DNA of 31,048 bases. Source: a virus. Its lineage: Duplodnaviria > Caudoviricetes. The translations under genes were made by a program, and so were the position numbers. The notes under the pieces were generated by a model, which saw only the letters and a program-made list of their open reading frames with translations, was not told the DNA's origin and did not search any database. Position 1 is the stretch's first letter. The number at the start of each line of letters is the position of its first letter. Of the stretch, positions 1 to 31,048 are shown in pieces. The DNA is taken from IMG/VR virus record IMGVR_UViG_3300043443_000278, positions 1-31,048 of that record. One strand, written 5' to 3'.

Positions 1-360
1 AGATACGATAGATTCAAAATTGACGCCTTTATCTGATGCTGTTACAGGGTTATCAAACAGAGTAGCAAATATGACGATATCTGTATTAGGTAAACCGCTA
101 GTTGCGCGCAGGTATACGTTGTTGCTATCAATTGTCGCAGTAAAGACTACGAAAGGATCTGTTGTGTATATAAAATCTAATTGACGTATATACGCTAGAT
201 TGTTATCGTGTAACAAATACATTTCTGACAACTGATGCTCAACGTTCGAAGACGCTTGAACAGTTATCTTAGCACCACGATATGTTGTTTTACTAAACTG
301 CGCGATCGCATTAGGACCGCCATTTAGACCAAAATAGAATAAATCTGATTGTGCCGGCAT
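1..360 (-). CDS. Virion structural protein (partial; runs off the window edge)
   Basis: Not in the ORF track. The ATG at 358-360 overlaps the upstream TAA. Reads MPAQSDLFYF...TYRGAKITVQASSNVEHQLSEMYLLHD with no stop to position 1. The YRGAK..VQ..EHQ.SE..L.HD motif resembles repeats in T4-like structural proteins. Confidence 0.65.
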   Translation of the reverse strand, partial: MPAQSDLFYFGLNGGPNAIAQFSKTTYRGAKITVQASSNVEHQLSEMYLLHDNNLAYIRQLDFIYTTDPFVVFTATIDSNNVYLRATSGLPNTDIVIFATLFDNPVTASDKGVNFESIVS

Positions 361-845
361 TATCTACCACCAGGCGTTTGTGGAATAGTTAAAGGTTTGT
401 TCAAATCGCTATCCGTAGAAACAGTCACCCCTGATATTTTATCTGTGTGGTCTTTAAATTTAGTCAGGGTAGAATTTAACCCTGCAGTACCGTCGCCGCC
501 ACCAAGAGCGTTTTTAAGATTATTATAAGAATCTGTAAGAGCGCCGTTTGATGCAACGGTAGACAACGTAGAATCTAAATTGGAGAAATTATTTCCAGTT
601 AAATCGCCAACCGTAGAACCTAAATTAGATGCTATTCCACCAACAGGATTTTCTACAAGCGATGATAATGTTCCAACACTACTGGCAACCTCTAACGCTG
701 CAGAGGCTAGAGACGCCAACGTCCCTAAACTCATTTGTGATACCGCAGGAGAACCAGCAATAGTTGTGGTCGGAACAGGCATCACCGGAGTGCCGCCAAT
801 CAAACTTAGTACGATTGATTTTACTGCAGATGCTGTAAGTGACAT
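360..845 (-). CDS. Hypothetical S/T/G/A-rich protein, probably a virion component
   Basis: 161-aa ORF abutting the gp5 stop and coupled to the next gene (TAATG), within the baseplate operon. Confidence 0.6.
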   Translation of the reverse strand: MSLTASAVKSIVLSLIGGTPVMPVPTTTIAGSPAVSQMSLGTLASLASAALEVASSVGTLSSLVENPVGGIASNLGSTVGDLTGNNFSNLDSTLSTVASNGALTDSYNNLKNALGGGDGTAGLNSTLTKFKDHTDKISGVTVSTDSDLNKPLTIPQTPGGR

Positions 846-2342
846 TTATCCTCCGATTCTACCAGAAACTGTTGGTATCTGTTTAGCTGGTTTCATTACT
901 GAGTTATATGTATTGATGACGTTGTCTACAGAAGTAACGACATTATCAACAGCGTATCTAGTTTCTTCTACCTTATACGATGCACTATACATGTTGTAGG
1001 TATTATCGCCTAGACTGTAAAGCGGAGCGTGAATTCTATCTAGTTTGTTTGAAACGTCATAAAGAGTATCTGACGCTTTCGCTAAGAAACTGGTTTTCGG
1101 ATACAAGTCTTTACCGACGATATACCCAACATCATTTACGACAGACAACGCACTGTTAACAGTATCTTGTACTTTGTAGACAGTATCTTGAATCTTATCG
1201 ACGGTTTCTGTAATGGGCGACAACGCTTTTCCTAGGGAAGGATCTAGTTGGCTTAATCCGCTTATTGCGCCTAGAATATCTCCAGACTTAGCAGCACTAT
1301 ATACTGCCTTAACATCTTGCACAGTGTCTACTACTGTTTGAACCGTATTCAATACGTTGCTGAGTCCGCTCTTAAGTTTGTCTAGAGTATTTCCCGTCGC
1401 AACCGCAGGAATATCACTAATAGACGCAAGGATATCTGCTTCAAAGTCTGGAATGTCTAGAGCGTCCGGTGCTTCTGGCGAACCCATCTGAATGTTAACC
1501 AGACCACCAGAAACGTCAACAATACCGCCACCCAACGTAGTCATTGCGCCGTCCATACTCAAAATAGCGCCTGCCTTTAACTTGGTCGCTGCGCCAGAAG
1601 AAATATTAATAGCACTAGATGCGTCAACTCCGAAAGAACTTCCTTGCATATTAACAGCACCGCCAGATACCATGTTGATACTTGCTGCCTTTATGTTTAA
1701 AGCCCCTTTTACAGAAAGAGTCATGTTACCGTCTACTGCAATCTTACAATCGCCGCCGACAGTAACGGTATTATCGTTAGCGATTTTAACCGTATTATTT
1801 TTCTTTACAATGTTAATCTGATTGCCATCTGTATCGAATTCGACGTATGTACCGTTGTTATGTGATAACTTGATGCGACCTTTGCCATTATCATCTAATT
1901 CAAACGTATGTCCAGACTCCGTCTCGTGAACATAACTGAACGGATATTTGCTACCTCTGGCTAATCGAGAAAAAGTTGACTCGTTTAGTCTCTTAGGGTA
2001 TTTTCCGTTCGGGTCTGAAAAACCTTTATTTTTATCTGCTTTTGTAGAAGGCTTTCCCGGGATAACACCAAGAACCATCGGAAGTTGAGCAGATACATCG
2101 TCCATAAAAAAGCCGAAAACCATATCGCCTTCTTTGCAAGTATAAGATGCTGGAAGGTTAGGTGGCTGGATAATTGACGCCCAAGGCAACGTTTCTGTCG
2201 GGATTAATTCTTTATTATCTGTATGAAAACCGAAGCAACGAACGCGAACACGCCCTAATTGCTCTGGGTCTTTTCTATCTTCTACAACGCCAATGAACCA
2301 GGTAAATCCCGATTTGCCTAAAGAATATTGTTGATTATTCAT
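846..2342 (-). CDS. gp5: Baseplate hub/spike protein gp5 (OB fold + beta-helix, no lysozyme domain, C-terminal extension)
   Basis: N-terminal WFIGVVEDRKDPEQLGRVRVRCFGFH...LPWA OB-fold motif, then YPFSYVHETESGH, then V/I-x-G repeats of a beta-helix. Confidence 0.9.
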   Translation of the reverse strand: MNNQQYSLGKSGFTWFIGVVEDRKDPEQLGRVRVRCFGFHTDNKELIPTETLPWASIIQPPNLPASYTCKEGDMVFGFFMDDVSAQLPMVLGVIPGKPSTKADKNKGFSDPNGKYPKRLNESTFSRLARGSKYPFSYVHETESGHTFELDDNGKGRIKLSHNNGTYVEFDTDGNQINIVKKNNTVKIANDNTVTVGGDCKIAVDGNMTLSVKGALNIKAASINMVSGGAVNMQGSSFGVDASSAINISSGAATKLKAGAILSMDGAMTTLGGGIVDVSGGLVNIQMGSPEAPDALDIPDFEADILASISDIPAVATGNTLDKLKSGLSNVLNTVQTVVDTVQDVKAVYSAAKSGDILGAISGLSQLDPSLGKALSPITETVDKIQDTVYKVQDTVNSALSVVNDVGYIVGKDLYPKTSFLAKASDTLYDVSNKLDRIHAPLYSLGDNTYNMYSASYKVEETRYAVDNVVTSVDNVINTYNSVMKPAKQIPTVSGRIGG

Positions 2343-3616
2343 GTTTTAGAAAGTTTCTCTGTAGGTAGAGGATTCGCGAATGAATCTGTAGTCACCTCTA
2401 ATATCGTAGTACCAACACCTTGTTGCTTAAATACATGAGATACAGAACGTACCAAATATTTTCCGCTACGAAATTCATCTAGTCTTTTGCCCTTTTCGTC
2501 TGCAGCAACAAACTTTGGCATATCTATTTTAATTATATCTCCTGCCTTGACCGTTATGTCTAACGCAGATTCTAATCGCATCGCAAAATTATCTAGTAGA
2601 GCGTTATGCATCTGTCTAGGCATTAGCCACTTATCTACCGCATTTTCTTTTTCTGTTTTCGTATCGCCGACCAAAATGTGCGTTTTGAAGTTTGCAGAAT
2701 AAGATGTAGTAATGCTCTTGTCATTAGTTGGTGCATTTTTGTTTAAAAGAGTATTTTGAATATTAGAGACGCTATAATCAAAACTCTTATATTCTCTATT
2801 TAATATGTTAACCGTGGTCAACCGACTTGCATATCCTCCACGATTAGCAGTAGAGACTACATCGAAGTCATGAAGAATTTCTAACTTTTCTATAGAGTTT
2901 CTATTTTTCTTTATGTCAGAAGAAGAATTTGGTTGCTCGTTTACGCTCTTAATGTCGTACACCATATTCTTTAATACTTTTTGTGCATACAACGTCTTCA
3001 ATGACACATACTCAAAACCTTCTCTGCTTTCGAAAAATAAGAAATTAGAACTGTCTGGTCCGTTAAAAGACCTAGAAGCAATCCAATGTAATGCCTCTAT
3101 TGGTCTATAACCCGGAACAATTACATCGAATGCTCCGCTAGTTTGGTCTACACGATTAATCTTTTTAGGCTTCAAGAAATTATTCAAAATATCATTTGCG
3201 ATATCTGAATATCTAGTTGCCTTATATGCCTTGCTAATAGCCTTTATGTTTGAATCTATTAGTTCCGGTGAAACGAAATGTATGATGTACTTTGCGCCAG
3301 CGTTGTTATTATTTGTTCTGTTAGATATTTTAGTTATCTTAAACTCTCTATCTAACGGATATCCTAAACTCGGTTGGTCAATCTTTATCCGCAGTTTCTC
3401 ATTACCGGATATAGAAAAGTTACTTAAGATATCTTGAGCATCTACCACTACAATCGTACCAAACATTACGGGCGCATCAATGCTCTGATGCCATTCTATT
3501 TCTGCTAATTGAGCAACTAGAGAAACAGATTTACCAGACGAATTGATTAGGTCTAGAGATTGTAGTTCATAATCTCTAGCCGTGCCCATCCCATTACTTG
3601 TTACTTCTTCAGCCAT
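2339..3616 (-). CDS. Baseplate hub protein, gp27-like
   Basis: 425 aa, between gp53 and gp5. Motifs FLFFESREGF and AGDIIKID...SGKYLVRSVSHVF are typical of contractile-tail hub proteins. Confidence 0.65.
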   Translation of the reverse strand: MAEEVTSNGMGTARDYELQSLDLINSSGKSVSLVAQLAEIEWHQSIDAPVMFGTIVVVDAQDILSNFSISGNEKLRIKIDQPSLGYPLDREFKITKISNRTNNNNAGAKYIIHFVSPELIDSNIKAISKAYKATRYSDIANDILNNFLKPKKINRVDQTSGAFDVIVPGYRPIEALHWIASRSFNGPDSSNFLFFESREGFEYVSLKTLYAQKVLKNMVYDIKSVNEQPNSSSDIKKNRNSIEKLEILHDFDVVSTANRGGYASRLTTVNILNREYKSFDYSVSNIQNTLLNKNAPTNDKSITTSYSANFKTHILVGDTKTEKENAVDKWLMPRQMHNALLDNFAMRLESALDITVKAGDIIKIDMPKFVAADEKGKRLDEFRSGKYLVRSVSHVFKQQGVGTTILEVTTDSFANPLPTEKLSKT

Positions 3617-4295
3617 TGTACATCAACTTCTTAAATTCTTGTTCAATCGTTTGCATATACTTTGCATCTAGAAGTTTAATATTTCTTCTAGATTCGTTTA
3701 GTTCTACCTCATAATCATAATAACTGATTGCTTCTAGATAAACAGTTTGTGTTACGGTCGTGCCGTCGTCAAATGTTTTTTCATAAGATTCTGCTGCTAC
3801 AGGATATATTGTTCCTAGAGTTACATTTGGAGTTGCTGTGATTGCTCCTGTCGTGTAATCTGCAGTATAACCAGAAACAGAAAATTTTTCTGTTGTTCTT
3901 GCGATAATTATTCCATACTGGGTTATCGTTTTCTCTACAACTTTTCTAGTAAGATACTTTGTAGATAAAGCGACGCCAATATTAGCCAACCCATGCTTAG
4001 ATAAAATGTATTTTTCTAAAGAGTTGCTAGGCAGAGGAAACTCGTATTGAGCGTTATACAGTTTGTTGAACAGTAAAACAACCCAATGACGATTTGGGTC
4101 GCCATACAACTTATGCGCAATAATTTCTGGGGTATCGCCGTCTTGTAGTTGATACTCATATGCAATTGCAGTATTTTCAGAAACTTCTTTTAGGAAAGCC
4201 GAACGCTGTAATATGTTTGTGACAAGTTGAGACGATGCGGCTGCATCATCGAAGTTATAGTTAATCTTGCCAAAGAAAGAAAAATATCCAGCCAT
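3609..4295 (-). CDS. gp53: Baseplate wedge subunit gp53
   Basis: YF..F..I.Y N-terminus, LysM-like DGDTPEIIAHKLYGDPNRHWVVLLFN, and C-terminal SYYDYEVELNESRRNIKLL. Confidence 0.9.
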   Translation of the reverse strand: MAGYFSFFGKINYNFDDAAASSQLVTNILQRSAFLKEVSENTAIAYEYQLQDGDTPEIIAHKLYGDPNRHWVVLLFNKLYNAQYEFPLPSNSLEKYILSKHGLANIGVALSTKYLTRKVVEKTITQYGIIIARTTEKFSVSGYTADYTTGAITATPNVTLGTIYPVAAESYEKTFDDGTTVTQTVYLEAISYYDYEVELNESRRNIKLLDAKYMQTIEQEFKKLMYNG

Positions 4296-5572
4296 TAGTA
4301 ACCTGCCTTGATAAGATCTTTGTGCATAATTTCGACTTCTTTAAATCGTAGACGCATTTCTATATTAACAGGGATACCGTCTTTGAAAGTAACGAATTGC
4401 CCAGATTGACCGACGTAATTAACGTCTATGTTTTCTAGCACGCAAGTTGCGAATTTATGCAAAGATTCATTTAGAACATCGTTTTCATATCTGCTAGGTT
4501 TGAATCTGTATTCGATATCAAACTCTGACGGAGGAATAAAATATCTTCCGCCAGTACCTTTCGCCAACTCTGGTGCAGCATGAAAACGGAACATTCGAAT
4601 TATTTCTAGAACTTTCTTGGCTTCTGCAGAATTTCTAGGATGGAAAGAAAATCCAAATTCAAACGTTCTATTATCTATGGTCTCAAACAATACTTCAACT
4701 TGAGGATTTTGTGCAATTCCGTAAGACTGCATAATGACATTTTCGATGCCTTCGCCGAAAATGCCCAGTTCTTTACCTGCACCGCCAAGAATATTTGCCA
4801 TGCCTTCTACGGCAACGCCACCAAGATTATTTACTTTGCTGGTATCTATGCCAGAATAATTTCCACTAGAATCTGGGCTGCCTCCTTTACCCAGAGCACC
4901 TTTTATGCTATCAAAGGCAGTCTTAAGACTGCCTCCTAGTGCTTTTGCGCCTTGTCCCGCAAGACCTGCCATTCCTAATGCTGATGTTAGCGAAACTTCT
5001 CCATACTTGTTTTGCTGTTGCATTATAACTTGGTCTGGTACATATAAGTCGATAGTCTGAACAAGTCTTTTTGTTTTTCTTGTCATGTCTATATTAGCAA
5101 GAACCGTCGCTGCAAGAACACCTGCACCTGCAATACCGAGAGGTAACGTGCCTGTATCATATGCTTCTTGTTTAGGCGTACCATCTGTAATATTTCGTGC
5201 AGTATCATTTAAGAATTGTGTTGCACCATACAACGCTGCAGTAATGCCGCCGCCAACTGCTGCGCTTGCTTGGAACACGTCAGCGTCTCCGCCAAGTTGT
5301 CCAAATTGGCTTCTATTATAATCTGTTCTCGTTACTCCGCTAACTGGCTGAAAAGACGATTCAAAACTAGACTTGCCAGGAATATTAATATGGAATCTTA
5401 AAAAATGAGGAAACCTTTCTGTCTCGCCGACTTCTGTCGGGTACTTTAGAAAACTGGTATTGGAGTCGTAGTATTTGTTTTGGGACAAAACTGCTAAAGG
5501 ACCAGAAGTTGCCGGCACGGGATTAGTTTGCCCTTGGCTTATTTGCTCAACCCCTTCTTTTTCTACTGCCAT
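4295..5572 (-). CDS. gp48: Baseplate tail-tube cap gp48
   Basis: NPQVEVLFETIDNRTFEFGFSFHPRNSAEA...CVLENIDVNY...LRFKEVEI motif. Start moved to ATG 5572 (GAGG RBS) because the longer ORF overlaps gp4. Confidence 0.85.
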   Translation of the reverse strand: MAVEKEGVEQISQGQTNPVPATSGPLAVLSQNKYYDSNTSFLKYPTEVGETERFPHFLRFHINIPGKSSFESSFQPVSGVTRTDYNRSQFGQLGGDADVFQASAAVGGGITAALYGATQFLNDTARNITDGTPKQEAYDTGTLPLGIAGAGVLAATVLANIDMTRKTKRLVQTIDLYVPDQVIMQQQNKYGEVSLTSALGMAGLAGQGAKALGGSLKTAFDSIKGALGKGGSPDSSGNYSGIDTSKVNNLGGVAVEGMANILGGAGKELGIFGEGIENVIMQSYGIAQNPQVEVLFETIDNRTFEFGFSFHPRNSAEAKKVLEIIRMFRFHAAPELAKGTGGRYFIPPSEFDIEYRFKPSRYENDVLNESLHKFATCVLENIDVNYVGQSGQFVTFKDGIPVNIEMRLRFKEVEIMHKDLIKAGY

Positions 5573-5584
5573 TCTTGTTCCTCT

Positions 5585-5592
5585 AATAAATA
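5585..5592 (+). promoter_or_regulatory. T4-type late promoter variant (AATAAATA)
   Basis: One mismatch to TATAAATA, 5 nt upstream of the gp4 ATG at the divergent gp48/gp4 junction. Confidence 0.7.
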
Positions 5593-5597
5593 CTCTT

Positions 5598-6023
5598 ATG
5601 GCATACTCAGGTCGTTTTACACCAAACAACCCCAAGAAATATCTTGGTGACCCTACAAAAATCTTTTATAGAAGTTTGTGGGAACGTCGCGTTATGGTAT
5701 TTATGGACGATAGCCAAAACGTGCTCGAGTGGTCTAGCGAAGAAATCATCATACCTTATTTATCACCCGTAGATAACAAATATCACAGATACTTCCCTGA
5801 TTTTTTTGTTCGAACCAAAGACGGTGCGATGATTTTAGAAGTTAAGCCTGCTAAGCAAGCAGAACCTCCGCAAAAGAAATCAAGAGCCACTAGAGGATAT
5901 CTTCGCGAGGTTATGGAATACGGAGTCAATCAGGCTAAATGGAAAGCCGCAGAAGAATACTGCGCAGACCGAAAGTGGAAGTTTAAAGTTGTCACCGAAA
6001 AAGACATATTTGGAAAAAAATAA
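5598..6023 (+). CDS. gp4: Head completion nuclease gp4 (gp50)
   Basis: MAYSGRFTPNNPKKYLGDPTKIFYRSLWE...WSSEE...HRYFPDF...EVKP...NQAKW. True start is the ATG at 5598. Confidence 0.93.
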   Translation: MAYSGRFTPNNPKKYLGDPTKIFYRSLWERRVMVFMDDSQNVLEWSSEEIIIPYLSPVDNKYHRYFPDFFVRTKDGAMILEVKPAKQAEPPQKKSRATRGYLREVMEYGVNQAKWKAAEEYCADRKWKFKVVTEKDIFGKK

Positions 6024-6571
6024 TGCCATCACTATACGAAAAACTTAGTAAAGAAATGAGAGCCGCAGGTATCAAACCTCGCACACAAACAGCTCGTCAA
6101 TGGTTAGGAAGCAAGATTCGTTCTCTTAGAATTCCTGCAAATCGTTCTAATTTGCTAAATGACCCTAATCGTTCTACAGGATTTGCTGTTGTTGGCAGAA
6201 TGTATTTCTTTCACTATGACCCGAAATACAAAGATACTCTGCCTGTATACGATAGATTTCCTCTAGTGATTCCGATGGAAACATATCAAAACAGTTTTCT
6301 AGGTTTAAACCTGCATTATCTAGACCCATATAGTCGGCTGTATCTATTAGACATGTTGCATGACTTCATTACTAACACTAAATACGATGATAGTACTCGA
6401 TTTAAGATGGCATACTCAACTCTAGCGTCGGCGAAAAGATTTAAATTTATCGAACCTTGTATTAAGAAATATTTGTTCGAACATGTTATGTCATCGATGA
6501 TTTATATAGAACCAGATAGTTGGGAAACCGCTATCTTCCTCCCAACAGAAAAGATGGTGTATAACAACTAA
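6023..6571 (+). CDS. gp2: DNA end protector protein gp2
   Basis: GRMYFFHYDPKYKDTLPVYDRFPLV...FLGLNLHYL...PCIKKYL...WETAIFLPTE. Confidence 0.92.
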   Translation: MPSLYEKLSKEMRAAGIKPRTQTARQWLGSKIRSLRIPANRSNLLNDPNRSTGFAVVGRMYFFHYDPKYKDTLPVYDRFPLVIPMETYQNSFLGLNLHYLDPYSRLYLLDMLHDFITNTKYDDSTRFKMAYSTLASAKRFKFIEPCIKKYLFEHVMSSMIYIEPDSWETAIFLPTEKMVYNN

Positions 6572-7188
6572 TGGCATTCTCTCCCGACGCTTTTAGACAA
6601 CATTTCGCAAAACATAATGATTTTGCGAAGGCATCTAAGTTTAGAGTGCAGATTCTTCGTAGTTCTATTGGGGACACGGTAGACACAGAAAACGTCAGGG
6701 GATTAAGTTTCCAGTGCGAAGCAACAGAACTTCCTGGATATACCATTAACACCGCAGAAGCCAAGGTATATGGTGCAGCGTGGCAAATTGCAACTGTCCC
6801 CGTCTATACTGATTTGAGTTTAACTTTCATATGCGCTTCTGACATGTGGGAAAAGAAATATTTTGATGACTGGATGCAATCCATAATACCGACAGGATAT
6901 GGTTCTGTAGGAGAAGAATCTCCTCATGCCGAATATCGCGACAGATATTTGTCTACAATCAAGATAGACCAGTTCAGCGAATATACCGAAGGCACTACAT
7001 TACAAATACCATATAGTGTTATCGTATTTGATGCTTTCCCGACTTCTATTGCTCCGCTGCCATTAAATTGGGGCGAAGACGGATTACACAGACTTAATGT
7101 AACGTTTAAATATTGGAAGTGGGGCAGAGCCACACGTCCTGTTTATACAGAAGCGATACCTGAAACGAAAAACAATTTTGATGGATAA
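6571..7188 (+). CDS. gp54: Tail-tube-family protein (gp54-like tube initiator)
   Basis: CEATELPG...LTFIC...EKKYFDDW...AFPTSIAPLPLNW...LNVTFKY is a gp19/gp54 fold signature; synteny between gp2 and gp26. Confidence 0.75.
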   Translation: MAFSPDAFRQHFAKHNDFAKASKFRVQILRSSIGDTVDTENVRGLSFQCEATELPGYTINTAEAKVYGAAWQIATVPVYTDLSLTFICASDMWEKKYFDDWMQSIIPTGYGSVGEESPHAEYRDRYLSTIKIDQFSEYTEGTTLQIPYSVIVFDAFPTSIAPLPLNWGEDGLHRLNVTFKYWKWGRATRPVYTEAIPETKNNFDG

Positions 7189-7202
7189 CCTGCGAGGAAA
7201 TT

Positions 7203-7916
7203 ATGGCTTTACCTATTTTACAACAACCAATCTTTGAAGTGTACTTGAAATCTCTTGACAAGAAGGTTAAGTTCCGTCCATTTCTTGTAAAAGAAGAAAA
7301 GATTTTATTAATGGCAAGAGAATCAGACGATAATGATTCTACTGTAGATGCGATTAAACAAGTTTTACAGAATTGCTTAATTGAGAATAAGGACGGATCT
7401 GTATTGGATATTGACAGTTTACCTCTGTTTGATGTGCAGATGCTCTTTACTCATTTAAGGATGAAGTCTATCGGAGAAACGATTACGCTGCAATATACCT
7501 GTGACAAAGAAGACTGCGGTAAAGAAAATAGATACAATCTAGATCTTAACAAAGTCAAATATGAGATTACTCCTGGTCACTCAAACGTGATACAACTTAC
7601 AGATGATGTTGGAGTTAAACTGCGCTATCCTACAATCGCAAGTAGATTAACGGACAGCGAAGACCTTCTAGAAGATTCATACAAGTTAATTTTGCAACAC
7701 CTAGATTCGGTATTTGACGCAGAACAAATTTATACCGATTATACAAAAGAAGAATTATTGCAGTTTATTGACAGTCTTTCTGCAGACCAATTAGATAAAA
7801 TTCTTAATTTTTTCGCCACGTCTCCTAAAGTAGTATTAGAAGATGTCGCGACATGTAAATCATGCTCTCAGATAAATAAAATTTATGCGGAGGATCTGTA
7901 TAGTTTTTTTATCTGA
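7203..7916 (+). CDS. gp26: Baseplate hub assembly protein gp26
   Basis: MALP...KFRPFLVKEEKILLMA...LRMKSIGE, two Cys pairs, ends ...LYSFFI. Confidence 0.9.
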   Translation: MALPILQQPIFEVYLKSLDKKVKFRPFLVKEEKILLMARESDDNDSTVDAIKQVLQNCLIENKDGSVLDIDSLPLFDVQMLFTHLRMKSIGETITLQYTCDKEDCGKENRYNLDLNKVKYEITPGHSNVIQLTDDVGVKLRYPTIASRLTDSEDLLEDSYKLILQHLDSVFDAEQIYTDYTKEELLQFIDSLSADQLDKILNFFATSPKVVLEDVATCKSCSQINKIYAEDLYSFFI

Positions 7917-8104
7917 CATTTGGTTATGACAGTTTGGGTAATTTTATCCGAACTAATTTTGCATTGATGCAGCATCACAAGTATGGTTACACTGATATAG
8001 AAAATATGTTATCATGGGAAAGACACGTTTATGTCCAATTGTTAAGCGAGTATATTAAAGAAGAGAACGAAAAAATACAACAGCAAAAGATGAAAAGGCG
8101 TTAA
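7904..8104 (+). CDS. gp51: Baseplate hub assembly catalyst gp51 frame (probably entered by -1 frameshift from gp26)
   Basis: Not in the ORF track. Reads FFYLTFGYDSLGNFIRTNFALMQHHKYGYTDIENMLSWERHVYVQLLSEYIKEENEKIQQQKMKRR*. NFALMQHHKY...ENM..WER is the short gp51 motif. First ATG is only at 7967. Confidence 0.85.
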   Translation, partial: FFYLTFGYDSLGNFIRTNFALMQHHKYGYTDIENMLSWERHVYVQLLSEYIKEENEKIQQQKMKRR

Positions 8105-11029
8105 ATGGCAGCATCAAATCCTCTAGCATCATTAATTCAGGCTCTAAGCAAAAGACCTTCAGAGCCGAATAAGAAAGATGAAGTCGCTCTAAAGCATAGA
8201 GAGGTACTATCGCGCCTGAAGAGTATTCAAGATTGGCAAAAAACTGCCAACATGAAGTTCAGAACATTAACAACAACCCTACAACGCATCGATTCTATCC
8301 AATCAGAAAAACTAGAAGAAGAAAAACAAAATAACGCGCTGCCTGATATAAAGAAAACATTAGAGCAAATTAATGCTCGGCTAGCACCAAAAGTTTTCAG
8401 TTTAAAAGAGCAGGGCGATTTTCAATACGATCCTCTTGCTCCGCAAGGCAAACAAGTAACCAAACTGAGCAGACAAGGCAAAGCGGTTGTTGGCGCCACT
8501 AACAAAGATATTGAAGTTGTATTAAAGAAAGCCGCTTATATCTTTAATAGAGAAATAGAAAGCAGAAAAGAAAGTAATGTAACAAAGGTAGAAACGCAGA
8601 CAGAGAAAAATAGTCTTTCTGTTTTTGCGAAGATGGCAAGAACGCAAAATACTAAAAACAATACAAAGAAAGATTTTACCCAAGTTTACAAAAACCTTTC
8701 TTACGAGAAATCAGAAGACGATCCTGTTTTTCTATTATCTAAAAATGTCGACAAGAACTTTAAGCAGGTCTTTAAAGAATTAAAAACACTGCGTGCTCTC
8801 ATTATCAATAGTTCTGGCGGGTTAGACTTACCTGGCAGACTCGGGAGAGGTGCTGGCAGAGGCGGGAAACCGCCAACACAGAACAAGCCAGGAGGTGCCG
8901 GAGGAGGACCTAGAGGAGCCTCTAGCACAAGATTCGGAGGTCTTGGTGGCACTGCAGCCACCCTCGCCGTAGGAGGCGGTCTCGGAATCTACAACGCAAT
9001 TCGAGATGCAGACACAAACAGAACATCTGGTGATGCCTTAGAACAAGGTTTGGTTAATGCTGCAGCAGGAACATATTTTGGTGTTCAGGCTGCTAAATCC
9101 GTAAAGGATGCTGTAAATAAAACCAAGGCAGCATCTAGGCTTGCGAGAATGCGCGGAGCAAATCCAAATGCTCTAAAGGGTACAGCAAAACAAGCAAGCA
9201 AATGGTCTAAATTCTTAAAATGGCTCGGCAAACGTTCTCCAAAAATTGCGGCTAAAGTTGGAGCGCGTCTAGCAACATCTGCTGGATTAATGGCAGTTCC
9301 TGTTATCGGATGGGCAGCGGCTGCAGTTAATATGGGTATGACTGCATGGACAATGTATAATGTTTATGAGTTATGGAAAGAATATAATGCATTATCTGAA
9401 GAAGAACAGGCAGCAGAAGAAGATGGAACTGCGACTGCTTCTGCAGATAGCACACAAAAAGCCACAACAGATAATAATTTACCTTCTTCTAGTCCTGATG
9501 CAGAAAAACAGGGAGCCGCTGCCGTCGCAGTTAGCCGATTTCCTAATGGTGCCTATACCGCACCGGCAGCTAGTACTGAAGAATTAAAGGGAGTCAGCGA
9601 ATCCGGTAGTGCTAAAGAGGCAATGAAGTTCTTCCAAGATAAGGGTTGGACAAAAGAACAATCTGCAGGTATCGTCGCTAACTTAATGGCAGAGTCTAGC
9701 GTCAATATGAAAACGGACGACTATAATCCTGGAGAGCAAGCATACGGTATTGCTCAATGGAGACCAGATAGACAAGAAATATTTAAGAGAGTATATGGTA
9801 AACCAATACAAGAAGCCGGATTTACAGAACAATTAAATTTCGTAAATTGGGAACTTAACAATACAGAAAAGAAAGCAGCCACGGCATTGCGCACTGCTAC
9901 TGACCCTTCTACTGCTGCAGCAATTGTAGATAGTATGTACGAACGTTCTTCCGGAGAACATCGGCAAAAAAGAATTGATTATGCAAACCAATTATTAGAT
10001 GCTAAGTATGTAGAAAAAGTTTCTGCTAGCGGGTCTAGAGCATCAGCATCTCCAACAATGGCTCCTCCTCCTGCGCCCGCACCTGGTTCCACAGGTACAA
10101 TGGCTCCTGCGGGTACAGTAAGAGGAACAATTAACAGAGGCACTTCTACTGGTTCGACAAGAGAAACTGCCAACACCGCAATCGCAGCCGCGCAAAAAGA
10201 AATTGATGTTATCAATAAAGGATACGAAGCAAGCGTTGGCGCTCTACAAAAAGCACTCGGCGAAGGTAGAATAACCAAAGAGCAGTTCCAAGAGCAAGTA
10301 ATAAAACTAGACGAATCTAGACGCAAAGCAATTAAAGAACCTGCTGCAAGAGCATCTGCGTTAAAGCAAGCAAAAGAAGCAATAGCAGGTACAACTCCTA
10401 CTGCTACGGATGTCACGCCAACTCCAGCCATGGCAACAGTGCCGCAAATTTCAGCAGACAACGTTAACGCAACCTCTGCCGATGACAGCGAAACTGTAGT
10501 TAGTGCAACGCCATTACCTGCAGAAGAAGCAGATTATGCGCTAAAGCAATTAGGAATGTTAAATGACCCAGAAAAGCCAGAAGCAGTAATATCGCCCGTA
10601 GCAACACCAACGGCACCTGCAGTACCATCTGTAACGTCTAATGTAACTGAACTAGACTCAACAACTACATCAGAAGAAAAAACTTCTAATATTAGCGATA
10701 TTATAGAAAGCAAACTAGTACGAAATTTGCTAGGGGAAGAAAAATCTACCAAGGTTGTTTCTGTCGTAAGAGCCGCAGAAAGATTACGCAGTTTATTTAC
10801 GCCAGCGCAAGAAAGAACTTCTGGTGATAAGTTATCTGAAGATTCTTCTACTTTTGAATCTAATAAAATGGCTGCAGCAATACAACCTGTAGTGCTAAAC
10901 AACATGGTTCAGCAAAGCAGTGGCGGTTGTAGATTTGTTCCTACGCCACCTGCGCCAATGCCTCCTGTTGATATCAAGAACGCAGACGCTAGCATAAGAA
11001 GTTCTTTTAATCGAGATAGATGGGCATAA
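8105..11029 (+). CDS. Tape-measure/baseplate hub gp29-like protein with internal phage tail lysozyme domain
   Basis: 974 aa, helical and G/A-rich, following gp26/gp51. Internal KGWTKEQSAGIVANLMAES...AYGIAQW...EQLNFVNWEL...YER matches the phage tail lysozyme family. Confidence 0.8.
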   Translation: MAASNPLASLIQALSKRPSEPNKKDEVALKHREVLSRLKSIQDWQKTANMKFRTLTTTLQRIDSIQSEKLEEEKQNNALPDIKKTLEQINARLAPKVFSLKEQGDFQYDPLAPQGKQVTKLSRQGKAVVGATNKDIEVVLKKAAYIFNREIESRKESNVTKVETQTEKNSLSVFAKMARTQNTKNNTKKDFTQVYKNLSYEKSEDDPVFLLSKNVDKNFKQVFKELKTLRALIINSSGGLDLPGRLGRGAGRGGKPPTQNKPGGAGGGPRGASSTRFGGLGGTAATLAVGGGLGIYNAIRDADTNRTSGDALEQGLVNAAAGTYFGVQAAKSVKDAVNKTKAASRLARMRGANPNALKGTAKQASKWSKFLKWLGKRSPKIAAKVGARLATSAGLMAVPVIGWAAAAVNMGMTAWTMYNVYELWKEYNALSEEEQAAEEDGTATASADSTQKATTDNNLPSSSPDAEKQGAAAVAVSRFPNGAYTAPAASTEELKGVSESGSAKEAMKFFQDKGWTKEQSAGIVANLMAESSVNMKTDDYNPGEQAYGIAQWRPDRQEIFKRVYGKPIQEAGFTEQLNFVNWELNNTEKKAATALRTATDPSTAAAIVDSMYERSSGEHRQKRIDYANQLLDAKYVEKVSASGSRASASPTMAPPPAPAPGSTGTMAPAGTVRGTINRGTSTGSTRETANTAIAAAQKEIDVINKGYEASVGALQKALGEGRITKEQFQEQVIKLDESRRKAIKEPAARASALKQAKEAIAGTTPTATDVTPTPAMATVPQISADNVNATSADDSETVVSATPLPAEEADYALKQLGMLNDPEKPEAVISPVATPTAPAVPSVTSNVTELDSTTTSEEKTSNISDIIESKLVRNLLGEEKSTKVVSVVRAAERLRSLFTPAQERTSGDKLSEDSSTFESNKMAAAIQPVVLNNMVQQSSGGCRFVPTPPAPMPPVDIKNADASIRSSFNRDRWA

Positions 11030-11056
11030 AAAAGGGAGAGGCTGTTAACCTCTCCC
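11028..11056 (-). terminator. Intrinsic terminator of gp32 (possibly bidirectional)
   Basis: GGGAGAGG/CCTCTCCC 8-bp stem with a 7-nt loop, followed by a T6 run on the minus strand; lies between convergent genes. Confidence 0.85.
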
Positions 11057-11082
11057 CCATACGCTAGTCACTAGTTAGCGTA

Positions 11083-12000
11083 TTATTCTCCGGCGAGCTG
11101 CTCAAAGAATGACATATCGTCATCATCGCCGCCACTGAGACTTTCAGCAGTGACCTTCTTGCCAGGTGCCTTTGGGGCAGCTGCCTTCGGCTCATCCCAA
11201 GGAAGTTCTTCGTCTTCAATCTTAGGAGCAGCAGCTGCCTTAGCACCGCCAGCACCAAGAACCCTATCCAACTTTGCCTTGAGTTCGTCGTAAGACTTAA
11301 ACTGGCTAGGAGCAACGAATTCCTTTAGGGAATAAGCAGTATCCCAAACCTTCTTAATCTTAGCATCGTTACCGTCAAACAACGGAGAAGCGTCTTCAAA
11401 CTCGCTCTTATCGTAGTTAGGATAACCTTCATAGTTGCGAACCTTCAACTTGAAGTTTGCGCCCTTCCAAAAGTCAAAAGGATTGACCGAAGTCTCGTCC
11501 TCAAACTCAGGATGCAACTTTTCGTTAATCTTGTCAAAGATCTTCTTACCATACTTGAAGATAAAGACCCTACCTTCGTTGTGCGGATTCTTTGGGTCAG
11601 AGATAACAAGAATGTTGCTGACGTAGGTCAACTTGCGCTTCTGCTTGCGAGCAATTTCCTTATTGGCTTCAACGCCGCTATTCCAGAGCTGAGTATTCAA
11701 CTCGGAGACAGGGTCATTCTTGCCCATAGTGGTGAGGCTATTTTCGATGTACCAGCCGCCCGGACCTTGGAAAGCGTGAGACCAAACCTGCACAAACGGC
11801 AGACCGTCTTCACCGTCAACTGCGGGAGCGTCTAGGAAACGAATAACGGCATAGCCATTGCCTGCCTTGTCGCGCTCAGGCTTCCAAACGCGATCGTCGT
11901 CCCAACTCTTCTTTTCTCCACCGCCGCCAACGGTACTAGCAGAAACTGCCTTCTTGAGTTTGTCGAGAGAGTTGTTCTTCTTAAGAGATGAAAAATCCAT
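11083..12000 (-). CDS. gp32: Single-stranded DNA-binding protein gp32
   Basis: DDRVWKPERDKAGNGYAVIRFL...HAFQGPGGWYIENSLTT...FKYGKKIFDKI...NPFDFWKGANFKLK, with an acidic tail. Confidence 0.97.
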   Translation of the reverse strand: MDFSSLKKNNSLDKLKKAVSASTVGGGGEKKSWDDDRVWKPERDKAGNGYAVIRFLDAPAVDGEDGLPFVQVWSHAFQGPGGWYIENSLTTMGKNDPVSELNTQLWNSGVEANKEIARKQKRKLTYVSNILVISDPKNPHNEGRVFIFKYGKKIFDKINEKLHPEFEDETSVNPFDFWKGANFKLKVRNYEGYPNYDKSEFEDASPLFDGNDAKIKKVWDTAYSLKEFVAPSQFKSYDELKAKLDRVLGAGGAKAAAAPKIEDEELPWDEPKAAAPKAPGKKVTAESLSGGDDDDMSFFEQLAGE

Positions 12001-12068
12001 ATTAGTATCCTCGTATAGTAGTGTATTAGAAGTATGTTGTATTGTCCACTTTAGACATCACGATAATA

Positions 12069-12680
12069 TTATATAGGCTCCGGAGCAAGAAGTAAAGTTT
12101 TTAGCCCCTGCTTATATTTCGCAACATCCACTGTAAGGAATGCTCCATACTTACGAATTTTCAGAGACATCTTAGGGTAGATGACTGTATCTGAAATCTG
12201 CTTATCCCACTTAGGGATGAATCCAAAAATGTTGTTTAGAATAACAACTGTTTCATGCGTGATATCTTTTTGCATCAACATGGTAAACAGTTCTGGGTAT
12301 TCTCCTTCTGAGACTCTAAACAACTCATTAAATTGATTTGGCTCTTTGTCGCCCATCATCTTCTTTACGTCATCAGCAAAGACATTAGACATGGCTTGAG
12401 TAACTCTTTGCCACTCAACGTAGATTTCTCGCGCACCTTCTTGTATCAAATCTCTAGACCATTGGCTATCGTTATGTACGAAGTTAGCAACTAGGAACGG
12501 AACAATTTCTGTTTCACTGTACTGCCTAGCCAACTTATGGAAATTGTACTTGTCTTTGCGCTTGTTGAACGTGTCTACTGAAACTCTAGTCTTGCCGCCA
12601 TATGTAAAGAAGTTGTAGTTCTTATCCGTGAAATGCAATCTGATGGCTTGATAAACACCATAGACATCGTAACCGTTCAT
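12069..12680 (-). CDS. gp59: Helicase loader gp59
   Basis: Y..YQAIRLHFT..NYNFFTYGGK...F.KRKDKY.FHKLA; canonical 33-59-32 synteny. Confidence 0.9.
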   Translation of the reverse strand: MNGYDVYGVYQAIRLHFTDKNYNFFTYGGKTRVSVDTFNKRKDKYNFHKLARQYSETEIVPFLVANFVHNDSQWSRDLIQEGAREIYVEWQRVTQAMSNVFADDVKKMMGDKEPNQFNELFRVSEGEYPELFTMLMQKDITHETVVILNNIFGFIPKWDKQISDTVIYPKMSLKIRKYGAFLTVDVAKYKQGLKTLLLAPEPI

Positions 12681-12898
12681 ATGGGTAGTCTTGCGCTCCT
12701 AGGCAAATATCGAAGTTCTTGTGCTTCAATTTCTATTCGCGCTCTCAAGTTATCGTTGACTAGCGTTGCCGCGACTTCAATTTCTAGGTTGTTCTTTTCG
12801 CAAAAATTAGTAATTGCTTCGATGCACAAGATTTGCATAGAGTTAGCAGATTCCATAATGCTTTGCGAAAAGGTATTCTTTTCATCGCGAGTTGCCAT
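12677..12898 (-). CDS. gp33: Late-transcription coactivator gp33
   Basis: IEAI..FCEKNNLEIE..A.L....L...IE.EA.EL.YL....RLPI; synteny. Confidence 0.88.
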   Translation of the reverse strand: MATRDEKNTFSQSIMESANSMQILCIEAITNFCEKNNLEIEVAATLVNDNLRARIEIEAQELRYLPRSARLPI

Positions 12899-13923
12899 TA
12901 ACTAACTCCAAAGATATTGTTCAGCTGACGGTTGACGCGAATGAATTGAGCATTCTCATTTAGTTCATAAAGGCTTCTTGCGCCAACATATGTGCAAGCA
13001 GACCGCAGACCGCCAAGAAGTTCTTGCACGGTATTTTCTACTGGTCCCTTGTACTTGATAACAACTTCCTTACCTTCGGATGCGCGATACTCTGCGACAC
13101 CGCCATTGTGAAGCGTCTGCGCTGCCTTGGATGCCATACCATAGAAATGAATGTTGCTTACATACTCAGTCTTATCCTTGTATCCGGCAGGCAATCCTTC
13201 TTCATGACCAGCAAACATTCCGCCAATCATTACGAAGTTTGCACCAGCACCAAATGCCTTAGCGACATCTCCTGGGCAGGTAATACCGCCATCAGCGCAA
13301 ACACCCATACCAGTCTTAGCGCAATCCATTACAGCAGAGAACTGAGGGAAGCCAACACCAGTCAACTTGCGAGTCGTGCATACGGAACCGGGACCAATGC
13401 CAACCTTAACCACATCAATACCCTTTTGAGATAGGGCATAGACCTGTTCTGGAGTCACGACATTACCCGCCATGTAGAACATATTCGGGGCAATATTTGT
13501 AATCTCATCTAGACGGTCTAAGAAGTTGTCTGTGTACCCGTTAGCAACATCAATACAAATTCCATAAGGCACATTAGTTTCTTCAGCATTTACTGCGTCT
13601 ATAAACTTGCTGTACTTATAGATATCTTCACCGCCAATACCCATGCTGTAGAAGGCAAACTTAGATGCATCTTCCTTGAAGAATTCAATTAGGTCTTCAA
13701 GGCTATAATGCTTTACAAGAGCCGTCAGCATCTTGTGTTTAGCAAGTGCCCGTGCCATTTCAAACGTACCAACGCCATCCATGTTAGCGGCAATGATGGG
13801 GATAACGCCAGGACCAGTTTCTAGGTCAACTTCACTGCGACTAGAAACATCTCCCGAACACGGTACAATCAGTACATCGGAATAGTCTAGCATTTCTTGG
13901 TTAGAATAGAATTTAGAGGTCAT
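12898..13923 (-). CDS. guaC: GMP reductase
   Basis: PIIAANMDGVGTF, DVANGY, KVGIGPGSVCTTR, ADGG, FYGMAS, YRASEGK, GGLRSACTYVGA. Confidence 0.93.
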   Translation of the reverse strand: MTSKFYSNQEMLDYSDVLIVPCSGDVSSRSEVDLETGPGVIPIIAANMDGVGTFEMARALAKHKMLTALVKHYSLEDLIEFFKEDASKFAFYSMGIGGEDIYKYSKFIDAVNAEETNVPYGICIDVANGYTDNFLDRLDEITNIAPNMFYMAGNVVTPEQVYALSQKGIDVVKVGIGPGSVCTTRKLTGVGFPQFSAVMDCAKTGMGVCADGGITCPGDVAKAFGAGANFVMIGGMFAGHEEGLPAGYKDKTEYVSNIHFYGMASKAAQTLHNGGVAEYRASEGKEVVIKYKGPVENTVQELLGGLRSACTYVGARSLYELNENAQFIRVNRQLNNIFGVS

Positions 13924-13925
13924 AA

Positions 13926-14519
13926 TCACTTCCTATAGAATATATGTGCGCCAATCTTACCAAACATCTTCATTGTCTTAGCCCAAGTGGGTTCAACGTA
14001 GTCTGCGTGATAGTATAGAACATCAGAGGTTATTATACGCGATCGCTTATTGGAAAGTAAAACTTCTTCGGCAATTTTTATAGACTCTTTATACCCGCGA
14101 CGGTCGCGCACGATGTCAGTCTTACCATCACAAACCCAAGAGAATTGACAACCTCTGCTGCTTCTATCAAGAACAACACCACAAACAGTCTTAGGAAAGA
14201 TTTGGCTCTGTACTCGGTTCATAGTTACAGTAGCAACAGCCAACTTACCTTCTACCGATTCTGTGTTTGCTTCAAAGTAAATGTTCTTGGCTAGGCATTC
14301 AGTTTCTGTACGCACAAAATCGACATGCGACAACTTCTTGCGCAAGTCGCGAATAATTTCGTCAGCTGATTTTTGGTTGTTGTACAATTCGTATTCAAGG
14401 TTATCGTATCGAACCTTGGCTTGGTACAACTCATTGGCAAAGAATAACATGCCTGAAAAAATAAACAAAAAGACGCACATACGCACCATATCAAGTGCGT
14501 TTAACGCAACAGACTTCAT
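13926..14519 (-). CDS. SleB-type cell wall hydrolase (Hydrolase_2) with N-terminal membrane anchor
   Basis: CLAKNIYFEA...AVATVTMNRV...FPKTVCGVV...CQFSWVCDG...YYHADYVEPTW...IGAHIFY. Confidence 0.9.
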   Translation of the reverse strand: MKSVALNALDMVRMCVFLFIFSGMLFFANELYQAKVRYDNLEYELYNNQKSADEIIRDLRKKLSHVDFVRTETECLAKNIYFEANTESVEGKLAVATVTMNRVQSQIFPKTVCGVVLDRSSRGCQFSWVCDGKTDIVRDRRGYKESIKIAEEVLLSNKRSRIITSDVLYYHADYVEPTWAKTMKMFGKIGAHIFYRK

Positions 14520-14531
14520 AATATACCTCAG

Positions 14532-14741
14532 TTAGACAGGACGTTGTCTAGCGAACCAGTATGCTAGAATGACTCCAACGCCCGCAGTAACGACACCAAA
14601 CAATGCAGCAATGGTGTCTTTCCACTCTAAGGAAACAGAAACATTCCCAGTAAGGAACATCATAAGAATAGTGAAATAACCAATAATGAATAGTGCGCTC
14701 AATCCAACTTGCGCGTATGCTACTAACTTTTGATTATCCAT
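14532..14741 (-). CDS. Small two-TM membrane protein, holin-like
   Basis: Two hydrophobic segments ending ...VILAYWFARQR; directly upstream of the wall hydrolase. Confidence 0.55.
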   Translation of the reverse strand: MDNQKLVAYAQVGLSALFIIGYFTILMMFLTGNVSVSLEWKDTIAALFGVVTAGVGVILAYWFARQRPV

Positions 14742-14759
14742 TCTTTCTCTCTGTAGTTG

Positions 14760-14798
14760 AAAAGTGGTAGGTTTATTCTGTTACCAAGAAAACCTACC
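14760..14798 (-). terminator. Terminator-like hairpin ending the tmRNA coding piece
   Basis: GGTAGGTTT...AAACCTACC stem followed by ACTTTTC on the minus strand. Confidence 0.65.
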
Positions 14799-14948
14799 GA
14801 AAACTCTGGAAAACTACACCGCTATTAAGCGGCTAGTGCCATGTCGTAAGTGCTATCGTTTGCATTTACTGTTTTTGCGCTGATTAAGTCAGTCGCCTCA
14901 CTGGTAGCCTCTAGGTTATTACTCACCCTGTCGAAACTGGTCACCCCC
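14760..14948 (-). ncRNA. ssrA: Two-piece (permuted) tmRNA, coding piece
   Basis: Begins GGGGGTGACCAGTTTCGACAGGG (tmRNA 5' end), then a pk1-like TGAGGCGACTGACTTAATCAGCGC. Resume context AGTAAAT-GCA; tag ANDSTYDMALAA-TAA-TAG at 14825-14863. The 3' end is approximate. Confidence 0.92.
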
Positions 14949-14949
14949 A

Positions 14950-15030
14950 TCATAAAGATTGTCCGACACCTTTAAGTGCCTCTGCTAACATTTCAATAAA
15001 CGTTAGAAACTTTTCTTTTAGTTTCTTCAT
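14950..15030 (-). CDS. 26-aa amphipathic peptide in the tmRNA intervening segment
   Basis: AAGG-N5-ATG, MKKLKEKFLTFIEMLAEALKGVGQSL*; fills 81 of the 93 spacer nt. Confidence 0.55.
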   Translation of the reverse strand: MKKLKEKFLTFIEMLAEALKGVGQSL

Positions 15031-15041
15031 AACAACCTTTA

Positions 15042-15105
15042 TGGTGGAGGTGGGGGGAATCGCACCCCCGTCCAAGATGCCTTTAGTTAAAGGTTTACTA
15101 CCATT
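15042..15105 (-). ncRNA. ssrA: Two-piece (permuted) tmRNA, acceptor piece
   Basis: ...GGAC GGGGG TGCGATT CCCCC CACCTCC A CCA: T-arm plus a 3' acceptor strand that pairs with GGGGGTG, giving G3.U70, discriminator A and an encoded CCA. The 5' end is approximate. Confidence 0.9.
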
Positions 15106-15110
15106 ATTTT

Positions 15111-15362
15111 TTAAAATAGTCCTAAGAACCTGTGAGCAAGAGCAGCGCAGACGCCACCAGCAACAGTCACTAGGAAGTCCCAATAATCGCTAGTGCCATG
15201 TCCGTGAGCATCATCCCATTCTTTCCAAGCAGCAATTACGATTACTCCAATAATTGAAATTGCAGGAAAGTATGGAAACAACGTTGCTACTAAAGCCCAA
15301 CCGCCGATAAAGTGGAATGCCTTATCAACGGGAATAGACTTTAGTGTTTCACGGACGCCCAT
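15111..15362 (-). CDS. Small membrane protein (DK..HF...KE..D...D motif; VanZ/YfiM-like)
   Basis: Start at ATG 15362 with a GAGG RBS; three hydrophobic segments. Confidence 0.6.
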   Translation of the reverse strand: MGVRETLKSIPVDKAFHFIGGWALVATLFPYFPAISIIGVIVIAAWKEWDDAHGHGTSDYWDFLVTVAGGVCAALAHRFLGLF

Positions 15363-15738
15363 TGCTGTATCCCTCATTATACGCTTCTTCTGCCTTCGCG
15401 TCAAGTTCTTCCTCAACACGGAGCATACAACCCTTGACCCACTGAGTAGTCAAACGCTTGCTGTGCGCGTATCGCTCAGGAACACGGTTCTCGCAATATG
15501 CCTTGATGTTGCTGCGACGTTCTTGAGGGGACTTGCTATCTGCGATAGCGTATCCAATCAACCCACCTACAACAGCAGCACCAGCAATCCAAGCACCACG
15601 ATGACTACGGTTGTTTCTTTCGTGATGATTGTCTCGATGCTCATGGCGATATTCTTCACGATGATGCCGCCCATCAGCGACGGCAGTCGTAGAGAATACA
15701 CCAATGCTAATCAATCCAACTAAAATTTTCTTAAGCAT
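15349..15738 (-). CDS. Exported His/Arg-rich protein with glycine zipper
   Basis: Signal peptide MLKKILVG...TAVA, an HHREEYRHEHRDNHH tract and GAAVVGGLIG; GGAG RBS. Confidence 0.7.
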   Translation of the reverse strand: MLKKILVGLISIGVFSTTAVADGRHHREEYRHEHRDNHHERNNRSHRGAWIAGAAVVGGLIGYAIADSKSPQERRSNIKAYCENRVPERYAHSKRLTTQWVKGCMLRVEEELDAKAEEAYNEGYSNGRP

Positions 15739-15747
15739 TTTGTGCTC

Positions 15748-15816
15748 CTAGTCGTCCAATCTAATCATAACCGCAATAATAACTACAACGAAGCCTAAAA
15801 ATAATAGGCTTACCAT
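15748..15816 (-). CDS. 22-aa single-TM peptide
   Basis: MVSLLFLGFVVVIIAVMIRLDD*; ATG overlaps the upstream TGA. Not in the ORF track. Confidence 0.45.
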   Translation of the reverse strand: MVSLLFLGFVVVIIAVMIRLDD

Positions 15817-15950
15817 CAACGCTTCTTTGTGTCTTTGTGCTCAGAAGGCAGATTACCGCCAGGCACGACATCATTAGAAGGTTTCTTCATGCGATTATAC
15901 AACCAATATACGAATCCAACAACAACTACTGCCGCAATTAGATATTCCAT
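15816..15950 (-). CDS. 44-aa single-TM protein
   Basis: MEYLIAAVVVVGFVYWLYNRMKKP...KKR*; AAGGGG RBS. Not in the ORF track. Confidence 0.65.
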   Translation of the reverse strand: MEYLIAAVVVVGFVYWLYNRMKKPSNDVVPGGNLPSEHKDTKKR

Positions 15951-15960
15951 TTTCATCCCC

Positions 15961-16128
15961 TTAATTTAATCTATCGGTATCTGACGGTATGCCAGGAGAA
16001 TTACCATCGCCATTGGTGTCCTTTACCCACTTAGGATATGCTGGTGCATTAACCTTGTTCCAGTAGACTCGCCAAGCGATAAACCCAACAAAAGCAAGAG
16101 CGATTAAGCCTGCGATAACGTATTCCAT
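15961..16128 (-). CDS. 55-aa single-TM protein
   Basis: MEYVIAGLIALAFVGFIAWRVYWNK...DRLN*; AAGGAG RBS. Not in the ORF track. Confidence 0.7.
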   Translation of the reverse strand: MEYVIAGLIALAFVGFIAWRVYWNKVNAPAYPKWVKDTNGDGNSPGIPSDTDRLN

Positions 16129-16129
16129 A

Positions 16130-16801
16130 TTACTTCTCCTTAAACTTGTTGATATAGGATATCAATTCTTCGCGGTGAGTCATCGGGTCTTCCTTCATAA
16201 CCTGAGGAAAGTTGCCAAAGTCTCCACCAATAATAATTACGGTTTGCTCAATCTTAAGACCTGTCCGCTCTTCAAACATCTGAGCATAAGCGGAAGTCTG
16301 CATAAAGTAATTAGCAATATCAGCCTTCTTCTTAAGACGCCTAGAAGTCTTGAAGTCAATGACAGAAAGTTTCCCGTCAAATTCTGCAATACAGTCTACC
16401 TGTCCAGCCAACCCAAGTTCATGAGAAAACAAAAAAGTTTCTAGACAATGTATGTTATTTATTTTATCTAGTGCGCTCTTCATAGCAACAAAGACAGACT
16501 TCGCATTCGGCATCGTGTCTTCATCATATACAGGAAGGTTGTTAAGATAGTTCTCAACCAACTTGTGCACTGAGGTTCCGCGAGTGGTGGCTTGCTTAGA
16601 AACACGATTGGCTTCTTTCTCGCCGACTCGCTTGCGCCACTGCATGATGCTTTCTTTACCGTAATCGGCAAGAACGGTAGTGACGGAAGGATACTTCTTT
16701 CCATCAGGTGTAACGTAGAACCGACCGCCCTCTGATTGCTCTCGAAGCAGAGTCGGGAAATCGTGCGCTACATGCTTAAACTTAACTTCTATATCTAACA
16801 C
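16130..16801 (-). CDS. PD-(D/E)XK exonuclease (exonuclease A / Cas4-like fold)
   Basis: YPSVTTVL...WRKRVG...RGTSVH...AGQVDCIAEFDGKLSVIDFKTS...YFMQ..AYA; commonly next to phoH in T4-like phages. Confidence 0.88.
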   Translation of the reverse strand: MLDIEVKFKHVAHDFPTLLREQSEGGRFYVTPDGKKYPSVTTVLADYGKESIMQWRKRVGEKEANRVSKQATTRGTSVHKLVENYLNNLPVYDEDTMPNAKSVFVAMKSALDKINNIHCLETFLFSHELGLAGQVDCIAEFDGKLSVIDFKTSRRLKKKADIANYFMQTSAYAQMFEERTGLKIEQTVIIIGGDFGNFPQVMKEDPMTHREELISYINKFKEK

Positions 16802-16832
16802 TTAGTATTACTCTTTCAAACTACACATAGTT

Positions 16833-16861
16833 ATTATACCACCATTCGCTCAAATAGTCAA
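16833..16861 (-). promoter_or_regulatory. Sigma70-type promoter
   Basis: TTGACT-N17-TATAAT with an extended -10 TG, upstream of the exonuclease. Confidence 0.8.
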
Positions 16862-17610
16862 GTATTATTTGCCGCTTCGTACTTCTCAACAGCAATCAAG
16901 AAGTCTTTCACGAGGCTGCTTCGAACAATGTCATCAGTACTAAACTCAACATTTGTGAAAGAATTCATTGTCTTCGCAACATTGTGAAACTTTTGTAGAC
17001 CAGACATATCGCCTTTCTTTCTATAGAGGTCAGATTGCTTGTAATCACCACAAAAGATAATCTTCGAGCGATTACCGACACGGGTGATGATGGTGCTCAA
17101 TTCTTCCCAGTTCATGTTTTGGCATTCGTCTACGATTACAATAGAATCGTCAAACGTACAACCGCGAATGAAACTGGTAGATACAAATTCTATTTTACCG
17201 GATTCTTTTAATGCTTCGTATGCGTCACGACGGTTGAACAGCGTATGATAGATTTGCATATAAGGTTGCTCATACAGGCTCATCTTATCTTCTAGAGAGC
17301 CAGGAGTAAAACCCACGTCACGAGACTGAACAGCAGAGCGTACAATAACAACCCGCTTAAAAGAACTAGTCTTGTCGTATACTTCTTGTATGGCTTTGTA
17401 GCACGCAATAAAAGATTTGCCAGTACCTGCTGAACCAGTAAGCATAATGAAATAGTCACCACGGGCATAAGCATCGAAAAATTTACCTTGATTTTCTGTT
17501 AGGGGTTCAAATGTTTTTAATTCGGATGGTTTGAGTCTAGATATCTTCTTTTCTTCTACTTCTTCGGTTATTGATATGGTATGAGTATTTGCTTGTTTTT
17601 TTCTAGACAT
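16858..17610 (-). CDS. phoH: PhoH-family ATPase
   Basis: PLTENQ, Walker A GSAGTGKS, VRSAV, FIRGCTFD, VDECQN, CGDYKQSDL, DIVRSSLVK. Confidence 0.95.
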   Translation of the reverse strand: MSRKKQANTHTISITEEVEEKKISRLKPSELKTFEPLTENQGKFFDAYARGDYFIMLTGSAGTGKSFIACYKAIQEVYDKTSSFKRVVIVRSAVQSRDVGFTPGSLEDKMSLYEQPYMQIYHTLFNRRDAYEALKESGKIEFVSTSFIRGCTFDDSIVIVDECQNMNWEELSTIITRVGNRSKIIFCGDYKQSDLYRKKGDMSGLQKFHNVAKTMNSFTNVEFSTDDIVRSSLVKDFLIAVEKYEAANNT

Positions 17611-17616
17611 GAAGCC

Positions 17617-17940
17617 TCACGGAGTTTGTTGTTGCCTCTTGCGGTGTTTCTCTACTATTTCGCGACTCTTCTTACGCTTAATAGACTCACCGTTGCCGTA
17701 TCGATCGGCAAGAGTACTTGTTGGATGATTCTGACCTATCTTAGAAAGTACCTCCTTCCATGTGTTATCGGTTTTCTTGCCGTCCACGTCGCCAGCACCA
17801 CTATAACTGAATCCAGGAGCTGATTCATGATATGTTTCTAGATTCTTATTCTTCTTAAGAAAACTTTCACGCTGCGAAATGGACATCCATTCTTCAGTAA
17901 TCTCGCCAGTCAGTTTATTACGAAAATTATATATTGGCAT
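17617..17940 (-). CDS. Conserved T4-like phage protein upstream of phoH
   Basis: MPIYNFRNKLTGE...WKEVLSKI pattern recognised from phoH-adjacent genes. Confidence 0.75.
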   Translation of the reverse strand: MPIYNFRNKLTGEITEEWMSISQRESFLKKNKNLETYHESAPGFSYSGAGDVDGKKTDNTWKEVLSKIGQNHPTSTLADRYGNGESIKRKKSREIVEKHRKRQQQTP

Positions 17941-17941
17941 A

Positions 17942-18541
17942 TCACACCTTTGTCAGTTCACCGTGGTTGGCTTTATACGCAGTAAATTTGATGCTTGGAT
18001 ACTCTTTAGATAGGCTCTTAAACATCGACAAATTACTATCCGCGTCATCAAACAGCGTAGCAAATTTGTATCCACCAGTATCTAGGTACTTCTTAATCGT
18101 TACTCTCTTGCCTTCTGCTGTAGGCAGATTGAGTTTGCCGGAACGCTCTACATAAACGTTCTTCATGTTAAGACCGTATTTTTCAAACGTCTTAAGAAAT
18201 AGATTCTTATCGTCAAAGTCTCCGCGAGCAGTGACGATAATCATTTTAGACCCAGGATTGTTCAATGTAGCCTTCAGTAATCTAGCAGCCACGCGCATTG
18301 CGGGCATGATTGGCTTAGAAGTGTCGTGGAAGATATCTGAACGACGAAATTCTGCAAAGTCGGGCTGCTCACCCTTCTTAAACTTATAGGTATTGAATTC
18401 GGTGTTTGAAAGACTCTTTACTCTCTTGCCGCCCTTGACAACGTGGATACGGGCATTCGTCTGGAATAGAGTTTCGTCTATGTCCCAGATAAAAAGATGA
18501 GGAGCAGATTGCTCAGCAATAAAAGTCTTGAATGTATCCAT
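17942..18541 (-). CDS. HAD-superfamily hydrolase with capsid-targeting-like N-terminus
   Basis: WDIDETL (motif I), IVTAR (II), K, and FDDADSNL (IV). Start placed at ATG 18541, downstream of the late promoter. Confidence 0.8.
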   Translation of the reverse strand: MDTFKTFIAEQSAPHLFIWDIDETLFQTNARIHVVKGGKRVKSLSNTEFNTYKFKKGEQPDFAEFRRSDIFHDTSKPIMPAMRVAARLLKATLNNPGSKMIIVTARGDFDDKNLFLKTFEKYGLNMKNVYVERSGKLNLPTAEGKRVTIKKYLDTGGYKFATLFDDADSNLSMFKSLSKEYPSIKFTAYKANHGELTKV

Positions 18542-18546
18542 CACCA

Positions 18547-18554
18547 TATTTATA
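18547..18554 (-). promoter_or_regulatory. T4 late promoter TATAAATA
   Basis: Perfect consensus, 5 nt upstream of ATG 18541 and immediately after a terminator. Confidence 0.85.
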
Positions 18555-18579
18555 TAAAAAAGGCTGCTCACGCAGCCTT
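18555..18579 (-). terminator. Intrinsic terminator
   Basis: AAGGCTGC-GTGA-GCAGCCTT stem with a GNRA loop containing the upstream stop codon, then a T run. Confidence 0.85.
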
Positions 18580-19122
18580 CAGAATCTTCTCGTCCCACCA
18601 GAACGGTGTAGGTCGCACAGACCACTTAGCAAAACTCGCCTTATGAATCTTGTAATAATTGCGGTACGCTATGACGCTCGAAAAAACATCTTTGCAATCG
18701 TCAGGCATGCACTGTGGTGGCTCTTCAAACGGAGCATTAGATAGATTGTGGGGAATCCACCAAAGCGGCTTCAGCAACTCTTCGCACTTGTGAATCTTGC
18801 CATACCTGAACGTGTATTCATTTAGAAGACAGTTGAACAAATCATGGAGCCAACTGTAATGCTGGCGGGAAGTCCGTACCCAAACAGCAGATGGGTGATT
18901 GACATGACTTGCGGAATAGTAGACAGAATCAAACTCATTATCGAGCCTCCAACGCTTGACATTGCGACCTGTAGCACTCTTACCTTGAACCGGGACCCCG
19001 TCAAGCACACGATGAGCCGTAGAGAGCAACTGAGCACTCTCTAGAATCATCTTGACAACATGCTTGTCACAGTGGTACTGCGCAGCCTGTTCTGGGTCAC
19101 GGTCAAGGTAAAAGATATTCAT
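18568..19122 (-). CDS. Pyrimidine-dimer DNA glycosylase / endonuclease V family protein
   Basis: MNIFYLD..P..AA..HCDKHVVKMILESAQLLST...HVNHPSAVWVR...EYTFRYGKIH. Confidence 0.85.
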   Translation of the reverse strand: MNIFYLDRDPEQAAQYHCDKHVVKMILESAQLLSTAHRVLDGVPVQGKSATGRNVKRWRLDNEFDSVYYSASHVNHPSAVWVRTSRQHYSWLHDLFNCLLNEYTFRYGKIHKCEELLKPLWWIPHNLSNAPFEEPPQCMPDDCKDVFSSVIAYRNYYKIHKASFAKWSVRPTPFWWDEKILKAA

Positions 19123-19469
19123 TAAGCGAAAACCTTCTCGAGATTAGCAGAACTCATACCCTGCAGACAGAGGATACGATAACCCTTGCCGTGCTGCAGC
19201 ATGCTGAAACGCATACCAAACTTCTTGGTGGCATACGCTACAGAATTGCGTGCACGCTTCTTGCTGCGTGCCGGGACAGAGATGCTCCAGCCAGGCTGCA
19301 ACTCGGAAAGACGGGCAGTCAACTTGCTGCGCTGCCGACCCGGACGAACATTCGTCTGTTCCTGTTCGACAACCGGAGCAGTGCCGGCAACCTTAGCAAG
19401 TTCCGAACGAACGATGCTGACGATAACGTTGCGAATTTCTTCGCGGACAATCTGTTCAATCATATTCAT
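19122..19469 (-). CDS. Hypothetical basic protein, possibly DNA-binding
   Basis: 115 aa with an AGGA RBS; basic C-terminal half (LSELQPGWSISVP...KRARNSVAY). Confidence 0.65.
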   Translation of the reverse strand: MNMIEQIVREEIRNVIVSIVRSELAKVAGTAPVVEQEQTNVRPGRQRSKLTARLSELQPGWSISVPARSKKRARNSVAYATKKFGMRFSMLQHGKGYRILCLQGMSSANLEKVFA

Positions 19470-19484
19470 GATGATATTCCTCTA

Positions 19485-19931
19485 TTAGAGTCCCAACTGA
19501 GCCTTGAGGTCATCCAACTCGCGGTCGGTGACTTCGCTGATATCCAGATCGCGATCGAGCGTCGGGATGTCGAACGCATCTGCCTTCGGAGTGCGCTTGA
19601 CCACCGTGGCAGTCTTAGCAACCTTGGCAACCTTGGCAGGCTTGCTCGCCGTCTTCTTGGCGACAGGCGTTGCCGTCTTGCTGCCCTTCGCGGTCTGCGT
19701 CGGACGGAGGCTGAGTGCCTTCGTCGGGTTGGTCAGAACCCAACCGTGCACGATGCGACCCGTGCGACGCTGCTCGAACTCGCAACGGTTCCGCTGCTTG
19801 AGATCGCAAACATACGGAGCAACAGAGATCTCACTGATACCCATGAGGGAAGCAATCTCTTCCTTCGACAGATAATTACCCTTGGCGGACTTGAAAGCCT
19901 CCACCAGCAGCTGTGTCTTATACATCGACAT
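19485..19931 (-). CDS. Putative winged-HTH DNA-binding protein with K/A-rich linker and acidic tail
   Basis: LSKEEIASLMGISEISVAPYVCDL HTH-like segment, histone-like AKKTASKPAKVAKVAK, acidic C-terminus; GAGG RBS. Confidence 0.65.
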   Translation of the reverse strand: MSMYKTQLLVEAFKSAKGNYLSKEEIASLMGISEISVAPYVCDLKQRNRCEFEQRRTGRIVHGWVLTNPTKALSLRPTQTAKGSKTATPVAKKTASKPAKVAKVAKTATVVKRTPKADAFDIPTLDRDLDISEVTDRELDDLKAQLGL

Positions 19932-19980
19932 TTTCTACCTCACTTACAAATTACATTACAAATTACAAACTACACAATAT

Positions 19981-20039
19981 ATCGTAGCGCATTCGCGCTA
20001 GAAGGCAAGTGTAAAAATTCTTTAGAATTCAAACACTTA
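19981..20039 (-). promoter_or_regulatory. Early promoter with IHF-like box (copy 1)
   Basis: ATTCAAACACTTA box (20027-20039), TTGCCT-N16-TACGAT. Confidence 0.7.
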
Positions 20040-20051
20040 CTGATTCTTAGA

Positions 20052-20540
20052 TTAGAACGGAATATCGTCGTCATAGTTGGAGCGAATCTGCGCCTTCAGC
20101 AGATCGCCGATGCTGGTAGAATCTGGGTTCGTTCGCTTTATTGACCAACCTTCACGGAGGTCCTTCTGAGTTTCCAGGGCAAGCCACTCAGGAATCCAAG
20201 ACTTGTGCTTGACATAGCCTTGACGCGCCAAGTCCTCAGTCAAAAACTTGGCTTCCTTCAGCCCCAAGTTGAACTCCTCGCGGAAATACTTGACCGCACG
20301 AACCTTGTCACCCGCACCGAGAGACCGCAGAAACTCCAGTTGTCTGTGGGTGATGTTGATATTACCGAAACCAGTCAGGACGACCTCAGCAGCCGTGACG
20401 TCGCCGATGACTGCCTGAGCGAACACATCGGGATGCGTTTCCGCGATCTTGAGAGCCACCTCAGCCAGACCAGCGTCGGTCAGGTCACGAGCGATGCTCA
20501 GGACGTTCTTGCCGTTGTACATGAAATTCAACTTGTTCAT
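20052..20540 (-). CDS. Protein with ribosomal bL12 (L7/L12) C-terminal-like domain and DDDIPF tail
   Basis: GDKVRAVKYFREEFNLGLKEAKFLTE resembles bL12 KVAVIKAVR...GLGLKEAKDLVE; ends YDDDIPF. Start at ATG 20540 (AAGGA RBS). Confidence 0.75.
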   Translation of the reverse strand: MNKLNFMYNGKNVLSIARDLTDAGLAEVALKIAETHPDVFAQAVIGDVTAAEVVLTGFGNINITHRQLEFLRSLGAGDKVRAVKYFREEFNLGLKEAKFLTEDLARQGYVKHKSWIPEWLALETQKDLREGWSIKRTNPDSTSIGDLLKAQIRSNYDDDIPF

Positions 20541-20556
20541 AATTTTCCTTAAATTG

Positions 20557-20919
20557 TTAGGCGACTTCTTTGAAGCCAAAGAAGTCAACACGATACTTCT
20601 TGCCGTCCTTGACCAGGATGTCGCCCATCATGGTGGAGCGCAGACCGTACTCGCGACCGTCCACAACGTGGAGCGGAGCCTTGACCCACACCTCCGGATG
20701 GAAGTCCTCGTTCTCGACCAGACGATCGTTCTCGTCGAACACGAGGCGGGTCTTCGACCACGAACCATTGATGTTCTGCGTCATGCGGTACGCTTCCTCG
20801 AGGCTGTCGGTCAGCACTTCGGCGACCAGTTCCTGAGGATTGTTCAGAGTGGCAGCGCCGTGCACCAGAACGGTAAACTCGTCTTCGGCAGTCCAGGTGC
20901 GGTGGTAAACTTGAATCAT
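20557..20919 (-). CDS. Hypothetical early protein (YodL-like motif)
   Basis: LEEAYRMTQN...RSTMMGDILV...YRVDFFGFKE resembles the RS.S.GD motif family; AAGGA RBS. Confidence 0.6.
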   Translation of the reverse strand: MIQVYHRTWTAEDEFTVLVHGAATLNNPQELVAEVLTDSLEEAYRMTQNINGSWSKTRLVFDENDRLVENEDFHPEVWVKAPLHVVDGREYGLRSTMMGDILVKDGKKYRVDFFGFKEVA

Positions 20920-20948
20920 CTTTTTTCCTTAACCTTCACTATAACTAA

Positions 20949-21007
20949 AGTATACATGAATCTGTGTAGAACACAATAGGAAAAAAGTCAATAGAATCAA
21001 TGATGTA
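20949..21007 (-). promoter_or_regulatory. Early promoter with IHF-like box (copy 2)
   Basis: AATCAATGATGTA box (20995-21007), TTGTGT-N16-TATACT. Confidence 0.75.
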
Positions 21008-21078
21008 GAAAACTCTCTAAAACGTCCTAGAATGCCCTCTCTCGCACGTGGGTTTCGGCTGGGGCGAGGGTATTCGAA

Positions 21079-21309
21079 TCAGGGTTTCTTGTAAAGGTGG
21101 TCGTAGAGTTCCTGATATCCTCCGATGAGGACACCGTCGAGAGAAATCTGGGGCAGAGTTCGGACGCCGGGGATGGCTTCCATCAGTTCCTCTTTGCTAG
21201 AATTCGTCGCAATATTCTTTTCAATGTAGGGAATACTTTCACGGGTCAAAAGATCTTTTGCGCGGTCGCACCAAACGCATCCCGGCTTGCTCCAAATTGT
21301 CGCTACCAT
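21079..21309 (-). CDS. Glutaredoxin
   Basis: WSKPGCVWC...RTLPQI...IGGY. Confidence 0.92.
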   Translation of the reverse strand: MVATIWSKPGCVWCDRAKDLLTRESIPYIEKNIATNSSKEELMEAIPGVRTLPQISLDGVLIGGYQELYDHLYKKP

Positions 21310-21566
21310 TAGTCGTCCCTCTTGTTAGTCATAAACTGCTCAACCTTGACTAACTTCTTGTCAGCGTAGTCAAGAATCCTATCTTGGTCTAAACCAACTT
21401 CTTCGTCAACTAACTTCATCATTGCTAGGATATCACCAATTTCTCTTTCTAAGGCATCGCGCTTAGTACCATCAACACCAAAGCGAATAACCTTAGATGC
21501 GGCTTGGATTGCCTCACCGCATTCTTCCATAAAGATGGTTAAGACTTCTTCTTTACGGTTCATCAT
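21309..21566 (-). CDS. MazG-like NTP pyrophosphohydrolase domain protein
   Basis: EECGEAIQAASK..RFG...LEREIGD. Confidence 0.7.
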   Translation of the reverse strand: MMNRKEEVLTIFMEECGEAIQAASKVIRFGVDGTKRDALEREIGDILAMMKLVDEEVGLDQDRILDYADKKLVKVEQFMTNKRDD

Positions 21567-21798
21567 TAGTTTCTTCTAGTCCCGGCAACCCTTGAGTAAG
21601 ATCTGGAACAGTTTCAAAGACTAGGGCAAGAGCACGGTCCGGGCAACGCAACTTGAATAGGTGCATAACGTTATGAGCAAACATTTCAAAATCTTCGTCT
21701 GACATTAGACGAATTCCGTTGCCGTCGAAATTCTCTGTACCAATCAACGGAAACTTATCCGAGTCGGCTTCATCAACAATATAAAATGCATTCTTCAT
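21553..21798 (-). CDS. Hypothetical protein
   Basis: 81-aa ORF with a GAGGTG RBS in a packed operon. Confidence 0.65.
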   Translation of the reverse strand: MKNAFYIVDEADSDKFPLIGTENFDGNGIRLMSDEDFEMFAHNVMHLFKLRCPDRALALVFETVPDLTQGLPGLEETNDEP

Positions 21799-21806
21799 AT
21801 TACACC

Positions 21807-22007
21807 TCAGACAAACAAATCAAAATCAGGAATACGACGATAATGCCAAGTACCAGTTGGCATATACTTTCTACGCTGTATCTTTTCAAGCCACACTAGC
21901 GTTGGCTTCTCAGTATTAAAAAGAAAAACAGGATGCCAAGCAAACCAGTTCTTCCACTGAGCAAGTCGCTCGCACTTCTCATTATATGATTCAAATTCAA
22001 ACTGCAT
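21807..22007 (-). CDS. Hypothetical Trp-rich protein
   Basis: Start MQFEFES at 22007 with an AGGAG RBS; W..WFAWHPV...VWLE motif common in phages. Confidence 0.7.
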   Translation of the reverse strand: MQFEFESYNEKCERLAQWKNWFAWHPVFLFNTEKPTLVWLEKIQRRKYMPTGTWHYRRIPDFDLFV

Positions 22008-22125
22008 TGGGCTTCTCCTGCGCTTGCTTCTTCTTAGCCTTGGGCTTGAAGATAGCATCCCAGTTATCGTCAAACTGCTTTTGTGGCACGCTTATGGGGC
22101 GTGGCTTACTACCCTTTCCAGCCAT
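21997..22125 (-). CDS. Small conserved phage protein (GKGSKPRP...FDDNWDAIF)
   Basis: Not in the ORF track. MAGKGSKPRPISVPQKQFDDNWDAIFKPKAKKKQAQEKPNAV*; GGAG RBS. Confidence 0.75.
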   Translation of the reverse strand: MAGKGSKPRPISVPQKQFDDNWDAIFKPKAKKKQAQEKPNAV

Positions 22126-22154
22126 AGTATACTCCAATAGTTCTCAATAGTCAA
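22126..22154 (-). promoter_or_regulatory. Sigma70-type promoter
   Basis: TTGACT-N17-TATACT. Confidence 0.6.
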
Positions 22155-22717
22155 TTTTGCAATAGTCGGCTGTGCTTAGGAACACGGCTGATTAGAAAGT
22201 CCATCTGGTCAGCAAGAATGTTGCGATTCTGTAGAATCATGCGCTCAAATACATTGACGGCATAAGGCACATATAGCAGATGCATACGGGCTTCTTCAGG
22301 TGTCTTATTGCCCTTCCGTAGATTGCAAGGTTTGCAAGCAGATACAGTATTCGTCCAAGTATTCTTACCGCCACGAGACTTTGGGTGAACGTGGTCAATA
22401 GTCAGTTCGCGCCAGTTGAAGTGGTCACCGCAGTATGCGCAGATATGGCGGTCACGGGCATACAGCACCATGCGCTCTGCGTACATAGTTTCGCGGTCAT
22501 AAAACTTGGAACCAAGAATAGGACCAGACACGCCAATGATAGATGAAACAGTCAAAGTAGACTGCTCACCTGTTTTGTTTACGCCACCATAGAAAGTCTT
22601 GATAGGATTACCAATCTCCCATAGCACCTTATCATTGACGTAATAGTTTACGGCTGACTCATGGTTCACCCAATCTTTTGGAGTACCCTGCTTGTCAGCA
22701 ACAAGAACATAAGACAT
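22151..22717 (-). CDS. HNH endonuclease
   Basis: RDRHICAYCG...LTIDHVHPKSRGGKNTWTNTVSACKPCNLRKGNKTPEEA. Confidence 0.92.
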   Translation of the reverse strand: MSYVLVADKQGTPKDWVNHESAVNYYVNDKVLWEIGNPIKTFYGGVNKTGEQSTLTVSSIIGVSGPILGSKFYDRETMYAERMVLYARDRHICAYCGDHFNWRELTIDHVHPKSRGGKNTWTNTVSACKPCNLRKGNKTPEEARMHLLYVPYAVNVFERMILQNRNILADQMDFLISRVPKHSRLLQN

Positions 22718-22719
22718 GA

Positions 22720-23028
22720 TTAGTCCCAACCTTCGTTACGCATCACTTCTTCAAACTCATAAGTTGCATCAGCAATCTTCTGCCCAAACTTAGCAAGTGC
22801 CCAAAACAACTTTGCGTCTACGGAAAAATCGAATGGACGGTCGCCAACAAATCGCAGATTCCAACTCTCCTTGTCGGCATTCCACAAGCAAAGAGTGAAG
22901 CACCATTCCTTGGTTGGCTCTTTAGCATCTTGACGCCACTGAACAATCTCAGGATACTGCTTGCCAGCACCTGTAGCAGTCCAACGCAATTCTAAATTCG
23001 AAACTCGCTTGATACTAGAAACAGTCAT
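22720..23028 (-). CDS. Hypothetical protein
   Basis: 102-aa ORF with a GAGGTG RBS. Confidence 0.7.
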   Translation of the reverse strand: MTVSSIKRVSNLELRWTATGAGKQYPEIVQWRQDAKEPTKEWCFTLCLWNADKESWNLRFVGDRPFDFSVDAKLFWALAKFGQKIADATYEFEEVMRNEGWD

Positions 23029-23059
23029 AAGTCACCTCAATCAATAATCATCTATTTAG

Positions 23060-23245
23060 TTAGAACCAGTTACTGGTGCGAGCAAATGGTTCTCCCCTTA
23101 CGCTGCTAATGCCCTTGTACTGACTATTGGCGCAGAAGAAAGTCATGACATCATGCCCTTCAGGATTTTCTTCGATGTTAAGAAACTCAACAGCCTTGGT
23201 GTTATGCGATTGTTGACAACCGTAGCAATACACTTCAGTTTCCAT
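23060..23245 (-). CDS. Small Cys-containing hypothetical protein
   Basis: CYGC...VEFLNIEE...DVMTFFC; GAGG RBS. Confidence 0.65.
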   Translation of the reverse strand: METEVYCYGCQQSHNTKAVEFLNIEENPEGHDVMTFFCANSQYKGISSVRGEPFARTSNWF

Positions 23246-23651
23246 TTTCTACCTCAAAAATATAGTGTCCGCCACGCTGCGACTGAAACCACGTTGACCC
23301 CCAAAGTATTTCATTCTTTTCCATTGCTCGGATGATGCCTTCATTACCTGACCAGCCAGCAGTAGAAATATTATGCTCCGTCACGAATTTGTCTTCTCTA
23401 AACCGATGCGGTTCGACCTTGCTTTCCCAGCCCCAATCGGCATAATACCACTGTTGTTCAATAAACTCAAACCAGCCAGTGGGGTCTTCCCAATGCCACT
23501 CTCGAATAAGTTGAAGACAAGCAGGAGTTGGATAACCATCCTCATCACGCAGGTCGCAGTACTCAAGCGTGAACTCTTTGAGTAATTCAAACTGCTGCTT
23601 CTTCATTGCGCAACTGGCTCGCGCCATTTCTAGAAACTTATCGCGGTTCAT
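23235..23651 (-). CDS. Conserved hypothetical phage protein
   Basis: Start MNRDKF at 23651; DEDGYPT...STAGWSGNE.II..M...W...RGGHYIF motif. Confidence 0.7.
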   Translation of the reverse strand: MNRDKFLEMARASCAMKKQQFELLKEFTLEYCDLRDEDGYPTPACLQLIREWHWEDPTGWFEFIEQQWYYADWGWESKVEPHRFREDKFVTEHNISTAGWSGNEGIIRAMEKNEILWGSTWFQSQRGGHYIFEVENGN

Positions 23652-23814
23652 TTGCCTTCTCCATCTTAGCATTCCACATCTTACAACGTCCGACTGCCTT
23701 AGCCGCTGGCTGACTAAATTGGCAGCACCAATCATTATGCTTTTTAGCGTATGGTGAATTCTTTGGATGCCCTGCGTTCCAGTGCGCTCGACAATTCTTA
23801 CAATGCGGGTTCAT
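23638..23814 (-). CDS. 58-aa Cys/His-rich protein
   Basis: Not in the ORF track. MNPHCKNCRAHWNAGH...NDWCCQF...GRCKMW; fills the operon gap. Confidence 0.55.
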   Translation of the reverse strand: MNPHCKNCRAHWNAGHPKNSPYAKKHNDWCCQFSQPAAKAVGRCKMWNAKMEKANEPR

Positions 23815-23816
23815 TT

Positions 23817-23903
23817 TTAATTTCTCGCACGGATGGCTTCAACGCACCAAATCCCTGTCATGATGCCAGCCACAAACGCCAGCAAAATCACAACCATGTT
23901 CAT
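23817..23903 (-). CDS. 28-aa hydrophobic peptide ending AIRARN
   Basis: MNMVVILLAFVAGIMTGIWCVEAIRARN*; ATGA overlap with the upstream gene; GGAG RBS. Confidence 0.5.
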   Translation of the reverse strand: MNMVVILLAFVAGIMTGIWCVEAIRARN

Positions 23904-24151
23904 TTGTCTCCCCTCCCCCTCGCACGAATAGCGTCGGCGCAATCGTGACACGCGCTGCTGTACGAACCCCATGTTTCTGGATAGTTATCGCAAACTTCTG
24001 CACACGCATTCCGCTCCGCAGCGGCGACGATGGCGGCGAAGCGTCGCAGTTCTTTGTTGATGTGAACTCCATCAACGCTCACAGCCCAAATGTCAAAGTT
24101 CACTTCAAACCCAGCCTCCCGCGCCATGCGGATGATGTCATCGCCGTTCAT
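23900..24151 (-). CDS. Hypothetical protein, 'DDIIRMAREAG...AAAER.AC...AIRARG' family
   Basis: Start at ATG 24151; paralogous motifs shared with its neighbours. Confidence 0.75.
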   Translation of the reverse strand: MNGDDIIRMAREAGFEVNFDIWAVSVDGVHINKELRRFAAIVAAAERNACAEVCDNYPETWGSYSSACHDCADAIRARGRGDK

Positions 24152-24410
24152 TTGTATCCCTTGCTTTCGCAATAACTTTTAGAGCATTAGATTGTGCTTC
24201 TGCTAGGTCATCTGGCATCAAAGAAAGTTGTTCGTTTACCCATTCCATTTCGTTCATTAGCATTTCTAATGCGTTTAGTAATGGTTCTCGCTCCGCAGCG
24301 GCGACAAGGTTAGCAAACCGTTCAAGTTTGTTTGCCCACACTGAACCATAATGCTGCTCATCTAGGCAATCAGCCTCATGTGCCATGCGGATAACATCAT
24401 CGCGGTTCAT
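24138..24410 (-). CDS. Hypothetical protein, same family (N-terminal half)
   Basis: MNRDDVIRMAHEA...LERFANLVAAAERE. Confidence 0.75.
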   Translation of the reverse strand: MNRDDVIRMAHEADCLDEQHYGSVWANKLERFANLVAAAEREPLLNALEMLMNEMEWVNEQLSLMPDDLAEAQSNALKVIAKARDTNERR

Positions 24411-24727
24411 TTCTCACCCCTTGCACGGATGGCGGCGATGCACGATTTGACGCCGTCCAAATACCCTTGACGCCAACTGTCGCCCAAAGCCTCGCAGTCC
24501 TCGATACACGCCTCACGCTCGGCAGCAACGGCGAGGTCACATAGTCTCCAAGTGGCTTCGCTCACAGATGACGAACATGCGCCAGTCTGCCATTCACCGT
24601 TTGTAAGAAGCCCAACCAGCGCAACATTTGTTAACTCACCAGACTTGGCTTGTTCAAGAAAATGCTCCAACAACTCAACTACGATTGGGTTATGGATAAT
24701 TTTTGTATCTGTACTAGGGCGGCTCAT
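24407..24727 (-). CDS. Hypothetical protein, same family (C-terminal half)
   Basis: ...AVAAEREAC...CIAAIRARGEK; ATGA-coupled start at 24727. Confidence 0.7.
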   Translation of the reverse strand: MSRPSTDTKIIHNPIVVELLEHFLEQAKSGELTNVALVGLLTNGEWQTGACSSSVSEATWRLCDLAVAAEREACIEDCEALGDSWRQGYLDGVKSCIAAIRARGEK

Positions 24728-24936
24728 TGTTTTCTCCACTCAGCAATAACATCTAGGGCGCATTCATTAACGATATCAGCAATGTCTTCAGGTACATCAA
24801 CGTTGCAACCGCAACACCCGCAACCAGCATCCTCAAACTTATGAGGCTGTTCATCACCAAGGTCGTGCACGTTGACACCCTGGCGCAAAGCCCATCGCAA
24901 CGCTTTCTTCAAAGTTTCAACTTCAGTGCTCATCAC
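24724..24936 (-). CDS. Hypothetical protein with GCGCC motif
   Basis: 70-aa coupled ORF. Confidence 0.6.
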   Translation of the reverse strand: MMSTEVETLKKALRWALRQGVNVHDLGDEQPHKFEDAGCGCCGCNVDVPEDIADIVNECALDVIAEWRKQ

Positions 24937-25181
24937 TTCATCTCCCGTGCCTTGAGCATGGCGTCTGCCATCATGTACGCATCAAGTGCAATTCCCATTC
25001 GCCAATTTTCATCACTGAACAATCCACTGCCTTTAGCCGCTTCAAGCGTTGCGTCTGAGTAGACTGCTGGTAATGCCTTTGCCGCAAAATAATCGCGCAA
25101 AGTCATGCCAACCCATTGCGTTCTATCATGGGTTGGAAATGCCGGACCACCCATGCGTTTGACATCTTCGTTGGTCATCAC
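24933..25181 (-). CDS. Conserved phage protein (GGPAFP...GMTLRDYFAAKA family)
   Basis: GGPAFP, GMTLRDYFAAKA and AY.MADAMLKAR motifs. Confidence 0.8.
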   Translation of the reverse strand: MMTNEDVKRMGGPAFPTHDRTQWVGMTLRDYFAAKALPAVYSDATLEAAKGSGLFSDENWRMGIALDAYMMADAMLKAREMK

Positions 25182-25402
25182 TTCACCTCTCGCGGAACAA
25201 AACTCTGCTCCAACCCCATAATCAGGGTTTCAATCTGACGGATGAGGTCTTCTGGCTCTTCATCATAGAAGAATTCCCATGCCTCAACATCTTCACAATA
25301 ATCCATCATCATATCAAAGATTGCTTGAATGCCAACGCCTTCAGGATAAGAACTCAGAAATTGGTCAAGCGCAAACTTCTCATAAGCATTCAATGCGTTC
25401 AT
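25178..25402 (-). CDS. Acidic hypothetical protein
   Basis: 74-aa coupled ORF. Confidence 0.65.
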   Translation of the reverse strand: MNALNAYEKFALDQFLSSYPEGVGIQAIFDMMMDYCEDVEAWEFFYDEEPEDLIRQIETLIMGLEQSFVPREVK

Positions 25403-25566
25403 TACTTATTTTCCTCAAACGATTGCATCCACTGGAACAGAATCTCGCGAGCCTCAGCCCTGCTGACACCAAACACCTCAACAAGATATGGAGCAGCACC
25501 AAACATGTTGGTCGCGCCAGTATCGCGGAGCGTGTTTAGGAAATCGTAATACTTCTGATTGTCCAT
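25402..25566 (-). CDS. Small conserved phage protein (LRDTGATNMFGAAPYL)
   Basis: Not in the ORF track. MDNQKYYDFLNTLRDTGATNMFGAAPYLVEVFGVSRAEAREILFQWMQSFEENK*. Confidence 0.75.
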   Translation of the reverse strand: MDNQKYYDFLNTLRDTGATNMFGAAPYLVEVFGVSRAEAREILFQWMQSFEENK

Positions 25567-25821
25567 TTATTCACCCTTGAAAAATTTCAAAGCATCAACG
25601 ATGCGGCTGTGGTTGACCTGCGCTTCCAGTTTGGAAGTGTACATCGCAACGACTTCTGAGCGAGAATCGTTGGTGTCATCGAACAGGCAAGTTTCCCAAC
25701 GGTCAGGGTCACGCATCATCTTCGGCAGACGCACCGTGGACACCGTGACATGCCCGACAACGGTCACATCAATCTGCCATGACGCAACGAATTCATTGGG
25801 GTCAAAATTTGTCTTCAACAT
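25567..25821 (-). CDS. Hypothetical protein
   Basis: VSTV...WETCLF...Y.S..EA...H motif; GAGG RBS. Confidence 0.7.
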   Translation of the reverse strand: MLKTNFDPNEFVASWQIDVTVVGHVTVSTVRLPKMMRDPDRWETCLFDDTNDSRSEVVAMYTSKLEAQVNHSRIVDALKFFKGE

Positions 25822-25998
25822 TTAGTATACCTCAAACAGAGTGGCAACCGCACCATTGGCGGCAGGAGACTTCGCAATCACCTTGGCATCACGCTCCATG
25901 GCGCGACGTGCCGCAGCAAGAGTCTTGAAATACTTGCCCTGCTGCGTCCACAGGAAACCCCGTGTTGTCTCGATGATTGTAACGGTTTGCTTCAACAT
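25822..25998 (-). CDS. 58-aa hypothetical protein
   Basis: Not in the ORF track. MLKQTVTIIETTRGFLWTQQGKYFKTLAAARRAMERD...FEVY*; TAATG coupling. Confidence 0.65.
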   Translation of the reverse strand: MLKQTVTIIETTRGFLWTQQGKYFKTLAAARRAMERDAKVIAKSPAANGAVATLFEVY

Positions 25999-26381
25999 TA
26001 CTTCTTGCCCTTTTTCTTCTTGGCATCTTCGGCTTCGGCTTCCGCCAGTTCCTTGCGCAACTTCGCAAGACGGGCAACACGTGCCTTTTCCTTGCGTTCC
26101 TTAGCCAACTGGCGTTCAATCTTCGCCTGTTCTTTTTCCTTGGCTTCGCGGACCTTGCGAGCAGCATCTTCCTTCTGGTGTTCTTTCCACCAGTTCATAT
26201 GCTGCTGCTTGGTGATGCCGACTTCCTTCCAGTTGATACGGTCAACAATGGTGGGGTCAATCTGCATGATGCCGCACAGGACAGCCTCAAACTTCTCAAC
26301 CATCTTTTCCATCTTGCGCACTTCGCTGTATGCGCTGTTGTAGCCGCGATCGTACGAGTCATCACCATTATAGCAAGGCAT
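25998..26381 (-). CDS. Hypothetical early protein with charged coiled-coil tail
   Basis: MPC...LC...WWKEHQKED..R motif; first gene after promoter copy 3. Confidence 0.75.
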   Translation of the reverse strand: MPCYNGDDSYDRGYNSAYSEVRKMEKMVEKFEAVLCGIMQIDPTIVDRINWKEVGITKQQHMNWWKEHQKEDAARKVREAKEKEQAKIERQLAKERKEKARVARLAKLRKELAEAEAEDAKKKKGKK

Positions 26382-26413
26382 TTTCTTTCTCTCTCACTTC
26401 ACTCTATAGTTAA

Positions 26414-26491
26414 ACTATACTCTATTGCGCAATAAACACAATAGCAAAAAACTCAATAGAATCAATCACTTAGCAGAATCAATCACTTAGC
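26414..26491 (-). promoter_or_regulatory. Early promoter with duplicated IHF-like box (copy 3)
   Basis: AATCAATCACTTA twice, TTGTGT-N16-TATAGT. Confidence 0.8.
26458..26491. repeat. Exact 17-bp tandem duplication AGAATCAATCACTTAGC
   Basis: 26458-26474 is identical to 26475-26491. Confidence 0.95.
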
Positions 26492-26695
26492 CGCGATGCC
26501 GAATTCAACCATGATTTCATCGGCGACCTCATCGTAATCGTCCTGGGAGACGCCATAGTTGCTACCATAGTAACTGTCTGCTTCCATATCCCGAGTGTGC
26601 CGATCGATGATAGCAATGATGCGATCGCGAATCGCCTTATCGGCAGCACTAATCTGAGTGAACTCAGCATCTTCACAAAACCAACGAGCCGTCAT
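26483..26695 (-). CDS. Hypothetical acidic protein
   Basis: Start MTARWF at 26695 with an AGGGG RBS. Confidence 0.65.
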   Translation of the reverse strand: MTARWFCEDAEFTQISAADKAIRDRIIAIIDRHTRDMEADSYYGSNYGVSQDDYDEVADEIMVEFGIAAK

Positions 26696-26705
26696 TTTCT
26701 TTCCC

Positions 26706-26876
26706 CTACAGAACTGCCAGAGATTCCATGATGTTGATGGCGTCTTCGACATCGCCGTCGATCTTGTACGTGCGATCCTGCACGCAGATCTCATAGCAAT
26801 AATTGCCGACATGGAACAGAACCATGTAGTTGTTATGCTTGTCGCGCATACTGCGAATGAAATGATAATTCTTCAT
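26706..26876 (-). CDS. 56-aa hypothetical protein
   Basis: Not in the ORF track. MKNYHFIRSMRDKHNNYMVLFHVGNY...LAVL*; fills the operon gap. Confidence 0.6.
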   Translation of the reverse strand: MKNYHFIRSMRDKHNNYMVLFHVGNYCYEICVQDRTYKIDGDVEDAINIMESLAVL

Positions 26877-26877
26877 A

Positions 26878-27060
26878 TTACATGCACCAGAAAGTTTCGT
26901 TGCTCGGGTCGCAGGAGAACGGCGTGTTCTCGGGAATCCAGATGTCCTTGTCCGAGAAGAGAGGGCGAACCTTCTTCATCTTCGGCTTCTGGATTTCGGC
27001 GAGTTGCGCCTGGAGCCGAGCGATCTCGGCGAGGATTTGCTTTTCAGTTTTCGTTTTCAT
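26878..27060 (-). CDS. Hypothetical early protein (probably leaderless)
   Basis: ATG lies 6 nt after the -10 hexamer with no RBS; ends TPFSCDPSNETFWCM. Confidence 0.7.
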   Translation of the reverse strand: MKTKTEKQILAEIARLQAQLAEIQKPKMKKVRPLFSDKDIWIPENTPFSCDPSNETFWCM

Positions 27061-27066
27061 AAGTAT

Positions 27067-27125
27067 ATTATGGCTGAATTCTGAAAAAAGGCAACCCGAA
27101 AAACTTCAATAGAATCAATGCATTG
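27067..27125 (-). promoter_or_regulatory. Early promoter with IHF-like box (copy 4)
   Basis: AATCAATGCATTG box (27113-27125), TTGCCT-N16-CATAAT. Confidence 0.75.
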
Positions 27126-27764
27126 CTAATCCCACAATCCATCGTAATATTTCGCGAACAGGCGGCGACCGTTTTCCATACGCTCTCTGTGCTTCTTCAT
27201 GCCATCATAGGCAATCTTGAAAGTATGATTAGGACCGTCAACAACTTGACTATAGGCAGAGCCTTCAACCTTTACGAAATCTAGGTCTATTTCGCCACTG
27301 TAATACTTTTCTTCCCAGTCAACGTTGTCTTGCTCAAACGTCCAAATCATCTCGTCCATGACCCAATCCCAACGTGCTTCATGGTGAGCATCAATATCCC
27401 ACTCATTTTCTTTTGGGGGAGCACTAGTTGAACGCAGATGCTCAGGAACATCTTCATCGTCAACGAACGGAGAACCGTACTTCTTTTCTTTCAGCTGCTT
27501 GAGCATAGGAACAATAATCAGCGACAATGTGCTGTTCATGTTCCAAGTGTCGTATGGGTCAATATGAATCTCGACTTTGCGCTTCCGCTTGGATTCAACC
27601 CATTGACAGAAACGCAGCAGCAAAGATGGCTCATTGCCACCAGAAAGCCACTCGCCAAACTTATGGACAGAATCATCTTCGTACTTGTCTTTCCAGAAAA
27701 GAATCTTTTCGGCAATCTGGTACGGACCAATGAAATTCGTGTAAGGACCAATCTTAACTTTCAT
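27126..27764 (-). CDS. Conserved hypothetical T4-like phage protein
   Basis: MKVKIGPY...IDPYDTWNM..TL..II.PMLKQLK...VD.EDVP..LR...RWDWV.DEMIW.FE...G.RLF.KYY..LWD; AAGGAG RBS. Confidence 0.8.
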   Translation of the reverse strand: MKVKIGPYTNFIGPYQIAEKILFWKDKYEDDSVHKFGEWLSGGNEPSLLLRFCQWVESKRKRKVEIHIDPYDTWNMNSTLSLIIVPMLKQLKEKKYGSPFVDDEDVPEHLRSTSAPPKENEWDIDAHHEARWDWVMDEMIWTFEQDNVDWEEKYYSGEIDLDFVKVEGSAYSQVVDGPNHTFKIAYDGMKKHRERMENGRRLFAKYYDGLWD

Positions 27765-27777
27765 ACAAGGCTCTCCT

Positions 27778-27785
27778 TATAAATA
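27778..27785 (+). promoter_or_regulatory. T4 late promoter TATAAATA
   Basis: Perfect consensus upstream of the only plus-strand cassette in the right half of the window. Confidence 0.85.
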
Positions 27786-27813
27786 CGGTATCTACCTAAT
27801 CTTGGGGAAAAGA

Positions 27814-28179
27814 ATGGCTGTAGAGAACATTCTACAAGAGGTCGGTATTAATGCGGGATTAATTGTGTCTGGATTGTTCGGATCTTTGTTAACTATCAAA
27901 AAAGGTCACGCTACACGACTCAGTAGTGTAGCCCTAAGCATTGCTGCGGGCGTTGGCTCTGCAAACTATATAACTCCGGTAGTGGTTGATTCTTTAAATC
28001 TTACTAACCAAAATCTTACTTTTGGAATTGCTTTTATTCTAGGTTTCCTTGGTCTAAGTGGCATAGACTTCGCCATCAAAAAGATATTGCCTGATGTCGA
28101 AGAAGCACCTGTCAAACGTAGACCTGCTAAGAAAAAAGCAGCAAAAAAGAAAACAGGGAAAAAGAAGCCTCAGAGGTAA
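27814..28179 (+). CDS. Holin-like multi-TM protein with basic tail
   Basis: About three TM segments (GLFGSLL, AAGVGSANYITP, GIAFILGFLG) and a K-rich C-terminus; under a late promoter. Confidence 0.65.
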   Translation: MAVENILQEVGINAGLIVSGLFGSLLTIKKGHATRLSSVALSIAAGVGSANYITPVVVDSLNLTNQNLTFGIAFILGFLGLSGIDFAIKKILPDVEEAPVKRRPAKKKAAKKKTGKKKPQR

Positions 28180-28185
28180 GTAGTT

Positions 28186-28587
28186 ATGGAATTTTTTCAG
28201 ATTATTAATATATTCGCAAACATACTGATTTGTATTGGTATGACTGGATTCTATGTGTTGCTGTTCGGTAACTCGCACAGCATTGTACACAAATGGCCAA
28301 TCATCCAGCACTGGTCGCTTAAAATTGCTATCGTATCCGTAATTGCGACCAGTGCTTGGAACGCGATGAATGTGGTCTATAAAATGGTTGTTCCCCGAGC
28401 TGTTGATGTGATAACTTATACCACTACACCAGTCGGGGAAGTTTTGATGAACGTTGGATTAGCATTTCTTTTTGCTTGGGTAGTCTACTTTCACAAATTT
28501 CATTTCGCGAAAGTAGCACCACCTAAGACTTCAACTAGAAAACCTGTGGTCAAAAACAAAAAGAAAGTTATCCCTCGTAAGAAGTAG
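28186..28587 (+). CDS. Three-TM membrane protein with basic tail
   Basis: GAGG RBS, three hydrophobic segments, K-rich C-terminus. Confidence 0.7.
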   Translation: MEFFQIINIFANILICIGMTGFYVLLFGNSHSIVHKWPIIQHWSLKIAIVSVIATSAWNAMNVVYKMVVPRAVDVITYTTTPVGEVLMNVGLAFLFAWVVYFHKFHFAKVAPPKTSTRKPVVKNKKKVIPRKK

Positions 28588-28993
28588 CATCAGCAGTATG
28601 ATGCTCGTCGCATCGGGTTACAACCCAACCACTGCCGCGAATTCTGCCTTTGTTGCCGCATTCTTCGCAGATGTTGTATGACATTTCTTCTGCCATCATG
28701 ACCATTCCGCGAATGACATCATTGCCACCATCAAAGTAGAAACGCAGACCGCCAAACTTCTCTTTGACTTGAGCAGCAACAACTTGCTCAATCTCTTCAT
28801 CATGAGGCGGGGGATACTTACGTTCCCAATCAATGTAGTTCTGTATTCTCTTACAGAGCGCATCAATCAAGTCAAACCAACCGTCACCGCACTCAAACCC
28901 AAACCCCATAGGAGTCTGAGTTACTGGTGCGTGACGGTCGCGAAAAATCTCAGGATACTTTTCGCAAAGTTCTTTATCTAGTTCTTCACGCAT
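28568..28993 (-). CDS. Conserved hypothetical phage protein
   Basis: GFECGDGWFDLIDALC...QVKEKFGGLRFY...ICEECG...CDEH. Confidence 0.8.
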   Translation of the reverse strand: MREELDKELCEKYPEIFRDRHAPVTQTPMGFGFECGDGWFDLIDALCKRIQNYIDWERKYPPPHDEEIEQVVAAQVKEKFGGLRFYFDGGNDVIRGMVMMAEEMSYNICEECGNKGRIRGSGWVVTRCDEHHTADATSYEG

Positions 28994-29442
28994 TACCGTC
29001 GCCCCTCAGCATAATCCATAGGATAGTCGGTACAAATCGCATAGCACTCTGATACGTCTTCATTATAAATTTCAGGCATTACTGCAACACTACCCTTGAC
29101 AGGTTGTTTGCCGGGAAACACCCACCAATATCTCTTACTGGTAAGAGTCATTGTATCAGCATGATGCCAAAAATAATTCATATTTGAACCATTAAGTGCA
29201 ACTGCGGCATCAATGTTCTTACAATGTACCCATAAATTATTACTTCTTTCTGCTAACCACATAGCAGAAACATCATAACTCGGCTCATCATGTCCAAGGT
29301 ACAGATTGCCGTACCCGTCAGCCCGAAGGTCAATTTCAACATCAAATCCTGCGGCGATCGCCATATCAATATATGCTGGGGAATTTTCCTTAGAAGGATT
29401 TGGTCCTATAAGGTTTCCGCGATGCGCGATAATCTTAGGCAT
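28993..29442 (-). CDS. GDPD/PLC-like phosphodiesterase-fold protein
   Basis: IAHRGN...ENSP.YI..A...GFDVEIDL...LGHD...WVHCKN...ICTDY. Confidence 0.8.
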   Translation of the reverse strand: MPKIIAHRGNLIGPNPSKENSPAYIDMAIAAGFDVEIDLRADGYGNLYLGHDEPSYDVSAMWLAERSNNLWVHCKNIDAAVALNGSNMNYFWHHADTMTLTSKRYWWVFPGKQPVKGSVAVMPEIYNEDVSECYAICTDYPMDYAEGRR

Positions 29443-29974
29443 TTTGCTGCAACCACTTCAGAACATTCTGAGGGGAAGTCTCACCATACGGGTCAGCGGG
29501 GCAGTTGTCTTCAAGACCAGGTTCAACAAACAACTTTTCGATAATGCCGTTCTTGATAACAGCAGCATAGCGCCAGCTGCGCAAACCGAAGCCAAGATTA
29601 TCCTTCTTAACTAGTGCGCCCATCTTCTTAGTAAACAAACCACTGCCGTCAGGGATGACCTGAACCTTCTCAAGATTTTGAGACTTTGCCCAAGCATTCA
29701 TAACAAAGGCATCATTGACCGAAATGCAATAGATGTTCTTAATACCATGAACCTGAAATTCATTGTGCAGTTTCTCGAAGTCAGGCAACTGATACGTTGA
29801 GCAGGTTGGTGTGAATGCGCCGGGAAGCGAGAATAGAACAACACGACGACGCTTGAACAGGTCGCCGCTCTTTACATCTTCCCAACGATACGGGTTTGGT
29901 CCGCCAACGGACTCATCGCGAACGCGAGTCTTAAAAACAACATTCTGCGGAACCTTCTTACCTTCTTCAATCAT
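29435..29974 (-). CDS. Peroxiredoxin (Prx5 / type II)
   Basis: FSLPGAFTPTCS, SVNDAFVMNAW, GFGLRSWRYA. Confidence 0.93.
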   Translation of the reverse strand: MIEEGKKVPQNVVFKTRVRDESVGGPNPYRWEDVKSGDLFKRRRVVLFSLPGAFTPTCSTYQLPDFEKLHNEFQVHGIKNIYCISVNDAFVMNAWAKSQNLEKVQVIPDGSGLFTKKMGALVKKDNLGFGLRSWRYAAVIKNGIIEKLFVEPGLEDNCPADPYGETSPQNVLKWLQQNA

Positions 29975-29994
29975 AGTAATCTCCTAATGTAAAA

Positions 29995-30084
29995 TGGCGG
30001 ATGTGGTAGGATTCGAACCTACGGATGGTTTCCCATCGACAGTTTTCAAGACTGTTCCATTAAACCAGGCTCTGGCACACATCC
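29995..30084 (-). tRNA. tRNA-Ser(TGA)
   Basis: Cloverleaf with loop CTTGAAA, long variable arm, discriminator G and CCA. Confidence 0.95.
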
Positions 30085-30091
30085 ATTAAAT

Positions 30092-30166
30092 TGGCTGAGG
30101 GACTAGGATTCGAACCTAGGTTCATGGAGTCAAAGTCCATTGTCCTGCCAGTTAGACGATCCCTCA
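30092..30166 (-). tRNA. tRNA-Gln(TTG)
   Basis: Loop CTTTGAC, U1-A72 pair, CCA encoded. Confidence 0.95.
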
Positions 30167-30176
30167 ATATGCAGTA

Positions 30177-30205
30177 ATTATAAACTACAGATTCTCAAAA
30201 GTCAA
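30177..30205 (-). promoter_or_regulatory. Sigma70-type promoter upstream of tRNA-Gln/Ser
   Basis: TTGACT-N17-TATAAT. Confidence 0.8.
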
Positions 30206-30621
30206 GTCTGTACTGGGGGCGGGTCGTCTGATTGTTTTTTTGACATTTGGTCTAAGACCTTTTTGCCTGCACCGCAAACGGCTTGCGCAATATTGGAGGC
30301 AAGAGTACCACCTTCAAATACGAAATCAATCTTGCCCTGAACGTTGTTGCCCATGTCAACCATCATAAGTTGACCTGCCTGCCGTTGGCAATTGTTTATG
30401 CTTACCGCAATCTTCACAAAATTGTAAGTTGGCTTCCCGTCATAGTGCGTGCGCCACTGGACAATCCAATACGGTTCATTTTCGCCCTTGATTACATCAA
30501 GTGAACCATTCTTATATTCCCAAACCATGCCGTCAGGCATCTTGGTAAATGTTGTCCAAGGACTTTCTTCTGCTGTAGCCAGCGAAGGAAAGAGGGCTAA
30601 TGCGGCAATCAATTTCTTCAT
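30202..30621 (-). CDS. Exported hypothetical protein within the tRNA cluster
   Basis: True start MKKLIAALALFPSLATAE (signal peptide) at 30621 with an AAGGA RBS; two Cys. The longer ORF-track frame merely crosses tRNAs. Confidence 0.75.
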   Translation of the reverse strand: MKKLIAALALFPSLATAEESPWTTFTKMPDGMVWEYKNGSLDVIKGENEPYWIVQWRTHYDGKPTYNFVKIAVSINNCQRQAGQLMMVDMGNNVQGKIDFVFEGGTLASNIAQAVCGAGKKVLDQMSKKQSDDPPPVQT

Positions 30622-30638
30622 AAAGATCCTTAATAAAG

Positions 30639-30714
30639 TGGAGCGGATGATGAGACTCGAACTCACGACAACTTCCTTGGCAAGGAAGAACTCTACCAAC
30701 TGAGTTACATCCGC
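30639..30714 (-). tRNA. tRNA-Gly(GCC)
   Basis: GCGGATG acceptor, loop TTGCCAA, discriminator U, CCA. Confidence 0.95.
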
Positions 30715-30719
30715 GTAAA

Positions 30720-30794
30720 TGGTAGCAGGAACGGGACTCGCACCCGTGACCCCCGGATTATGAGTCCGGTGTTCTGCTGCTGAACTATCCTGCA
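30720..30794 (-). tRNA. tRNA-Met(CAT), initiator-like and atypical
   Basis: Loop CTCATAA, U1.U72 mismatch, CCA; T-loop TGCGAGT and a D-loop lacking GG. Confidence 0.85.
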
Positions 30795-30800
30795 ACTGTC

Positions 30801-30876
30801 TGGTACCTCGTGACGGGTTCGAACCGCCGACATTCGCCGTGTAAAGGCGACACTCTACCAACTGAGTTAACGAGGC
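30801..30876 (-). tRNA. tRNA-Val(TAC)
   Basis: Loop TTTACAC, standard arms, CCA. Confidence 0.95.
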
Positions 30877-30891
30877 ATACATTCTATATAG

Positions 30892-30966
30892 TGGAGTTGC
30901 TGACAGGATTTGAACCTGCGTGAAACTGATTTGCAGTCAGCTGTCTAACCACTCAACCACAGCAAC
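30892..30966 (-). tRNA. tRNA-Cys(GCA)
   Basis: Loop CTGCAAA, discriminator U, CCA. Confidence 0.92.
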
Positions 30967-31048
30967 AAATAAATCTTGGTCGTCGTAAAGGGACTTTTCT
31001 CGCACCCAAGAATGCGCCGAACTAACGTACTCGGAACCGTCGCGATTG

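Follow-up and report, generated by a model that had tools for sequence, protein, structure and literature searches.

What a two-piece tmRNA carries in the segment that it loses on maturation is the question raised by a 93-nt spacer in a phage genome. The spacer of such tmRNAs is regarded as discarded and is skipped by gene callers. The initial annotation had read this one as a nested gene, a small mRNA for an amphipathic peptide that would form one unit with the tmRNA and depend on its maturation. The window, which is the whole stretch of 31,048 nt that was analysed, is a 31-kb virus record (IMGVR_UViG_3300043443_000278) with T4-like genes. Its ssDNA-binding protein (gp32) is closest to those of Methylophilales phage Melnitz and marine cyanophages (58%), and DNA near-identical to the window is found in freshwater metagenomes.

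A permuted tmRNA gene was called on the minus strand at 14734-15134 (ARAGORN), with the tag ANDSTYDMALAA. It scores 145.5 bits with RF04321 (tmRNA_permuted; gathering threshold 47) and 119.3 bits with RF01850 (threshold 84), beta_tmRNA (RF01850) being the best subtype model. As expected of a permuted tmRNA, it has a CCA end upstream of G1, a 7-bp acceptor stem with a G3-U pair, and a tag frame with its stop. The ends of the intervening sequence (IVS) are the expected sites of RNase P and 3' nuclease cleavage. The features of the locus are the following:

15376..15404, minus strand: sigma-70-like promoter, 11/12 match (promoter scan)
15042..15102, minus strand: acceptor piece of the tmRNA, with the T arm and the 3' acceptor strand (RF04321 alignment start at 15102; ARAGORN)
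15045-15042, minus strand: ACCA end of the acceptor piece
14949..15041, minus strand: IVS, 93 nt, expected to be excised as in the known two-piece form (PMC11915505)
15031..15041, minus strand: 5' arm of the closing stem (11 bp), also a weak Shine-Dalgarno (SD)-like leader (fold; SD energy)
14950..15030, minus strand: ORF of 26 codons, MKKLKEKFLTFIEMLAEALKGVGQSL, and UGA; amphipathic helix, net charge +2
15026-15005, 15004-14987 and 14980-14965: three predicted hairpins inside the ORF (fold)
14953..14963, minus strand: 3' arm of the closing stem, made of the final ORF codons (fold)
14949..14952, minus strand: UGAU tail, which holds the stop codon and the conserved four bases facing ACCA (a pairing read off the sequence), directly before G1
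14760..14948, minus strand: coding piece of the tmRNA from G1, with a 3' hairpin (ARAGORN, Rfam)
14863-14825, minus strand: tag frame ANDSTYDMALAA

The promoter is the one site found by a scan for which 1.4 would be expected by chance at its loose threshold. Behind it stands an 83-codon gene for a hydrophobic protein (15362-15111, minus strand) whose end is 9 nt before the tmRNA, and the promoter (15404-15376) would drive both this gene and the tmRNA precursor as one transcript. Small hydrophobic-protein genes are present on both sides of the tmRNA (15362-15111 and 14741-14532, minus strand) and a cell-wall hydrolase gene (PF07486; 14519-13926, minus strand) lies two genes downstream; all three are kept in the close relative L300. 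Elsewhere in the window, a cluster of six tRNA genes was observed at 29995-30966 on the minus strand (Cys, Val, Met, Gly, Gln and Ser), in which a protein gene separates Gly from Gln. Two other candidates were rejected, namely a terminator-like match at 14833-14818, which is the hairpin at the stop codons of the tag, and a 77-codon TTG frame across the acceptor piece, which overlaps the structured tmRNA.

The layout claimed for the spacer was borne out. Between the CCA (end at 15042) and G1 (14948), positions 15041-14949 comprise an 11-nt leader, an AUG at 15030, 26 codons, a UGA at 14952-14950 and one U. An ATG-opened and closed ORF of at least 26 codons was obtained in 0.26% of 20,000 dinucleotide shuffles (p about 0.003), its stop in the window being supplied by the conserved tail and therefore partly dictated in its position by RNA structure. 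The spacer is letter-identical in contigs from four sequencing runs in four further studies, which excludes an assembly artefact.

The amphipathic character of the peptide was confirmed as well, with a hydrophobic moment of 0.50 for the whole peptide at a best angle of 100 degrees (p=0.0006 versus residue shuffles); a weaker test on the best 18 residues gave p=0.047. AlphaFold returned one helix with a pLDDT of 89, a model of little information made from a single sequence with four extra upstream residues. No family was found for the peptide in Pfam, PHROGs or PDB sequences, and its exact sequence is absent from 15 billion predicted proteins, as expected for an uncalled 26-mer. In the same way, Rfam gave no family besides tmRNA at gathering score in the window, spacer included. 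The peptide resembles delta-toxin/PSM-type or membrane-targeting helices in its length of 24-26 residues, its single hydrophobic face, its Lys-rich start and its net charge of +2. It would most likely bind membranes as a surface helix. Its role can only be guessed at, lysis timing and exclusion being two examples; the cell-wall hydrolase gene is two genes downstream.

A closing stem that was overlooked in the first reading explains where the ribosome-binding site (RBS) and the stop are found. The spacer folds into 11 closing base pairs and three inner hairpins (z=-4.7). An RBS does start right after the CCA as had been claimed, but it is a weak SD (-3.8 kcal/mol, while 22 genes of the window span +0.2 to -9.7) and it is fully paired as the 5' arm of this stem. 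The stop is likewise at its claimed place, 1 nt before the expected RNase P cut, but it belongs to a UGAU tail that non-coding spacers have as well as coding ones; in the unbiased sample, 32 of the 43 distinct spacers with a length of at least 40 nt carry this tail. Since both positions are accounted for by the stem and the tail, they are not independent evidence of coding.

The stem is widespread. Among 86 families of long phage spacers, its arm positions are paired in 90% of cases versus 60% with shuffled partners, through many pair types, and at least six of the expected closing pairs are found in 79 families. Stem-closed structured spacers of 88-92 nt were also observed in permuted tmRNAs of Microvirga spp. 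(L555, L574, L577, L592, L600, L620, L625, L628), and these Microvirga-type cellular spacers end in a UGAU-type tail as phage ones do. In the window spacer, the interior hairpins are more stable than those of synonymous recodings (2.1%) and shuffles (0.8%). An interior z below -3 was found in 4 of the 12 ORF-class spacers tested; structure is thus compatible with coding.

The content of the spacer changes quickly between relatives. The viral scans covered 120 of about 900 stretches, 120 of about 240, and then 58, 18 and 114 (32 true permuted genes), and the metagenome scan covered 118 of about 280 loci, among which 31 are true permuted tmRNAs; all scans together gave 304 permuted loci and 200 distinct spacers. 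In the unbiased sample, spacer lengths range from 4 to 229 nt without modulo-3 preference (25/28/22). The tmRNAs with the nearest tag have spacers of 4, 15, 44, 55-56, 66, 87 and 98 nt with unrelated content. L300 is syntenic with the window (neighbours 73-97% identical) and its tmRNA body is identical at 179 of 186 positions (96%) with a spacer of 4 nt, and L303, identical at 181 of 186, has an 87-nt structured RNA as spacer. The peptide is therefore dispensable for this tmRNA. Homologous spacers had been expected to keep the series of RBS, ATG and stop; on the contrary, those at the orthologous site vary in length and are unrelated in content, and close relatives do not keep the ORF there as they would for a leader peptide or an attenuator. 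The best reading is that the spacer is a swappable slot in which the peptide gene is a dispensable passenger and not part of an obligatory RNA-plus-peptide unit. With tmRNAs 96-97% identical carrying 4-nt or non-coding spacers, the strong form of the initial claim, a fixed unit, fails, and what the sequences support is likely a hidden small gene whose expression would be bounded by tmRNA maturation.

Sequencing runs with small shares contain contigs with tmRNA parts of relatives. In X20, the one true RNA run, the only such contig is joined across the spacer. Splicing was considered and rejected for it: the contig differs in 10 further letters, its spacer measures about 4 nt, and it was read as coming from a relative.

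Structured RNAs are frequent occupants of the slot. Several structured non-coding spacer families recur (L002; L001/L007/L008/L017/L086/L088; L170/L303; L097/L311; L053; L126; L140; L259) and are candidate new RNAs. Examples of such cargo are a family of 88 nt, represented by 11 distinct sequences, and a family with a small three-way junction. T-loop-like motifs, possibly of tRNA-like cargo, were seen in three spacers (L202, L258, L260). The spacers of 20 related loci had no match to any Rfam family at E<=0.5.

ORFs are another kind of cargo. Four scans without ATG in the pattern, three of which demanded the UGAU tail, yielded 76 families besides the window. In 24 of these families a frame starts at +8 to +24 and stays open as far as the last 15 nt or past the end, versus 8.3 +/- 2.6 expected. 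The excess comes from AT-rich families, in which 19 of 26 carry ORFs versus 1.3 expected, while the others have 5 of 50 versus 7.0 expected, the cut-off (GC<0.36) having been picked after seeing the data. The window spacer falls within this class (start at +11, GC 0.31, stop at -1). SD-like 5' arms were observed in 13 of the 24 ORF families and in 5 of the 52 others (p=6e-5), which suggests an adaptation of the 5' arm to a second function as RBS. Moreover, 11 other families, each represented by one hand-picked pair, gave a pooled pS of 0.54 versus a pN of 0.24, with seven pairs significant alone and four not. By these sequence comparisons, ORF cargo is real as a class and is under purifying selection. 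The cellular control is thin: of 120 loci, 16 proved to be true permuted tmRNAs, most of them from one Microvirga-like family, and these held 1 ORF versus 4.2 expected.

The ORFs differ in the way they end. Among 28 ORF families, 13 stop at the tail UGA as the window does, 5 have their stop 9-12 nt ahead of it, and in 10 the frame continues past G1. Seven of these last 10 are in phase with the expected RNase P cut (L146, L184, L285, L457, L504, L506, L536), and the piece excised from through-G1 spacers would be a non-stop message open to tmRNA tagging. For two families of spacer peptides, free homologs (about 50% identical) lie directly upstream of a tmRNA (L028, L204, L177), hinting that cargo may be captured from a neighbouring gene. 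Two 93-nt spacers (L189, L236) have a Cys-rich frame from +3 that may resemble a fragment of bacterioferritin-associated ferredoxin.

A single homolog of the window peptide was found, by tblastn, in Synechococcus phage BUCT-ZZ01 (ON615601.1; host in the record, Synechococcus elongatus PCC 7942). It shares 17 of 23 residues with the window peptide, at E=0.02 in 2.3 Gb, or 7.5e-7 per genome. Unannotated in the record, it takes up a spacer of 89 nt (116474-116562 of ON615601.1) that extends from the CCA of a tRNA-like element, which is called at relaxed thresholds only and not at others, to tRNA-Leu(UAA), with its ATG at +9 and its stop 5 nt before G1. It is about 300 nt downstream of the phage's own permuted tmRNA, whose spacer differs. 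A chance match is unlikely, given the E-value together with the same start, end and kind of junction, and given that 7.3 Gb of plasmid DNA held no homolog at E<=10. The other searches were negative: no homolog in 49 of the 50 tmRNA-bearing virus records searched, BUCT-ZZ01 being the exception; two peptide patterns in IMG/VR with 0 matches and with 6, all in unrelated frames without tRNA context; and no homolog in the 31 true permuted tmRNAs among the 118 metagenome loci. Blastn with the window spacer misses the homolog and gives 8 short matches, the best of them inside an unrelated CDS.

The 23 aligned codons comprise 9 identical ones, 8 silent differences and 6 residue changes, i.e. a pN of 0.14, a saturated pS of 0.82 and a pN/pS of 0.17, a ratio that is biased because the pair was found by a protein search and pS is saturated, so that a chance match would look alike. 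Among the changes, A to F and G to L widen the hydrophobic face, and the homolog peptide is amphipathic too (p=0.002). On the contrary, the RNA folds differ and the three hairpins are not kept, even if in both spacers a helix finishes 4 nt ahead of G1. In the homolog an SD is missing (+0.4 kcal/mol), the start is not covered by a closing stem, and the spacer costs 0.9 kcal/mol to open. The conservation of the peptide in a spacer outside any tmRNA suggests that the product matters and not the act of translation, and such a close match between tRNA genes of a cultured phage suggests that phages likely use RNA-processing spacers as swappable slots for tiny genes. As judged from sequence, the window ORF is likely a nested small gene, probably selected, for a predicted membrane-binding peptide. 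In the same BUCT-ZZ01 sequence (L317), positions 3909-3991 comprise a tRNA-like element that is unannotated, has a long D loop and shows a CAA anticodon by folding, and a tRNA with a CUA anticodon, a possible amber suppressor, was seen at 2153-2228; the fetched stretch of the record annotates none of its tRNAs nor its tmRNA. Inter-tRNA spacers were rare in the collection, with 4 only in 305 loci.

How the gene would be expressed can be drawn from the folding energies, which are equilibrium estimates and not kinetics. The predicted cost of opening nt 1-20 of the spacer is 3.5-8.3 kcal/mol while synthesis has reached 30-85 nt, 10.6-13.5 when the 3' arm emerges, 18.1 in the folded precursor, in which the acceptor stem can form, and 10.5 in the released spacer. 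The RBS of the ORF, a weak SD, is thus predicted to be open only before stem closure. The start site would stay fairly open until the 3' arm is made, and ribosomes would load while the RNA is being transcribed. Once at the start or the stop codon, a ribosome would sit over the acceptor strands, and with such footprints translation and tmRNA folding would be mutually exclusive on one molecule. Each transcript would then be a message first and a tmRNA precursor afterwards, until the stem closes, RNase P and the 3' nuclease cut, and the message is silenced; peptide output would be a short and low pulse. Whichever cargo is present, the closing stem would hold the acceptor helix in register, together with the cut sites for RNase P and at the 3' side, and the same cassette could occupy any CCA-spacer-G1 junction of a tRNA-type precursor.

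The reading that we prefer, to which we give slightly more than an even chance, is therefore that of a stem-closed swappable slot whose gene, dispensable although likely real, encodes a predicted membrane-binding peptide, is likely translated while the RNA is nascent and is likely silenced by stem closure and excision. That the ORF is translated in some form, all readings pooled, appears quite probable. The claim of a nested gene tied to maturation thus survives in part: the gene stands on the homolog, the ORF excess of its class and pN<pS, and a physical tie is suggested by an RBS and a stop within the closing stem and by footprints that would overlap the acceptor stem, but the fixed unit is lost.

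The ORF could also be silent cargo, a captured gene or a relic that is untranslated here while the spacer persists as a folded and cleanly excised, or structured, RNA. This is unlikely in our estimation, even if it would account for the burial of a weak SD behind 18.1 kcal/mol in the precursor, the z of -4.7, an interior more stable than 98% of synonymous recodings and the absence of the ORF from L300. Most long spacers are indeed non-coding (52 of 76 families), and an untranslated ORF in an IVS has a precedent in S23p of the Coxiella 23S rRNA, according to the part of PMC4990558 consulted. However, frame, start and stop are intact and invariant across four studies, and the homolog retains the peptide and not the fold. 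A strong interior fold is found in a third of the ORF-class spacers tested (4/12 with z below -3), and for other cargo ORFs pN is lower than pS within the spacer itself.

Two more explanations keep translation but give it another place. If the stem-protected 93-nt RNA were stable and served as the message, maturation would switch the peptide on and not off. The fall of the opening cost from 18.1 to 10.5 kcal/mol after excision and its value of 0.9 for the BUCT-ZZ01 spacer go in this direction, as do the paired ends, which would resist exonucleases, the many structured spacer RNAs, which make sense only if the released piece lasts, and the stop placed just inside the cut in 13 of 28 ORF families. 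Yet 10.5 kcal/mol is still a strong block, the SD would be at the very 5' end, the 10 of 28 families without a stop before G1 would release non-stop messages, and the Coxiella IVS is described as rapidly degraded once excised in the consulted part of PMC4990558; we hold this explanation for rather improbable. The initial annotation had also proposed that translation gates maturation, the ribosome on the ORF timing or licensing tmRNA folding and processing. The geometry speaks for it, as the footprints at start and stop would overlap both acceptor strands and the SD and the stop coincide with the closing stem. Nevertheless, near-identical tmRNAs do with 4-nt or non-coding spacers, the peptide is conserved in a spacer that belongs to no tmRNA, and two other cargo families are also free genes just upstream of a tmRNA, which makes gating very improbable.

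With the preferred reading of a slot translated before stem closure, the spacer becomes a hidden and fast-turning place in which common freshwater and marine phages carry small genes and structured RNAs that are uncatalogued. The same transcript would act as a message and then as an RNA precursor, with the closing stem as the switch. The homolog in BUCT-ZZ01 is new in that it brings a metagenomic pattern to a cultured phage, in which it becomes experimentally testable, and it joins tmRNA spacers and inter-tRNA spacers as one class of coding space. A wider proposal, which we consider doubtful, is that T4-like aquatic phages have a general cassette system at tRNA-processing junctions, where host RNase P and 3' nucleases would release stem-closed mini-RNAs from any CCA-spacer-G1 site, be it in a tRNA cluster or in the permuted tmRNA. 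Some of these would be structured RNAs and others mini-mRNAs with translation set by maturation, the window peptide, membrane-active, would be a mobile cassette found in both types of slot, and cassettes without a stop would be sensors tagged by the tmRNA that releases them.

In T4/T5-like phages, small ORFs and stable RNAs are found between the genes of tRNA clusters. Such inter-tRNA cargo lies between a CCA and the next G1, is exposed to the same enzymes and is the site of the BUCT-ZZ01 homolog; in the window, by contrast, both flanks belong to one RNA and the RBS and stop of the ORF form the closing stem.

Permuted phage tmRNAs such as those of Melnitz and aquatic myophages (PMC9004378) have the same order of acceptor piece, CCA, IVS, G1 and coding piece, with a tag ending in ALAA and a T4-like aquatic phage as carrier. 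The consulted part of that paper reports 53 two-piece tmRNAs among phages, 50 of them aquatic, and there the spacer is unmentioned and the word 'intervening' absent. In PMC11915505, as far as consulted, the IVS is absent from mature tmRNA, one IVS holds a tRNA-Ala and another a repetitive element, and the words ORF or open reading frame are absent from the main text. In parallel, phage ssrA genes are only listed in the part consulted of PMC4131195, and two-piece tmRNA is mentioned in passing in those of PMC10085705 and PMC3978253. In such literature the IVS is thus described only as absent from the mature RNA, whereas the window IVS carries an ORF. No paper on ORFs in tmRNA spacers was found, within a coverage that leaves out most subscription papers, so that absence from print is unproven.

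Another likeness is arfA, whose message loses its stop by cleavage and is under the control of trans-translation (PMC8012679). It would apply to the through-G1 spacers, with seven families in phase at the cut, and not to the window ORF, whose stop is inside the spacer. In terms of mechanism, the nearest precedent is S23p, an apparently untranslated ORF in the IVS of 23S rRNA (PMC4990558). Both are ORFs inside a piece of a stable-RNA precursor that is excised without ligation. According to the same source, S23p is a single conserved protein family in an IVS excised by RNase III, apparently not made in vivo and decaying. The window ORF differs in lying within a tmRNA and in having no Pfam match, and the tmRNA slot differs in its tRNA-type ends and in the dozens of unrelated tiny ORFs and structured RNAs that exchange within it under purifying selection.
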